A stretch of DNA of 64,000 nucleotides from an uncultured delta proteobacterium (GCA_963728565.1 CAVSLC010000025.1:125492-189491), one strand, 5' to 3'. Counted from the first letter of the stretch, positions 1 to 64,000 are shown. Numbers and translations are program-made. Notes: generated from the letters alone by a model not told the origin.

Positions 1-710
1 TCTCCTCCGGAAGCGAATTCTCGTCGCCGAACTAAATAACCGAGCGCAGAAGGCTTACGCTTGCGTGATAACCGAATCGCCAACGGGGCACACAAGGGAG
101 CAGCCCAGACATGCCTTTCTAACTGCTCACCGTTGATAGAGATCGCGACGCCGTTGGGATAATGTCCGGCAAGAAACTGGTCAAAGCTGGGGTCGAGCAA
201 AGGTTGGAAATGCCGGCGCAAAGCACCTTCGAGGAAGCCAGGATCGAGTAGAGGAGATAACGTATTCTGAAGTTTCAGGCGAACCGCAGTGCCGCGTTCA
301 GAGACAAGACCGGCGGGCGGCACCCATTTCCAAGGCGCCCGATGCCGCGAAGCCATGTGCCAGGAAGTCGCAACGTGGCTTTTCCCGCGGCGGGTCTCGG
401 TAAAAACTTCGCTGCAAACCAGCAAGCCGAGTTTTATTCCGACTCCGGCAAATCCAATCCCTTGGCCTCGGGTCTTTGTGCTCGCGGCGATATCGTGATA
501 GCGCGCCAGCTCACGCCGTTGCATACCGCAGCCGTTATCGACGGTGATTAACGTGCTTTGGGTCGGGTCGCATTCAAAAGTTATTCGGGTTGCGCCTGAA
601 TCCAGCGCATTGGCCATAATCTCGGTGAGAATGGTTTCCTCGATAGAGCCTGGATACGCATCCCGTAAGTCTTCGAGGAGGTGCTGTAGATCGACGCGAG
701 TTTCACCCAT
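1..710 (-). CDS. GHKL-family (MutL/MORC/Hsp90-like HATPase) ATP-binding protein, 5' part; runs off the window edge
   Basis: Translated by hand from ATG at 710: MGETRVDLQHLLEDLRDAYPGSIEETILTEIMANALDSGA (N box ExxxNAxD), VDNGCGM (G1 box), STKTRGQGIGFAGVGIK (G2 box). Absent from the ORF track because no stop codon lies in the window. Confidence 0.85.
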   Translation of the reverse strand, partial: MGETRVDLQHLLEDLRDAYPGSIEETILTEIMANALDSGATRITFECDPTQSTLITVDNGCGMQRRELARYHDIAASTKTRGQGIGFAGVGIKLGLLVCSEVFTETRRGKSHVATSWHMASRHRAPWKWVPPAGLVSERGTAVRLKLQNTLSPLLDPGFLEGALRRHFQPLLDPSFDQFLAGHYPNGVAISINGEQLERHVWAAPLCAPLAIRLSRKRKPSALGYLVRRREFASGG

Positions 711-1043
711 GAGAGATTTTGTCGTTCTTTATCTTTAGCCTGCCACCGATATGGATCATTTATCGTCATTGAAGGGGGTAAATCAATCGTCGGCACGTTA
801 GGTTGCTGAACTCTTCCGGAGTCTTTCGACGGGTTCAGACGACCGGAGCAGGTTTTGAAGTGACTGAAACGATTCCGTTCATGCGGAGGTTCTTGAAGCG
901 CAAGATTTTTCTTCAGCAGTGTGCTCCAGAGATTGATTCCTGCACACCTGCGAGAGCGAAGCGGTGTTGCAGGATTTTTGAAAAAGATAGATTTATGGAT
1001 TGCTTGATCGCAAAACACTCTCTTCGCAGATCCGGAGGTTGTT

Positions 1044-2342
1044 GTGCCTGAACCTGCTATTACGTGCCCGCAGTGCAACATCGAAATTAAGCTGACGGAG
1101 TCGCTGGCGGCGCCGCTGATTGAAGCGACTCGCCGTGAATTTGAGATCCGGCTGGCGCAAAAGGATGCCGGTATTGCCAAAAAAGAAGCGATGCTGCGCG
1201 ATCGCGAAGCGGCTATCGCTCGGGCCCGAGAGCAAATCGATCAAGAGCTAGCTGCTAAGTTGCTTCAGGAGCGGGGCAAGATTGCCGCCGAAGAAGCGCG
1301 CAAGGCAAAACTGTCGTTGGCCACGGATCTGGAGCAAAAAGCCAAAGCGATTGCCGAACTGCAAGAGGTCCTGAAGGAGCGAGAGCTCAAGCTTGCCGAA
1401 GCGCAAAAGTCTCAAGCGGAAGTGCTGAGAAAACAGCGTGAGCTGGATGATCTGAAACGGGAAGCGGAGCTGACTATTGAAAAGCGGGTGCAGGAGTCGC
1501 TCGCCGCGACCCGGGAGCAGGCTCGCAAAGAGACCGAAGAAGAGCTCAAGTTCAAAGTCCTCGAAAAGGAGCAAACAATCAGCTCTATGCAGCGCCAGAT
1601 CGAAGAACTCAAGCGCCGCGCCGAGCAAGGTTCTCAGCAGTTGCAGGGCGAGGTGCAGGAGCTCGAGCTGGAGAACTTGTTAAGAACCAAATTTCCACGA
1701 GATTCGATCCAGCCGGTGCCCAAGGGTGAATTCGGCGGCGACGTGCTCCATCGGGTCAACGGAGATCTCGGCCAGTCATGCGGATTTATTCTCTGGGAAT
1801 GCAAACGGACCAAGAATTGGAGCGATGGGTGGCTTGCTAAGCTGCGCGAAGATCAGCGAGCCGCCAAGGCTGAGATCGCTGTGATTGTCAGCCAGGCATT
1901 ACCCAAGGACGTTGAAACCTTCGAGTTCCTCGAAGGAGTATGGGTGACGCATCCGCGAGCAGCAGTGCCGGTCGCGGTGGTATTGCGCCAGACCCTGCTC
2001 GAGGTTGCCGCGGTTCGCCAGTCATCCGAAGGACAACAAACCAAAATGGAAATGGTCTATCAGTACTTGACCGGGCAGCGGTTTCGCCAGCGGGTGCAAG
2101 CCATTGTCGAAGCTTTTTCATGCATGCGAGAGGATCTCGATCGAGAGAAGAGGGCGATTATTAAGCAATGGGCGAAACGAGAGGAACAAATCGAGCGTGT
2201 GATGCAAGCGACCGTTGGCATGTATGGCGACCTTCAAGCGATTGCGGGTAAGACCTTGCAGGAAATCGAGGGGCTGGAATTCCCGGCGCTGGATCAACCC
2301 AATATCGAACAGGGCGATCTCTGGGGCCGGGATAAAATCTAA
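1044..2342 (+). CDS. DUF2130 domain coiled-coil protein
   Basis: N-terminal CPQC, long E/K/R-rich coiled coil, then SQQLQGEVQELELE, VPKGEFGGD, ILWECKRTKNWSDGWLAKLREDQR (PD-(D/E)xK-like), typical of DUF2130; GGAGG RBS upstream of GTG. Confidence 0.85.
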   Translation: MPEPAITCPQCNIEIKLTESLAAPLIEATRREFEIRLAQKDAGIAKKEAMLRDREAAIARAREQIDQELAAKLLQERGKIAAEEARKAKLSLATDLEQKAKAIAELQEVLKERELKLAEAQKSQAEVLRKQRELDDLKREAELTIEKRVQESLAATREQARKETEEELKFKVLEKEQTISSMQRQIEELKRRAEQGSQQLQGEVQELELENLLRTKFPRDSIQPVPKGEFGGDVLHRVNGDLGQSCGFILWECKRTKNWSDGWLAKLREDQRAAKAEIAVIVSQALPKDVETFEFLEGVWVTHPRAAVPVAVVLRQTLLEVAAVRQSSEGQQTKMEMVYQYLTGQRFRQRVQAIVEAFSCMREDLDREKRAIIKQWAKREEQIERVMQATVGMYGDLQAIAGKTLQEIEGLEFPALDQPNIEQGDLWGRDKI

Positions 2343-2848
2343 CCGGCGGTCTTATTCATCCGTCTGGATAAACGTTTGGTCCGCCGCGGCGCCGGCACGG
2401 CAAGAATCGGGCACGAGGCGCGGCGCAAGACTCTTTCGGTGACGCTTCCGATCAACATGTGGGCAAGCCCCGTGCGCCCGTGAGTGGACATGACGATGAT
2501 GTCGACACTTTCGGCTGCAGCCTTGTCGACGATCCGCCTGTAAGGTGTGCCAATTTCCACTTCTTGCCGGACTTTGGTGGTTCCGATTAGATCCGCGAAT
2601 TCTTTTGCGATGAAATCATTCAGCGTCTTTTTCCGTTGATCCAAAGTTTTTTTCAGCTTCGGCAACTCGGTCTGCTTGGCAACCCACTCTTCAGTGCCTT
2701 GGGGAAAAGGAGTCTCCTCGACGGTAAGAACGTTGTAGATCAACACCTCGGATTGCTGCCATTGCGCCAGCTCGAGAGCGAAACGAATTCCCGAAATGCA
2801 CAGATTGGACATATCCGCGGGAGCGAGGATCTTCTTGATCTTGGTCAT
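2339..2848 (-). CDS. universal stress protein (UspA family)
   Basis: KKILAPADMS at the N-terminus; DIIVMSTHGRTG..HMLIGSVTERVLRRASCPILAV motif. Confidence 0.92.
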   Translation of the reverse strand: MTKIKKILAPADMSNLCISGIRFALELAQWQQSEVLIYNVLTVEETPFPQGTEEWVAKQTELPKLKKTLDQRKKTLNDFIAKEFADLIGTTKVRQEVEIGTPYRRIVDKAAAESVDIIVMSTHGRTGLAHMLIGSVTERVLRRASCPILAVPAPRRTKRLSRRMNKTAG

Positions 2849-3086
2849 ATCTACGGCGCCTTTCTGCTAACGGGAGAGGAGGAATCTGGCAAGGTATCAT
2901 AATCGAATACCTGGATTGACTCTTAATGTGACATTTCATGACCGGCTATCTTCGTGAACGATGCGGGTCATCGGAAGCGTCACTTCCCGGCCAGGGGAGC
3001 TAGGTCCTAGTTAGCTTTCTCACAGCTCTTGGACGAAGTGGCGCAATCAACAAGAATTTAGCGAGTTGAACCGGCGAGAGCCGCCG

Positions 3087-4145
3087 TTACTTCTCCGGCT
3101 CGCTGTTGATCTGCGCCTTGGCTTCTTCGATCAGCGGCTGAACGTTCTTTTTCAAACTCGGATCGAGTTGAAAGGCCTTCTGGAAGTCAGCGTCGGCCTC
3201 GGCTTGTTTTTTTTGATAGATGCGCGCTATGCCGCGATAAACGTGAGCTTCGGCATTGCGCGGTTGCAGGCGAATAACTTCGCTGAAATCTCTTGCCGCG
3301 TAATCGTATTTCGCCAAGCGCAGAAAGGCGATGCCGCGATTGAATGGCGCTTCCGGATCCTTCGCGTTGAGACGAATCGATTCGCTGTAGTCTTCGACCG
3401 CCGCCTGGTACTTTCCGGCCTTGGCGGCCGCCAGCCCGCGATTATAATAAGCGTCGCCGAACTTTGGGTTGAGTTTTATCACTTCTGTAAAATCAGCTAT
3501 GGCGGCGTCGATTTTGTCCGAATCCGAATATGCAATGCCACGGTTATAAAAAGCATCAACCAGCTTTTCTTCTAATGAGAGTGCTTCGGTATAATCCTTG
3601 ATCGCCTCGTCCTTCTTGTTGAGAGCCAGATAACTATTGCCGCGGTTAAAGTAAGAGTCGGCGTCTTCCGGGCTAATGCGGATGGCCGCGGAGAAATCCT
3701 CCACCGCGGCATCATAACGGCGCGCGTCGAAGTGGATGCTGCCGCGGTTGATGTATGCTCTGCCATCTTGCGGGTTCAATTTGATGGCGGCGCTGTAATC
3801 GTCGAGCGCGGCCCGCTCTTGTTTCAGTCGCCGATAGGCATTGCCGCGGTTGAAGTAAGCCTCACTGTCCTTGGGCGACAGACGAATCACTTCGCTGTAG
3901 TCGTTTACCGCGCGCTGATTTTGTCCCAGATCGTAGTATGCGTTGCCGCGATTGAAGTATCCTTCGATCCGTTTCGGATGAGTTTTGATGAACCTGTCAT
4001 AGAGGACGATGGCTTCCTTTATTTTCCCCGTCTCGTGCAACTGCAGCGCCTCTTTGAGCGGTTCAATGACCTGACCGGACCATGTGGCTTCAGAAATGAA
4101 CCCAGCCAACAACAAGACAAGAACTTTGATCCCGGTATGACGCAT
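3087..4145 (-). CDS. exported tetratricopeptide repeat protein
   Basis: Hydrophobic signal-like N-terminus followed by tandem 34-aa repeats (AYFNRGNAY...A..DYSE.I.L.P). Confidence 0.9.
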   Translation of the reverse strand: MRHTGIKVLVLLLAGFISEATWSGQVIEPLKEALQLHETGKIKEAIVLYDRFIKTHPKRIEGYFNRGNAYYDLGQNQRAVNDYSEVIRLSPKDSEAYFNRGNAYRRLKQERAALDDYSAAIKLNPQDGRAYINRGSIHFDARRYDAAVEDFSAAIRISPEDADSYFNRGNSYLALNKKDEAIKDYTEALSLEEKLVDAFYNRGIAYSDSDKIDAAIADFTEVIKLNPKFGDAYYNRGLAAAKAGKYQAAVEDYSESIRLNAKDPEAPFNRGIAFLRLAKYDYAARDFSEVIRLQPRNAEAHVYRGIARIYQKKQAEADADFQKAFQLDPSLKKNVQPLIEEAKAQINSEPEK

Positions 4146-4150
4146 GGCCG

Positions 4151-4999
4151 TTACGGTTTCCTGACTGCTGGAGCGCCTTTCTGATCGCTGGTAATCGATT
4201 GGATTTGTTCTTTCAGATCCGGTTGCAGCTCCATCGCCTTATTGAAGTCGACTTGGGCATCCTCGCCTTTGCCCTGGCGCAGCTTGATCATGCCGCGGTT
4301 CGCATAAATCCGCGCGTTTTTAGGATCGAGTTTGATGGCTTGATCGTAGTCTCTGAGCGCATGATTGAACTGGCCGAGCAGAGAATAGGCATTGGCGCGA
4401 TTATTATAGGCCTCGGCATTCTTCGGTTCCAGTTTGATTGCTTCGGAATAATCCTGCACCGCCAGATCATGCTTGCCGAGCCGCCGGTAGGCGAGCCCAC
4501 GGCTATAATAGATGTCGGGGTCTTTAGGATCGAGTTTCTGCGATTGATTGAAGTCCTTGATGGCGTTGTCGTATTGTCCCAGGCCTGAATAGGCTTGTCC
4601 TCTCTGATCATAGGCTTTCGGCATCTTTGGATTCTGCTTGATGACTTGGTCGAAGTCCTTTATAGCGCCCTCGTAATATTTCTGCGCTAAAAGGGCGTTG
4701 CCGCGGTTGTACAATGCGTCGGTGAAGTTAGGATTGAGTTTAATCGCCTGGTCGTAATCCTTAAGGGCGTTGCCGATCTGTCCGAGCTTATGGTAGGCCA
4801 GGCCCCGGTTATTGTAGGCCTCGCTGGCGTCAGGGGATATTTTGATGGCGCGATCGTAAGCCGCGATCGCTTCTTTGAATCTGCCGGCATGGTGGTGTTT
4901 AACGCCTTCGTTAAATGCATTCTGTGCTTCGCCGGCCCAGCCTACTAAAGGCGTTGCCAGCGCGACAAACAACAGTAAAGTCTTACGTAATGCCAGCAT
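4151..4999 (-). CDS. exported tetratricopeptide repeat protein
   Basis: Signal peptide (MLALRKTLLLFVALA...WA) followed by tandem TPRs (AYNNRGLAY...DYDQAIKLNP); start uncertain (4999 or 5017). Confidence 0.9.
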   Translation of the reverse strand: MLALRKTLLLFVALATPLVGWAGEAQNAFNEGVKHHHAGRFKEAIAAYDRAIKISPDASEAYNNRGLAYHKLGQIGNALKDYDQAIKLNPNFTDALYNRGNALLAQKYYEGAIKDFDQVIKQNPKMPKAYDQRGQAYSGLGQYDNAIKDFNQSQKLDPKDPDIYYSRGLAYRRLGKHDLAVQDYSEAIKLEPKNAEAYNNRANAYSLLGQFNHALRDYDQAIKLDPKNARIYANRGMIKLRQGKGEDAQVDFNKAMELQPDLKEQIQSITSDQKGAPAVRKP

Positions 5000-5179
5000 C
5001 AAGGGCGAATTTAGCACCGAACCTGGAATTGGACAATTTCACGCCCAATCTTTTTATTCATCGACGAACTCACCCAGAATCACTTGTTCGCGGCTGGGCG
5101 TGCGAATTTAGGTGAGCTGGACAAACCAGGTTAGATGAAATAAAAGTAATCAATAAACAAAAAAGCGAGGGCAAACCTT

Positions 5180-6240
5180 ATGAGCACAGCCGCCGCGGCG
5201 CGAACAGCCCAGTCGGTACTTGCAGATGAACGTATCGTTTCGGCAGATTCACACATCATGGAGCCTGAAGATCTCTGGGAAAAAAATCTGCCCCCTTCCC
5301 TAAAAGCCAAATTCCCCAAATTTCCTCCTCGCAACACTGCGGGCGAGAAACCCGGCGGATGGAATCCCAAAGTCCGGCTCGACGAGATGGCCGTCGACGG
5401 CGTCAGCGCCGAAGTTCTCTACCCGACTCACGGGCTTCGGCTGTTCGCGTTGGAAGACGCGGAACTGCAAGAGGCCTGCTTTAAGATCGCCAATGACTGG
5501 CTGATCGATTACTGCGCCGCGGCGCCAGGCCGCCTGGTCGGCATTCCGATGATCTCGCTCTACAATATTCCAAACGCGATCAAGGAATTGGAGCGTTGCA
5601 AGAAGGCCGGGCTGGTCGGCAGCTTGATCTGGCAGGTGCCACCCGAAGCATCTGCCTTTCACCAGCGACTATTACGATCCTTTTTGGGAAGCATCCGAGG
5701 CCCTGGAGATGCCGCCCAACGTTCACATTCTCACCGGGTTCAATTACAGCCGCTTTCGATCGCAAGGGCTTGGATATTTACAAAGCCACCGTCAATACCA
5801 AGCTATATGACGCTGCGAATACTTTGTTCGACATCGTTTTCAGCGGAGTTTTTGCACGCTTTCCCAAACTGAAAATCGTTTACGTCGAAAATGAAGTCGG
5901 CTGGATCCCGTTCTTCGTTCATGAATGGGACAAGTATTTCGTGCGCCATAGCCCAAAGATGCCGTTGCCTTACATGAAAAAGTTGCCCGGCGAGTATGTT
6001 GCGGAACAGGTTTATGCGACGTTCTTTAGCGATCCGGCGGGCGGCCGTTTGATGGAAGATTTTGGCCAGGATACCTTCATGTGGTCGAATGATTATCCGC
6101 ATGCTGCTTCGACATGGCCGCATTCGCGCGACGTCATCGCCAGGGAGTTGGGACATCTGCCGAAGGACATTTTACGCAAAGTTGTCCGCGACAACGTGAT
6201 CAAATTGTATAATCTGAAAATCGACGGCATCAATAATTAA
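5180..6240 (+). CDS. amidohydrolase family protein (Amidohydro_2), two apparent +1 frameshifts
   Basis: SADSH..EP, VLYPT, VENEVGWIP, WSNDYPH motifs are split between ORFs 5180..5872 and 5596..6240. Removing one base near 5648 and one near 5754 restores WQVPPEHLPFTSDYYDPFWEAS...HILTGFNYSRFDRK, colinear with paralog 13550..14710. Confidence 0.85.
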
Positions 6241-6269
6241 TTCGAATATCAACGAAAAGGAGAATCACT

Positions 6270-6761
6270 ATGCAAGCAAGCGCAACCGCGGCACGATACG
6301 ATAAAGAGGAAAAGCCGCAAACCAAACTGTTTTCCCTGAGAACTCCGTACATGAAGCAGGGACGCATCACCCAGTTGGTGGCGGAGACCGAGAATATGTG
6401 GATTCACACCAAGATCAATTACGAAGGCGGTGAAAATGAGATCCACACCCATCTCGACGAGGACCATTCTTTCATCGTTCTCGAGGGGCAGATGAGCGTC
6501 TTCGATGAAAAGGGCAATGAGCTAAAAGTCGGCAAGTATCAAGGGGTCATGATTCCCAAAGGCGCTTACTACCGTTATCACAACACCGGTCCGGAAAATT
6601 TGGTCGTCATCCGTGTTGGCGCCGGTATCAAAGGAAAGCCACAAGGCGGCGAGGATATGCGGGTGCGCCCGGATGGCAAACCATTACCGGCATACTCGGC
6701 CGAGAACAAAACCATCGAGCCCATCGAGGATACCCGATTTTTCGCGGATTTTGCGGGATAG
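6270..6761 (+). CDS. cupin domain protein
   Basis: GGENEIHTHLDEDHSFIVLEG ... IPKGAYYRYHNTG cupin motifs; AAGGAG RBS. Confidence 0.85.
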   Translation: MQASATAARYDKEEKPQTKLFSLRTPYMKQGRITQLVAETENMWIHTKINYEGGENEIHTHLDEDHSFIVLEGQMSVFDEKGNELKVGKYQGVMIPKGAYYRYHNTGPENLVVIRVGAGIKGKPQGGEDMRVRPDGKPLPAYSAENKTIEPIEDTRFFADFAG

Positions 6762-6803
6762 ACCCAACGGCAACGCATTTACAGATTAAAAACGATGCGA
6801 ACG

Positions 6804-6840
6804 ATGGCCACTGATACCAATCAGTGGCCATTGTCATTTT
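6804..6840 (+). terminator. hairpin / probable intrinsic terminator
   Basis: ATGGCCACTGAT-acca-ATCAGTGGCCAT perfect 12-bp stem followed by a T-rich tail, downstream of the cupin gene. Confidence 0.5.
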
Positions 6841-6841
6841 G

Positions 6842-6966
6842 GCAGGCTGTTGAAAAAGACTCATATGCTTCGTTGCGATTGCCCGACTCGCTTCAACGTA
6901 CTGAAGCGTACGCTTCAGCTCATCGGACTTCGCGCGCCTTGCCTTGAGCCTTTTTGAACAGCCTGC
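6842..6966. mobile_element. non-autonomous TIR repeat element (MITE-like), copy 1
   Basis: Ends GCAGGCTGTTGAAAAAG ... CTTTTTGAACAGCCTGC; internal GCTTCGTTGC..CTCGCTTCAACGTACT core shared with the copies at 7537, 39932 and 60430. Confidence 0.8.
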
Positions 6967-7009
6967 AAAACGGAGTTATCAGCAATTGATAACTATTTAG
7001 GGGTACTTT

Positions 7010-7561
7010 ATGTCGCGAAGAGAAACGGCATTTACGTGGGAGACGCCACCGGAACTATGGCGCGGCTTAAAGCCCAGCGCTGCTTGGAAGGGAAGCGTGG
7101 TTACCCTGTACATCGCTCCAGAGCCCGCCGGTCCGATGATTTCGGTGGCGCAGGTGCGGGCCTTCGCCGATCGCGGCTTGGAAGGCGATCGTTTCTTTCG
7201 CGATTCTTGGGCAGCAGCAAAGCGGCCCGACAAAGCTGTCAGTCTGATCGAACAGGAAGTTCTCGAGATGGCGGCGTCGGAACATCACGTAACAATTGCT
7301 GGCGATAAGACTAGGCGCAACATTATCACCCGCGGTGTGCCGTTGATCGAACTGCTCGATCGAGACTTCATGGTCGGCAACGTGGTGATGCGCGGCATTC
7401 GCCTGTTCGAGCCCTGCGGCCATTTGGAGAAGGTTTCACATATCTCCGGCATTTTTCGCGCGCTGGAAAACCGCAGCGGTCTGAAGGCGGCGATTCTCAG
7501 CGATGGTGTCATTCACGCCGGAGATCCGATTGCGCTGCAGGCCGCTGAAAAAGACCCATAG
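7010..7561 (+). CDS. MOSC domain protein
   Basis: GLEGDRF, RRNIITRGV, RLFEPCGHL, GVIHAGD motifs; the last codons lie inside repeat copy 2. Confidence 0.88.
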   Translation: MSRRETAFTWETPPELWRGLKPSAAWKGSVVTLYIAPEPAGPMISVAQVRAFADRGLEGDRFFRDSWAAAKRPDKAVSLIEQEVLEMAASEHHVTIAGDKTRRNIITRGVPLIELLDRDFMVGNVVMRGIRLFEPCGHLEKVSHISGIFRALENRSGLKAAILSDGVIHAGDPIALQAAEKDP

Positions 7562-7663
7562 GCTTCGTTGCGCTCAATCGCCTCGCTTCAACGTACTGGT
7601 AAGTACGTCTCCGCTCGTCGATTTCTCGCGCGCCTCGCCTCCGGATCTTTTTGAGCAGCCTGC
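7537..7663. mobile_element. MITE-like TIR repeat element, copy 2
   Basis: GCAGGCCGCTGAAAAAGACCCATA...GGATCTTTTTGAGCAGCCTGC; closely similar to the copy at 60430. Confidence 0.85.
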
Positions 7664-7721
7664 AAAGCAAGCGTTTTCCAGCAATAGCTAGAGGCTCAAA
7701 TATTCAAAGCGGAGAAGCGCT

Positions 7722-8671
7722 ATGCAGTTTGGACTCCATCTACCGGCTTCGACCGACACCGTGACGTCACAAGACCTGGTAAGGTTTGCCCGGCGCGCCG
7801 AGGAGCTGGGGTTTTACTGTATTACGGTTGCCGATCACATCATCGTGCCCAAGAATATCTCAGTCCCTTATCCTTACACAGCCGACGGCAAATACCCGGG
7901 CGCCGGCTATCATCTCGAGACATTGACCACCATCGGCTTTCTCGCCGGGGCAACCACCCGCATACGTTTCGTTACCAGCGTTATGATCGCGCCGTATCGC
8001 AATCCGGTGATTACCGCTAAGATGCTCGCTTCGCTCGATGTTCTATCCGACGGCAGGATCATTGTCGGACTAGGGGTCGGCTGGATGAAGGAGGAATTTG
8101 AAAATTTGAAGGCGCCGCTATACCCGGAGCGAGGGCGGGTGACCGATGAATATATCCGCGCGTTTCGAGAGCTATGGACCCAGGATAATCCCTCTTTTCA
8201 AGGAGAATATTGCAGCTTTTCCGATATCATTTTTTTGCCCAAACCGGTGCAGAAGCCGGCCATACCGATATGGATAGGCGGGCACAGCAGGCAAGCTTTG
8301 AGACGCGCAGGACAACTCGGCGACGGCTGGCATCCCATCGGCGGGGTTCCCACCATTCCGCTCGAACCCGAAGATCTAAAGCAGGATGTAGAGACTCTGC
8401 GCGGCTTTGCTCAAGCCGCCGGTCGAAATCCGGATGCCATTCTCGTCGCGTTCAAAGGTTCGTTGTACGATCGCGAAAAACAAACCGTTCCCGGCAAGAG
8501 ACGAAGGTTCGTCGGCTGCCGACGATGAGATCATCGGCGACATCCAAGACTATCGTGATGCCGGTGTCGATACCTTGATCTTTGACGTGCGCCGTCCCAG
8601 CGCCGCCGAGACCCTCGAGCGGATGGAATGGCTGGCGCAAGGAAGTGATCGGCAAGATAGAGAAGGCGTGA
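7722..8671 (+). CDS. LLM-class (luciferase-like, probably F420/FMN-dependent) oxidoreductase, frameshifted near 8515 and 8640
   Basis: MQFGLHLP, VADHIIVP, LASLDVLSDGRIIVGLGVGW..EEF, PKPVQKP.IPIWIGG; the C-terminus (DEIIGDIQDYRDAGVD...ERMEWLA) continues in another frame. Confidence 0.85.
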
Positions 8672-8698
8672 TCATTTCCGCTGGAAAGTGACAGATTA

Positions 8699-8754
8699 GC
8701 TTCGTTGCTCCGCAGCGCGACTCGCTCTCAAAGTCTGAAGCGTAGCCCGAGCTC
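8699..8754. repeat. degenerate internal fragment of the MITE-like element
   Basis: GCTTCGTTGC..CGACTCGCTCTCAAAGTCTGAAGCGTAGC..AGCTC aligns to the core of copy 1 (GCTTCGTTGC..CGACTCGCTTCAACGTACTGAAGCGTACGC..AGCTC); no terminal repeats. Confidence 0.55.
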
Positions 8755-8888
8755 CCGGATCGTGTGGTGCAACGTGATTGAGGAATTCCGAATGATTACG
8801 AACACGCGGGCACGAAATGGGCCAGTCGGAACGTTGCCGGCACTGAGTCAAGTCGAAGTGTCGAACGACGAGACTTCTAATCAGCCGG

Positions 8889-9180
8889 CTAACTGACCGG
8901 CTGCTTGGGTGCCAGCGGCTTCGGCTTACGCCGCGGATCTTCGTCGTCGCTCAAGCAAATATAGGTCATGGTGGTGTTGTTGTCCGTGAATGTAACGGTA
9001 TTGTCGCTGATCACGGCATCTTTGAACTGCTGCCACACAGCCAACTTTTCTTTGATATTAACGGCGCACAGTTCGCGGCTTTCAAAACCCGGTAAGGCAT
9101 TCCAACTATCACCGTGGGGCTCTGAGTGCGTATCCATAACACCCAGGCGATCAGATACCCCAATAACAGTATTTCTTCAT
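8889..9180 (-). CDS. small exported hypothetical protein (two apparent single-base deletions in the 5' part)
   Basis: AAGGAG RBS before ATG at 9180. Adding one A and one G in short runs gives MKKILLLGYLIAWVLWIRTQSPTGDSWNALPGFESRELC...YICLSDDEDPR, which joins ORF 8889..9137. Confidence 0.55.
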
Positions 9181-9329
9181 AGGCTCTTCTGCTCCTTTAA
9201 ACCGCCGGCGCACGCGGGAAGCCACAGAATAGCCTGAATCGTTTATTGGGTACACCGTTCTCTTGACACAGAAGTCCGTTGAGGCGTAGACGGTTTGAGA
9301 GGAATCCGAAAAGAAAGGGATCAGTCATT

Positions 9330-10352
9330 ATGGCGCACAATTTTGAAGTCATTGATGCTGACGGTCACATCACTGAAGAGGATAACCAGCTCAAACAGTA
9401 TATGGACGCGCGTTATCGCGATCGGGCCGCTACACTGACGCCGCGCGATAGCTGGGACCGTTCCATCGGCGGAACATTAGGGACTCGCGCGAGAGATGCC
9501 AGAAGCTGGCTCGATGCGATGGATCGGGGCGGTGTTTCGACCGCGGTGCTTTATCCCACCAATGGTCTCAGCGTCGGTTGGATCCGCGAGCCCGATGTCG
9601 CGGTGGCTTATTCCAAGGCATGGAACGACTTTGTCTCGGAAGAGTTTCAGAAGGTAAGCCCAAGGCTCAAGGCGGTTGCGCTGGTCCCTTTTCAGGACGT
9701 TCCCGAAGCGGTCAAAGAGCTGCGGCGCGCCGTAACGGAACTCAAGCTGCCGGGTGTGATGCTGCCGGCAGTGGGCCTAAGACTGCCGCTGGGGCACGAG
9801 AGTTTCTGGCCCATTTACGAAGAAGCGGAGAGGCTCGATTGCATGGTCGGGATTCACGCTACCGTGCGCGGTCCGCATTATTTTGCCGCCGACATGTTCG
9901 ATCAGTTTATCGAAGTTCATACACTGTCTCATTCCTTCGCCCAAATGATGCAGTGCACGAGCATGATGTTCCGCGGCGTTTTTGATCAATTCCCCAAACT
10001 CCGGGTTGCTTTTATGGAGGCGGGTTGTAGCTGGGCGCCCTACTGGTTCGGGCGAATGAACGAGGAGTGGGAAAAGCGGGGTCCGGTGGAAGCTCCCAAA
10101 TGCAAGAAGAAGCCAACGGAATACTTCAAGGATGGGCGGATCTACTTCCATGCCGAGGACTACGAGCCTTTGATTGGCGCTACCACTGAGGTGATTTCGC
10201 ACAACGTCATTTATTATGCTTCGGATTACCCGCATTGGGACACTGAATTTCCTGAAAACATCGATCACCTCGCCAGACGAAAAGATCTCAATGACGAGGC
10301 CAAGAAATGGCTGCTCGCTGAAACTGCGAAGAACCTTTATAACCTCAGCTGA
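9330..10352 (+). CDS. amidohydrolase family protein (Amidohydro_2)
   Basis: VIDADGH, VLYPT, FMEAGCSW, YASDYPHWD motifs. Confidence 0.92.
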   Translation: MAHNFEVIDADGHITEEDNQLKQYMDARYRDRAATLTPRDSWDRSIGGTLGTRARDARSWLDAMDRGGVSTAVLYPTNGLSVGWIREPDVAVAYSKAWNDFVSEEFQKVSPRLKAVALVPFQDVPEAVKELRRAVTELKLPGVMLPAVGLRLPLGHESFWPIYEEAERLDCMVGIHATVRGPHYFAADMFDQFIEVHTLSHSFAQMMQCTSMMFRGVFDQFPKLRVAFMEAGCSWAPYWFGRMNEEWEKRGPVEAPKCKKKPTEYFKDGRIYFHAEDYEPLIGATTEVISHNVIYYASDYPHWDTEFPENIDHLARRKDLNDEAKKWLLAETAKNLYNLS

Positions 10353-10362
10353 GACCCGACCT

Positions 10363-11388
10363 ATGGCAACAGGACGCAAAGTTTGCTTTACCGGTCCGAC
10401 ACGGCTCAAAGTGGCCGAAGAAATCCTGCGCGGCGCCGGTTGTGAACTGGTGATGGGGAAAAACCAGGACGACTTCCGCGAGTACAAATACCCCCGGCGC
10501 GAGCTGGTCGAATTGATTGGCGACTCCGCGGTGGTATTTCCCTCGGGCCGCGATATCATCGGCGGCGAAATTCTCGATTCCTGCGCCAACCTCCAAGCCG
10601 TGGTAAAGTCGAGCATCGGCATAGAAACCGTTGATGTCGATGCGGCCACCGACCTCGGCATTCTCTGCTGCAACAGCCCGACGCCGGAAAATTACCTGGG
10701 GGTTGCCGAAGCTACCGTCGGATTGATGGTGATGCTTTTCAAGCGCCTGAAGTTCAACGAAGCTTTGCTGCGCCAGGGCGGTTGGAAGGAGCCGCAGAAC
10801 CGCGGCATGCTGATGATGGGCCGAACCATCGGTATCATCGGGGTCGGCCGCATCGGCCGTAACGTCGTTAAACGGCTGAGCGGCTGGGATCTGAAGTTTC
10901 TCGGTTACGATCCGTATGTCGATCAGGAAACTGTGGCGCCTCTCGGCATCAAGATGGTCTCGCTGGAAGAGTTGCTCGGACAATCGGATCTGGTGACGAT
11001 TCACGTGGTTCTCACTCGGGAAACGCGCAAGATGATCCAGTTAGCGCAGCTCAAGATGATGAAGAAGACCGCGTACATCGTCAACACTTCCCGTGGTCAA
11101 GTGTTCAATGAGGCGGATCTGGCGCAAGCCCTTAACGAAGGCATCATCGCGGGAGCGGCGTTGGATGTTTTTGATGAAGAACCGACGCCGATGGACAATC
11201 CCCTGCGCCAGGTCGACCCCACCAAGTTGACGATGACGCCGCACATCATCGGCAACAATCCGGGCTCGCTGGAAGCGGGTCAGCGGCTTGCCGCGCGCAG
11301 TATTCTTTCGATTCTCGACGGCAAGGCGCCTGACACGGTAGTGAATCCCAAAGCGATTCCGCTCTGGAAAGAGCGCTTTTGGTCGTGA
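10363..11388 (+). CDS. D-isomer-specific 2-hydroxyacid dehydrogenase (SerA-like, NAD-binding)
   Basis: GIIGVGRIG Rossmann motif, VNTSRG, AALDVFDEEP, TPHI. Confidence 0.92.
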   Translation: MATGRKVCFTGPTRLKVAEEILRGAGCELVMGKNQDDFREYKYPRRELVELIGDSAVVFPSGRDIIGGEILDSCANLQAVVKSSIGIETVDVDAATDLGILCCNSPTPENYLGVAEATVGLMVMLFKRLKFNEALLRQGGWKEPQNRGMLMMGRTIGIIGVGRIGRNVVKRLSGWDLKFLGYDPYVDQETVAPLGIKMVSLEELLGQSDLVTIHVVLTRETRKMIQLAQLKMMKKTAYIVNTSRGQVFNEADLAQALNEGIIAGAALDVFDEEPTPMDNPLRQVDPTKLTMTPHIIGNNPGSLEAGQRLAARSILSILDGKAPDTVVNPKAIPLWKERFWS

Positions 11389-11522
11389 ACCTCGAGCCGA
11401 ACGATTTCTGAAGCCAATGTTTTTGACAACCGGTTCCTTGAAGCGATAGAAGGCTAGATATTGAGCAGAATCACCGAAATCGAAAACTGGTAGCCGCCGT
11501 TCTTAGCAGGAGAGAATACCTG

Positions 11523-12542
11523 ATGAGAGAAAGCAAACTAGCGATCCGCGCATTAGTTCTTGTAGCGCTGCTCGGTCTGGGCGAAATTCCCGCGCGCGGC
11601 GCTTCCGCTCCTGACCAAATGGTCGGTATTCACTCCTCGCGAGTCATGTCGCAGTCGCTCCCCTGGATGGCGCAGGAAGCCGGGCTGTTCAAGAAATACA
11701 ATCTCGATTTCAACCTGGTATTTATTTCATCTTCGAGCATTGTCACCGCAGCGCTGCTCGGCGGCGACGCCGAGATGACGGTCACCGGCGGCGTCGGCAA
11801 TGTCAATGCTTACGTGCGCGGTTCCACCGATGTGGTCTTCATCGGCGCGATCAAGAACGTTATGACCCAAACCATCGTCGCCGGCGGCAACATCAAGAGA
11901 CCGGAAGACTTGAAGGGCAAGAGAATCGGCGTGAGTCGCATCGGCGGCAATTCCCATTACTTCACCGTCCAAGCGCTGCGCAAATTCAACATGGATCCGA
12001 ACCGCGATGTGTCGTTCATGCAAACCGGCGGTGACCCGGAGACCTTTGCGGCACTGATGAGCGGGTCGCTTGAAGTCGCCAATTTGACTCCGCCGACCGA
12101 TGCGCTTGCGATCTCGCGCGGCTATCACTACGTGATCTATGGTCCCGATCTGAAGATCCCTTACGCTGCCACGGCTTTCGTCACCAAACGTTCGGTGATC
12201 GCCAAGCGGCCGCAGGTGGTCGGAAATTTCATGCGCGCAATGGCGGAAACGGCGAAGATCATGCACACCGACCGGGAGTTTGTTTACAAAGTACTTGGCA
12301 AGTACCTGCGTATCACCGATAGAAGCGTGCTCGATTCTGCTTACAATGCCGAGATCAAAGCGCTCGAGCCGCGACTTGCGATCAAGACCGAGGCGTTGCA
12401 GGCGATTCTCGACGAAGTGGCTCAAACCGATCCACGGGCAAAGAAAGTCAAACCACAAGAACTCATCGACAGCCGCTACCTGGACGAAATGGACAAAAGC
12501 GGATTTATGGATCAACTTTGGGGGAAGAAGAAGGAGCCATGA
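11523..12542 (+). CDS. ABC transporter substrate-binding protein (SsuA/THI5/NMT1-like)
   Basis: Signal peptide; GLFKKYNLD, DLKGKRIGVSRIGG, C-terminal IDSRYLDEMDKSGF. Confidence 0.9.
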   Translation: MRESKLAIRALVLVALLGLGEIPARGASAPDQMVGIHSSRVMSQSLPWMAQEAGLFKKYNLDFNLVFISSSSIVTAALLGGDAEMTVTGGVGNVNAYVRGSTDVVFIGAIKNVMTQTIVAGGNIKRPEDLKGKRIGVSRIGGNSHYFTVQALRKFNMDPNRDVSFMQTGGDPETFAALMSGSLEVANLTPPTDALAISRGYHYVIYGPDLKIPYAATAFVTKRSVIAKRPQVVGNFMRAMAETAKIMHTDREFVYKVLGKYLRITDRSVLDSAYNAEIKALEPRLAIKTEALQAILDEVAQTDPRAKKVKPQELIDSRYLDEMDKSGFMDQLWGKKKEP

Positions 12543-13535
12543 TGCGAAGTATTTTTCCCGCGATTTACTTTCTGCTTCTCGCGCCGATTTTGACTCACGC
12601 CGCTTCGGCCCCTGACAAGCTAGTGGGTATCCACTCGGCGCGGGTGATGTCGCAGTCCTTGCCCTGGATGGCGGAGGAGGCCGGGCTGTTCAAGAAGTAC
12701 AATATCGATTTCAATTTGGTGTTTATTTCTTCGTCCAGCATCGTCACAGCGGCTTTGCTCGGCGGCGATGCTGAGATGACTCTGACCGGCGGTATTGGCA
12801 ACGTCATCGCCTACGTCCGCGGTTCCACAGATGTGGTTTTCGTCGGCGGGGTAAAAAACGTCATGACCCAGAGTCTGGTCGCGGGCGGAGCTCTTAAAAG
12901 ACCCGAGGATCTCAAAGGAAAAAGGATCGCGGTCAGCCGCATCGGCGGCAACACTCATTATTTTACCATCCAGGCTCTCCGGCGGCACGGCCTCGAACCC
13001 AATCGGGATTTTAGCTTCATGCAAAGCGGCGGCGATCCGGAGTCGCTCGCGGCTTTAATGACCGGCAACGTTGAGGCCGCGGCGCTCACCCCGCCGTCGG
13101 ACGCCAAAGCTTTGGCAAATAAATTCCACTACGTGCTCTACGGGCCTGATTTGAAGATCCCATATGCGGCCACGGCGTTCGTGACTAAGCGGTCGGTAAT
13201 CGCCAAACGTCCGCAAGTCATCGGTAATTTCATGCGCGCCATGGCCGAACCGCCAAGCTGATGCAAACCGATCGAGAATTCGTTTATAAGGTGCTCGGCA
13301 AATATCTACGCGTGACGGAAAAATCGATTCTCGATGCCGCCTACAACGCCGAGATCAAGGCGCTCGAGCCGCGCTTGGCGATCAAGACGGAGGCGATTCA
13401 AGCGACTCTCGAGGAAATCGCTCCGAATGAGCCGCGGGCTAAAAAAGTCTCACGCCGCAAGAGCTCATCGATCGCCGTTATCTCGAGGAAATGGAAAAGA
13501 GCGGATTTTTTGATCAGCTATGGGCTAAAAAATAG
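12539..13535 (+). CDS. ABC substrate-binding protein (SsuA/NMT1-like), frameshifted near 13250 and 13450
   Basis: Close paralog of 11523..12542; the sequence continues colinearly across ORFs 12518..13261 and 13261.. and a third frame ending GFFDQLWAKK*. Confidence 0.85.
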
Positions 13536-13549
13536 TTCGAGGAGGAGCC

Positions 13550-14710
13550 ATGGAACAGACCATCATTTCGTCGGACTCTCATGTGATCGAGGTTCCGGAC
13601 TTGTGGGAGAAGGGTGTGCCGTCATCGTTTGCCGAGCGGGCGCCGAAAGCTTTTTTCGATGAAAAGCGCGATGCCTGGATGTTCGGCTCGGCTGAGGTGC
13701 CGGTGCAAGCGGTGGGCGGCTTGTTCATGGCCGGGCAGCGCCCGGACCAGGTGGAGAGTTTCCGCCGCGCCGGATTTTCGCTCGCCCGCCCCGGCGGCTG
13801 GGATCCGCTCGAGCGGATGAAGGACATGGTCACAGACGGCGTCGCGGCCGAAGTGCTCTATCCCAGTCTCGGTCTCGGTTTGTTCTGTCTCGAAGATGCC
13901 GCGCTCCAGGAGGCGCTGTTTAGAACCTATAACGATTGGCTGATCGAATACTGTCAAAAAGTGCCGGACCGGCTCTTTGGCATCGCGCTGATTTCCATGT
14001 TCGATATCGATCACGCCATCGCCGAAATGAAGCGCTGCAAGGAGCAGGGGATTGTCGGCACGATGATCTGGCAAGTGCCGCATCCCAACCTGCCTTTTAC
14101 CTCGGAGCACTACGAGCGATTTTGGGCGGCGTCCCAGGATCTCGAATTGCCGGTTCATCTGCACATTCTGACCGGCTTCGGCGACAGCATGCATCGCCAG
14201 ACCAGCCACGGCATCAAGCGCTATCGTATCGGCGTGCAACAGACTCGCGAAATCGAGGACGCTCTGTTCGAAATCATTTTTACCGGAGTATTGGAACGCT
14301 ATCCCCGGCTTAAAGTAGTGTCGGTCGAGAATGAAATCGGCTGGATGCCATTCTGGCTCGGTCAATGCGACAAAGCGTTCAAGCGGCATCGACATTCGGA
14401 GAAGCTGACCATCGATAAGCTGCCCAGCGAATATTTTCGCCGCCAAGTTTATGCGACATTCTTTAACGATCCGGTGGGCGCTAAATTGTTCTCATGGTGG
14501 GGCTGCGATAACTTCATGTGGTCCAACGACTACCCGCATCAAAATTCGACCTGGCCCAACTCGCGGGATGTGATTGCGCGTGATATGGGTCATCTTGATC
14601 CTGCCGACCGGGAGAAGCTGCTCCATAGCAACGTCACCGAGCTGTATCAAATCAAGGTAGCGGCTTCGTTGCCCGAGACCCATGTGGGCGCGGCGGTACT
14701 GCACGCCTGA
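13550..14710 (+). CDS. amidohydrolase family protein (Amidohydro_2)
   Basis: ISSDSHVIE, EVLYPS, VENEIGW, WSNDYPH; GAGGAG RBS. Confidence 0.92.
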   Translation: MEQTIISSDSHVIEVPDLWEKGVPSSFAERAPKAFFDEKRDAWMFGSAEVPVQAVGGLFMAGQRPDQVESFRRAGFSLARPGGWDPLERMKDMVTDGVAAEVLYPSLGLGLFCLEDAALQEALFRTYNDWLIEYCQKVPDRLFGIALISMFDIDHAIAEMKRCKEQGIVGTMIWQVPHPNLPFTSEHYERFWAASQDLELPVHLHILTGFGDSMHRQTSHGIKRYRIGVQQTREIEDALFEIIFTGVLERYPRLKVVSVENEIGWMPFWLGQCDKAFKRHRHSEKLTIDKLPSEYFRRQVYATFFNDPVGAKLFSWWGCDNFMWSNDYPHQNSTWPNSRDVIARDMGHLDPADREKLLHSNVTELYQIKVAASLPETHVGAAVLHA

Positions 14711-14742
14711 AAGGACACGGTTTTACAAACAGAGGAGCAATT

Positions 14743-15762
14743 ATGGAATTGAGAGAAGCAGTTAAAGTTTTAGATTCGGACGCTCATGCGCGGGATCTCG
14801 ATGAAAATCTTCGGCCGTATCTGGACGAACCCTACCGCAGTCAGCGAGCGCCGTTTTTTCTGCGGGAAACCTACGACCGCAATCTAGGCGGGACTTTGGG
14901 CTTTTCGGGGGCGAAACACGAAGAACGGCTGGCAGCCATGGACACGCAGCAAATTGATAGCGCGGTCATGTATCCGACGAGCGGCTTGGGTATCGGCGCC
15001 ATCCGCGATCCGGCGTTTAATGCGGCGCTATGCCGGGCTTATAACGATTACATTTCGGATTACTGCAAGGCGTCGCCCCGGCTGAAGGCAGTGGCCAATC
15101 TACCGGTCAACAATCCCGCCGAAGCGGCCAAGGAGCTCAAGCGCGCGGTCACAAAACTCGGGCTATGCGGCGGCATGTTGGCGGCGCAGTCCCATATGAA
15201 AAATCTTGGCAGTCCCGAGTTCTACCCGCTCTATGAAGAAGCGCAGCGGCTCAATACGCCGATTGCGATTCATGCCTTCGGCGGCGATGAGCCCGGCACT
15301 GAAATTTTCGATAAGTTCATCTGCCTGCACACCACCGGTCATCCATTTCCGGTGCTACGCCAGCTCACCGCGATCGTCTTCGGCGGTATTCCCGAACTTT
15401 TTCCCGACCTGAAGATCGGCTACCTCGAAGTGGGGTGCGGCTGGATACCCTATTGGGCGGAGCGGATGGATGAAGAATGGGAAAAGCGCGGCAAGGCCGA
15501 AGCTCCGCTGTGCAAGAAAAAACCGAGCGAGTATTTGACCAACGGCAACAGCTATTATGGTTGCGAGCCGGAAGAGAAGATGATGGGCTACGTTGTCAAC
15601 GAGATCGGCTCGAAGACTTTGATGTATGCCTCCGATTACCCGCACTGGGATATGAGTTGGCCGGAATCGGCGACCATTGTGTGGAACCGTGAGGACCTGT
15701 CGGTGGAAGCTAAAAAGGATATTCTGCTTAACAACGCCAAGCGGTTTTACAATCTTTCGTAG
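14743..15762 (+). CDS. amidohydrolase family protein (Amidohydro_2)
   Basis: LDSDAH, VMYPT, YLEVGCGW, YASDYPHWD; paralog of 9330..10352. Confidence 0.92.
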   Translation: MELREAVKVLDSDAHARDLDENLRPYLDEPYRSQRAPFFLRETYDRNLGGTLGFSGAKHEERLAAMDTQQIDSAVMYPTSGLGIGAIRDPAFNAALCRAYNDYISDYCKASPRLKAVANLPVNNPAEAAKELKRAVTKLGLCGGMLAAQSHMKNLGSPEFYPLYEEAQRLNTPIAIHAFGGDEPGTEIFDKFICLHTTGHPFPVLRQLTAIVFGGIPELFPDLKIGYLEVGCGWIPYWAERMDEEWEKRGKAEAPLCKKKPSEYLTNGNSYYGCEPEEKMMGYVVNEIGSKTLMYASDYPHWDMSWPESATIVWNREDLSVEAKKDILLNNAKRFYNLS

Positions 15763-15774
15763 CGCTTAAAGCGG

Positions 15775-15822
15775 CCGCCGGTCTTGAGCATCTCTGGTGC
15801 GGACCGGCGGCGATTTCTTATT
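15775..15822 (+). terminator. GC-rich hairpin between amidohydrolase and TPP enzyme genes
   Basis: GCCGCCGGTC...GACCGGCGGC inverted repeat followed by ATTTCTTATT. Confidence 0.4.
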
Positions 15823-15839
15823 AACCGAAAGGGAGACGT

Positions 15840-17573
15840 ATGATTCAAACTAAAGGGTTAACCGGGGCGCAATCCATGCTGCGCGTCCTCGCAAGAATGG
15901 GCGTGGAAAAAATCTTTGCGTCGCCGGGATCCGAATGGTCGCCGGTGTGGGAGGCGCTGGCGGAACCGGGCGTCGAAGGCATGCCGCAGTATCTGAGCAC
16001 GCGCCACGAAGAAGTAGCCGTCGGCATGGCAAGCGGATACGCGAAGGCCACCGGCAAACTGCCGGCGGTCATGATCCACACCACGGTGGGCTCGCTGCAC
16101 GCGACCATGGGCATGCGGGGCGCGATTCGCGAACAGGTGCCAATGGTAGTCTTCAGCGGTGAATCGATCGGCTATGGCGAAGACGAAGGACCGGACCCGG
16201 GAGGGCAGTGGTTGGGGCATCTCTCCAACATTGGCGGCCCGGCGAAGATGGTCGAGCAAACGGTGAAGTGGAGTTTCGGCGTTAACAACAAAGCGATTTT
16301 GCCGGCGACGATTCAACGCGCCTGCCAGCTTGCGATGGCCGCGCCGAAGGGGCCGACGTTCGTATCTTTGTCGATGGAGCATCTCTTCGACAAGATGATC
16401 AAAGACGTTCCCTCGGTCGGCTTCGCGCCCGGAGCGACCGCCGATCCGAAGGGCATAGAGGAGCTTGCGAAGCTCCTAGCCGGCGCAAAAAACCCGGTCA
16501 TTGTCACCGAAGATTCGGGGCGCACGGCAAAGTCCGTGCATTGCCTGGTAGAGATTGCCGAGCTTCTGGGGTGTGTGGTGGTCGAAACCCGCAGCACGGG
16601 CGCGCTCAATTTTCCCCGCACTCATCCGCTGCACAGCGGCTACGATCCGCGCAAGGCGTTAGCGGGCGCGGACGCGATTCTCTTGCTGGCGGTAATCGCG
16701 CCGTGGCATCCGGCTTCGGCGACGCCGTCGCCGGGCGCGACCGTGGCGATCCTGGATGAGAATCCGTTGCGGCATGATATGCCCTACTATGGTTATCAGG
16801 CCGATCTCTGTTTGACCGGTGAGATCGAAAGCTCACTCGAGCAGCTCTTGGCCGCGTTGAAGAGTAAAGTCTCCGCCAGCGATTCGTCGCGTAAGCAGCG
16901 CGCTGAGGAGATCGGCAAGAAAAACCATGCCCAAAGGAAAGCCTGGCGCGAGGAGGCGCTGGCCCTTGCCGCTCAGAAACCGATGGACACCCGCTGGGTA
17001 GCGCATGAAATCAGCCAGGTCTTGCCGGCGGACGCCATGGTCGTGGAAGAGACGATCACGCATCGTTTAGCGATCCATCGCTATTTCGATGGGCTCAAGC
17101 CAGGCTCGTTTTTCGCAGGCTGCGTCGGCGGTTTGGGCACCGGATTGTCGACGGCGCTGGGCGTGAAATCGGCCAATCCCAAACGTCCTGTGGTGTGCGT
17201 CATCGGTGACGGATCTTTCAACTACGATCCGGCGCCAGCCGTGTACGGGGCTGCCCAAGAGCATAACCTGCCGTTCCTGACGGTGATGTTTAACAATCAG
17301 GGTTATTTGTCGCAGAAATCCGGCATCCCGAAGTACTATCCTGAAGGCTGGGCAGTGAAATCGAAGAATTTCTCCGGCCTGCACATCGCTCCATGTCCGG
17401 AGTATGCGCAGATCATCAAAGCTTTCGACGGCTATGGCGAAAAGGTCGAAGAGCCCGGGGAGGTGCGCAAAGCAGTCGAGCGTGGCCTGCGCGCGGTGGC
17501 CGGTGGCCAGGTCGCCTTGCTCGATATTCGACTCAAGCCGGTAGAGCAGATCGTCGAGCGCGGCGAGGGTTAA
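15840..17573 (+). CDS. thiamine pyrophosphate-dependent enzyme (acetolactate synthase/benzoylformate decarboxylase-like family)
   Basis: RHEEVAVGMASGYAKATG N-terminal motif and GDGSFNY...NNQGY TPP-binding motif. Confidence 0.92.
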   Translation: MIQTKGLTGAQSMLRVLARMGVEKIFASPGSEWSPVWEALAEPGVEGMPQYLSTRHEEVAVGMASGYAKATGKLPAVMIHTTVGSLHATMGMRGAIREQVPMVVFSGESIGYGEDEGPDPGGQWLGHLSNIGGPAKMVEQTVKWSFGVNNKAILPATIQRACQLAMAAPKGPTFVSLSMEHLFDKMIKDVPSVGFAPGATADPKGIEELAKLLAGAKNPVIVTEDSGRTAKSVHCLVEIAELLGCVVVETRSTGALNFPRTHPLHSGYDPRKALAGADAILLLAVIAPWHPASATPSPGATVAILDENPLRHDMPYYGYQADLCLTGEIESSLEQLLAALKSKVSASDSSRKQRAEEIGKKNHAQRKAWREEALALAAQKPMDTRWVAHEISQVLPADAMVVEETITHRLAIHRYFDGLKPGSFFAGCVGGLGTGLSTALGVKSANPKRPVVCVIGDGSFNYDPAPAVYGAAQEHNLPFLTVMFNNQGYLSQKSGIPKYYPEGWAVKSKNFSGLHIAPCPEYAQIIKAFDGYGEKVEEPGEVRKAVERGLRAVAGGQVALLDIRLKPVEQIVERGEG

Positions 17574-17607
17574 GCTTTTTTAAACCATTGGCTAGGAGAA
17601 TTCGTTG

Positions 17608-17680
17608 TCAGGGCAGGCTCCCGTGCCTGCCCTGAGCGATTACAGCGTAAACAGACGGCACGGTTTCAATGCCCGTCACA
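17608..17680. repeat. REP-like palindrome (degenerate doublet)
   Basis: TCAGGGCAGGCTCCCGTGCCTGCCCTGA hairpin, followed by a second imperfect hairpin GACGGCAC..TGCCCGTC. Confidence 0.45.
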
Positions 17681-17703
17681 TTTGATCGGCCTACCGGCAT
17701 ATT

Positions 17704-18681
17704 ATGAAAAGCCGACTTCCGATTTTCATCCTCGCGCTCTGCATGACCATTGCGGCTCGAGCCCAAGCAGCCGATAAACTCGTTGGTATCCATTCGGCAA
17801 GAGTTCTTTCCCAGTCGATGCCTTGGATCGCCCAAGAGGCCGGTCTCTTCAAAAAACACAATCTGGACTTTCCAATGGTTTTCATCCCCGCGTCCTCCGC
17901 GGTGACCGCCGCCATGTTGGGTGGCGACGGTGAGATAGCGCTCACCGGAGGCGAGGGTATGATTCGCGCCAACGTGGCTGGTGGCAGCGACTTCGTTTTT
18001 ATCGGAGCGGTAAAAAACATCTTGACTCATAGCATAATGGGCAAGCCGGAGCTCAAGAGGCCCGAGGATCTGAAAGGGAAAAAAGTAGGAGTCACCCGGC
18101 TCGGCGGCAATCCCCATTATTTCGCGATTCAGGCCCTGCGATTGAAAGGATTGGATCCAAGCAAGGATGTCACTTTCATTCAAACCGGCGGCGCGCCGGA
18201 AACGCTGGCGGCCTTGAAATCGGGAGTGATCGATGCGGCGGCCTTGACCGCGCCCACTGACACCCAAGCGACCGCCATGGGTTACAACTTCGTCATCTTC
18301 GGACCCGATCTGAAAATCCCCTATGCGGCAACCGTTTTCGTGACTCGGCGCGCTGTCATTGCCAAGCGTTCCGCGGTAATTGGTCAATTCATGCGCGCGA
18401 TGGCGGAGGCGTCCAGGATTCTCCACAACGACAGAGAGTTCGTCTATAAGGTTCTTGGCAAACAGCTCCGGCTCACTGACAGAAAAATTTTGGACGCTGC
18501 CTATAATGGCGAGATAAAGGCGCTCGAACCGCGGCTATCTCTTCGCGCCGAGCCGTACCAGGCGATTCTGGACGATATTGCCAAGACGGATGGGCGCGCC
18601 AAGAAAGTCAAAGCTGAGGACATGATGGATAGTCGTTATGTCGATGAGCTAGAAAAAAGCGGTGCTTTCGATAAGTCTTAG
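17704..18681 (+). CDS. ABC substrate-binding protein (SsuA/NMT1-like)
   Basis: Third paralog (DKLVGIHSARVLSQSMPW, GPDLKIPYAAT, DREFVYKVLGK). Confidence 0.9.
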   Translation: MKSRLPIFILALCMTIAARAQAADKLVGIHSARVLSQSMPWIAQEAGLFKKHNLDFPMVFIPASSAVTAAMLGGDGEIALTGGEGMIRANVAGGSDFVFIGAVKNILTHSIMGKPELKRPEDLKGKKVGVTRLGGNPHYFAIQALRLKGLDPSKDVTFIQTGGAPETLAALKSGVIDAAALTAPTDTQATAMGYNFVIFGPDLKIPYAATVFVTRRAVIAKRSAVIGQFMRAMAEASRILHNDREFVYKVLGKQLRLTDRKILDAAYNGEIKALEPRLSLRAEPYQAILDDIAKTDGRAKKVKAEDMMDSRYVDELEKSGAFDKS

Positions 18682-18706
18682 ACCTGTAAACCGTTGCGAG
18701 GATTAT

Positions 18707-19417
18707 ATGAGCAGCAGCTTTCATGATCGATTGGTCGTCACCCGCGATCGCAAGCACAGCAAAAATCATCCGTTTTTCGAGCTATGGGCGCAGGGGAAGC
18801 TGACCCGGGAGCAAACCGCCTTCTACTGCACGCAGCACTACCATTTTGTCGGCGAGTTTTTGAACTGGCTTGCGTATCAGGGCTCGCAGATTCGTGAGCG
18901 CGATGTAAAAAATTATTTATTCGAAAATCTCGGAGACGAAGAGAATCCCGACGATCGTCATTTGGACATGCTCAAGGATTACGTCGCCGCTAGCGGCGTG
19001 AATCGCGATAGCGTGGAAGGCTCGATTGTTCTCGCCGCCACGGAGGGGTTGCAGAATTGGGGCTGGCGCATGGTCTATCAAAGGCGTTGGCAGGCCGCGC
19101 TGGCCGGGATGTTCATCGGCCTTGAGTCCCAGTTTTTAGATATCTGCAAAAAGATCGTTCCCGCTCTGCACAAACATTACGGTTATGCGCCGCATGCGCG
19201 GGAAATCCGATTTTTCGAAGAACATATCTACGCCGACGAGGTCCATGGCTCCAAAGGATTTGCCATCGTCGAGAAGTATTGCAACACGCCTGAGCTCCAG
19301 GATTTGGCAATCCAGATGGTGGAAGAGGCGACCATCAGGCGCTGGCGTTATATGAACGGTATTTATTGGTACGCGCTGCACGGTAAACAGGACGACACGC
19401 CGAGCCTGCCAGGCTAA
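18707..19417 (+). CDS. heme-oxygenase-like iron-containing redox enzyme (PqqC/CADD/TenA superfamily)
   Basis: HPFFELWAQGKLT, ENLGDEE..DDRH, GLESQ, FFEEHIYADEVH: E/H/E/H/D/H di-metal ligand pattern as in CADD-type proteins. Confidence 0.8.
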   Translation: MSSSFHDRLVVTRDRKHSKNHPFFELWAQGKLTREQTAFYCTQHYHFVGEFLNWLAYQGSQIRERDVKNYLFENLGDEENPDDRHLDMLKDYVAASGVNRDSVEGSIVLAATEGLQNWGWRMVYQRRWQAALAGMFIGLESQFLDICKKIVPALHKHYGYAPHAREIRFFEEHIYADEVHGSKGFAIVEKYCNTPELQDLAIQMVEEATIRRWRYMNGIYWYALHGKQDDTPSLPG

Positions 19418-19684
19418 GGTCTAGCAGCCCCGATTTCGCGGTTCAAAGGGACAGCCGGATCAGGGGACGAGCCCTCCGGATCGAAGGCAATGGGTCTGTA
19501 GCTCATAGGTTGTGAAACTTCGTGCTTGATCGGTCGGCCTGTCGAGGATCAACTGTTGGCCGTGAATTGGAACGACATTGGACTGTTCGCGTCCGTGCCT
19601 TCGCTCCTCCGGTCTCGCCCCTTGATCGGAAAACAGCATTGACCTCTCTGTTGCGGAATTCGACTTCGATATGAGGATCGAGTA

Positions 19685-21133
19685 ATGAAAATGCGCATCG
19701 ATGGCGGCGTCGTCGTCGGTTGGTCCGGCACCGGCCATGAAATCATTCCGGACGGTTCAGTAGTCATAGAGAACGATACGATTCGCTTCGTGGGGAAGGA
19801 TAAGTCTCAAGCCGTCGATAAAGTGATCGACGCCTCGGGAAAGATTGTTTCTCCGGGGTTCGTCAACCTTCACGTTCATTCGCAGTTGAATGTCGGCGAT
19901 TATTTACTCGGAGATGTGACCAGGAAGGATTATTTAACCGCCAACTGGTTTGTCTTCGGCGCTCCGTTGAAGGAAAAAATTACTCCGCCGCCGGCGCCGG
20001 CAGTGGCAATCGGCCGGAAATACGCGCTGTTTAGCGCCTTGAAGAATGGCGCGACCACGGTTCTCGATCCTGGCGGCGGGCCGGGCGCTTTGGACGAGTA
20101 CGTCGCCATCGTCGGCCAGCAGGGAGGACGGGTTTTTTTCAGCCCGCCGTACCGCAGCAGCGATATCTTTACCGATGCGCAAGGCCGTCTTTACTATGAG
20201 GAACGAGCAGATAAGGGGCGTCCCGGCCTCGAAAGAGCCGTTGCTTTTATCAAGCAATACCACGGCGCTCATAACGGCCGAGTTCAAGGAATACTAAATC
20301 CCGCGCAAGCCGAAACTTGCGAGCCTGCGCTGCTCGCAGAAACTGCCGCCGCCGCTAAAGAGCTCGACGTCCCGATTCACCTTCATGCCGGCGGCAACGC
20401 GCGCGAGTTTCTGCACATTCTGAATACCTACCGAAAGCCGGTGGTGGAATATCTCGCCGGGACAGGAATTCTCGGGCCGCGAACGACCCTCGGCCACATG
20501 GCGATCACCGGCGGCCATTCGCGCATCGATTACCCGCGCGGCGACGAATTGAAGCTGATCGCGGAGTCCGGCGCAACCGTCGGCCATTGCCCGCACAAAT
20601 GCGCCAAAATGGCTTTCGCGATGGAATCCTTCGACCAGTATCTCGACGCCGGCGTCAGGATCGGTCTTGGCACCGATACCTATCCGCTCGATATCATCGC
20701 CGAGATGCGTTACGCGTCGTTGATTTCGCGTCTGGTCGACCGCAACGCGTCCGGCGCGCGACCGGCCGATTGTTTCAACGCAGCGACGATTGGCGGCGCC
20801 GATGCTCTGGGCCGGAAAGATCTGGGCCGGCTTGCTGTCGGCGCCAAAGCCGACGTGGTCATTATCAATCTGCGCACCACCCGTTACGGGCCCTGGCGTG
20901 ATCCGATCAACGCGCTAGTCGAGTACGGCAGCGGCGCCGATGTTGAAACGGTAATTGTCGATGGTGAAATCGTCATCGACAACGGCCGGTCGACGCGCAT
21001 CGACGAAGATGAGCTATTTGCTCAAGCAAACGCAGGCGCGCAGCGCGCGTGGGACGGCTGGGCAACTCGTGACTGGAACGGCAGGAGCACTGAAGACATC
21101 GTGCCCGCCGCTTTCCCGATCAGGCGTCAGTGA
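19685..21133 (+). CDS. metal-dependent amidohydrolase (Amidohydro_1; chlorohydrolase/deaminase-like)
   Basis: PGFVNLHVH, IHLH, LGHM, GLGTD, GRLAVGAKAD, VETVIVDG. Confidence 0.9.
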   Translation: MKMRIDGGVVVGWSGTGHEIIPDGSVVIENDTIRFVGKDKSQAVDKVIDASGKIVSPGFVNLHVHSQLNVGDYLLGDVTRKDYLTANWFVFGAPLKEKITPPPAPAVAIGRKYALFSALKNGATTVLDPGGGPGALDEYVAIVGQQGGRVFFSPPYRSSDIFTDAQGRLYYEERADKGRPGLERAVAFIKQYHGAHNGRVQGILNPAQAETCEPALLAETAAAAKELDVPIHLHAGGNAREFLHILNTYRKPVVEYLAGTGILGPRTTLGHMAITGGHSRIDYPRGDELKLIAESGATVGHCPHKCAKMAFAMESFDQYLDAGVRIGLGTDTYPLDIIAEMRYASLISRLVDRNASGARPADCFNAATIGGADALGRKDLGRLAVGAKADVVIINLRTTRYGPWRDPINALVEYGSGADVETVIVDGEIVIDNGRSTRIDEDELFAQANAGAQRAWDGWATRDWNGRSTEDIVPAAFPIRRQ

Positions 21134-21347
21134 TCGTGCCTCTGGCAGGCTGCTGAATTACGTTGCTGTCGGGGCTATCGAAGTTTTCTCGATGCGTAGT
21201 CTATAGATAGGCAGTCCGGCGGCGTGCCACCGTGTTTAGGAGAACGGTTAGGGATCGCCTCTTGGCAATGCTTTTAATCCGTTGCGCTGGAAAATTCTAA
21301 ACGCCGATTTCCTTGATCCGGTGCAGCTGTCGCCTGGTTCCAAGAAC

Positions 21348-21758
21348 TCAGCGACCCGTACCGCCGACAGTGACTGTCATAGCGGCAGCGTCGTTGTGGC
21401 CGCCGACCATAATGATGACGGTTCTGTTGTCTTTGGCGTAGGTCAGCATGCCCCCTTTGGATACCACGCCGGCGTTGGGCTGCCAACCACGTAACGGCAT
21501 CTCCTTTTCATAAAACTCAATCACCTTCCCGGGTTCCAGTTGACCGCGAAATGAACTTTGACCGCCACCAAAACCGAGCAGGGCAACTTCAACCCCCGCT
21601 CCATCGGATTTCTTCATCCCGCGCGGAATCGGTATCTCCACACCGCCGATTTTTTCGTCATAGGATTTATTGCAGCCGGCAAAAATCGCAATCATCGCCA
21701 GCAGGAAAAGCATTTGAGAACGAGCTGTCATAGCACGGCGCGGCAGTCTAACTAGCAT
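21348..21758 (-). CDS. hypothetical lipoprotein
   Basis: GGAGG RBS before ATG 21758; lipobox-like IFAG/C; FYEKEMP.RGW motif typical of small periplasmic proteins. Confidence 0.65.
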   Translation of the reverse strand: MLVRLPRRAMTARSQMLFLLAMIAIFAGCNKSYDEKIGGVEIPIPRGMKKSDGAGVEVALLGFGGGQSSFRGQLEPGKVIEFYEKEMPLRGWQPNAGVVSKGGMLTYAKDNRTVIIMVGGHNDAAAMTVTVGGTGR

Positions 21759-21858
21759 TTCGCATCCTCCACTATTTATACCAACGGCACTGTCCGGGGC
21801 AACGCGGATCACAGAGACAGGTAAGCGAGGATCTAAATCGATGAGAGCAACGGCTCTA

Positions 21859-23034
21859 TCAAGAAGCATTCTCCGGGGCGGTGGGTAGGCCGGAGAAATA
21901 CCACAGGACCAAGAGCATCACACCGAGAAATTCCGGCAGCGACGGATAGATATGGATCAGCACCCCGCCGAGCATGCCGCCGAGCGATGAGCCGACGAAG
22001 CCAAAGAAGGTATAAACACCGGTGGCTGTGCCGCGGCCCGCCTGGGGAATTCGCTTGGTCAGAAATGTCGGCAGCAGCGGTTGAAATAAGCTGTAACCGA
22101 AAAAGAAAGCTGCGCCGCCGACATACAACAGCAAATCCGACTGAGCGCCGACCAAATACACGGCATAGCCTGTCATTGCGGTTAGCCAGCCGATCATGAT
22201 TGGCATGCGAAAACGGCCCAGTCTTTCGGCGCGGCGCATATAAGGGAACACCAATAATGCGCTCGGTAAAAAGATAATCAGATATACTTTCCAAAGCTCG
22301 GCGCGATCGAGTCCTATGTCCGCCCAGCTCAGCGGATAAGTGAAAAAGAAAAGGTTTAGGGTGAAAGAAAGAACAAAGGCGGCGATAAAAATCGGCCGCA
22401 GCTCGCGGTGCATCAGGATCGGTCTAAAAGCCATCGCTGGCTGTTTGTCGACGGATCGATTTTCTTTAGGAAAGGAGATCGCCGCTAGGACCATTGCCGA
22501 AAAAGCGAGCGCGGCCAAAACATAGAACAAGCCGCTGAGACCGATGCTTGCCGCCAACAGCGGTCCGCCCAATATGCCGATCATGAAGGCCGAGCCAATG
22601 GCAATTCCGGTAACGGTAAATGCCTGCGTGCGAACCGCCGGCCTGGTAAGATCAGCCAGCGCTGCCAGCGCTACCGAGCCGATGGCGCCGGTGCCTTGAA
22701 TCACTCGCGCCAGGATGAGCTGGAAAATATTCTGCGCCAAGCCGCAACCGATGCTGCCCACTCCGAACAGCGCCAGGCCGATGAGCAGTATTGGCTTGCG
22801 GCCCCAGCGATCGCTGGCCCATCCCAGCGGGATTTGCAAGATGCTCTGAGTCAGAGCGTAGGCGCCGAAGGCAACGCCGGCCATGGCAAGGCTGGCTTCG
22901 GGGTAATGAACAGCATAGACGCTGAAGACGGGGAGAATCAGAAAGATGCCGAGTAAACGCAATGCGGATATCAGACTGACGACAATCACCGGGCCAATTT
23001 CAGCGCGGGTAAAAGAATGGTGATTGTCAGTCAA
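21859..23034 (-). CDS. MFS transporter (YajR-like)
   Basis: About 12 TM segments; GWASDRWGRK motif A; LRLLGIFLILPV N-terminus. Confidence 0.9.
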   Translation of the reverse strand: MTDNHHSFTRAEIGPVIVVSLISALRLLGIFLILPVFSVYAVHYPEASLAMAGVAFGAYALTQSILQIPLGWASDRWGRKPILLIGLALFGVGSIGCGLAQNIFQLILARVIQGTGAIGSVALAALADLTRPAVRTQAFTVTGIAIGSAFMIGILGGPLLAASIGLSGLFYVLAALAFSAMVLAAISFPKENRSVDKQPAMAFRPILMHRELRPIFIAAFVLSFTLNLFFFTYPLSWADIGLDRAELWKVYLIIFLPSALLVFPYMRRAERLGRFRMPIMIGWLTAMTGYAVYLVGAQSDLLLYVGGAAFFFGYSLFQPLLPTFLTKRIPQAGRGTATGVYTFFGFVGSSLGGMLGGVLIHIYPSLPEFLGVMLLVLWYFSGLPTAPENAS

Positions 23035-23151
23035 AGGAATTGCGCGAGCTCCAAGATCCCGGTCTAAAAAAATAATCAGACCAATTTACACGCTTTGCCG
23101 AAAATGGGAAGGCTCGCCAGCATCATCATTGAATCTTGATCTGCCGACCTT

Positions 23152-24069
23152 TTAATTCCCTTCCGACGGTTTGCCGGTCGGGGGCACGGCCGCTTTGGCC
23201 TCCCCCACGAGGAGCGTTCTCTGCGGAAATGGAAATTCGATGTTTTCGGCTTCGAAGGCTTTTTTCAGCCGGCGACGGTACTCGCGACCGACCATCCACT
23301 GCCTAATCGGCAGTGTCTTTAGCCGCGCCTTGATGATGACCGCTGAATCCGTGAACGCATCCACACCGATGATCTCAATCGGCTCGAGCATCGCCGAACC
23401 GTATTGCGGATCGGACTGCAACTCACCGGCGACTCGACGCATCACTTCGACGACGCGATCGGTATCCTCCCTGTAAGCGACGCCGACATCGATGACATAC
23501 GCCGACCAGTCCTTGGTCATGTTGGACAGCGTGTTGATCGAGCCGTTTGGAAAGACGTGAACTACGGCGGCCTGGTCGCGCAGCACAATGGTGCGGAAGG
23601 TGATGGCCTCGACCAGACCGCCGGTGCCATTGATGATCGCGACATCGCCGACGCGGATCTGATTTTCCAGGATCAAAAAGAACCCGCTGACGAAATCCTT
23701 CACCAGATTTTGCGCCCCGAATCCCACCGCAAGTCCGACCACTCCAGCGCTGGCGAGAATCGGCGTGACGTTCACCCCCACTTGTCCGAGGATTGTCAAA
23801 ACCGCCGTGAACCAGACGAGACCCGCAACGATCGTCCAGAGCACGCTCATCAAGGTCCGGATGCGCATCGCCGACGCTCCCGGCACCGATTCCGAGGCCT
23901 CGCGCGCCCGCACAAGGATCACTTCCAACCGGTTAAGTCCCAGGCGGAGAAACTTGATCGCGAGCAAAGCCACTACGACGATCAAGAGAACCCGAAATAA
24001 CGACTGCGCGAAATTGATGCTGAAGTCGATCAGCTTCGGCAGATAGGCTTCGAACGAGATTCCAAACAT
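23152..24069 (-). CDS. small-conductance mechanosensitive channel (MscS/YbiO-like)
   Basis: ILASAGVVGLAVGFGAQNLVKDFVSGFFLILENQIRVGD; IEFPFPQR. Confidence 0.92.
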   Translation of the reverse strand: MFGISFEAYLPKLIDFSINFAQSLFRVLLIVVVALLAIKFLRLGLNRLEVILVRAREASESVPGASAMRIRTLMSVLWTIVAGLVWFTAVLTILGQVGVNVTPILASAGVVGLAVGFGAQNLVKDFVSGFFLILENQIRVGDVAIINGTGGLVEAITFRTIVLRDQAAVVHVFPNGSINTLSNMTKDWSAYVIDVGVAYREDTDRVVEVMRRVAGELQSDPQYGSAMLEPIEIIGVDAFTDSAVIIKARLKTLPIRQWMVGREYRRRLKKAFEAENIEFPFPQRTLLVGEAKAAVPPTGKPSEGN

Positions 24070-24122
24070 TCTCTATCCTCCTCGACGCGGGTCTTAAGAC
24101 CATTTCCGACTTTTGAGTATTG

Positions 24123-24902
24123 TTATGGCTGGGAGAGCAAGGTGCGTACTTGCCGTAGCCACGGATCGGCTTCGATCAATTTGAGGAAGTTTGCCTGAAT
24201 GATCCGGGACATTGATTCCGGCGTAGAGGCTCTGATCCGGGCCAGCTGGTCGACCACTTTTTTAATCTCCGACGGCATACCGACTATGCCTTTCAGCCAC
24301 TTTAAACCGCCCGGATTATCGGTTTCGGTGAGAAGCAGACGATCGGGAATCTCCCGCGCGATTGCCTGAATCGTCTCTGAATAAAGGACCTCGACGCCGA
24401 CGGTAAAGTAAGCGCCGAATTCGACCAGGGCGCGAAGGATATCCAGAGGGCCCGAGTACCAATGAATAATCGGCCGCGCTACGTCGTAACGCTCCAACAG
24501 CCCGAGAATAGGTTTCTCGCCGCCCTTGGTGTGCAGGTTGACGATTTTTTTCTGTTCGCGGGCGGCAGCGAAAAAATATTCCAGGACTTTCAATTGAGCC
24601 GGATACTCGGAGCTATTCTTGACCCAGTGGAAGTCCAGACCGATTTCGCCGATGGCGGGACTCATCTCGATATACTGGCCGAGCTCGCGCAGCCGATCGA
24701 CATATTGCGGAGCGCGTCGAGGATGAATTCCGAAGGTCGGCAGCACCAGCGCTGAGCGCCGCGCGATTTCCTGAAGGTCCTGATAGGACGGAACATCCAT
24801 CGCCGTGGCGATGGTAAAAATATTTTCCCGTTCGATTTCTCTCAAGGCATCGCCAAGTAAATCGCCGTATCTGTCCAAATGAACATGAGCATCGATCAAC
24901 AT
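24123..24902 (-). CDS. TatD family hydrolase
   Basis: LIDAHVHL, GIHP, IGEIGLD, IIHWYSG, LLTETDNP. Confidence 0.9.
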   Translation of the reverse strand: MLIDAHVHLDRYGDLLGDALREIERENIFTIATAMDVPSYQDLQEIARRSALVLPTFGIHPRRAPQYVDRLRELGQYIEMSPAIGEIGLDFHWVKNSSEYPAQLKVLEYFFAAAREQKKIVNLHTKGGEKPILGLLERYDVARPIIHWYSGPLDILRALVEFGAYFTVGVEVLYSETIQAIAREIPDRLLLTETDNPGGLKWLKGIVGMPSEIKKVVDQLARIRASTPESMSRIIQANFLKLIEADPWLRQVRTLLSQP

Positions 24903-24909
24903 AAAAAGA

Positions 24910-26079
24910 TCAACTCCGCTTCCAGTAAATCCATAATCCGATGAGCGCCACCACGGCGGTCGCCGCATACATGAGGGAAAAATTCTGATCGACTAAATCG
25001 AGAAACGCTCCGAGTGTCAACGAGCCTAGGCCAATGCCGAGATCGTAGAAGCACTGATATTGCGCCATGGATTGGCCGCGGCGCTGCGGCGATGTCTGAT
25101 CCACCGCCACCGTCATGAGCGCCGGCTGGGCTGCGCCGGTGCCGAAACCGCCGACCACTGCCGCCGCCATGAGCCATGCAGGTGAAGAGGCCAGCGCCAG
25201 AATGCCGATCCCGAGCAGGTTTAGAATCAATCCAGGAATAATGACGGCGCGCCGGCTGATCCGGTCTGAAAGCGGTCCGGCCACTGGCCGGCTCAACAGC
25301 AGGCAAAGTGCATAGAGGCCGAACCAAAGTCCGGGATTTTCAAGGCCGAGTTTCAGTGCATGAATAGGTAGAAAGGTGAGGATGCCGCCATGGCCGAACG
25401 ATAGAAAGGCGACGGCTACCGCGGGCAGAAGGGTTTCGGGAATCACCAGCAGGTCAATCCATCTTTGACGGTGATCGTTTCGCGGGCCGTGCTCCGGCTC
25501 CTTAACGAACGCAGCGAGAATCAGGCTGACAAACAACAGCGCGGCCGCACCGAAAAACACTCCGGAGAAGTCGAAGCGCTGCAACAACGCGAACCCCGCC
25601 ACCGGGCCGATGGCTCCGCCCAGACTGCTTGCCATGGCGGCATAACCGATCAACTCGCCGCGCCGCTTCTGCGGCGCGATATCGGCTGCCAATGTCGCCA
25701 CGGCAGTCGTGCAGCCGGACCAGCCAACACCGTGAAGCATGCGAAACGGCAGCATCAGAAGAATGCTCGGGGCCCATAGATAGCCGAAGTTGCCAACGGC
25801 GAAGAGGACGACGCCGGCGATGAGAAACGGCTTCCTGCCGATTCTGTCGATGAACAGTCCCACCGGTATTCGCGTAGCGGTGGCGGTGATGGTGAAAACC
25901 GCCATGACAGCACCGATCACTGTGGAAGAAGCGCCGAAGCTGACAAGATACAGCGGCAGGATCGGGCGAGTGAGATGATGCGCGAGAAAAAAGCTAAATC
26001 GGTTTATCCAGGTGAAGAAGAAATCTCTTATCCAAATTTCCCAAGGTGTTTGCTCCTGCTCTGGCACAGTTGCCGCCAT
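24910..26079 (-). CDS. MFS transporter
   Basis: Multiple TM segments; GLFIDRIGRK and GPLSDRISRR motifs. Confidence 0.9.
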   Translation of the reverse strand: MAATVPEQEQTPWEIWIRDFFFTWINRFSFFLAHHLTRPILPLYLVSFGASSTVIGAVMAVFTITATATRIPVGLFIDRIGRKPFLIAGVVLFAVGNFGYLWAPSILLMLPFRMLHGVGWSGCTTAVATLAADIAPQKRRGELIGYAAMASSLGGAIGPVAGFALLQRFDFSGVFFGAAALLFVSLILAAFVKEPEHGPRNDHRQRWIDLLVIPETLLPAVAVAFLSFGHGGILTFLPIHALKLGLENPGLWFGLYALCLLLSRPVAGPLSDRISRRAVIIPGLILNLLGIGILALASSPAWLMAAAVVGGFGTGAAQPALMTVAVDQTSPQRRGQSMAQYQCFYDLGIGLGSLTLGAFLDLVDQNFSLMYAATAVVALIGLWIYWKRS

Positions 26080-26348
26080 TCAGTTGAAAAGCTCATCATT
26101 GGGCAGGGCTGAATCAAAGTCAATCTGCTGTTGCAGGATGGGATCATTTCGGATTATGTAATTGCCGTTGGCGAACGGAAACAGTCGTCTCAGGACGAGG
26201 ATTTGCTCGCGAAGTCGCTCCAGTTCCGAGTGTTGCTTTCTTGCTTAGCGCCTTTGCGGGGATAATCCGGCATGGAGTTCCGGACTGTGCCACGTGGATT
26301 GATCATCGGTAAACAACGAGTCAAATTTTCTGCCTTTGGAGGACTTTG

Positions 26349-27311
26349 ATGTTTATTAGTCGGCGACATTTTCTCAGCAAAATCGTTATCGGCGTGGCGG
26401 CAGCGCCTTGGCTCGGCAATTTCAGCTGGGCGCAGACTAAAGGCAAGCTCGGTTACATGAAAATCGTCGATGTCGCGGCGATGTTCATGGCGATGGAGAA
26501 AGGATTTTTCAAGTCAGAAGGTTTGGAGCTCGAGACGGTGCCCATGGCCGGCGGTGCGGTGATCGTGCAAGGTGTTACCTCCGGCGATTTGCAGATCGGC
26601 TGGACCAACGTTATTTCGCTTTATCAAGCCTATGTGGAGGGATTCGATTTCAAGCTTGTGGCGCCTGGCGCAAGCAACGGCCGCGGCAAAAATGAGAGTC
26701 ATGCCATTCTTGTGACTAAAGCGTCGCCGATTAAAAGCGCCAAAGATCTGGAGGGGAAAACCGTCGCCGTCAATACGCTTAACAATATCGTTCATCTGAT
26801 GGCAATGGCTTGGATCGACAAGAACGGCGGCGCTTCGCATAAGGTTAAATTCGTCGAGGTGCCGTTTCCGCAAATGGAAGCGGCATTGATTGGCGGCAAA
26901 CTCGACGCCGTCAGCATTCATGAGCCGTTTGCCACCGCCGCCATGGAAAAGGGCACGGCCCGAGTTCTCGCCCATCCCTGGGGCGACGTGCTCGCGCGGT
27001 TTCACATTGCCGGCTGGTTCGCTTCCGAGAAGTGGATACAGAAAAACAAGCCAATGACTCAGTCTTTCATCCGAGCCATCGCTCGCGGGGCCGAGGCCAT
27101 TGAGGCCGATCCCGAAGCCAGCCGCGCTGCGATGATAAAATGGGCCGGATTGAATCCCGGTCTCGCCGACAAGATCGGCTTGCCCATTTTCGATAAATCG
27201 TTATCGGAAAAAGATCTCCAGTCGACCATCGATCTGACCCATAAATATAAATTGATTTCCCGCGCCCTCAAAGCACGGGAAGTCATCAGCGATGTGGCGC
27301 CTAAAGGTTAA
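26349..27311 (+). CDS. ABC substrate-binding protein (SsuA/TauA/NMT1-like), Tat signal
   Basis: SRRHFL twin-arginine motif; KGFFKSEGL, DLEGKTVAVN. Confidence 0.9.
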   Translation: MFISRRHFLSKIVIGVAAAPWLGNFSWAQTKGKLGYMKIVDVAAMFMAMEKGFFKSEGLELETVPMAGGAVIVQGVTSGDLQIGWTNVISLYQAYVEGFDFKLVAPGASNGRGKNESHAILVTKASPIKSAKDLEGKTVAVNTLNNIVHLMAMAWIDKNGGASHKVKFVEVPFPQMEAALIGGKLDAVSIHEPFATAAMEKGTARVLAHPWGDVLARFHIAGWFASEKWIQKNKPMTQSFIRAIARGAEAIEADPEASRAAMIKWAGLNPGLADKIGLPIFDKSLSEKDLQSTIDLTHKYKLISRALKAREVISDVAPKG

Positions 27312-27501
27312 AAGATTCGCAGGAAAACGGCCCGGCCGCCCGTGACACTTTCTCTGCTGCGGGAGGGAACCTGCCATCGCGTCACTAATGAAAATTGACG
27401 ATTTACCGAACACCGAACACGTCGATGCCGTGGTCGGTCTTCCGATGATTGTTGGTTCCGCGTTCTGCTATCAGCTTGATGGTTAGCTGTCACTGGCTTT
27501 C

Positions 27502-28281
27502 ATGCCTCTTGTAGAGATCCAGAACCTTGCCAAGGCCTATCGGCAGATGGGTGGCGAGACCACCGTGGCCATCGGAGAGATCTCATGCGAGATCGAGACC
27601 GGCGAATTTGTCAGCTTCGTCGGGCCCTCGGGTTGCGGCAAAACCACTTTGTTGATGTCGATTGCGGGACTGATCGCTCCCAGCGCCGGACAAGTTGTTA
27701 TACACGGAAAAGAGGTGAGTGGGCCACCTCCGAACCTGGTCTTGGTTTTCCAAGATTTCAATAAATCTCTGTTCGCGTGGCGCTCCGTGCTTGGAAACGT
27801 TCGCTTCGGTTTAGAGGCGCGGGGAAATCATTCGCGCCAAGGCGACGGCAAAGCTCGTTCGCTGATCGATCTTGTCGGCCTCAAAGGTTTCGAAAATCAT
27901 TACCCCTGGGAGCTTTCGGGCGGAATGCAGCAGCGGGTCGCCATTGCCCGCGCGCTTGCTTACGAGCCCGAAGTTTTGCTTATGGACGAGCCCTTTGGCT
28001 CTCTTGACGCGCTGACCCGGCTGGAGTTGGAGGATACGCTTCTACGGCTTTGGGAGGAGTTGGGCACGACGATCTTGTTTATCACGCATGACATCGAAGA
28101 GGCCATCTACCTTTCGGACCGAATTTTGTTGCTCAGCCAACGGCCATCGCGGATTATCGAGGAACTGCCGATAGATTTTTCCAGGCCGCGCAATCAAATG
28201 TTAACCCGGGCACAACCGGGCTTTATGGAAATCAGAAATCGTATTTACCAACGTATCCACAACGAAAGCGCGTTGTCGTGA
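27502..28281 (+). CDS. ABC transporter ATP-binding protein (TauB/SsuB-like)
   Basis: GPSGCGKTT Walker A, LSGGMQQR signature, LLMDEPF Walker B, ITHD. Confidence 0.95.
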   Translation: MPLVEIQNLAKAYRQMGGETTVAIGEISCEIETGEFVSFVGPSGCGKTTLLMSIAGLIAPSAGQVVIHGKEVSGPPPNLVLVFQDFNKSLFAWRSVLGNVRFGLEARGNHSRQGDGKARSLIDLVGLKGFENHYPWELSGGMQQRVAIARALAYEPEVLLMDEPFGSLDALTRLELEDTLLRLWEELGTTILFITHDIEEAIYLSDRILLLSQRPSRIIEELPIDFSRPRNQMLTRAQPGFMEIRNRIYQRIHNESALS

Positions 28282-29057
28282 ACGGTGGCAGAGCTTTTAA
28301 TTGGCCGGGGTGGATCGTTTTTGCGCTTGTTTTGCTCATCTGGGAGTTCGGCTCCCGCCACAATCCGGCGCTGCAACCCTACCTTCCCCCCGTGAGTCGC
28401 ATTTTCACCAGCTTGGGCGAGCTAATATTCTCCGGCCGGATTCTCAGTCATCTGATGATCACGCTGAGCCGCTTTCTGCAGAGTTATTTGCTTGCCGCTT
28501 CGATAGCGGTGATCCTGGGAACGGTGCTGGGATATTTCCGTTTGGCGCACAGCCTGTTCGAGGCGGTGATCGAATTCTTGCGCCCCATGCCTTCCGTGGC
28601 GATCATTCCCGTGGCGGTTTTATTGCTCGGCATCAGCGACGCGATGATTATTGCGGTCACGGTTTACGCCAGCCTCTGGCCGGTGCTGATCAATACCATC
28701 GATGGGGTCCGGCACCTTGAGCGGACGTTGATCGATACCGGCAGAACCTTTGGTCTCAATCGGCGAAGAATTCTTTGGCTGGTCGTCCTGCCGGCGGCAG
28801 CGCCCTACATTATCACCGGTCTGCGCATCAGTCTGTCGATTGCCTTGATCCTGGTCACGACTGCCGAGATGATTGCCGGCAGCAAAGGGCTGGGCTTTTT
28901 CATCCTTGACGAAGAGCGCTCCATGAACAGCGGCAACATGTACGCTGGTGTGATTCTAGTATCAGCCCTGGGATATCTGCTCAACCGATTGTTTGTCCTT
29001 GGCGAAGGCCGGGCGATGAATTGGCGCCGCGGCATGCTTGCCCGAGAGGCCCTCTGA
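28278..29057 (+). CDS. ABC transporter permease (TauC/SsuC-like)
   Basis: LRPMP, EAA-like loop (IDTGRTFG), AEMIAGSKGLG. Confidence 0.93.
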   Translation: MNGGRAFNWPGWIVFALVLLIWEFGSRHNPALQPYLPPVSRIFTSLGELIFSGRILSHLMITLSRFLQSYLLAASIAVILGTVLGYFRLAHSLFEAVIEFLRPMPSVAIIPVAVLLLGISDAMIIAVTVYASLWPVLINTIDGVRHLERTLIDTGRTFGLNRRRILWLVVLPAAAPYIITGLRISLSIALILVTTAEMIAGSKGLGFFILDEERSMNSGNMYAGVILVSALGYLLNRLFVLGEGRAMNWRRGMLAREAL

Positions 29058-29060
29058 CAG

Positions 29061-29834
29061 ATGCGCGAATCCAAACTTAACGGCTTGCTGTTCTTTCTCG
29101 GCCTGCTGATCGTTTGGGAATTGCTTGCGCAAGGCGGATTGATCAATCCCTTGATCGTGCCGCCGCTGAGCAGGATTTTTCGAGTTTTCTCCGATTTAGT
29201 CTGGTCGGGTCAGATTCCGCTACAAGTCGCGGCCAGCATGAAACGAGCGGCGGCAGGGTATGTTATGGCGGCTCTGGTGTTTATCCCCCTGGGAATTCTG
29301 ATGGGTCTCTCGCAGACTGTTTATCGCCTTTTTGAAGTCATCGTCGAGATGCTCCGCCCTGTGCCGCCGCCGGTGATGATTCCGGTGGCGATGCTGTTCT
29401 TCGGCTTGGAAGACGAGATGAAGATTTTTGTCATCTTCTTTTCCTGCGCCTGGCCGATTCTGCTCAATACTCTGGATGGCGCGCGTAATGTCGATCGAGT
29501 GCTGTTGAACACGGCGCGTACGTTTGGATTATCGCAGTGGAGGATCATCTGGAATGTTATCCTGCCGGCAGCCTCGCCGCAGATTGTTACAGGATTGAAG
29601 GTCAGCCTGCCGATCACCCTCATCCTGGTGGTCATCTCTGAGATGGTCGGGAGCACCGACGGGATCGGCTACTTTATTCTCGATTCACAGCGCCGATTTA
29701 GAGTAGCGCAGATGTATGCCGGTATGCTTACCCTGGCGATTCTCGGTTACACGCTCAATCAACTCTTCAATCTGCTCTACAAGCTAGTCATGCCGTGGCA
29801 CGTGGGATTGATGCGGATGAAGGAGGGCGGATGA
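29061..29834 (+). CDS. ABC transporter permease (TauC/SsuC-like)
   Basis: LRPVPP, NTARTFG, SEMVGSTDGIG. Confidence 0.93.
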   Translation: MRESKLNGLLFFLGLLIVWELLAQGGLINPLIVPPLSRIFRVFSDLVWSGQIPLQVAASMKRAAAGYVMAALVFIPLGILMGLSQTVYRLFEVIVEMLRPVPPPVMIPVAMLFFGLEDEMKIFVIFFSCAWPILLNTLDGARNVDRVLLNTARTFGLSQWRIIWNVILPAASPQIVTGLKVSLPITLILVVISEMVGSTDGIGYFILDSQRRFRVAQMYAGMLTLAILGYTLNQLFNLLYKLVMPWHVGLMRMKEGG

Positions 29835-29993
29835 GATCCGGGTACTCGGTGTTGGTTTTGGTTAAGAGAAATCAGCGACGCAATTCTGTCGAGCTTTTGT
29901 CCGCGGCGTTGCGCTGGCAAGCCTGCGGTTTAAAGTGGAGCGTTCGGTATCCGACCCCGACACCCAATCCCCAACACCACCACCCCAGTCCGC

Positions 29994-30905
29994 TCAGACC
30001 TTGTGCATGCCGCCGCCAGGAGGAGGCTGTGGTTGGTTTTTCCCGGGCAGCCAGTCCGCATCCTTGCGCGGGCTGTTGCCTTTGACCTGAAACTTCGCCC
30101 GGCCCATGTTGGCGAATTCGATCTCGATAGTGTCGCCGGAATTCACCGGCTTCAAGCCTTCATGAAAAGTGCCGGTGGCGACGATGTCTCCCGGATTGAG
30201 TTTTACGAATCGTGAAAGCCAGGCAATCTGATTGGGGATCTTGTGCGCCATCGCGCTGGTATTATAGTTTTGTCGCGGCTCGCCGTTGGTCCACGATTTT
30301 ACGTTAAGATTGTGCGGATCGGGGATCTCGTCCTTGGTGATGATCCACGGCCCGACACATCCATGCGTGTCCTGCCCCTTGGGAACAAACTGCGTCCGAC
30401 GCACCATGCCCCGCGTCGAGATATCGAAGAAAGGCACATAGCCGAAAACGTAATCTAATGCTTTGGACTCCGAAACGTTTCTAGCGGACTTGCCGATGAC
30501 GAACGCGAGCTCGGCTTCGGGTTGATAAACTACCGCGGCGGGGATGTCGGTTAATTCCACCGCGCCGTCGGGGCCGACGAGGTCGGGCGATTTGTAGAAA
30601 TACTCGTTGGGGAAATTATCGGCGGTGCGCTCCGGACGATCGATATAGTTACTGAAAGCCGCGATGCACTTGCTCGGACGTGGGAGGGGCGCGCGGATTT
30701 GGACGCTGCTCAATGGCACGCCTTCCTGCTCGTTCATGATCTTTTCAAAGCGGCGGCGGTATTTGCGCCAGCCTTCGATGATCTCTTCCATCACCCGTTG
30801 CGGCCCCTTGGCCTTGCGCGCGCTGATGGCATCGCTGACGTCGACAACCCTATCGTTGTTCTTGATAACCCCGATCCGATCGTCGTCATATCGTAGAATC
30901 TTCAC
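29994..30905 (-). CDS. fumarylacetoacetate hydrolase family protein
   Basis: EAELAFVIGK, DISTRG, KGQDT, GPWI, PGDIVATGT. Confidence 0.9.
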   Translation of the reverse strand: MKILRYDDDRIGVIKNNDRVVDVSDAISARKAKGPQRVMEEIIEGWRKYRRRFEKIMNEQEGVPLSSVQIRAPLPRPSKCIAAFSNYIDRPERTADNFPNEYFYKSPDLVGPDGAVELTDIPAAVVYQPEAELAFVIGKSARNVSESKALDYVFGYVPFFDISTRGMVRRTQFVPKGQDTHGCVGPWIITKDEIPDPHNLNVKSWTNGEPRQNYNTSAMAHKIPNQIAWLSRFVKLNPGDIVATGTFHEGLKPVNSGDTIEIEFANMGRAKFQVKGNSPRKDADWLPGKNQPQPPPGGGMHKV

Positions 30906-31099
30906 GGTGTGCTCCCTCCAGTGCGAATCTGCGCCTATCTTTGCGATAACCGCAGAATAATGTCAAATCCGCGCCCGATGATTCTAAGCCAGAGCAGAGG
31001 GCGCGTTCGAAGACAACCGTGCGCCGGAGAGAATTCCGGAGCGATACTGTTTTCTCCGAGATAAAGCTCGTAGTAGACTTTCGACAGCGTCCTTGCGCC

Positions 31100-31693
31100 A
31101 TGAACCTTGTATTGAGGAAATACTCTCCGGCTGATGTGGATGACTGCGTGTCGGTCCTTGCCGACGCGTTCGTTTCCAGTCCGTTGCACTTGTCCGCATT
31201 CGGCAGCGGTCGTATCGACCAGAATCGGCGTTTCTTTCGACTCGCCCTGCGCAACATGTTTTTCGGTCGAGCCTTCGTCGCGTTACACGACGGGGCGCTC
31301 TGCGGCTATATTCATTTCCGCGCCTGGCCTTACTGTCTGCCGACGCCGGAGGAGATTCCTAATGCGGCCGCAACACTGTTGAAGTCTATGGGCGAGGCGG
31401 TGCCGAAATTCATTCAGTGGTTTGCCCGATGGTGCCACCTTGATCCGCAGGAACCGCACGTTCATCTCGGGCCCATCGGTGTAGCTCCGGGAAGACAGCG
31501 ACAGGGAATTGGTAGCGCGTTGATGGATCTTTATATCGCGGAACTCGAGCAGGAAAGGTCGATCGGCTATCTTGAAACCGATCGAGTTGAAAACGTCTCG
31601 TTCTACAAAAAATTTGGCTTCGTGGTTAAGCATGAGGAAGTGGTCATCGGTACGACCACCTGGTACATGTCGAGACCTCTAATTGAGCGGTGA
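31100..31693 (+). CDS. GNAT family N-acetyltransferase
   Basis: HLGPIGVAPGRQRQGIGSALM acetyl-CoA motif; YLET..NVSFYKKFGF. Confidence 0.9.
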   Translation: MNLVLRKYSPADVDDCVSVLADAFVSSPLHLSAFGSGRIDQNRRFFRLALRNMFFGRAFVALHDGALCGYIHFRAWPYCLPTPEEIPNAAATLLKSMGEAVPKFIQWFARWCHLDPQEPHVHLGPIGVAPGRQRQGIGSALMDLYIAELEQERSIGYLETDRVENVSFYKKFGFVVKHEEVVIGTTTWYMSRPLIER

Positions 31694-31938
31694 TGACGGC
31701 GTGAGGATTCGCTGCAGAAAACAATGAGTGCTTCTGAAAATTCCTGCCGGCTTTGCTAGCGAGGCCCCGATTCTGCGCATTTGTGTTGCACTGCATGTCG
31801 GGCTTCGTCCAGGTCTGCACTATCCATGTCTGTGTCCTTCACCCTATCGGTAGTGTTATTGACAATTTCGAAACTCACAAGTTGGCTCGCTAATTGCTCT
31901 CTCCTGCGCCCTCAGTGATCATCGAGTTCTAAACACCT

Positions 31939-32220
31939 ATGGAAGTCATCATTGGGCTGGCGCGATCCGACTACGAAAAACTCTTGCACGACATCTCCCC
32001 TCAGCATTCCGTCTATAGTGTTCTCCGCCGTTCTCCGGAGCTTGACCGTTGGGCCGATGAAAGGCCCTTCTCGATGTGCGTTGTCATTGAGTGCAGTCAA
32101 GAGGAAGCATTGGAGCTCTATCAAGCCGCGAAGCAGCACTGCCCGCATGTCCTACGCGACATAGAATACGGCCTTAACTCGGTCCACGGTACGCCATTCA
32201 TAGAAAGAGAGTCACGATGA
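31939..32220 (+). CDS. small hypothetical protein
   Basis: 93-aa ORF with protein-like composition (IECSQEEALELYQAAKQHCP); no family recognised. Confidence 0.55.
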   Translation: MEVIIGLARSDYEKLLHDISPQHSVYSVLRRSPELDRWADERPFSMCVVIECSQEEALELYQAAKQHCPHVLRDIEYGLNSVHGTPFIERESR

Positions 32221-32634
32221 AATCTTTACTTTTTTCGGCTGCCATCATCATGGCTGTAGCGCGCTTATGCAGAGATCGAGACCGGGATCCCATAGGTGTT
32301 CGAGCTGAGAGTTTGCCAGTTTATTTTCCCCAGCAGAGGGTTGAAAACCTGAACAAGGATCCGCGCCGTCCTTATGATCTATTCAATTTCTATTATCCCC
32401 CCGGCCAAACAAGCGTCCGATTTCACTAAAGCCCATCCATCACTTCAGAGACTTCAAGCTCAGCATCTGTTATTTGCTTTTGCTGCGGCAGTTCGGTTGA
32501 TTCAATCGGCCTGACACTTTCGGTGTGAAGCTTTCCGACAGACGTGGATCCCAGGAGAGGTTTTGTAGCGAGACGGCTGATGCAATTGTCGGCGATCGCG
32601 CGGCGCTGACTATTTTCCTGTCTGCGTGTAAGCC

Positions 32635-33552
32635 TCAGGCCGGTGTCAGAAATTCCAGACTTTCAGGCTCTACGGTTATATCGATTACCGTTAACGAGGG
32701 CGGATAATTTGCGCCGCTTTCGGGCCATGCTTGATCGTCAATGTGAATCGGGGTCCCTTCCCATTCGATATGTATTTGCTTTCCTCTTCGAACGGGCAAG
32801 CCGGTCGGCGCTGGGCTGCCTTCCTTGCACTCCTCGAGACAGCGATCAAGTGTATCATGCGCGCCTCGGGTCAGACACACCACATCGAACAAGCCATCGC
32901 CGGGATCGGCATTAGGCGCTAAAAACAAATTCGGACCGATGGATTTTATGTTCATCACCTCGAACAGTATGTATTCGCCCGAGAGATCGCGGCCGTCGAC
33001 TGTAACGTGGAGTTCTATCTCTGGACATGTCAGCAGCCGGGCTTGCAACATTTCCAGAACGGAGGTGATTTTTTCCTCAGGTTCTGTCAAATGGGCCAAG
33101 TCAACATTGCCTCTGGCGTCGAGCCGGGTCATCATGTCGGTGAACAAGCCGATGCCGAGGCCCTCGACAAAATGCGCCGAACCCCACGGACCATTGGCCG
33201 CGCCGGTATCGAATTTCTTACGCCTCGCGGTGCTCCATCCCTCGATCAACTGCGTCAGTGAAACGTCCATGAGGTTGAGTGTCTTGGCGATGTTGTTGGC
33301 TGTTCCTAGCGGTAAAACCGCGATCGGCGTTCCTTTGCCGATCATGAGCTTGGCAACTGCGCCAACGATGCCGTCGCCACCGGCCACCGCGATTAGATCT
33401 GCCGGTCGGTCCAACACGCTTTTCCAATCGCTGTCCTTAGAGGATTTATAAACGAGCTGGTGGCCGGTGCGACGAATCAGATCGACTGGATCTTCGCCGC
33501 ATTTCAAATCGTCGCTGCCGGCATCCGGATTATGTATCAGCGTAACTTTCAT
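32635..33552 (-). CDS. diacylglycerol/lipid kinase family protein (YegS/DgkB-like)
   Basis: IHNPDAG, AGGDG, LPLGTANNIA, APNADPGDGLFD, HIDD; AAGGAAGG RBS. Confidence 0.9.
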   Translation of the reverse strand: MKVTLIHNPDAGSDDLKCGEDPVDLIRRTGHQLVYKSSKDSDWKSVLDRPADLIAVAGGDGIVGAVAKLMIGKGTPIAVLPLGTANNIAKTLNLMDVSLTQLIEGWSTARRKKFDTGAANGPWGSAHFVEGLGIGLFTDMMTRLDARGNVDLAHLTEPEEKITSVLEMLQARLLTCPEIELHVTVDGRDLSGEYILFEVMNIKSIGPNLFLAPNADPGDGLFDVVCLTRGAHDTLDRCLEECKEGSPAPTGLPVRRGKQIHIEWEGTPIHIDDQAWPESGANYPPSLTVIDITVEPESLEFLTPA

Positions 33553-33654
33553 GACCTTCCTTACCTTGCTGAAGCGCGCAGGCAAATGTGAAATACTCAT
33601 ATTAACACTGCTGAACGAATTTGTAACTTGCAGCTCGGAAAGGAGGCTGGGTTC

Positions 33655-34392
33655 ATGCGTATTTTGGTTGCCAACGACGACGGCATTTACAGCCCGGGTA
33701 TTGCCGCTCTAGCGGAGGTGGCAAGCAAGTTTGGCGAAGTGCGGGTAGTGGCGCCGGACGTGGAACGTTCTTCTGCCGGACATTCAATCACCGCCATGCG
33801 GCCGCTTTCGTACAGGCGCACGCCGATCGGCAATTATGAAGCTTATCGGGTCGACGGCACGCCGGCCGATTGTGTCGCGCTGGGTATCTTTAACTGGGAA
33901 AAAGTGGACGTGGTGCTTTCGGGGATAAATCTCGGCAGCAATTTGGGCAATTCCATATGGCATTCAGGTACTTTGGCTGCAGCCAAACAGGCGACGCTTC
34001 TGGGTTTGCGCGGGATCGCCTTGAGCTCAACTGTCACCATCGATGAGCCGAACTTCGATCTTTTGAAACCTTCCCTTGAAGAGGTTTTGACGCTTCTTCT
34101 AACCGAGAACAAGGATTACTCCTTGGTCAATGTGAATTTTCCCGATGAAAAACCCAAAGGCCTTCGATGGACGCGCCAGTCGGTGCGCCATTACGATGGC
34201 AAGATCGCCACAGGCGACGACCCGTTTGGGCGCAAGCACTTCTGGTTCAATGTCGTTCCCGTCGAAGGCACCGAAGAGGGGACTGATCGCTGGGCGGTCG
34301 AGCAAGGTTACGTCTCCCTGACTCCCTTGCGGCTCGACCTGACTAACGAAAAGGAATTGGCGGCGGCCTTGGCGCGTTATCCGCTGGGGTGA
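33655..34392 (+). CDS. surE: 5'/3'-nucleotidase SurE
   Basis: MRILVANDDG, GTPADCV, SGINLGSN, SGTLAAA, VSLTPL; AGGAGG RBS. Confidence 0.93.
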   Translation: MRILVANDDGIYSPGIAALAEVASKFGEVRVVAPDVERSSAGHSITAMRPLSYRRTPIGNYEAYRVDGTPADCVALGIFNWEKVDVVLSGINLGSNLGNSIWHSGTLAAAKQATLLGLRGIALSSTVTIDEPNFDLLKPSLEEVLTLLLTENKDYSLVNVNFPDEKPKGLRWTRQSVRHYDGKIATGDDPFGRKHFWFNVVPVEGTEEGTDRWAVEQGYVSLTPLRLDLTNEKELAAALARYPLG

Positions 34393-34576
34393 TCTTCACT
34401 CGGCGCAAGGCGTTGCCCTCCATAGAATACGGACGGTGGAGCGAGCATCTATTTTGTCATCAACCAGGTGTTGCAGTTTCAGATATACATACTCCCGACT
34501 GTGACCGCGCCGCCTTGCGCCGCCTGTGAGTTCCAAATAGTAGTAGAAACGGCCCTCAGAATCATAAGGAGGCAGC

Positions 34577-34981
34577 ATGCCTGATCAACAGCTCAATGGA
34601 AGTTGTCTTTGCAAAGCAGTGCGCTATCGGGTGACCCCGCCATTCATGAGATTTTCTCACTGTTATTGTTCACGCTGCAGGAAAGCGACCGGAGGCGTGA
34701 GAGCCACCAACATTGCCGTGCCGATCGATCAATTTCGTTGGATTCAGGGAGAGGAGCTGATCGCGCGTTATGACCTGCCTGAGGCAAAAAGCTTCGCCCG
34801 GCAAATATGTACCCGTTGCAATTGTCCCGTGCCTCATGCGTCACGCGATCGCCAGCGGGTCATCATCCCAGCCGGTACTCTGGATGATGAACCCAATACA
34901 AAACCGACAGCTCATGGGCATTGGTCGAGCCGTGTGAGCTGGGTCGAGATCGACGAATCCGATTTGCCCTGTTCGGATTGA
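34577..34981 (+). CDS. GFA (glutathione-dependent formaldehyde-activating enzyme / CENP-V) family protein
   Basis: GSCLCKAVRY, HCYCSRCRK, CTRC Zn motifs. Confidence 0.9.
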   Translation: MPDQQLNGSCLCKAVRYRVTPPFMRFSHCYCSRCRKATGGVRATNIAVPIDQFRWIQGEELIARYDLPEAKSFARQICTRCNCPVPHASRDRQRVIIPAGTLDDEPNTKPTAHGHWSSRVSWVEIDESDLPCSD

Positions 34982-35041
34982 ATGCGCATATGGTTTGGGC
35001 AGCCTGTTCAGAATTGGCCTCCCTGTGTTCGTCAGAGCGAG

Positions 35042-35070
35042 TTGACAGTCTCAACGGTCGACCTTAAATT
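35042..35070 (+). promoter_or_regulatory. sigma70-type promoter upstream of Hsp20
   Basis: TTGACA-N17-TAAATT, 38 nt before the ATG. Confidence 0.5.
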
Positions 35071-35108
35071 TTTTTCGCTGGAGACCAGTCTAGTTCTGGA
35101 GGTTTTTT

Positions 35109-35549
35109 ATGGAACTTACGATATGGCGGCCGTTTGCCGGGTTAGATAGTTTTAATTCTCAAATCAACCAACTATTTGTTAAAACTCTGGGTCGAGACCG
35201 GAGCCGATCGACTTCGGCCGGCACGGTCTGGCATCCTGCGGTGGACGTTTTGGAAAGTAAGGATTCGTACCTGTTGCGCGCCGAGCTTCCCGGGATGAAC
35301 AAGGAATATTTCAATTTAGAGGTGAAAAACGGAATGTTGACGGTCAGTGGCGAGCGCAAGCTCGAAGAGCCGGTCAGTGGCGTTCGATACCGCAGCGTTG
35401 AGCGGGTTGCCGGGAAGTTCTCACGATCTTTCTATCTGCCTCAAACCGTTCAGCAGGATGGAATCCAGGCGACTTATCGCGACGGCATCTTGGAAATTTA
35501 CGTACCTAAAATGGAGCATGCCAAAGCGCGCCAGATCACAGTGAGCTGA
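35109..35549 (+). CDS. small heat-shock protein (Hsp20/alpha-crystallin)
   Basis: WHPAVDV, AELPG, ER..GKFSRSF.LP, ATYRDGILEI.VPK. Confidence 0.93.
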   Translation: MELTIWRPFAGLDSFNSQINQLFVKTLGRDRSRSTSAGTVWHPAVDVLESKDSYLLRAELPGMNKEYFNLEVKNGMLTVSGERKLEEPVSGVRYRSVERVAGKFSRSFYLPQTVQQDGIQATYRDGILEIYVPKMEHAKARQITVS

Positions 35550-35675
35550 TCCCACTAAGCAAATGACAGATGCGTTTTGCATCTTCGTTCAGTCGCTCAT
35601 GCGTTGCCGATGTAACGGCACTGGATCGCAAGCGCCGGCATGATGACCATGAATGGAAACTCCTACTAAAAAGCT

Positions 35676-36212
35676 GTGACGAAGACTATAGGGGGCATAG
35701 TCGCGTTTTTGGCGTTGGGCGGTCTGCTTGTCGTCGGTTCGTCTATCAAACATCCGATCTTAGCCTTGCAATTGGCCTTGGCCGAGCCGCCGGCGAGCTT
35801 GCCGGTTCCGGTGGACGGCGTTCGGCCATCGGCACTGCGTAATAGTTGGCGAGCTCCGAGAAACGGCGGTCGTCATCATCAAGGCATTGATATTTTTGCC
35901 AGGCCGGGAACGCCGGTTCGGTCGACAACGGAAGGTATTATCATCAGACTCGGACAAAACCGGTTAGGCGGTAATGTAGTCTGGGTAATGGGGCCTGGGA
36001 GGCAAACGCATTACTATGCGCATTTGAGAGATTTTGGTGGGTTCGAAACCGGTGACCGGGTGATGGCCGGTGATATCATCGGCTACGTCGGTGATACCGG
36101 CAACGCCAGAGGAACGCCGCATCATCTACACTATGGCGTGTACGAGCTCGGCGGAACCGCGATCAATCCGTACCCGCTGCTTACAAGAACGGTCAATCAG
36201 GAGCGAGCTTAG
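35676..36212 (+). CDS. M23 family metallopeptidase
   Basis: HQGID, YYAHL, GYVGDTGNA, PHHLHY; N-terminal TM/signal segment. Confidence 0.92.
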   Translation: MTKTIGGIVAFLALGGLLVVGSSIKHPILALQLALAEPPASLPVPVDGVRPSALRNSWRAPRNGGRHHQGIDIFARPGTPVRSTTEGIIIRLGQNRLGGNVVWVMGPGRQTHYYAHLRDFGGFETGDRVMAGDIIGYVGDTGNARGTPHHLHYGVYELGGTAINPYPLLTRTVNQERA

Positions 36213-36345
36213 CGGCCGCAACTAACATTCCTTTTTTGTCCGGCTTGCCCATGTAAAGACTGAAACTCGCACTAACAAGCCGCCAAGCCGGCCTCGACTT
36301 ATGTCATGCGATTGTTAACTCTTCGATATCATGTGATAAAGCACT

Positions 36346-37563
36346 ATGCCCTTTTCTAAACTTGGACTTTCACCCAAAGTCGTCGACGGCGTACGCGCTG
36401 CCGGCTACACCGATCCCACTCCCATTCAACTGCGTGCGATACCGATCCTGATGGACGGACGCGACCTCATCGGTTCGGCTCAAACCGGCACAGGAAAAAC
36501 CGCCGCCTTTGCGCTGCCGATAATTTCGCGGTTGGGACAACGCGGTTCCCTGCGCGCGCTCATCTTAGAGCCGACTCGCGAATTGGCTGCGCAGGTGGAA
36601 ACCGCGATTCGGGATTATGGGCGGTTTACCAATCTGCGAACCATAGTTTTGTACGGTGGCACGGGTTACGGCAAACAAGATCAGGCACTGCGTCGCGGCG
36701 CCGATATCGTGGTGGCGACGCCAGGCCGTTTGCTTGACCAGATTAGCCGTGGCATGTTGCGCCTCGACAAAATCGAGATACTGGTCCTCGACGAAGCTGA
36801 TAGAATGTTGGACATGGGATTCATGCCCGACGTGCGCAAGATAGTGGAAAAATGCCCGCGTAATCGACAAACAATGTTGTTCTCGGCGACGGTTCCGCCG
36901 GAGATCGACCAGCTTTGCAAATGGGCATTGAATAAACCGGAAAAGATCGAAATCGGGCAGCGGCGCTCTCCCGCGGAGACCGTAACCCACGCGTTGTATC
37001 CGGTGGATTCCGAACAGAAACAGGAACTCTTGGAAGAATTGCTCCGGCGCACCGATTACGATCAGGTGCTGATATTTTGCCGCACCAAAAACGGCGCCGA
37101 CCGGGTCGTGCGCAAGCTCCATCAGCAGGGACATGCGGTCGCGGTTCTTCATTCGCGCCGAACTCAACGCGAGCGCGAGCACGCCTTGAATGGCTTCCGC
37201 AACGGCCGTTATGAGGTAATGGTCGCCACCGATATCGCCGCGCGCGGTATCGACGTGGCTCAAATCAGCCATGTTATCAACTTCGATGTGCCGCATCATC
37301 CGGAAGATTACGTGCACCGGATCGGTCGCACCGGACGCGCGCAGAGTGTCGGCGATGCTTTTACGATCATGACCGGGGAGGACGTCCAGGAGATTGCCGC
37401 CATCGAACGCTTCATCGGCCAGAAGATCCCGCGGGTCAAGCTGGAGAATTTTAACTACTCCTATACACGACTTCTCGATCCCAATCCGAAACCCATTTTC
37501 GGCCGCGGCCGCGGTCAAGGCGCGCCGGGTAAGCGTTCGTTCGGCTACGGCAGACGAAGATAA
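36346..37563 (+). CDS. DEAD-box RNA helicase (RhlE-like)
   Basis: Q motif PTPIQ, AQTGTGKT, PTRELA, TPGR, DEAD, SAT, ARGID, HRIGRTGR. Confidence 0.96.
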   Translation: MPFSKLGLSPKVVDGVRAAGYTDPTPIQLRAIPILMDGRDLIGSAQTGTGKTAAFALPIISRLGQRGSLRALILEPTRELAAQVETAIRDYGRFTNLRTIVLYGGTGYGKQDQALRRGADIVVATPGRLLDQISRGMLRLDKIEILVLDEADRMLDMGFMPDVRKIVEKCPRNRQTMLFSATVPPEIDQLCKWALNKPEKIEIGQRRSPAETVTHALYPVDSEQKQELLEELLRRTDYDQVLIFCRTKNGADRVVRKLHQQGHAVAVLHSRRTQREREHALNGFRNGRYEVMVATDIAARGIDVAQISHVINFDVPHHPEDYVHRIGRTGRAQSVGDAFTIMTGEDVQEIAAIERFIGQKIPRVKLENFNYSYTRLLDPNPKPIFGRGRGQGAPGKRSFGYGRRR

Positions 37564-37795
37564 AACACGCAGCGTCAGGCGCGCCTGGAATTTGTGTCTA
37601 TCAGTTGAGTAGACTGCTTACAGTTTTGCGTTCAATCAAGGATCAAGTTTGACTTAGCCTAACGCAGAATCTTACGATCGAATGCTGTAGAGTGTGGTTC
37701 TTAGTTCCGCCGGGTGTCCGAAAACATTCGTAGGTGCTCGGGTTATGACGTCCATCACAGCAACGGATAACAAGACAGTGACGGTGGAGATGGGA

Positions 37796-38227
37796 ATGAG
37801 CAATGCAATAGATTTTGAACGGCTGGTTCAGGCCGCCGGCGACGCCATCATCGCCGCCGATCCGGAAGGCAGGATCCTCTCGTGGAACCCCGCAGCCGAG
37901 CGGATCTTTGGTTTTGCAGCGCGGGAAGCGTTGGGACAAAGCCTTGATCTGATTATTCCGGAGCGCTTTCGCGCGCGTCATTGGGACGGCTACAAGCAAG
38001 TGATGCGCACCGGGCAAACCAAATACGGCGCGGAAGTCTTGCGCGTGCCGGCTCGGCACAAAGATGGCCGGCCTTTATCCATTGCATTTACTGTAGCGCT
38101 TTTAGCGCGCGCGGACGGACAGACCGAGGCGATCGCTGCTATCGTTAGAGACGATACATCCCGCTGGAACGAAGAGCGCTCCATGCGCGAGCGACTGCGC
38201 AAGCTTGAGGAGCAGCAATCCAAGTAA
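37796..38227 (+). CDS. stand-alone PAS domain protein
   Basis: DAIIAAD.EGRI..WNPAAERIFG...ALGQSLDLIIP; short C-terminal coiled coil; no output domain. Confidence 0.88.
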   Translation: MSNAIDFERLVQAAGDAIIAADPEGRILSWNPAAERIFGFAAREALGQSLDLIIPERFRARHWDGYKQVMRTGQTKYGAEVLRVPARHKDGRPLSIAFTVALLARADGQTEAIAAIVRDDTSRWNEERSMRERLRKLEEQQSK

Positions 38228-38298
38228 ATTCTGCCGCTGCTTTGGATCATAGCTTTGATGCGCGCATGCTCGGCCTTTTTAGAGTATAGCTAGCGTCC

Positions 38299-38802
38299 AT
38301 GAACGTTGTCTGGGAAGAATTAGCAGCCGGATTTCCGGAAGCGGAAGCAATGGCCCGGATAACCGTCCGGCTAATCGTCGCAATGATTTTTGGCGCGGTG
38401 ATCGGGATTCAACGCGAGCGGGCTGGAAAACCGGCGGGGCTCAGGACCCATATGCTGGTCGCTTCAGGCGCGGCGGTTTTTATTATCGCCAGCGGCGAGT
38501 TCGGCATGAACCCCGACAGCATTTCGCGTGTCATACAGGGTCTGGTGACCGGAATTGGCTTTCTCGGCGCCGGCGCGATCCTAAAGCTCTATGATAAGCG
38601 AGCCGTCGAGGGACTAACCACGGCCGCGGGCATTTGGATGACCGCGGCATTGGGCGTCGCGGTCGGCTTGGGCCGGTTTGGCCTGGCGCTGGTGGCAACC
38701 CTTCTGGCCTGGATGACGCTCTCGCTGGTGCGCCAAATGGAACACATCCTAAACAGAGGAGCTCGGAAGTCTGAGGAGGACACTATTTCGTCCGAAGACT
38801 AA
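38299..38802 (+). CDS. MgtC/SapB family membrane protein
   Basis: AGLRTHMLV, GIGFLGAG.I, GLTTAAGIW. Confidence 0.92.
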   Translation: MNVVWEELAAGFPEAEAMARITVRLIVAMIFGAVIGIQRERAGKPAGLRTHMLVASGAAVFIIASGEFGMNPDSISRVIQGLVTGIGFLGAGAILKLYDKRAVEGLTTAAGIWMTAALGVAVGLGRFGLALVATLLAWMTLSLVRQMEHILNRGARKSEEDTISSED

Positions 38803-38964
38803 GGGCCGCATTCAGGATCTTACCGGCTCAGCCCGACGTAGCACGGACAATCCTTGATCCGATTCACTGCTATTTCGGGAAGATCGCAACCATGAACCAG
38901 GATTCTGCTGCTGATCAAAGATGAACTCAGGTCTGGTCGCTTTCTCAAGCAATGGAAATGATCA

Positions 38965-39213
38965 ATGGATTGGCTAGATGCTCTTCAGTGGCCGGCGATG
39001 GTCGTGACGGTTATCGCTGCCTGGCTCATTGGCTCGCAGCGAAAGATTCGCAGGATGATCGGGTTTTGGTGCTTCTTGTTGAGCAATGCGCTTTGGATTG
39101 TCTGGGGCTGGCACACTCGAGCTTGGGCGATGGTGATACTGCAGATGATCCTTGCCGGCATGAATATCAGAGGTGCCAACAAGAATGAAACCGATAATCC
39201 GGCGGAGAGATAA
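38965..39213 (+). CDS. small membrane protein (3 TM), hypothetical
   Basis: Hydrophobic Trp-rich ORF (QWPAMVVTVIAAWLIGS...GFWCFLLSNALWIVWG). Confidence 0.7.
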   Translation: MDWLDALQWPAMVVTVIAAWLIGSQRKIRRMIGFWCFLLSNALWIVWGWHTRAWAMVILQMILAGMNIRGANKNETDNPAER

Positions 39214-39268
39214 TCTAGTTTTTTGTCATTCGGCGCAAGCGGTCCGGCGAATAAGCGCGTACCTGAGC

Positions 39269-39865
39269 ATGATCCAGCCGATTAAAAGAATCTGCGTATT
39301 CACAGGGTCCAGGCACGGAAGCAATCCGCAATATGCAGAGGCGGCGCAACAACTGGGCCGTGAGTTGGTCGGGCGCAATTACAGCTTGGTTTACGGCGGT
39401 GGTAATGTGGGGCTGATGAAGGTCATTGCCGAGGCTGTCCTGGACCTGGGCGGCCATGTCATCGGTGTAATCCCCGACTCGTTGGTCAGTAAAGAGGTCG
39501 CGCACCGCGGTCTCTCCGAGTTGCGCATTGTACAATCGATGCACGAACGCAAAGCCATGATGGCTGAGTTGTCAGATGGCTTCATCGCGATGCCCGGCGG
39601 CATCGGCACGATGGAGGAGTTTTTCGAAGTGCTTAGCTGGGCTCAGCTAGGCATTCACCGCAAGCCTTGCGGGCTTTTGAACACCGGCGGCTACTACAAT
39701 CGTCTCATCGAGTTTCTCGATCATGCAGTGGAGCATGATTTCCTCAAGCCGAAGCATCGCTCATTACTGATCCTGGCGAACGAACCGCCGGATATTCTGA
39801 GCCAATTCGAAGCATTCATCAGAACCCGGGGCGGCGACCAATACTTCGATCCAAGCAAAACCTAA
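39269..39865 (+). CDS. LOG family nucleotide phosphoribohydrolase (TIGR00730)
   Basis: ICVFTGS, LVYGGG.VGLM, MHERK, PGGIGTMEE. Confidence 0.93.
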   Translation: MIQPIKRICVFTGSRHGSNPQYAEAAQQLGRELVGRNYSLVYGGGNVGLMKVIAEAVLDLGGHVIGVIPDSLVSKEVAHRGLSELRIVQSMHERKAMMAELSDGFIAMPGGIGTMEEFFEVLSWAQLGIHRKPCGLLNTGGYYNRLIEFLDHAVEHDFLKPKHRSLLILANEPPDILSQFEAFIRTRGGDQYFDPSKT

Positions 39866-39931
39866 CGCCACAACGAGGCGTCGTTTGGGGGCGTTGCCCG
39901 ACCGGCCGCTAATATTTCACGAAACCATCTA

Positions 39932-40043
39932 GCAGGGTGCTGAAAGGTGCGCGAAAATCGACGAGCGCAGGCGTACTTACTGTACGTTGCAGCGAGGCGT
40001 TTTGAGCGGCAACGAAGCATATGGGTCTTTTTCAGCACCCTGC
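39932..40043. mobile_element. MITE-like TIR repeat element, copy 3 (reverse orientation, internally shortened)
   Basis: GCAGGGTGCTGAAA ... TTTTTCAGCACCCTGC ends; its reverse complement contains GACCCATATGCTTCGTTGC..CCTCGCTGCAACGTACAGTAAGTACGCC..GCTCGTCGATTT. Confidence 0.8.
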
Positions 40044-40160
40044 TGTGCTTGGAGAAGGTGAACCTGGTTCGCAAGCTCACCAGCATCGCGGAAAAAGGAT
40101 CGAGCCCGCGCCCCTGCCTTAGATCCACATTGATCGATCAACTCGAGCAGCCACTCACTC

Positions 40161-40877
40161 TCACTTCGCGTCATGGAAAATGATCCCCAAGGTGTATCGC
40201 TGCCCGGAATGAATCGTGCTGACGCCGTGACGAAGGTTGGCGCGGTAGTAGCCGCGCGCCCCTTTAACAGGTCGATAATGAACTGCAAAGATTACCGCGT
40301 CGCCCTGCTCGGGAGAGAGCACTTCCACCCGAGATTGCCGGCGCGGCTGCTGTTCGGCAAGCACGAATTCACCGCCGGTGAAGTCGGATCCGCGCCGGCT
40401 CAAGAAAAAGGTGAGTTGAAACGGAAACACATTGTCACCGTAAAGATCCTGGTGCAGGCAGTTGAAATCACCGGCGCCATATTTCAGCAGCAATGGCGTT
40501 GGACGGTTTTGGCCCGCGCGATGACACTGTTCAAGATAGTCCGCGAGCGTTTCAGGATAAAGAGGCAATTTACTTCCAAGCCGGCCGCCCCATCGATTGG
40601 CAAGCGCGGCGAGATGCGGATAAATGGAAGACCTGAGTTGTTGAACGATAGACGGTAGCGGATAGTTGAAATATTTATATTCGCCCTGGCCGAAAAAATA
40701 ACGGGACATCTCGATTCGCGAGCGGAACCGATGATCATCAATGTAGTAGCGGACGATCTCTCGACAGTTTTTCTGCGTGAGCACGCCGGGGAGCACCGCA
40801 AAGCCACGTTCGTCGAGAGCAGCGCATGCCCGCTCCCAATCGATTTTCTTTTCTCCAGTTGCCGCTGGGGCGGTCAT
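40161..40877 (-). CDS. 2OG-Fe(II) oxygenase (DUF2086 / Oxygenase-NA type, typically linked to alkylation-repair genes)
   Basis: FRSRIEMSRY.FGQGEYKYF, RPTPLLLKY, LHQDLYG (HxD), LRHGVS, RYTLGIIFHDA. Confidence 0.88.
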   Translation of the reverse strand: MTAPAATGEKKIDWERACAALDERGFAVLPGVLTQKNCREIVRYYIDDHRFRSRIEMSRYFFGQGEYKYFNYPLPSIVQQLRSSIYPHLAALANRWGGRLGSKLPLYPETLADYLEQCHRAGQNRPTPLLLKYGAGDFNCLHQDLYGDNVFPFQLTFFLSRRGSDFTGGEFVLAEQQPRRQSRVEVLSPEQGDAVIFAVHYRPVKGARGYYRANLRHGVSTIHSGQRYTLGIIFHDAK

Positions 40878-40888
40878 GAATATTCTTC

Positions 40889-41389
40889 CTAGAAGCGCGC
40901 GGAAAAGCTCGGGCATCTTTCATGAGCCAAGAGCTTCGCCTTGACTTCGACCCCGCCGGCAAAGCCGGTCAGTGCTCCATTCGAGCCGATGACGCGATGA
41001 CACGGCACGATGATCGACAACGGATTCTTGCCATTGGCGGCGCCGACTGCGCGGACGGCCTTGGCAGATCCGATGCTCTTAGCTAGATCCAGATAGCTCC
41101 TGGTTTGACCGAACGGAATTTCTCGCAACGCCCGCCAGACCTTCTTCTGAAATTCGGTCCCAACGGGCTCAAGCGGAAGATGGAACTCGTTTCTCGTGCC
41201 GGCGAAATATTGTTGTAGCTGCCGCTCAGTCTCTACCAGGATCGGCTGTTGCGGATTGCACTTGAGCGTCGCGAGCTTGATCCGGTTGGGTCGTTCCCGC
41301 TCCCACAATATTGCGACGAGAGCATCGGCGTTTGCCACCAGCTTGAGTTTGCCCACCGGTGATTCCATGTCTTTATAGGACAGCATCAT
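40889..41389 (-). CDS. ogt: methylated-DNA--protein-cysteine methyltransferase
   Basis: SPVGKL, GTEFQKKVW, IPFGQTRSY, RAVGAANGKNP, active-site PCHRV. Confidence 0.95.
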   Translation of the reverse strand: MMLSYKDMESPVGKLKLVANADALVAILWERERPNRIKLATLKCNPQQPILVETERQLQQYFAGTRNEFHLPLEPVGTEFQKKVWRALREIPFGQTRSYLDLAKSIGSAKAVRAVGAANGKNPLSIIVPCHRVIGSNGALTGFAGGVEVKAKLLAHERCPSFSARF

Positions 41390-42250
41390 GCTTGTTTCTT
41401 TCTCTTCCTGGAGAGCGTTTGGGCAAATTCCTTCCACAGATAAACCGCCGCATACGATCCCCAAGGCTTGATCCGTTCTAAATCCAAATCGGAATGAAGA
41501 TCGAGAACTCTTTTGAGAATTAAATCCGTGTTGGGAAACGCGTCGGTATCACCGTTTCGAAGTCTGATATATTCAGCCGACCACGGGCCGAGCCCTCTGG
41601 TTTCGAGAAGCGCCTCGCGAAACGCGGCGGGATCCTGATCTTCGGCGAGAGAAATGGCCCGGCTCAGCACGCGCCGGCTGAAATCTCGGATGGCCTCTCG
41701 CCTAGCGCTGGTCGTTCCGATCGCGCTTAGATCTGAGCTAGCCAGGACTCCGGCAGCGGGAAACAAGTATGCTCTTTTCGATGTCGAGGGATCGACTACC
41801 TCCTCGCCGTAGTTGCTTACCAGTTGAGCGATCAGACGTTCTCTGTGCCCGGCAGAAACGAGTTGCCCCAAGATCGTACATATGGCGGTTTCGAAGCAGT
41901 CCCAGCCGCGAGCCACTCTGAGACCGGGAAAGCGGCGGCATAGGGCCGCCAGCAGTGGAATGCGCTCGAAGCTCTTCGCAATCAGCACCGGATCGCAATC
42001 CAAGTCGAACATTTTTCGAACCCGGCGCGCCGTTTCAGATATTGTTTTGGGATCTTCAGACACGATCCAGACTTTCAGCTGCGATTTGGCGAGAACGCGG
42101 GCGAACCTCGACGAAGCCGACTTTATTTCCTATCCGAAACACGCGCGCAAAGGAATCGCCCGTGACCCGTTCGACTCCCGGGATGGAGTGTGACTGAAAG
42201 TATTGGATGATCGCCTGCCAATCGTAGGGCGTTTTGAATGGCAAGTTCAT
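41386..42250 (-). CDS. alkA: DNA-3-methyladenine glycosylase II (AlkA), one frameshift near 42090
   Basis: AlkA_N (PYDW...IPGVE) in ORF 42056..42268 joins MFDLD, FETAICTILGQ.VS, HhH motif GLGPWSA and DAFP..D in ORF 41386..42063. Confidence 0.88.
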
Positions 42251-42341
42251 CTTGACGCTGTTGCTCAAACGGCCCGGCGTTTCTATGGATTTACGCTCTC
42301 ATCCGAAGTTCGTTAGTGCCCCTGCAAAATTATTCATCAAA

Positions 42342-43160
42342 CTACTTGTCGGGCCGGCAAATCTTGCATGGGCGTAACCCCGCCTGCCGGGCAGCTTTCT
42401 GATCGGCGAAGAAAAGCATTCGTCCACGACCCATCCGCGCCACAGCGCGGCAGCTGGCTCGACAGAAAATCTGGGTTGTCCTGTGTCCCCAAACCACGTT
42501 GTCGGGAACTTTTACAGCGCCATCACCGAGCGCAAAACCTTCGCTGCGCAGCAACTGGCGTTTACGCCCAGGGCCGCCACCGTATCCACCGATTCGTCCG
42601 TCTGATGCAATCACCCGATGGCATGGAACGTAAATCGGCACGGGATTGTTGTGCAGCGCATTGCCGACCGCCCGCGCGCTACTTGCGGAACCGATAGCAG
42701 CCCCCAATCCTTGATAGCTGATCAGCGCTCCGCGCGGGACCGCTTCGAGCTTGTCCAGGACCTTCTTCTGGAACGGATTACCGACAAGAGTCAGATCAAC
42801 ATGATGACGCAGAGCATTGGCCGCACCAGTGAGATAGCGGTCAACCTCCTCGCCGACTGCCGTGACAACCGGTCGATCCTCAACCGGATCGAACTGCAAT
42901 CGCAGCTTTGAAAGGGCCGCCGCGACATCGCTACTTTGCTCGATGTAATGATTAAGCACAATACCGCTGGCACTCAGGGCTACCAGCAGATCGCCCAATT
43001 TTGATTTCACAAGACCGACCGCCGCTTGTGGTCTGCGAACCCGTTCTAGCGCCTTGTCGAGCTTAGCAGAAGAGCGAAGCAACAATTCTTGGATGACTTC
43101 TTCCGGGCTGTCGATCGCGGCTGATCCAATGAGAGTTTCGATTTTCATGACTTTCACCAT
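42342..43160 (-). CDS. Ogt-type methyltransferase fused to a C-terminal Ada Zn-binding domain
   Basis: FQKKVL, ARAVGNAL..NP, PCHRV; the C-terminus TTQIFCRASC...AGLRPCKICRP matches the four-Cys metal-binding motif of the E. coli Ada N-domain; no AraC HTH. Confidence 0.9.
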   Translation of the reverse strand: MVKVMKIETLIGSAAIDSPEEVIQELLLRSSAKLDKALERVRRPQAAVGLVKSKLGDLLVALSASGIVLNHYIEQSSDVAAALSKLRLQFDPVEDRPVVTAVGEEVDRYLTGAANALRHHVDLTLVGNPFQKKVLDKLEAVPRGALISYQGLGAAIGSASSARAVGNALHNNPVPIYVPCHRVIASDGRIGGYGGGPGRKRQLLRSEGFALGDGAVKVPDNVVWGHRTTQIFCRASCRAVARMGRGRMLFFADQKAARQAGLRPCKICRPDK

Positions 43161-43672
43161 CTTTTCTTGAGCTTTCCGATAGCCTGGGAAACATTTGCTC
43201 GCGCGCTTTCTTCCGAACAGTCAATGGCATTGGCTATTTCCGGATAGTTAAGTCCGGCGAAGTAGCGCAAATGCAGCGCCTGTTGCTGCTTCGCCGGCAG
43301 ATCAGCGATTAGTTCGCGCAAATGAACCGCGGCATAGCCTTCAGTCCCATGATCTACTCGATGGTCCTTTGCGATCAAGTCCGCTGCGGCTACCGCCTTC
43401 TCATCCGGTACGAGCACCCGGGCGCGGCGCGCGGAATCACGCGCGCGGTTGCGCCATAGGTTGCTCGCAATCGTGTACAACCACGGACGCACGCCGTCCC
43501 GGGCATCGAGTCTGGGATAGGCGCGGTAGGCGCGCAACCAGGTTTCCTGGAACAGGTCTGCGGCATCTTCGGGATTGCTCGACAGACGCAGCAGGTAGCG
43601 CATGATTTCGCGCTGATGGCGCTGCATGATTTCTTCAAAAGGCAGCGGTAAGGGCAGCTTAGGTTGCGCCAT
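43154..43672 (-). CDS. ECF-type RNA polymerase sigma-70 factor
   Basis: DAADLFQETWLRAY, WLYTIASN (region 2); LPAKQQQAL.LRYF.GLNYPEIA (region 4); its stop overlaps the start of the next gene. Confidence 0.93.
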   Translation of the reverse strand: MAQPKLPLPLPFEEIMQRHQREIMRYLLRLSSNPEDAADLFQETWLRAYRAYPRLDARDGVRPWLYTIASNLWRNRARDSARRARVLVPDEKAVAAADLIAKDHRVDHGTEGYAAVHLRELIADLPAKQQQALHLRYFAGLNYPEIANAIDCSEESARANVSQAIGKLKKRW

Positions 43673-44075
43673 ATCTCTTAAAACACCACAGAAGAACGAA
43701 TGTGAAAAGTCCCGGCGTTCTATCAACCTTTGCCAGGTCTCCGCCGGTCCTTTCGACGAGATCAGGAATGATCAGGAATGAGCTTGTTCAAGCGGACTCA
43801 CGAACGGCAGGCAGGTGGTTTCGTGGATAGTTAAATTTTTAAACATGCTGATTTCTTCAGGTGCGAGCAGCAGCGGCTGAAATGCGCAAGATAAATATTC
43901 AGACGAGATCAGACTACATGAGCCGGAAGGAAAGCTTCTGGATGGGGGGAAGGCGAAAGTTTAGATGAAACGAGAACGGAGTAATTTGCTAAACCGGGTT
44001 CGTGCAGCAGCGTTTCGCCGTGTATTTATCCATTGGATCATTTTACCAGAGTTGAAACGGCAGGACACCGTGGGG

Positions 44076-44537
44076 TTACAAATTGAACCATTTTACGACC
44101 CGCTCCGCATCCATCATGCCGCCGATCAAATAGATCATTGACGCGAATGGAAGCGTGAACACCGCCCAAAGACCCGTTAACAGCGCATAATCTCCATTAA
44201 CGTCAGTCATGATGCTCAGCGCGTCGAGGAATTTAACCGCGACGAACGGTCCGCTAGAAAGCACAGTGAAAACTACTCCGAAGATGAGCCCGTAAGGTCT
44301 GTAGCAATGAGCCGAATGATCAACGGCAGATTTTCTCTGGCTGGTTCGCTCGTGAATATGCGCGCATCGCTTTCGAATTTCGGCTTCAAGTCGATTTTCT
44401 CCCTGGCGCTCGCGATCGGCATCAGACCAGTAACGCAATTTAAATAATTCTCGCAGCGAGTAGGCGGAATAATCTGCCCCATAGCGCAGGGCGTTTGTTT
44501 GCTCGGAGCGTTGACTAAGGTTCCATGTGATTTCCAT
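44076..44537 (-). CDS. hypothetical membrane protein
   Basis: Soluble N-terminal half and two C-terminal hydrophobic segments. Confidence 0.6.
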   Translation of the reverse strand: MEITWNLSQRSEQTNALRYGADYSAYSLRELFKLRYWSDADRERQGENRLEAEIRKRCAHIHERTSQRKSAVDHSAHCYRPYGLIFGVVFTVLSSGPFVAVKFLDALSIMTDVNGDYALLTGLWAVFTLPFASMIYLIGGMMDAERVVKWFNL

Positions 44538-44808
44538 GGCGAGTGCGGATCAGCAAGGAACATACCAAAGAGTTCCAGTGTCGCTCTTGCTAATGCGACG
44601 GTAAACTACCGGCCTGTAAAAGAATTTTTCCTGATGCAGTGAACAAAAATTTCCCCAACATAGCTCAAGCGAGCAAAAAGGAACGAGCCGGGAAATCGAT
44701 GGTCGATCTTTGACTATTCGTTTGAGCCGGTCTGCGACGAGCAGTTTCCCGTGGTGAGTGGCACTTGAGCGAAAGGCAGCTGGAAGTCAAGCGCAATTTA
44801 GCAGCAGG

Positions 44809-45465
44809 CTATTCTTTTGCCGCTGTCGCGGCGATCGCCGCATACGTCGCGGTGGTGAAGAGCACGCAAGCTGCCGTGACGAAGAGCGGTAAGGCCACTC
44901 CATAGCGCAAAAGGTAAGCACCAGAAAGTGCGCCCCCGAACAGAGCTATGATGGAGAAGATGCGGCGCGCTGGCCGCGGGTTACTGCCACCGGCGACGGA
45001 GGAGTCCGCGGCCAAGCCGGTCAATGTCAGCGTTAGAACCGTGGTCGTGACATCTGCGACACGGAGTTGCCGGACCGTAGCATTCCTCAGTCCCATCGAT
45101 AATGCCGTCAAAACGATCATTGCGTACAGTTGATGCGCCGGCGCCGATGACGGCATGTCGAATCCAATCGCGCTCACGGCCGCGGCAAAGATCAAGAGCG
45201 CTTCTAAAATTCCTGCGCTAAGGATCAGCCGGCGCCGACTGCCAGCCGCCAGGGTGGAGCCGAGCTTTCCGCCGATCGTCGCCCCGATAATAAAGCCGCC
45301 AAGAGACGATAAAGCGCGTGCGATCGAGAGGCCGGAAACTCCGGCCGCGGCGAATGCCAAGAGAACCACGTTGCCCGTCATGTTGGCGACGAACACACGT
45401 CCGAGTCCGATATAGCTGACCGCATCGATCAGCCCTGTGTTGAAGGTTAGCACCATCAGCGCCAA
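44809..45465 (-). CDS. YoaK / DUF1275 family membrane protein (true start probably slightly upstream)
   Basis: G.IDAVSY..LG.VFVANMTGNVV, MGLRNA, TTTVLT motifs. Confidence 0.88.
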   Translation of the reverse strand: MALMVLTFNTGLIDAVSYIGLGRVFVANMTGNVVLLAFAAAGVSGLSIARALSSLGGFIIGATIGGKLGSTLAAGSRRRLILSAGILEALLIFAAAVSAIGFDMPSSAPAHQLYAMIVLTALSMGLRNATVRQLRVADVTTTVLTLTLTGLAADSSVAGGSNPRPARRIFSIIALFGGALSGAYLLRYGVALPLFVTAACVLFTTATYAAIAATAAKE

Positions 45466-46107
45466 GAGTAGGGATTGAGTCTGACGTTCTGTCGGACTAG
45501 CCGCGGGCTTCTCCTGCTCTACGGCCCTAACTGTTTCGACCCCAAAAAATCACCGGCGGATCGCCTTGCTTCCGGGGTTACGTTTGCGTGCGTGTTCTAG
45601 GGAAGACAGCGGGCGGGACTGCGCATCGGAGGCTCAAAACGATTTACGCCGCAGCATTCGCTTGACAAGCATAGCGGTGATGCCGGCGAAGGCTGCTTTG
45701 CGAAACGAGCCGCCCAAAAGGCCGCCGGCCCGTCCCGCTTGAGCACCTCGGCTCCCTCCACCCAATAGACTCTGAAGAATTCGTCGCTTCAGCAAAAAAG
45801 AAAAGATCGGCATCTTCGGCTCCTAACCTTAGGTTTATTTTCTGACCTACTCGATCCGCAAGGAAGATGCCATCGGCCTCGCACCGGCACTTCGCGATGA
45901 AATCGATCCAGTGTATTGCAAAAGCGACATTGCCGTACCCTCAGGCTTGTCGGCCGGGACACAATCAGCCCTATGTATAAAGCCCTGTCCGAACGAGGAG
46001 GTGTCGTAGGTTGATTTTGAAAGATCAGCTACTTCATAGGTGAACCCGCCTAGTCGCCAGCGGTACTGTTCAGACGAAAAGACTTTAACTGGGCATCTTC
46101 ATGTATA

Positions 46108-47646
46108 CTATACAATCTTCATATCCCAGCCGAGCACCTTCTCATCCGGTCTCATCCGCCAAGCCAGATTCTTCGCCGCGCCGTAAATGGATGCGAGATT
46201 GTAAAGCGGTACGAACGGCGCGTCTTCCATAAGAATCTTTCCCGCCTGCTGCAGCAACGCGATCCGTTTCTTAATATCGGGGATCATTTGCTCTTCATCG
46301 ATGATCTTGTCGAAAGACGGGTTGCTGTAATTGCACCGCTTGGTGGTGCCTGTGCGAAAATACTGGTCGTAGAAGGTATCCGCATCGGTCAAAGATCCGC
46401 GATTGTTATAATAGAAGGGGAGCTTGCCGCCGTTGACCCCTTCCTGTCCCCAAAACAGAGCCCATTCCTGAGAGATGAGCTCGACTCTGAAGCCGCCTTT
46501 GACCATCTGAGCCGCCACTGCCTGGCAGACTTCTCTGTCTTTGGCATAGCGGCCGGCGGAATAGTAGAGCTGCACGTCACAGCCATCGGAGTATCCGGCT
46601 TGCGCCAGTAGGGCCTTAGCTTTGTTGGGATCATAGGGGTAGCGTTTGAGTTTCGGATCAGAGCCGATGACGTGCGGTCCGACCGGCCCGTCGATCGGAT
46701 AACCGATGCCGTCAAAAATGTTTTTGACAATAGCCGATGCATCGACGCAGTGATTGACAGCCTGACGCACCAACTTGTTGTCAAAAGGCTTGTAGGTGAC
46801 GTTCATCATCAGAAAATACATCTCCAAGCCTTCGATCTTATCGATCCTGATGCGCGGATGACGCTCTAATCTGCCGACTTCATGCACCGGAATGGCGTTA
46901 ATGAAATCGGTCTGACCTGATTCCAATGCCGCCAAACGCGCAGCATCTTCGGTGACCTTGCGAAAAACGACTTCTTTGATCACCGCCTTGCCGCCCCAAT
47001 AATCGTCGTTGCGGGTGAATACCAGATTACCGCCGCGTTGAAAGCTGATGAATTTATAAGGACCGGTGCCGACCAGATTCTGATACAGCTGGTCGCCGTA
47101 TTTATCGCCGGCAACCTTGCTGACGATGAACCGGTTTCTCAAGCGGTCCAAGAAAACTGCCAGAGGCTGCTTGGTTACGAAGATGACAGTCCGATCGTCC
47201 GGCGTTTGTATTTCAGTGACATCATTGAAGTTCGATGCTTGCAGGCTGCCGCCCTTTTGATCGCGCATCCTTTCGACCGAGAATACCACGTCCTGGGATG
47301 TCAATGGCGCACCATTGTGAAATTTGATGCCCTTTTTGAGCTTGAACACCCATTGTTTTCCTTTGAACTCCCAGGACTCGGCAAGGACGCCGACCCAGGC
47401 CTTTTTTGTGTAATCTAATTCCACCAGCGGCTCGATGACGTGCTGCCAATTGCCGTAGATCGAACCGGAACTTTGATTATAGGGATTGATCGAATCGGCG
47501 ACGGTGTTCTGATAGATCGTAATGCGGTCTCTGGAAGCGGCAAAAGCATTGCGAAACAGGTAAGGCGCGGTGATGAGGCCTGCGCCAAGCGCGGCGGATC
47601 CTTTTAAAAAATTTCGCCGGCTGACTTCGTTATTTCTTTTAGACAT
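46108..47646 (-). CDS. ABC substrate-binding protein family 5 (peptide/nickel), Tat signal
   Basis: SRRNFLK; LAESWE, KFHNG, GTGPYKF, PFDNKLVRQA. Confidence 0.93.
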   Translation of the reverse strand: MSKRNNEVSRRNFLKGSAALGAGLITAPYLFRNAFAASRDRITIYQNTVADSINPYNQSSGSIYGNWQHVIEPLVELDYTKKAWVGVLAESWEFKGKQWVFKLKKGIKFHNGAPLTSQDVVFSVERMRDQKGGSLQASNFNDVTEIQTPDDRTVIFVTKQPLAVFLDRLRNRFIVSKVAGDKYGDQLYQNLVGTGPYKFISFQRGGNLVFTRNDDYWGGKAVIKEVVFRKVTEDAARLAALESGQTDFINAIPVHEVGRLERHPRIRIDKIEGLEMYFLMMNVTYKPFDNKLVRQAVNHCVDASAIVKNIFDGIGYPIDGPVGPHVIGSDPKLKRYPYDPNKAKALLAQAGYSDGCDVQLYYSAGRYAKDREVCQAVAAQMVKGGFRVELISQEWALFWGQEGVNGGKLPFYYNNRGSLTDADTFYDQYFRTGTTKRCNYSNPSFDKIIDEEQMIPDIKKRIALLQQAGKILMEDAPFVPLYNLASIYGAAKNLAWRMRPDEKVLGWDMKIV

Positions 47647-48501
47647 GGGATTCTCCTCGATCGTGGTCGGCCAAGCTATTCGTCACCACCAAGAACCATG
47701 ATGACGACGGCTGGAATATGTAGTCGCTCTCGAGCAGAGTTCAACATTCTTGCGATGAGAGCAAGCTCTGCGCAGCGAAAATGAGTTCGGACAGATGCTT
47801 TACCTCCTTCACGATTGTACTCTAAGTTCCATGGGAGAGAACGGCTCGTAAGTGTTCGGCTAGGTCCATCAACTGCTCGGCGGCGCGCACGGCACAACCA
47901 GATCGCTTGCGTTCCCAAGCCAATGGCGATCGTCAGCAGCGCCAGGAAAGTTCCGGGTATCGCACCAGACCAGTCATATGGTGAACCTGGCAAGACTAAC
48001 GATTATCGTATCGTGTAACCGATGTCATGAACGAAAATCAACGTGAAAACGCGGATCAACGCCGCGGAGCAACGCATAGACACCGATTTCAGTAAGCAGG
48101 AATTTCGCCGCGACCGCCACCGGCAATGTCGGGTATGACCCGGGGCCAAAAAATTGTCGAAAGATACCGGCTCTTAGTAAAAAATCGGATTACACTGCCA
48201 AACTAAGTTCCGTGATTTTCGCTCCTGCTCGCCCGGCTGGACCAAAGCATCACGATGACTCTAGATAACCACAGGAAAACCGAATAAATGTTTGTTCCGA
48301 CATCAACACAGCAGCAGCGTCACGCGTCAAAATTTATTCATTCTCGCGCGAATACTTTGAATTTGCGCTGCCTGTTACTGGGACGATCTCTGCGTCCGAT
48401 CCGGCGAGGGCAACGCTACAGAACGACCCATCGCGCGGATGCATCGTCAGAGGTTCGATTTAGCCGGCAAGAAAGGCCGGACAGAAAGGAGGTGAGTTAA
48501 A

Positions 48502-48661
48502 ATGGCGGAAGAGAGCTGCGCTCATCCGGATTGTGGTTGTGCGCTGGAGAAAGGGCAGGGCGTTTCGCGCGACGGAGAAAATTTTGCAGCGAGCACTGTG
48601 CAGTTGCCAGCCGCGATCGAGTTCCGGTGATTGTGAATGCGGTCACGCCGATTGTCAGTGA
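48502..48661 (+). CDS. probable bacterial metallothionein (two apparent single-base deletions)
   Basis: Strong RBS AAAGGAGGTG; MAEESCAHPDCGCALEKGQGVSRDGE, then in shifted frames FCSEHCA and GDCECGHADCQ*. The 160 nt plus 2 give 54 codons. Confidence 0.7.
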
Positions 48662-48895
48662 CACCCAGGGGATGTGACCAGGTCGCTACCCCAGCCTTTC
48701 ATTCCCTACGCTTCCTTGTTGCGACCGTGTTTTGTGGTTGACCGATATCACTCCGCTAAGGCGGGTAATCCCCGTCCGGCGGTGGCTCACCTGTGCACCA
48801 AAAATCAACCTCTGGAGCATACCCCGCTAAACGTTTAGATTAAGTCTTGTTAGGCAGTGGCGTGGACGCAATTCGGCGGCAGGAGGAGTAGATCG

Positions 48896-50545
48896 ATGAG
48901 TATTCATCCTTTGGCGGGGAAACCCGCGCCCCAGGAAGTTTTGATCAACGTCGGCGAACTCGAGAGGGCTTACTACGACCGAACTCCCGACATCGATAAT
49001 CCATTGCAACGAGTGAGTTTCGGCACGAGCGGTCATCGTGGAAACCCGCTGGACACGTCACTCAATGAGGCGCATATCCTGGCGATGACTCAGGCAATTT
49101 GTGATTATCGCGCCACCCAGAAAATAACCGGGCCCCTCTTCATGGGCAAGGACACTCACGCGGTTTCCGGCGCGGCGCAGCGCACCGCCCTCGAAGTTCT
49201 CGCGGCCAATGAAGTCGAGACCGTGATTCAGCGCGACGATGGCTTTACGCCGACGCCATCGATCTCCCGAGCAATTCTGAATTACAACGGCAATAAAAAA
49301 AATGGTTTTGCCGACGGCATCGTCGTCACACCATCACATAACCCGCCGGCGGATGGCGGATTTAAGTACAACCCGCCCAACGGCGGCCCCGCCGATACTG
49401 ACGTGACCGACTGGATTCAGCAGCGCGCCAATGATCTCTTAAAGAAGGGCAATCGGGAAACGAAACGGCTCTCCTACGATGCCGCGCTTCGTGCAGTCAA
49501 CGTCCATCAACAAGATTTGCTGACGCCCTATGTCGATGATCTGATCGAAGTTGTCGACATGGAAGCAATCAGCGCAAGTCTAATAAAAATCGGTATCGAC
49601 CCTCTTGGCGGTGCGGCGATCTCTTACTGGCAAGCGATCGGCGAGCGGTACCGACTGGATCTGACCGTGGTCAACACTCAAGTTGATCCAACCTTTAAGT
49701 TCATGACTCTTGATCACGACGGCAAAATCAGGATGGACTGTTCGAGCCCCTATGCCATGGCGAGTTTGGTGAATCTAAAGGATCAATACCGGATAGCCAT
49801 GGGCAATGATGCCGACGCCGATCGCCACGGCATCGTCACGCCGAGCGTTGGCCTGATGAACCCCAATCACTATCTGGCGGTGGCTGTTGATTATCTCCTG
49901 GCCAGCCGGTCGGATTGGAATCCCCGCGCTGCCGTCGGCAAAACTCTGGTGAGCAGTTCGCTAATCGACCGAGTAGTGGATTTACGGGGGCGCAAGCTTT
50001 TCGAAGCGCCGGTCGGTTTCAAATGGTTTTCACAAGGGCTGCTTGACGGCACGATTTGCTTCGGTGGCGAGGAAAGCGCCGGGGCCAGTTTTCTATGCCG
50101 CAATGGGTCGGTCTGGACCACCGACAAGGATGGAATTATTCTCTGCCTGCTCGCGGCGGAGATCATCGCGCGGACGGGAAAAGATCCCGCCGAACGCTAT
50201 GAAGAGATTGTTGGAGATCTCGGCATGCCTTATTACGCGCGCACCGATATCCCGGCAACGGCGGCACAAAAAGCGGCGCTTAAAAAGCTCAGTCCTGAGA
50301 CGTTGTCGGCTGAGCAATTGGCGGGCGAAGCGATCACCGCTAAGCTGACGCGGGCGCCGGGCAACAATGCTGAGATAGGCGGGCTTAAAGTCGTTTCACA
50401 AAACGGCTGGTTCGCCGTGCGCCCATCGGGAACTGAAGACCTGTGCAAAATTTACGCGGAAAGCATGCGCAGTGAGGAGCATCTCAAGCGAATCCAGGAC
50501 GAAGCCTGGCAGATTCTGCAAGCGGTTTTCACGGCGAGCGCATGA
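48896..50545 (+). CDS. pgm: phosphoglucomutase (alpha-D-glucose phosphate-specific)
   Basis: [42 protein letters not shown]. Confidence 0.96.
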
Positions 50546-50562
50546 CGATTGACGGTTATATC

Positions 50563-50657
50563 TGGCGGAGAAGGGAGGGAGTCGAACCCTCCGGGAACCT
50601 TACGGCCCCCAGACTGGTTTTGAAGACCAGCGGCACCACCGGGCACCTTCCTTCTCC
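50563..50657 (-). tRNA. selC: tRNA-Sec (anticodon UCA)
   Basis: Reverse complement GGAGAAGGAAGGTGCCCGGTGGTGCCGCTGGTCTTCAAAACCAGTCTGGGGGCCGTAAGGTTCCCGGAGGGTTCGACTCCCTCCCTTCTCCGCCA: 95 nt, 8-bp acceptor stem, TCA anticodon, long variable arm, GCCA end. Confidence 0.95.
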
Positions 50658-51327
50658 AGAGCAAGCCTGTTGCTTTCAGGTGGGCACCCGTTTCTCTGTA
50701 GCAATATCGATAACAATTTGCGAGGAGCCAGTCCATCGCTAACCTCAGCTTTAATCAGCCTGGCGATCTGTCCGGCCAGCAGCTTTCGCGGTTGAGGCTC
50801 TCTTCGCGCCGCATCCGTTGAATGTTGGTTCCTCAGACTATACTTCTGCTAGGCCAGCCCTGGCGACTTGCCGCATGACATTGCGCTACGGTTACCGCCA
50901 ATGTGAGGTCTTTACCCCCAACTGAGGTTTTGAATGGTCAATCGCTCTCCGTCGTAAAAGAAACCCTGTCGGCCTCTCGGCCTTATCTGCTGTTAGTTCC
51001 GCAAGTTGGCAACGTCTCGTTCGATCTGAGGGTGTAAACCGCGGCTTAACCGTGCCGGCAGTAACCGCTTGCCTGTATGAGGTCGTACGGACAGAGGTGT
51101 TGACAGAGGCGTACCCGAGGTGTATTACCGCCGCGGTTTACATGCTGCATCATCGGCCAGACGGCGAGAACATGAGATCAATACAGCGGCTGATTGGCAT
51201 TAATCCTCTGTTATCTATCTGCCTGTTTTCGTTCTCCGGCAACACATCCCAAATAAGAATCGCTATCCCCCTGCATTATTCAAACCCTGCGAGATCTATA
51301 CATCCTGACGAACTTCGAGGTGATCCC

Positions 51328-51531
51328 GTGACAAAAACTTTCTATCGAAAGCTACCCAGGGAGAACGTATGGCACTTTTGCAGAAACTGCGAGCACTGGC
51401 CCCAATCTGGTTACGAGCAGCGAGACAGCTCGGATCCGCCGTATAGCTTTTGTAATGGTTGTATTCAGAAGCACCGTGACGGCAAATGCGAGTGGTTTCA
51501 CGAAGAAGGATCGCCGCCAAAAAGGACCTGA
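51328..51531 (+). CDS. small Cys-rich hypothetical protein
   Basis: GAGGTGA RBS before GTG; WHFCRNCEHWP...FCNGC...C. Confidence 0.6.
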   Translation: MTKTFYRKLPRENVWHFCRNCEHWPQSGYEQRDSSDPPYSFCNGCIQKHRDGKCEWFHEEGSPPKRT

Positions 51532-52558
51532 TTATCGGTGCAGGGGAGGGACGGCGCGGTTAAGGTTGTATGCCGGCTTTCGAAGTATCAACTGAACCCG
51601 GATTGCGCAGTTGAAGGAGAAGTCATGAGCGAGGAGCAAACCTTCCGCAGCGCAGACAATGCGTTTGTACCTTTGAGAGGCGACAACTGTCGGTGCCGTG
51701 CGTAACGACGTCACGCAAATAGAGGCGGCGAGCCAAGCATCAAAAAAGACTTGAAACGGAACACTCCGGTGTCTTCGCTTCTCCAGGCTTGCCCCTCGCT
51801 CAGTTTTTAACTGCGGAATCCGGGCGCAGTTGACGTTCTCTCGTGAGTTGCTGCGTCGATCTGAATATTTTTAGCTGGATAAACGCGATGCTAGCTGGTT
51901 CGCTGGAGTGTAAAATAAAGAAGGCGCTTCGGTTTGCAGGCGGGGTTAGAATACTCAGTCATCGACGTTGTCATTGTAAGAACTCTCCCATGTCGCCTCT
52001 CAATCAACTTCGTAGCCAACTATCAACGTTGGCATCACTCACCGAGCTGATTAAAGCCGCTCTGTTTTTAGCTTGCCGCTCAGGCGTTTTCTTATCAGGC
52101 GCCGTTCTGCCGTCGACGGGTCGGCAACTTTAGCTGATCGATTATTTTTCTTCTTACCCCAGCGCAGTTCGGCAACGATCGTATCCGTAAGGGAGAGAAG
52201 CGTGTAGAACTGCGGTCCTATAGAGATCGGCTTCTTTTCTTTTTTGCCCATAGCCAATCATAATCCAGCCCGCATCTTAACCGCAATAAATAATTTGCAC
52301 CGGAGCTTTGGGAGATGGCCATCAACGCTGATAGGACGGGCGGGATGCCTCGAGCAAATTCGATGCGATTAGCGTGAACTCTGCCCATCTGTTGCGCTCG
52401 TGCGACAGCCGCTGGCGGTCCATTCTCGGATGCGGGACTAGCATGTTTCTCAAGAATTCTCGCGAATCTTGTCTTGTTCCCAGACGTTCCTGGTCTCCTC
52501 GTTGCTCAGTGTAAAGGATGCTTGCAAACTAATATCATTGTGGAAGCGAGGGAGCTTA

Positions 52559-52951
52559 ATGATTGAAGTCACTGAATTCGAGACCAGAACTCACTGGCGC
52601 CGGAATCGGCCCTGGCCACAGGAAAACGGAGCGTATTCCGAAGAAAATGTGCCGGACGTGAGGTCTTTCCCGGCGCCTGAGACATGGGCTTCCTTGGGCA
52701 GCGATGTTCCCGAAAGTAATTCGCCTCTAAATGAGACTGGGGAAACGCAGCAGATCTCTCCCTATGATTTATTGAGCGGCATGGAGAGATGGGGCTTTTT
52801 GTACGGGTTGCCGGAGAAGCGAACCAGCAAAGGCCAGGTTATCAACGTGGAAACTCCTTCGGATGATTGGTGCTGGTGTAGCGATCCGGCTTTCACGCCC
52901 CGTATACGGCTAAAAAAGCGGATCTCTATCTTAAGCCATTTTGGCGGGTAA
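52559..52951 (+). CDS. hypothetical protein
   Basis: GAGGGAG RBS before ATG; co-oriented with the next ORF; no family recognised. Confidence 0.35.
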   Translation: MIEVTEFETRTHWRRNRPWPQENGAYSEENVPDVRSFPAPETWASLGSDVPESNSPLNETGETQQISPYDLLSGMERWGFLYGLPEKRTSKGQVINVETPSDDWCWCSDPAFTPRIRLKKRISILSHFGG

Positions 52952-52972
52952 AACCTCCTGAGGAGAGTATTC

Positions 52973-53212
52973 ATGTTGCCTGAAGCACAGCTTTGGACGC
53001 ACGTCATCATCCAAGCGATTCGCGACTCGGAAGCGCCAGCTTTGTCGACTCCATCGGACAAACGTTACGCTAAACATTGGCTGGCGTCGTCAAACGAGGA
53101 AATCGGCAGCTTTCTATGGGCTTGTCAGCTCATCAATGTAGACCCTCACTTCATACGCTCAGCCTTGATGAAACCGGAGAACCCGCGTAAGCGCCTAGGA
53201 AGGTCAAGTTAG
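52973..53212 (+). CDS. small hypothetical helical protein
   Basis: GAGGAG RBS; PEAQLWTHVIIQAIRD...AKHWL...GSFLWACQLINVDPHFIR pattern. Confidence 0.65.
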   Translation: MLPEAQLWTHVIIQAIRDSEAPALSTPSDKRYAKHWLASSNEEIGSFLWACQLINVDPHFIRSALMKPENPRKRLGRSS

Positions 53213-53239
53213 CTGGCCGGTTGGTAATTTCCGTTGAGA

Positions 53240-53722
53240 TCAAGTCTCAGGAAGTGATTTAGCAAGGAGCTCCAGGTCGTCGGCAATCAGTTCAAGTGTT
53301 AAAACATTTTCAGGATTTGAATAGAGCTTCGGCAAGTCTCGCCGTTGCAGGCCTTTGGGCAGTCTCCTCTGCAGTTCCTCTCTCAACAGGGCCGCGTCTG
53401 ATGCATAGTTTTGCCGGTAATCGCGTACCGAGGACGCCTGCGCGTCCTCGACCTTTTTGTGCCATCGATCCCGCAGAGATTTTCGTTCGGTTGTTCGCGT
53501 CGCCAGATATTCTGCCTCAAAGTCGCTAGTTATATCGCGATCTTTGTCATTATAGGAATAAACAAGTTTCCTAACGGCTTTGACTACGGTCAAAGCTCGG
53601 CTCTTAAGCTCCTTATTCGAGAGCTTGGAATACTTGGTACTCTCCGAAGCCGAAACTGGGCTTGTTAGAGCACCCAGCCCGCCCAAAAGAACAAGAAAAA
53701 AAATGATCTTACGCCTGTTCAC
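53240..53722 (-). CDS. exported hypothetical protein
   Basis: Signal peptide (NRRKIIFFLVLLGGLG...VSA) followed by a helical charged domain. Confidence 0.6.
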   Translation of the reverse strand: MNRRKIIFFLVLLGGLGALTSPVSASESTKYSKLSNKELKSRALTVVKAVRKLVYSYNDKDRDITSDFEAEYLATRTTERKSLRDRWHKKVEDAQASSVRDYRQNYASDAALLREELQRRLPKGLQRRDLPKLYSNPENVLTLELIADDLELLAKSLPET

Positions 53723-53818
53723 AAAATCTAATGGGCCGGCAGCTGCGGAACCGCCGCCGTCGGGAGATCGCTGCAGCATTTTTGGCTTCAGGAAACTGTA
53801 GAACGTCCCGTGACGCCG

Positions 53819-54157
53819 TCATGATCGAGAACTTCCGGAGGCTTTTTTCAAGTTACCATGTCCCTTGTGGTAGCGGCCGCAGAAACTACAATACTTTGCC
53901 TCTATATCATCTCGGCTGTGACTTGCTCTTCCACAGCTTTCGCATTGGATCGCCTCGATGTTGCCGTCCTCATCGAAGTTATAACGGTACCCAGGGGTGC
54001 GCGCCTGTTGGCGAGCGGTTGCCCATTCGGTAAAGACGAAAAGCCCAAACGCCGGCAGGGCGCAGACGAAAAAGAACCAGTGGAGGATCAGTCCAAGCGC
54101 CAGGAACACCGCCAACGCTAAAGCTGCTCCAGCTCCTATATCAGCGTAGTCTCTCAC
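53819..54157 (-). CDS. hypothetical membrane protein with C-terminal Zn-ribbon
   Basis: Two N-terminal TM segments; IQCESCG...KYCSFCGRYH. Confidence 0.6.
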   Translation of the reverse strand: MRDYADIGAGAALALAVFLALGLILHWFFFVCALPAFGLFVFTEWATARQQARTPGYRYNFDEDGNIEAIQCESCGRASHSRDDIEAKYCSFCGRYHKGHGNLKKASGSSRS

Positions 54158-54369
54158 TTAAGTACTTCCGACTCACCCAAGCAGCGTCGGCTCGCGATCA
54201 ACTTAGCTCTATCGGTGACCGGCGGCCGACCTTCGCCTTTAGTCTAGCGCCTTTTGGCAAATTTTTAATATCGGCGACTGCTTGAAAGTCACGCGGTAGT
54301 TCCAAGGTAAGTTGAGAAAATGCACAGAGGTCAAGCGGCATTTATCCGATGCGCAGCAAAGATTTCGTC

Positions 54370-54609
54370 TTATTGCTCAGGGAACTGTTCGGGTTTGCCG
54401 CGATCGATCCAGCATCGAATAGCGTTTAGGATAGCAGTTACCGCAGACGCCTTGATCTTGTAACGGCGCATCGGGTCAAAAAACGGGATAGTTTTTGAAC
54501 GACCTGCTTCAGTTATGTAAACCGTGGCGTCGCACGCCCAAGATCGAGTCTCGGCATTCCATTTCGGGTGAACGGCTATTCGATGATCCTTATGATTGAT
54601 CGGGCGCAT
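54370..54609 (-). CDS. small hypothetical protein
   Basis: 79-aa ORF with a beta-rich N-terminal half and an amphipathic C-terminal helix ending WIDRGKP. Confidence 0.5.
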   Translation of the reverse strand: MRPINHKDHRIAVHPKWNAETRSWACDATVYITEAGRSKTIPFFDPMRRYKIKASAVTAILNAIRCWIDRGKPEQFPEQ

Positions 54610-54819
54610 CTTCGAATACGGTACATCGATCCTAGCGCAAAACCTAATCGAGGAATAGGGGTGCCGACACGACCCCTACGTTGCTGCATGCGCGCCCCCC
54701 GGAAGAAGCGAATTCTTATCGGACAATCCTCAAGATGCAGATTGTATAGCTTGCCCAAATAGCGAATTGCGGAGAGTTGCAAGAGCGGCGAAGGCTCACA
54801 TCCTGTTCGGTCAGCGGTG

Positions 54820-55947
54820 TCATCCGGTCAGTGGAACAAATTCAAGCAAAATGGAAAATGCGATCAGAAGAATGATCACCCACTCAAGAATTTCCAGACG
54901 GCGAGTCGCCGCTTGATCGGCGATTTTTTCGTAGATGCTTTCGAGCGTTTGCAGCTTACGAATGATGCTCGAGTCCCATTCAGCCAGATGAAATCTCCGA
55001 TTGACCAGCCGGTAGACGCGCGCCAGATACTGATCGCCGAGAAGCTTGAGCGTGTTGTTGACGCCTTCGAACAACAACGCATTGTCGACTTGAAGCTCGG
55101 CTACACGGCGCAAATCAGTGCTGTAATAGCCGAGAAATCGTGGCAAGCTCCATGACCGCTTCGATAGCGTTTCGTAAGCTTCAAACAACGCGCGGTCGAG
55201 TTTCTGATCGAGGTAGCGCATTTCCAATAACTCGACATTGGCAAACTCCAAAACCGCCTGAACGTCGTCGCCTTCGCGATCGAGGAGCAGCGCGGCGTTC
55301 CAGTCGATAATGGTTAAATCGTCGGCGCCATAAGAAGTCCGGACGCTCAGCGCGTCCTGGACTTCCTGGAAGGAAAGACTCTGCCGTTCGGCGCGCAGGA
55401 TTCTTGCAATGTCGCGCTCGTGGCTCGCGCAAAAAGCCTCTGGACTCGCGGGCGGGTCCAGAGCAGCGATGCGAAAAATGACGTAATCTTCGACAACACT
55501 AACGGTATGCACGTTTACCGCGGCGTCACCCACAGCGCTGACGATCTGTTCCACCCGCAGGCGGGATTCGGTAAGCAGAATCTCGTTGTCGTAAAGATCT
55601 TCGCTGAGCGCCAGCAAAGCCGCAAATGGCCCCTGAATCGGAATACTATAGATCACCGAGACGGCGCCGAAGTCGTAGAGAACCAGGTCCACCATTCGAT
55701 GGCTTTTATATTCGCCGATGTTGATCGGCTGGATCTCCTGACTTAATCTCAGCGGTGGCGGTTGGTATTCAAGATAGCTGGGAGCGCGGCGTTTGTGCTG
55801 AATCGTCTGGCGCTGGGTCGCTTCGTGGATGCGGCGTTCGGCGGCGTCAAGGTCGATGGAGCGCGCCGCATCATAGGCGAAGAGCACATAGCAGACGCCT
55901 GTTTGAAGTACTGGATCGCTGCCTGCCGCGCCGGAGTCGGAGCCCAT
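54820..55947 (-). CDS. conserved hypothetical protein, RMD1/DUF155-like, C-terminal TM helix
   Basis: LYDFGAVS, LEFANVELLEMRYLD, GDQYLARVY, LEILEWVIILLIAF. Confidence 0.7.
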   Translation of the reverse strand: MGSDSGAAGSDPVLQTGVCYVLFAYDAARSIDLDAAERRIHEATQRQTIQHKRRAPSYLEYQPPPLRLSQEIQPINIGEYKSHRMVDLVLYDFGAVSVIYSIPIQGPFAALLALSEDLYDNEILLTESRLRVEQIVSAVGDAAVNVHTVSVVEDYVIFRIAALDPPASPEAFCASHERDIARILRAERQSLSFQEVQDALSVRTSYGADDLTIIDWNAALLLDREGDDVQAVLEFANVELLEMRYLDQKLDRALFEAYETLSKRSWSLPRFLGYYSTDLRRVAELQVDNALLFEGVNNTLKLLGDQYLARVYRLVNRRFHLAEWDSSIIRKLQTLESIYEKIADQAATRRLEILEWVIILLIAFSILLEFVPLTG

Positions 55948-56125
55948 GTGTCTAATCTAACACGAAGCGGCTCCGGATAGCATCGGGAGTTTGGCTGTTA
56001 TCGGTTCAAAGCTGACAAGAGAATTCGCAAATGTCCCGGTTCGAAGTCACAAACTTTTATCATATGTCGCGGCTCCTAAGGCGGCTAGCTTCAAGACAGT
56101 CGATCTTGATACCGTGGGCGGCGCA

Positions 56126-56575
56126 ATGAAACCACGAATCACCGTCAAAAAAATCTCGACTAATAAAGAGTTGGAGCAGGCCTTGCGGATTCGCATCCGG
56201 GTATTTGTCCGGGAGCAGGGCGTGCCCGCAGACATTGAGTTGGACGACGACGATAAACGAGCTCTTCACTTGCTGGCCTTTCTTGAGGGAAGGGTGGTCG
56301 GCACGGCTCGGATCGTGATGCGTGGTGGCCAAGCCAAAATCGGCCGCATGGCCGTCCTTAAAAGTCACCGAAGAAAAAAGGTCGGCAAAAAATTGTTGAC
56401 CTGCGCCATTTCCATCGCAAAGAAGCAGGGCGCGGAGAAAATCTTTCTTCACGCCCAAGTCGGCGTTATCAAATTCTATGAATCCGCGGGGTTTCGCTGC
56501 GTCGGTCCGGTTTTCGATGAAGCCGGCATTGCTCATCGGAAGATGATTCTGAAACCCGAAGAGAAGTCCGCTTGA
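56126..56575 (+). CDS. GNAT acetyltransferase (ElaA/YjcF-like)
   Basis: IRIRVFVREQGV, KIGRMAV, LHAQ, FYE..GF, FDEAGIAH. Confidence 0.9.
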   Translation: MKPRITVKKISTNKELEQALRIRIRVFVREQGVPADIELDDDDKRALHLLAFLEGRVVGTARIVMRGGQAKIGRMAVLKSHRRKKVGKKLLTCAISIAKKQGAEKIFLHAQVGVIKFYESAGFRCVGPVFDEAGIAHRKMILKPEEKSA

Positions 56576-57021
56576 ACTCGTCCGTTGTTTGTACTCGACG
56601 AAAACAGCTACCATAGCGACAACTGGCGCGACGTGAGTTTCCGACAAAAGACAGGATCGCTTGTCGAGAGTAAAGCCGCAACTGTCTCTAAATTGAATCC
56701 GTCTGCTTGTTCCGTCGCACGTTGCAAACTCGTCCCTAGGCAACTCATTCACTAAGTTGCGTCTTAAGCCAGACGGCGATACACCCAAAGGTCGTCTTTT
56801 TCCTACCGTGGAGCCCTACGTGGTTCGCCGACGAACACCGCTGAGTCGCCTCGAAACTTCAAACTAGATTACTGGAAGAATTAAGTTAAGTGGTGCGGCC
56901 GTCTCGATAGAGGCGAGAAAGAAGCATGCAGTCAGGAGGTGAAAGGACCAAGTCCGCGCGGCAGAAGGATCTCTCCGGTCCGAGAACTTCGATGTCTTAC
57001 CAAGCCGTGATCTAATCGACT

Positions 57022-59124
57022 TCAATAATCCAGATCGGTGACGTCTCGCCGTAGATCGCTGCCAAAGATGTTTTTCAAGGTCGGCCTGATCACGTCGAGG
57101 TCATTATCGAAGCAGCCGTGACTGCTCTTGATGTAGCGGCTGCCGACGTTGACCTGCGATGCTGACAGAACATGAAGGTTGCCGCTTGGTTTAGCTTTGC
57201 CGTCGGCAGCGAATCCTTTGGGGACCGAACCGCCCCAGAAGAACTTCTGCCACTGCTTGACCTGGCCCAGGGTATCGCTATGCCAATATTCTTCCGTGAC
57301 CCGGGCGCCGTCGAATGCGTTGGCCATGCCGAGCACCGGAGTTTTGTGCCATCGATCAAGCGCGCGACTTACCAGATAGAGCAAGGATTTTTGGTACGGA
57401 CCGACGCTGTCGTCACATTCCAGCTGGTCTGATAAAACGTGGATGCGAAACTCGGATCGGGCGAGTTGATGGTCTTCAACAGCCGGTTTGAAGTGATCCA
57501 GCGCGAACTTGAGGTCGCAGGCCGGAGCGTAAAGCGTGCAGGATTTTACTTTGATATTCTTTTGCCGGAGCTCGGATAACAACCGGCCGCAAATAAACGA
57601 TCCCGCCGAGTGGCCGACGAGATGAACCTGCAACTTGCCGCCGGAATCTGCGGCCAATCGTTTCAGCTGTTGCGCGAGCTGGTCGATGCCGCGTCCGGCC
57701 TCGATGGAACGACTCACATTCTCTTTCATTTCGGACCAGATGCTCTTGCCGACCACGCCGCGTAGAAATACTTCCAACGCGCGGTCGGAGGCTTCCACCA
57801 GCATGTCTCCCAATCCGCGCCGAGGCACGATCTGATCGCCAAATAAATTCTTCATGCCGTCGGCCAACATACTCCCAAACGTTTCATGCCAGCCGCTCTT
57901 CCAAGTCGTGAATACGGGAAAGATGCCGTTTTCACGGAAGCAGGGTCCCAGCAGACGGATCCGCTCTATCGAATCGCCTTCAGAGTTGAGACCGCCGTGA
58001 GCGTAAATAGCGATGCGCCAGGGGGCATTGCGCGCGTTGGCTTTGAACCATTTCAAAGGCTGCTCATAGCTGACCCAGTCGACATTGCCCTTTTCATCGG
58101 CGACATGCGGCAGGCGGTTGACGACGTGGCCGTCGTTTCCGGTGACGATGGTGTGCCAATAGGCTTCCTGCTCAGACCAGCACATCTGCGACGATTGGCG
58201 CCGGCCGAGAGCCGGGCCAATCAAGCCGGAACTCGTCGGGGTTGATGAAAGACCGGCGCTACTTCTGACGAAGTATTGTCGCTGGCGCAGATTCTGAACC
58301 GGCGCGCCCAGTGACATAACCCAGGCATCCGTCCCGTTGGCTATCCAGTCATCATAAGGAAGAACTGCGAAGCCGGAAGCGCCCCATCTCCCGCCCCAAG
58401 AGTTCTGCACGATAAACCCGATGTCGTTGTAACCGACCAGAGCGAAAGCGTGGCCGCCCAGTCCTTTGTTACTGGCATCGATCACCGGCAGCGTCTTGTG
58501 CGTTGCCGCGCCTTGTTTCGCTTTGACGTCCCAACCTTCATGCACGTTGGCCGACACGTAGACTGCCCCGGTGTCGTAGATCGCGGCTTGAATATCGACC
58601 ACCGATTGACGGTCGACCCGATAGTAGACCCCCAGCGGGCGCCCAATCGCATCGGTGTCCCATCCCTCCGTCGGGGGAATGAAACGAGCTCCATTTTCAT
58701 CTCTGTAGGGCCAAAGAATGTCGGTGCAGACGCCGTGGCGGTGCCAACCTTTGAGCGCTCCCCGGCAGCTCGATCCTTCATAACCCTCCCCAGGCCATTC
58801 ATCGTAGAAACGCGCTAGGTGATAAAGCATTCGCGGACTAACCTTGTCCTTACTTCTAAGCTTCAGGCCCGATCTGCGCCACAACAAATAGTTGATCACT
58901 GCCGCCAAACCAAATCCGGTGCAGGCGCCTTCTGATTCTTGATCGAGAACGAGACCGGCGGCGAGATAGCGCGGCAAAAGCTTGGAAATATCCTTTTCCC
59001 CTGGATAAATCGGCGCCAGGCAAACCACCGATGGGCGATAGGGTAAGTCGCGCAGGTCAAGACGATCCGGCCGCGCATCCAGTGTAATCGGCCGGCCGGC
59101 AATCTCGATGGTCTTTGTCGGCAT
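57022..59124 (-). CDS. C1 (papain-like) cysteine peptidase fused to an alpha/beta-hydrolase domain
   Basis: DQESEGACTGF (Gln/Cys), GGHAFALVGY (His), QNSWG (Asn); C-terminal YAHGGLN, VGHSAGS nucleophile elbow, SHGCFDND; no signal peptide. Confidence 0.88.
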   Translation of the reverse strand: MPTKTIEIAGRPITLDARPDRLDLRDLPYRPSVVCLAPIYPGEKDISKLLPRYLAAGLVLDQESEGACTGFGLAAVINYLLWRRSGLKLRSKDKVSPRMLYHLARFYDEWPGEGYEGSSCRGALKGWHRHGVCTDILWPYRDENGARFIPPTEGWDTDAIGRPLGVYYRVDRQSVVDIQAAIYDTGAVYVSANVHEGWDVKAKQGAATHKTLPVIDASNKGLGGHAFALVGYNDIGFIVQNSWGGRWGASGFAVLPYDDWIANGTDAWVMSLGAPVQNLRQRQYFVRSSAGLSSTPTSSGLIGPALGRRQSSQMCWSEQEAYWHTIVTGNDGHVVNRLPHVADEKGNVDWVSYEQPLKWFKANARNAPWRIAIYAHGGLNSEGDSIERIRLLGPCFRENGIFPVFTTWKSGWHETFGSMLADGMKNLFGDQIVPRRGLGDMLVEASDRALEVFLRGVVGKSIWSEMKENVSRSIEAGRGIDQLAQQLKRLAADSGGKLQVHLVGHSAGSFICGRLLSELRQKNIKVKSCTLYAPACDLKFALDHFKPAVEDHQLARSEFRIHVLSDQLECDDSVGPYQKSLLYLVSRALDRWHKTPVLGMANAFDGARVTEEYWHSDTLGQVKQWQKFFWGGSVPKGFAADGKAKPSGNLHVLSASQVNVGSRYIKSSHGCFDNDLDVIRPTLKNIFGSDLRRDVTDLDY

Positions 59125-59214
59125 CTTTAAATCCTTCCGTCGAGCACAATTGACTAATGGTTTATTAAAATTCCAATTACAGGCTACTCAAAAAACCTCT
59201 AGGCGACACCGAAA

Positions 59215-59278
59215 CTCGTGCTCGTGTCCGTGAAAACGTGATCGAGAATCCTGGAACGAACACGAAAACACGAACACC
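59215..59278. repeat. imperfect CGTG/CACG hexamer-repeat palindrome
   Basis: CTCGTGCTCGTGTCCGTG..ACGTG ... ACGAACACGAAAACACGAACAC. Confidence 0.45.
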
Positions 59279-59348
59279 AATGTGCCATGCGATTGAGTGA
59301 ACCCTTCGACGATCTATGGCAATCGGCATCCGAGTGTTGCCAGCAGCT

Positions 59349-60164
59349 CTACGCCAATGCCTTCCATGCCTTCATGCGCGAAGTGCCATAAAGATTGGGA
59401 GACTGCGGATATTGCTGTGAAGGAAGTGTTTTGCGAATCGCCTGATACCATTGCTTGTAGCTCGCCTTGGGCGAGAGACCGGAGAGCGCACGGATTGCGA
59501 CGAATGTGAAGGCGCCATTGGGACGTCCCTGAAAGGAAGCGTCATAGCTGTATTCGGTATCCTGGCAGCCGGCCATCAGGAGCGCCGCGTAACGTCCTGG
59601 AGGAGCGGAACTGCGTATGCCGCGGCCGATGCCGAGTTTGCTTATGTCGCGTTTCGATAAGAAAGTTGCCGGCGGCAAGAAGCGCACCTTGCGAGTGGGC
59701 GCGCCCCTGCCTTTAATCGTCGGCGGGGTAGTGATGGGCGCGAACTTCGCGACCGTTCCCGAATGGCAGGAATCTGAAATGACCAGGAGCTTAACGCCGG
59801 TCTGTTTGCTGCTATAGAGCTCGAAGAGCTCGTCATCGGTAATCGGACCTTTGGAATTGATGTCATAGGGGCAGATACATTCGTCGGTGCCATCCGGCTC
59901 ATCGCCGTTTTCATCCGGCACATACGAGCCGTGTCCGGAGTATTGAATGATGACGGTATCGCCGCTTCTTGCCCCGCCGATGGTCGACTCGATGGCGCTT
60001 CGAATATTTTTGCCGGTTGCCTTCTTATCGATGATCTGCAAAACGGCAAATCCCCTCTTCTCAAGCAGGGCACTCCAGTCCCGAACATCGTTGACGCAGC
60101 CGGCCAGATCGCTGCCGGTTCCTGGATAATCATTAATGCCAATGCACAATGCGTATTTCGCCAT
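59349..60164 (-). CDS. caspase family (peptidase C14, metacaspase) protease
   Basis: ALCIGINDY, LAGCVND, YSGHG (His), SDSCHSG (Cys), p10-like AGCQDTEYSYD...GAFT...QSP; GGAGG RBS. Confidence 0.93.
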   Translation of the reverse strand: MAKYALCIGINDYPGTGSDLAGCVNDVRDWSALLEKRGFAVLQIIDKKATGKNIRSAIESTIGGARSGDTVIIQYSGHGSYVPDENGDEPDGTDECICPYDINSKGPITDDELFELYSSKQTGVKLLVISDSCHSGTVAKFAPITTPPTIKGRGAPTRKVRFLPPATFLSKRDISKLGIGRGIRSSAPPGRYAALLMAGCQDTEYSYDASFQGRPNGAFTFVAIRALSGLSPKASYKQWYQAIRKTLPSQQYPQSPNLYGTSRMKAWKALA

Positions 60165-60378
60165 GAATGCCTCCATTGAATTTTTGGCCGTATGTTAATA
60201 TCGAAAGTAAATTTCGTCTATGAAAAATATTCGATCGACAAGACCGCGATGAGGAAAAAACTTTCTGCACCGGAAAAGTGATAGTCATTATTGCGCGTTG
60301 TTCGTCTCGAGGTTCGGGTCGAGGCCTTATTGAACGTCATACAGTTCGCTGATGCCTTGAGGCGGTGATATCCGATCC

Positions 60379-60406
60379 TTGACAGGTTTGTCGTCCATGT
60401 TAACTT
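60379..60406 (+). promoter_or_regulatory. sigma70-type promoter for the tctC-like gene
   Basis: TTGACA-N16-TAACTT with an extended -10 TGn. Confidence 0.45.
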
Positions 60407-60429
60407 ACACCGTCATCATTTTAGTTCCG

Positions 60430-60577
60430 CAGGCTGCTGAAAAAGACCCATATGCTTCGTTGCGCTCAATCGCCTCGCTGCAACGTACTGTAAGTACGCC
60501 TTAGCTCGTCGATTTCTCGTGCGCCTCGCCTCTGGATCTTTTTGAGCAGCCTGCAATCAGATTTTTTCAGCAACCTG
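60430..60577. mobile_element. MITE-like TIR repeat element, copy 4, flanked by a direct repeat
   Basis: CAGGCTGCTGAAAAAG...CTTTTTGAGCAGCCTG...TTTTTTCAGCAACCTG; TTAGTTCCG lies on both sides (60421-60429 and 60578-60586). Confidence 0.85.
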
Positions 60578-60603
60578 TTAGTTCCGCTTCAGGAGGACCT
60601 GCG

Positions 60604-61659
60604 ATGAATCGTTTCAAGAGTTCGGTTTTGACATTCTTGGCTGGCGCCTTGCTGGCCGGTTTGTTATCGGCTGCTCCAGCATTGGCGCAGAGCGATTTTT
60701 ATAAAGGCAAAACCATCACCGTTTACATCGGCACCACCGCGGGAGCGCTTTACGACCAGTGGGGACGCATTCTCGCAACCCATATGGTCAAGCACATTCC
60801 CGGCAACCCGAACGTGATCGTGCAGAATATGCCTGGCGCCGGCCATATGATCGCGGCGAACTATGTTTATAAGACAACCAAGCCGGATGGCTTGAGCTTG
60901 ATCGGTTCGATTGTGCCGACGTTGTATTTCGACCAACTGGTCGGGCGCAAGGAAGCGCAATACGATTGGGCCAAATTTGTTTGGATCGGTTCCCCGGTGC
61001 AGGGAGAGTTGCAGATGTATATGCGCGCCGACACTCCCTACAAAACGATGGATGACGTGCGCAACGCCAAGGAACCGCCACGCTGCGGAGCGCAGGGAAC
61101 ATCGGACACGGCCTACTACGTGCCGAAGCTGTTTGAGGAAGTGATCGGCACGAAGTTCAACCTGGTGCAGGGTTACCCCGGCGGGCCGGAAATCGACCTG
61201 GCGGTGGAGAGAGGCGAAATCCAGTGCCGCGCTTTTACCATCGAGGCGTTTTTCTCGCGCGAGCCCTATCATACCTGGCGCAAGAAGGGGTTTGTTCGCA
61301 ACATTATCCAAACCGGCAAGAAGCGCGATAGCAAGCTGCCCGATACCGAAACCATCTGGGAGCTCATGGACAAGTATAAAACGCCGGAAGCAGGCCGGCG
61401 TCTCGCCACTGTGATGTTGGCCTCCGGCGCCCTGGGCCGGCCGATGCTGGCCACGCCCGGCGTTCCGCCGGACCGCGTCAAAATTTTGCGCGAGGCTTTC
61501 AACAAGACCATGGAGGATAAGGAATTTCTAGCCGAGTTGGAAAAGCGAAAGTTCGAGCTCGATCCATCACCGGGCGAAGAGCTGGAAAAGATCGTCAAAG
61601 ACGCGATGAATCAGCCGCCTGAAATCGTCGCGCGAATCAAAAAGTTACTGGGCCAGTAG
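60604..61659 (+). CDS. tripartite tricarboxylate transporter substrate-binding protein (TctC/Bug family)
   Basis: DFYKGKTI, HIPGNP.VIVQNMPGAG, GYPGG.EIDLAVERGE, PGVPPDRV; AGGAGG RBS. Confidence 0.9.
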   Translation: MNRFKSSVLTFLAGALLAGLLSAAPALAQSDFYKGKTITVYIGTTAGALYDQWGRILATHMVKHIPGNPNVIVQNMPGAGHMIAANYVYKTTKPDGLSLIGSIVPTLYFDQLVGRKEAQYDWAKFVWIGSPVQGELQMYMRADTPYKTMDDVRNAKEPPRCGAQGTSDTAYYVPKLFEEVIGTKFNLVQGYPGGPEIDLAVERGEIQCRAFTIEAFFSREPYHTWRKKGFVRNIIQTGKKRDSKLPDTETIWELMDKYKTPEAGRRLATVMLASGALGRPMLATPGVPPDRVKILREAFNKTMEDKEFLAELEKRKFELDPSPGEELEKIVKDAMNQPPEIVARIKKLLGQ

Positions 61660-61675
61660 ACAAACGATAGATTCG

Positions 61676-61715
61676 AAAAAAGCCGCCTTGCGAAAAATGC
61701 AAGGCGGCTTTTTTT
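61676..61715. terminator. bidirectional intrinsic terminator
   Basis: AAAAAAGCCGCCTTGC-gaaaaat-GCAAGGCGGCTTTTTTT between convergent genes. Confidence 0.9.
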
Positions 61716-61730
61716 GCGTTCGCGCCAGGG

Positions 61731-62729
61731 TCAGCGGTAGAGCCCGTCGATGTATCCGGATTTATCCAGCTCTTCGAGAAAGCTCGTGTCAACGAATTCT
61801 TTTGCATTTGCCGTCCTGGCGGCCGGCAGCCGATCGCTGACATCTTTGAAGATGGTCTTGAACGATTCCAGGTTGGGATAGGGTTTGGGTTTAACGATTT
61901 CTAGCAAGGTCTGATAGGCCTCTTCCAGCTGCTTCTCGTCTTTGGTCTTGCGGTATTTGACAAATGCCCGCTTGGCCAGTTCCGGGTTGGTTTTCACGAT
62001 ATGAATTGTGTCCACATAGCTTTTCACCATGCGTCTGACGATGTCGCGATTCTTCGCAATGTAACGCTGCGATGCCACCAATCCGGTGCCTTGATAATAA
62101 ATGTTCAGCTCAGCCATGTTGAGCAGGACCCGCATGCCGGATTGAACTGCGGCGAGATGATCGGGGGGTGAAAAGCTCGATGCGTCCGCTGAGTTTCCCA
62201 CCATAGCGATGATCCGCGCCGGTGTGTCACCGATCTGCAAAAAGGTAATGTCTTTATCCGTCAAGCCGAAGCGCGGCAACATATTGAGCACGCGCATATG
62301 CGAAGCGGCGCCAAAACGGGAAACCGCGATGCGTTTGCCTTTGAGCTCTTCCGGCGTCTTGATGGTGGGCCGGACCACCAAGCGATCGTCAAGCAACTCT
62401 TGGATGCTGACCAGCATTACGACATCGCTTCCTTGCAGCCGGGCCGGTGACATGAGCGCGCCGGTCATCTGCCCGAAATTGAGCTCGCCGGATATCAGCG
62501 ATCCCATCGAGATGTTTCCCGGCATATAAATAATCTCAAGGTCCAGATTGTTTTTCTTAAACACTCCGGCGACATCACCGATCCAGAGAACACCGTGCTG
62601 TGGGCCTGGCGAAGTATAGGCGATGCGTATCCTGTCTGCGCCGAAAATCGATTGGCTGGCGAAAAATGAGCAGAGAAACGCCACCAGCGCAAGCAAGAGT
62701 GTGTCGATTTTGGCCAATGTAAAAATCAT
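61731..62729 (-). CDS. ABC substrate-binding protein (SsuA/NMT1-like)
   Basis: Signal peptide; GVFKKNNLD, ELKGKRIAVSRFGA, FVDTSFLEELDKSGYI; GGGAGG RBS. Confidence 0.9.
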   Translation of the reverse strand: MIFTLAKIDTLLLALVAFLCSFFASQSIFGADRIRIAYTSPGPQHGVLWIGDVAGVFKKNNLDLEIIYMPGNISMGSLISGELNFGQMTGALMSPARLQGSDVVMLVSIQELLDDRLVVRPTIKTPEELKGKRIAVSRFGAASHMRVLNMLPRFGLTDKDITFLQIGDTPARIIAMVGNSADASSFSPPDHLAAVQSGMRVLLNMAELNIYYQGTGLVASQRYIAKNRDIVRRMVKSYVDTIHIVKTNPELAKRAFVKYRKTKDEKQLEEAYQTLLEIVKPKPYPNLESFKTIFKDVSDRLPAARTANAKEFVDTSFLEELDKSGYIDGLYR

Positions 62730-62837
62730 CTCGCCTCCCGATCTCGCCGCGCCGATGCTCGAAGAATTATCGCGAGGGAGTGGCACGGTCAAGGAGTTAT
62801 TCTGGTCACAGCCGGTTGATTCGGTAGTGCTTCAGTT

Positions 62838-63812
62838 TTACTTCACTTTATACCCAAGCTCCTTTGCCACTTCCTTGGCCAGACTATCGTCAGCAACCTC
62901 TTCGAAGGATACGTTTCGGTCGGCAAAGCGTGCCTGTGATTTCACGGACCGAACCAGGTTGTTCATGCCTTCGCGCGCAGGCACCCCATCGATGCTCAGG
63001 CTGGTGAGATAAACATCGTAAGTCGAGGAGGCGATGTCGCGATCCATCTTCAGTGCACGAACCATGAGCTCGAGGGTTTTATCTTTTGATTTTCGGATTG
63101 CGTCCTTGGCCGTTTGCAGTGCGCGAATCACTTTTCTGACTTCATCCGGTTTGCTCGTAATGGTTTTGATCAAGGTCGTCAAACCGCCGCCTGGCATCTC
63201 TACTAACGAGCCGATATCCAGCACCCGATGAAACCCCTTTCGCTCAGCAAAAAACACCGTTGGTGGATTGAGCGAGGCAGCGTCGACAAATCCCGACTCC
63301 AAAGACCGGAGCAGCTCGGGCGTGGGCGTGGTCAGAATGATGAAATCCTTGGGGTTGAATCCCGCCTTTTCGAGAGCGACGACCAACGCAACGTGATTGG
63401 TCCCGCCTATGCCGCCGGTGATGCCGATTTTTTTTCCTTTTAGATCTTGAAGAGACTTGTTTTGCGGCGAAGTCGTTACGAAATAGGATATCCGATTGGA
63501 AGAAAACCACACCGCTCGCAGCGGCAGTCCCGCCAAAGTAGCTGCCACGGAACCGGGCCCGACGCCGGCGACATAGTCGATTTCGCTGGCCGCAATCGCC
63601 GGGTTCGAAATCGCGGGGTTCATCATGATGATCTCGGCCTGCAATCCCTGTTCACGAAAAAAGTTCCATTCGCGCGCGGCGACCAGCGGCAAAGCGGTTA
63701 CGCTCAGTGCGGAGTTGGAAATGCGTATTTTCGTCGGCGGTTCTTGGGCGAACGCGGTCCGATGGAAATCCACCGGTAATAAGATTCCGCTGAAGAAGAA
63801 AACTATGATCAA
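62838..63812 (-). CDS. ABC substrate-binding protein (SsuA/NMT1-like); start uncertain
   Basis: Signal-like IIVFFFSGILL..AFAQ; FFREQGL, DLKGKKIGI, DDSLAKEVAKEL. Confidence 0.85.
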   Translation of the reverse strand: MIIVFFFSGILLPVDFHRTAFAQEPPTKIRISNSALSVTALPLVAAREWNFFREQGLQAEIIMMNPAISNPAIAASEIDYVAGVGPGSVAATLAGLPLRAVWFSSNRISYFVTTSPQNKSLQDLKGKKIGITGGIGGTNHVALVVALEKAGFNPKDFIILTTPTPELLRSLESGFVDAASLNPPTVFFAERKGFHRVLDIGSLVEMPGGGLTTLIKTITSKPDEVRKVIRALQTAKDAIRKSKDKTLELMVRALKMDRDIASSTYDVYLTSLSIDGVPAREGMNNLVRSVKSQARFADRNVSFEEVADDSLAKEVAKELGYKVK

Positions 63813-63874
63813 GTTAGTGCTAACCCGACAATAGTTGAGCACCGTCAACAGTGAGCGAGGACGGCGAGACCGGA

Positions 63875-63983
63875 AACCGTGGGCACCCGAGCGCGCAGTT
63901 GGCTTCAAGGCCCGGACGTACGAAACATCACCCTTACGGGAACGTGGGGTGGCCTTCAAGGCAGTATCCGATTGCCCACGGCT
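63875..63983 (-). other. candidate structured RNA or palindromic element upstream of the SBP gene
   Basis: Closing stem CCGTGGGCA/TGCCCACGG; two GCCTTGAAG motifs and a CCC-GTAA-GGG hairpin on the minus strand. Confidence 0.35.
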
Positions 63984-64000
63984 GTAGGGCTCGGCGGCCT

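What the first reader, a model, noticed from the sequence alone, without database searches (positions are those of the whole stretch)
57022..60164. Metacaspase + papain-like protease/alpha-beta hydrolase fusion: candidate proteolytic cascade (defence or cell death)
Seen: two co-oriented genes without signal peptides carry three intact catalytic centres: C14 His/Cys (SGHG, DSCHSG), C1 Gln/Cys/His/Asn, and a lipase-like GHSAG serine with a C-terminal His. The C1 and hydrolase domains are joined by a low-complexity, Arg-containing linker (NLRQRQYFVRSSAGLSSTPTSSGLIGPALGRRQSS). The pair sits among unrelated genes behind an AT-rich upstream region. Established: metacaspases typically cut after Arg/Lys; caspase-like proteases activate bacterial gasdermins; lipases are effectors in CBASS. 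Inference: caspase or C1 cleavage of the linker could release a membrane-damaging hydrolase, giving a two-gene conflict system. No sensor domain is visible, and the 224-bp gap weakens the operon case.
Basis: partly seen in the sequence, partly recalled or inferred. Interest (0 to 1): 0.72.

Follow-up and report, generated by a model that had tools for sequence, protein, structure and literature searches.

The report
Caspase next to protease–hydrolase fusion gene
A soil bacterium carries a small caspase-like protease gene beside a gene that fuses a papain-like protease to a lipase-like hydrolase; this caspase type and this hydrolase type turn up together repeatedly in other bacteria, so the pair probably works together, but how is untested.

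Summary
Both genes and all three catalytic centres are real and conserved. The 700-aa protein belongs to a large, uncharacterised family: a xylellain-type C1 peptidase, a disordered variable linker, and a Ser-Asp-His alpha/beta hydrolase.

That family mostly lives without any caspase. No C14 gene was found in 73 of 79 loci, and 4 of 5 isolate genomes have none at all. The linker has no conserved site. So caspase cleavage of the linker cannot be the family's general mechanism. The window is not a defence island, and PADLOC reports no system.

The pairing is still not random:
- The same hydrolase domain type is fused in one chain to a caspase domain in 7 of 121 longer proteins screened, four of them with a peptidoglycan amidase.
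- The caspase's nearest longer relatives are caspase-GDSL lipase fusions.
- Close caspase relatives sit near C1 peptidases in 6 of 75 non-redundant loci, in several gene orders.

Verdict: a lineage-restricted, split form of a recurrent caspase + hydrolase (+ wall-enzyme) combination. A functional link is likely; the mechanism is open. First reading: partly supported.

The parts
59349..60176 (-). Single-domain metacaspase/orthocaspase (275 aa; the likely true start is M5 at 60164)
   Evidence: Pfam Peptidase_C14 6.3e-29. H82 and C137 are invariant in 58 sequences. Full-length match to PDB 3bij, GSU0716, 1.5e-36.
59125..59348 (-). 224-bp intergenic gap. The roughly 70 nt next to the fusion's ATG are conserved; the distal part holds a palindromic dispersed repeat (about 59185-59280).
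   Evidence: The proximal 70 nt are conserved in 8 of 8 aligned relatives, including L004 and L091, whose distal gap differs. The repeat has 4 further partial copies in the genome, plus the C27 counterpart. The hairpin z-score is -1.55, not significant. The consensus scan lists no promoter-like or terminator-like site inside the gap.
58300..59082 (-). Xylellain-type papain-family (C1A) peptidase domain, residues about 15-275 of the fusion, including the invariant N-terminal LDARPDRLDLRD motif
   Evidence: Pfam Peptidase_C1 above its cut-off. Q62, C68, H225 and N241 are invariant. 3ois xylellain: 5.2e-19 by profile; Foldseek 5.7e-16, TM 0.70 on the target.
58162..58299 (-). Disordered, variable inter-domain linker (residues 276-321)
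   Evidence: pLDDT below 50 at residues 290-311. Length ranges from 32 to 57 residues, with no conserved column except at its end.
57025..58161 (-). Ser-Asp-His alpha/beta-hydrolase domain (residues 322-700) with an HGG oxyanion motif, a GHSAG nucleophile elbow and a helical lid-like insertion. It is DUF900-like but below the Pfam cut-off.
   Evidence: H376 G377 G378, S506, D572 and H669 are invariant. Model pLDDT 82.2. VIA Z 10-12 to many esterases and lipases. 1,753 representative clusters at E<=0.001.

Best explanation
The window holds a lineage-restricted, split version of an enzyme combination that recurs in bacteria: a GSU0716-like orthocaspase together with a DUF900-like serine hydrolase. 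Here the hydrolase is part of a widespread bifunctional protein, with a xylellain-type C1 peptidase in front of it. Elsewhere it is fused directly to a caspase, with or without a peptidoglycan amidase.

Shown:
- All three active sites are intact and conserved.
- The two domains of the fusion are predicted to pack together, joined by a disordered linker.
- The hydrolase domain type and the caspase domain co-occur by fusion and by neighbourhood far more often than the rarity of these genes would allow.
- The C1-hydrolase family as a whole does not depend on a caspase.

Inferred:
- In this lineage the two proteins act together in the cytoplasm as a degradative, lysis- or cell-death-type module. 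It would attack proteins (caspase, C1) and an ester-linked envelope component (hydrolase). Sister loci add a cytoplasmic peptidoglycan-binding, lysozyme-like enzyme between the two genes.
- The caspase is an add-on regulator or co-effector. For example, it could license the C1-hydrolase by limited cleavage at an exposed basic site, either in the linker or in the Arg-rich N-terminal segment. It is not the family's built-in activator.

The trigger is unknown; no sensor is encoded here.
For: Enzymes are real.

Domain fusions (Rosetta stones):
- The only longer homolog of the fusion at E<=1e-10 (1 among 5,377 candidates) is P0121. Its residues 816-1108 align to the hydrolase domain (29% identity, 4e-25), and it ends in Peptidase_C14.
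- Local profiles find hydrolase + C14 in 7 of 121 longer proteins (P0121, P0173, P0181, P0193, P0195, P0227, P0232). Hydrolase domain E-values run from 1e-25 to 1e-48. All 7 keep HGG and GHSAG. Four have an N-terminal Amidase_2.

Caspase side:
- 20 of 120 listed longer relatives are C14 + Lipase_GDSL_2 at 46-59% identity. Others carry PG_binding_1, Amidase_2, eCIS_core, or trypsin + nuclease.

Neighbourhoods:
- MCA then fusion in the window clade (L001-L004, L087-L091).
- MCA, PG_binding_1/GH19-like protein, fusion, with 50-137-nt gaps, in L005 and L006 (fusion 66%, MCA 72-73% identical), which are titled as different phyla.
- A full-length fusion (33% identity, 4e-98) upstream of a 70%-identical MCA in L124.
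- C1-only peptidases near the MCA in L123, L153, L155 and L157, and a hydrolase fragment in L122.
- In total, a C1-type gene occurs in 11 of 80 MCA loci, or 6 of 75 once the five same-species loci are dropped. For comparison, fusion-like genes occur in only 11 of 401 genomes of the phylum sample.

Context: TPR-S and pYEATS proteins, patatin, S41 and LysM-M15 genes lie in those arrays.

Precedent: an orthocaspase acting on a neighbour-encoded protein, MaOC1 (PMC7935541, abstract read).
Against: - Most fusions stand alone among housekeeping genes. Neither tblastn nor the profile finds C14 in 73 of 79 loci. Pfam on 132 nearest neighbours finds C14 only in the near-identical relatives.
- PF00656 is present in only 1 of 5 fusion-bearing isolate genomes, and there it lies about 0.7 Mb away.
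- In the phylum sample only G000, G052 and G255 have both genes. In G052 and G255 they are about 14 kb apart.
- In a tree of 69 fusions, adjacency maps to one small terminal clade plus one deep branch.
- Most close MCA relatives (69 of 80 loci) have no C1-type neighbour, and their contexts are very diverse.
- The 69%-identical MCAs of G258 and G199 pair instead with a C92 amidase and a pYEATS protein, in genomes with no fusion hit.
- None of the caspase-fused proteins carries a C1 domain. The caspase-fused hydrolases belong to a distant branch: 0 of the 150 best representatives have C14.
- No sensor, no PADLOC system, no defence island.
- A conserved stretch just upstream of the fusion suggests it has its own promoter.
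Confidence: 0.5

Rival explanations
1. The genes are independent. The C1-hydrolase is a stand-alone cytoplasmic bifunctional hydrolase, for example for peptide/ester or lipopeptide turnover. The small orthocaspase is a mobile accessory gene that happened to land beside it in one lineage, with no mechanistic coupling.
For: - 73 of 79 fusion loci lack C14, and their neighbours are housekeeping genes.
- 4 of 5 isolate genomes have no C14.
- MCA contexts are highly variable and include toxin-antitoxin and mobile genes: PemK, AbiEii, HEPN, a DDE transposase.
- A conserved upstream element and a repeat insertion separate the two genes.
- Adjacency maps to one terminal clade plus L124.
Against: - Hydrolase + C14 fusions in 7 of 121 longer proteins.
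- A C1-type gene in 6 of 75 non-redundant MCA loci, in several orders and orientations, although such genes are rare.
- The trio is conserved in L005 and L006 at 66-73% identity, across records titled as different phyla.
Confidence: 0.28
2. One reading: the caspase (or the C1 domain) cuts the Arg-containing linker and releases a membrane-damaging lipase, giving a two-gene abortive-infection system.
For: - The linker is disordered and contains Arg/Lys.
- Orthocaspases cut after basic residues (abstracts of PMC6426788 and 10.1101/2024.10.24.620036).
- The caspase-hydrolase link is supported by fusions.
- Release of effector domains by a cysteine protease domain is known for MARTX toxins (PMC11296635, abstract start in the search listing).
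Against: - No conserved linker site. There is no Arg/Lys enrichment in caspase-adjacent fusions, and L124's linker is short and Ala/Gly-rich.
- The two domains are predicted to pack tightly (pTM 0.87), so cutting the linker need not separate them.
- The family works without a caspase in most genomes.
- No sensor and no PADLOC system.
- Lipase specificity is unproven; only a generic alpha/beta-hydrolase fold is shown.
Confidence: 0.1
3. Both proteins are exported or injected antagonistic effectors that act on other cells by attacking the target's envelope and proteins, using a non-classical route.
For: - One caspase relative is fused to an eCIS_core domain plus PG_binding_1 (P0157).
- Partners include peptidoglycan amidases, lysozyme-like proteins and lipases.
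- A DUF900-type hydrolase, cinquedea, is reported as a secreted bactericidal phospholipase (bioRxiv 10.64898/2026.06.10.730825, passage read).
Against: - No signal peptide, secretion-system gene or immunity-like small gene is seen beside the pair.
- Most fusion loci have no secretion context.
- The DUF900 match of this protein is below the cut-off.
Confidence: 0.1

Closest known systems
Xylellain (Xylella fastidiosa C1A cysteine protease, PDB 3OIS) and 'xylellain-type short bacterial C1A peptidases'
   Same: It is the best sequence and fold match of the N-terminal domain (profile 5.2e-19 over residues 19-268; Foldseek 5.7e-16). The Gln-Cys-His-Asn centre is the same, and neither has a signal peptide. 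PMC10380794 (passages read) names this type and notes that intracellular prokaryotic C1A peptidases lack signal peptides.
   Different: Xylellain is a single-domain protein of about 290 aa. Here the domain is fused through a disordered linker to a 380-aa serine hydrolase. Identity is only about 24%.
GSU0716-like single-domain orthocaspases/metacaspases (PDB 3BIJ; MaOC1 of Microcystis)
   Same: Full-length similarity to 3bij (1.5e-36), with the His-Cys dyad. MaOC1 shows that an orthocaspase can act on the product of a neighbouring gene (PMC7935541, abstract read).
   Different: MaOC1's target is an antitoxin, not a hydrolase. No substrate is known here. GSU0716 has no published function that I saw.
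Type IV Thoeris (TIR + caspase-like protease) and other caspase-based bacterial immunity
   Same: A caspase-family protease acts as a cell-death-type effector in bacteria, and is Arg-specific and promiscuous (bioRxiv 10.1101/2024.10.24.620036, abstract and outline read).
   Different: No TIR or other sensor or signal-generating gene lies near the pair. The partner here is a C1-hydrolase.
MARTX-type multi-effector toxins (a cysteine protease domain releases effector domains)
   Same: Works-like analogy only: a cysteine protease cuts between domains to free effectors (PMC11296635 and PMC6315884, abstract starts in the search listing). That MARTX effector sets include an alpha/beta-hydrolase domain and a papain-like MCF domain is recalled, not read.
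   Different: MARTX toxins are giant secreted toxins of eukaryote-targeting pathogens, and their protease domain is activated by inositol hexakisphosphate. There is no sequence relationship, no repeats and no secretion signal here.
DUF900 (PF05990) alpha/beta hydrolases, including cinquedea
   Same: It is the nearest named family of the C-terminal domain (Pfam 0.0029). Atlas neighbours are stand-alone hydrolases, of which 15-19% carry DUF900. A true DUF900 gene lies two genes from the fusion on a Sinorhizobium fredii plasmid.
   Different: The score of 17.6 bits is below the 20.5 cut-off, so this protein is not filed as a member. DUF900's function is given as unknown in PMC11878206 (passage read).
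Comparative-genomics 'conflict systems' with caspase, lysozyme and papain-like peptidoglycan-peptidase effectors (Kaur et al. 2020, PMC7159879)
   Same: The theme is arrays of peptidase and wall-degrading effector domains. pYEATS is called a ligand-binding domain of conflict contexts in bioRxiv 10.64898/2026.10.19.760177 (passage read).
   Different: Those systems are built around NTPases (STAND, vWA-MoxR and others) and adaptor domains. None is present in the window. The passages I read do not mention a C1A-hydrolase fusion.

Membership tests
Peptidase C14 (metacaspase/orthocaspase) | Caspase/p20 domain scoring over the curated cut-off | tested here: met
   PF00656 101.7 bits against a cut-off of 21.4
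Peptidase C14 (metacaspase/orthocaspase) | Catalytic His-Cys dyad | tested here: met
   H82 (SGHG) and C137 (DSCHSG) are invariant in 58 sequences
Peptidase C14 (metacaspase/orthocaspase) | Cleavage after Arg/Lys | not testable with these tools
   Inferred from family knowledge only (abstract of PMC6426788)
Peptidase C1A, xylellain type | Gln-Cys-His-Asn catalytic centre with papain spacing (Gln six residues before Cys) | tested here: met
   Q62, C68, H225 and N241 are invariant in 102 sequences
Peptidase C1A, xylellain type | Papain fold closest to xylellain | tested here: met
   3ois: Foldseek 5.7e-16, TM 0.70 on the target; profile 5.2e-19
Peptidase C1A, xylellain type | N-terminal pro-segment that blocks the active site (zymogen) | not tested
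   Model coordinates are not exposed to scripts
Alpha/beta-hydrolase superfamily (serine hydrolase) | Alpha/beta-hydrolase fold with a GxSxG nucleophile elbow, an acid and a His | tested here: met
   VIA Z 12.2/11.3/11.1 to hydrolases; S506, D572 and H669 invariant
DUF900 (PF05990) | Score over the Pfam gathering cut-off | tested here: not met
   17.6 bits against a cut-off of 20.5
   Only borderline Foldseek rows to lipases, DDHD domains and cutinases (E about 1e-3); no specific family stands out
Known anti-phage defence system (PADLOC-DB 2.0) | Component models matching both genes, or a system nearby | tested here: not met
   Fusion: 0 families. MCA: only a partial 'caspase' model, positions 1-157 of 453. 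Among 30 neighbouring ORFs, only generic helicase and 2OG hits.
Type IV Thoeris / CBASS / gasdermin-type systems | Adjacent TIR, cyclase or gasdermin partner | tested here: not met
   No such Pfam domain in the ORFs of 36-64 kb
Operon (co-transcribed pair) | A transcript spanning both genes | tested here: inconclusive
   Same strand, 224-bp gap, and no scan hit inside the gap. A conserved proximal element and a REP-like repeat lie in it. Metatranscriptome contigs cover both genes, but none bridges the gap.

The most novel reading that the evidence does not exclude
The pair, together with the trio in its sister loci (caspase, cytoplasmic peptidoglycan-binding lysozyme-like enzyme, C1-hydrolase) and the single-chain Amidase_2-hydrolase-caspase proteins, represents an undescribed holin-independent autolysis or abortive-infection device. 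A peptidoglycan-recognising module senses or attacks the wall, the caspase gates the response, and the serine hydrolase breaches an ester-linked envelope component from inside.
Probability: 0.15. Interest if true: 0.8.

Novelty: new variant of a known kind. Interest (0 to 1): 0.5.

Why it matters
Bacterial caspase homologs are widespread, but very few have a known partner or substrate. This analysis links one compact orthocaspase clade, by gene fusion and by neighbourhood, to a large uncharacterised serine-hydrolase domain family (1,753 representative clusters) and to cell-wall enzymes.

That gives a concrete, testable pairing: which protein cuts which, and what the hydrolase's substrate is. 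It also flags the roughly 700-aa C1-hydrolase fusion, annotated only as 'C1 family peptidase', as a widespread bifunctional enzyme of unknown role.

None of the listings from my literature searches showed a paper describing this pairing. Subscription journals and supplements were not searched.

Tried and rejected
- Complex prediction of the fusion with the caspase (collected): 'no answer', score 0.00. This is evidence neither way.
- Metatranscriptome contigs from four runs: short pieces at 90-99% identity lie on both genes and none bridges the gap. Contigs cannot show transcript ends, and DNA carry-over is possible, so this is inconclusive.
- Promoter/terminator consensus scan: 0 promoter-like sites in 56.5-60.7 kb, and no terminator-like site inside the gap. 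Uninformative for this organism.
- Gap hairpin: z = -1.55, not significant.
- A remnant of the PG_binding gene in the window's gap: none found.
- C92 and pYEATS probes against the 80 MCA loci by tblastn: 0 hits. Pfam later found one pYEATS protein, in L124.
- A second copy of the pair on contig C27: this is a 94%-identical syntenic strain-variant contig end, not independent evidence.
- Phage carriage: one distant hit each in uncultured jumbo-phage records, so a phage lysis-cassette origin is not supported.
- Foldseek on the hydrolase domain: no hit at E<=0.001.
- NCBIfam: nothing informative.
- Earlier scan notes, searched by sequence: none.
Full report
**What is there.** On the minus strand, a 275-aa ORF (59349..60176) is followed after 224 bp by a 700-aa ORF (57022..59124). 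The first is a single-domain Peptidase_C14 (6.3e-29). Its His82 and Cys137 are invariant in 58 relatives, and its whole length matches the uncharacterised Geobacter protein GSU0716 (PDB 3bij, 1.5e-36).

The second ORF has a Peptidase_C1 domain above the Pfam cut-off. It also has several alpha/beta-hydrolase hits, all below their cut-offs. In alignments of 26 and 102 homologs these residues are invariant: the C1 centre Q62/C68/H225/N241, the HGG oxyanion motif (376-378), S506 in GHSAG, D572 and H669.

An AlphaFold model from the 102-sequence alignment is confident (pLDDT 87.5, pTM 0.87), with a disordered stretch at residues 290-311. The C1 domain is closest to xylellain (3ois: profile 5.2e-19; Foldseek 5.7e-16). 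Modelled alone (pLDDT 82.2), the C-terminal domain is a generic alpha/beta-hydrolase fold. VIA-align gives Z 12.2, rmsd 4.2 and 210 aligned residues to 9bld, followed by a flat list of esterases, lipases and thioesterases. Foldseek gives nothing at E<=0.001. 'Lipase' remains an inference.

**The fusion is a big family that mostly has no caspase.** The word-index search found 4,167 proteins at E<=0.001 among 8,000 scored candidates. Most are about 700 aa, and sources name them 'C1 family peptidase' or 'hypothetical'. Seventy-nine genome loci were fetched, from Binatia, Burkholderiales, Steroidobacteraceae, Desulfobulbales, Acidobacteriota, Verrucomicrobiota and others.

- A caspase homolog lies within the fetched flanks in 6 of 79 loci by tblastn, and in the same 6 of 79 with a profile built from 58 caspases.
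- Four of those six are 91-98% identical to the window protein.
- Pfam on the 132 nearest flanking ORFs shows mostly housekeeping genes (inositol monophosphatase, BacA, metallo-beta-lactamase, flagellin, transporters). C14 appears only in the near-identical relatives.
- Five isolate genomes with the fusion were searched for PF00656. Only 1 of 5 has any, and there it is about 0.7 Mb from the fusion.
- In 401 genomes of the window's phylum, 11 have a fusion-like gene and 39 an MCA-like gene. Only G000, G052 and G255 have both, and in the latter two the genes are about 14 kb apart.
- In a tree of 69 full-length fusions, caspase adjacency maps to one small terminal clade plus one deep lone branch, L124.

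The fusion family therefore does not need a caspase.

**The linker carries no sign of a dedicated cleavage site.** Across the 69 sequences, no linker column is conserved at 60% or more except at its C-terminal end. Length varies from 32 to 57 residues. Caspase-adjacent fusions have 0.097 Arg/Lys per residue against 0.118 for the others. L124's linker is Ala/Gly-rich, with two basic residues. Any exposed basic residue could still be cut by a promiscuous Arg/Lys protease, but nothing singles the linker out.

**Yet the pairing is not random.** Three lines of evidence point to a real link.

1. *Neighbourhoods seen from the caspase side.* Eighty metagenome loci with relatives of the caspase were fetched.
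   - A C1-type gene lies in 11 of 80: five same-species loci (L087-L091) and six others.
   - L124 has a full-length fusion homolog (33% identity, 4e-98) upstream of a 70%-identical caspase, which is the reverse gene order.
   - L123 has a C1-only peptidase and a PG_binding_1/SLT-like protein divergent from the caspase.
   - L153, L155 and L157 have C1-only peptidases downstream, in arrays that also hold an S41 peptidase, an amidohydrolase, LysM-Peptidase_M15_4 or patatin, and a TPR-S protein.
   - L122 has a hydrolase fragment at its contig end.
   - In L005 and L006 (fusion 66% identical, caspase 72-73%; titled Limnocylindrales and Binatia) a PG_binding_1 + GH19-like protein sits between the two genes, with gaps of 50-137 nt.

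2. *Domain fusions.*
   - The only 'longer' homolog of the fusion at E<=1e-10 (1 among 5,377 candidates) is P0121 (1,413 aa). Its residues 816-1108 align to the hydrolase domain and keep the YAHGGL, GHSAGS, APAC, SLLYLVSRA and SHGxF motifs. It ends in Peptidase_C14.
   - Screening the 121 longer proteins with my own profiles found this hydrolase type and C14 in one chain in 7 of 121. The hydrolase E-values run from 1e-25 to 1e-48. All seven have HGG and GHSAG.
   - Four of them start with Amidase_2, a peptidoglycan amidase domain, and one carries DUF7379.

3. *The caspase's own fused relatives.* Its closest longer relatives (46-59% identity) are C14 + GDSL-lipase/esterase fusions, 20 of 120 listed rows. 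Others carry PG_binding_1, Amidase_2, eCIS_core, trypsin + endonuclease, or subtilase domains. None carries a C1 domain.

The conserved association is thus caspase with a serine esterase/lipase-type domain and wall-directed modules. The C1 peptidase is a frequent but not constant extra.

**Limits of that link.**
- 69 of 80 caspase loci show no C1-type gene. Nearest neighbours of the other loci are very diverse (77 ORFs scanned). Some are housekeeping (AhpC, catalase, DNA glycosylase). Others are accessory or conflict-type genes (PemK, AbiEii, HEPN, GIY-YIG, GH108, a cytolysin-like protein).
- The 69%-identical caspases of G258 and G199 are followed instead by a C92 permuted-papain amidase and a pYEATS protein, in genomes where no fusion was found at E<=1e-20.
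- The caspase-fused hydrolases are a distant branch. Among the 150 best of 1,753 representative clusters, 80 are C1 + hydrolase, 70 are hydrolase alone or with a short N-terminus, and none has C14.

**Local context and transcription.** The window around the pair encodes housekeeping functions: a GNAT; TctC and NMT1-type binding proteins; phosphoglucomutase; Ada/AlkA/2OG repair genes; an ECF sigma factor; a DEAD-box helicase. PADLOC gives nothing for the fusion, only a partial 'caspase' model for the MCA, and only generic helicase and 2OG hits among 30 neighbouring ORFs.

Three things are known about the 224-bp gap:
- It contains a palindromic element that recurs at four other places in the genome, plus the C27 counterpart. 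Its fold is not significant (z = -1.55).
- The 70 nt before the fusion's ATG are conserved even in relatives whose distal gap is different. This suggests an own promoter or 5' UTR.
- Contigs from four soil metatranscriptome runs lie on both genes, but none bridges the gap.

Whether the genes are co-transcribed is therefore open. The genes are not phage-borne, with one distant hit each. Fusions do occur on large, mostly non-mobilizable rhizobial and Burkholderiales replicons. On one of these (Sinorhizobium fredii) a CHAP-like + PG_binding_1 protein and a true DUF900 hydrolase lie beside the fusion.

**Reading.** The best-supported account is that this is a lineage-restricted, split form of a recurrent caspase + serine hydrolase (+ wall enzyme or peptidase) combination. 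A functional link between the two genes is likely.

I infer a cytoplasmic degradative, lysis- or cell-death-type role, in which the caspase is an accessory regulator or co-effector. This rests on three things: the absence of evident signal peptides, the wall- and lipid-directed partners, and the TPR-S and pYEATS proteins in related arrays. pYEATS is described as a ligand-binding domain of conflict contexts (bioRxiv 10.64898/2026.10.19.760177, passages read).

Precedents are MaOC1 cutting a neighbour-encoded antitoxin (PMC7935541, abstract read) and the TIR-activated caspase-like protease of type IV Thoeris (bioRxiv 10.1101/2024.10.24.620036, abstract read). It resembles effector release by the MARTX protease domain only by analogy (PMC11296635, listing). 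The main rival is that the two genes are functionally independent.

**Novelty.** None of the seven literature searches listed a paper on a C14 plus C1-hydrolase pair or on Amidase_2-hydrolase-C14 proteins. DUF900 is given as 'function unknown' in PMC11878206 (passage read). One DUF900-type hydrolase, cinquedea, is reported as a secreted bactericidal phospholipase (bioRxiv 10.64898/2026.06.10.730825, passage read). Subscription journals and supplements were not covered. I rate this a new variant of a known kind, namely caspase-associated effector modules.

Noticed in passing
G000 contig C27 34249-35346 (locus L082 4370-9347) versus window 59067-64000: Contig C27 ends in a 94%-identical syntenic copy of the window's right end (NMT1 genes, TctC, caspase, and the first 19 codons of the fusion). 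It is most likely a strain-variant contig binned into the same MAG (contamination 5.84%), not a true duplication.
   Followed up: partly
window 59185-59280 (core 59215-59249): A palindromic TTCGTG/CACGAA-rich element in the gap has partial copies at C27:24290, C25:86410, C10:245240 and C14:15351 (82-90% identity). Its 35-nt core is hit by many unrelated soil metatranscriptome contigs with loose ends on both sides. It looks like a REP-like dispersed repeat.
   Followed up: partly
L083 6046-8848 and L084 4496-7301 (genomes G258, G199): A tight trio: a 69%-identical caspase, a 342-aa Peptidase_C92 (YaeF/YiiX-like permuted papain amidase, borderline score), and a roughly 318-aa protein with an N-terminal membrane helix and a C-terminal prokaryotic YEATS domain.
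   Followed up: partly
L153 150-10402; L157 526-5584: Co-oriented arrays of degradative enzymes around a 45-46%-identical caspase: amidohydrolase, S41 peptidase, caspase, then LysM-Peptidase_M15_4 or patatin, a TPR-S 'sensor' protein, and a stand-alone xylellain-type C1 peptidase.
   Followed up: partly
proteins P0173, P0181, P0195, P0232 (907-999 aa): Single-chain Amidase_2 (peptidoglycan amidase) - serine hydrolase of the fusion's type - Peptidase_C14 proteins. P0193 has DUF7379 in place of the amidase. Their genomic context could not be looked up.
   Followed up: partly
L168 (Sinorhizobium fredii plasmid pSfreNXT3a) 1838-7722: A 30%-identical fusion has, as its divergent neighbour, a 576-aa CHAP-like + PG_binding_1 protein. 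A true DUF900 hydrolase (2e-14) lies two genes further on.
   Followed up: partly
window 54820-55947 (-): A 375-aa ORF without any Pfam, NCBIfam or PADLOC match. It is conserved at 96% in L002 and has a hydrophobic C-terminal stretch. It lies on the same strand as the pair but is separated from it by a convergent GNAT gene.
   Followed up: no
window 40161-43726 (-): A cluster of alkylation-repair genes (2OG oxygenase PF09859, an AlkA N-terminal domain, Ada/MGMT) next to an ECF sigma factor.
   Followed up: no
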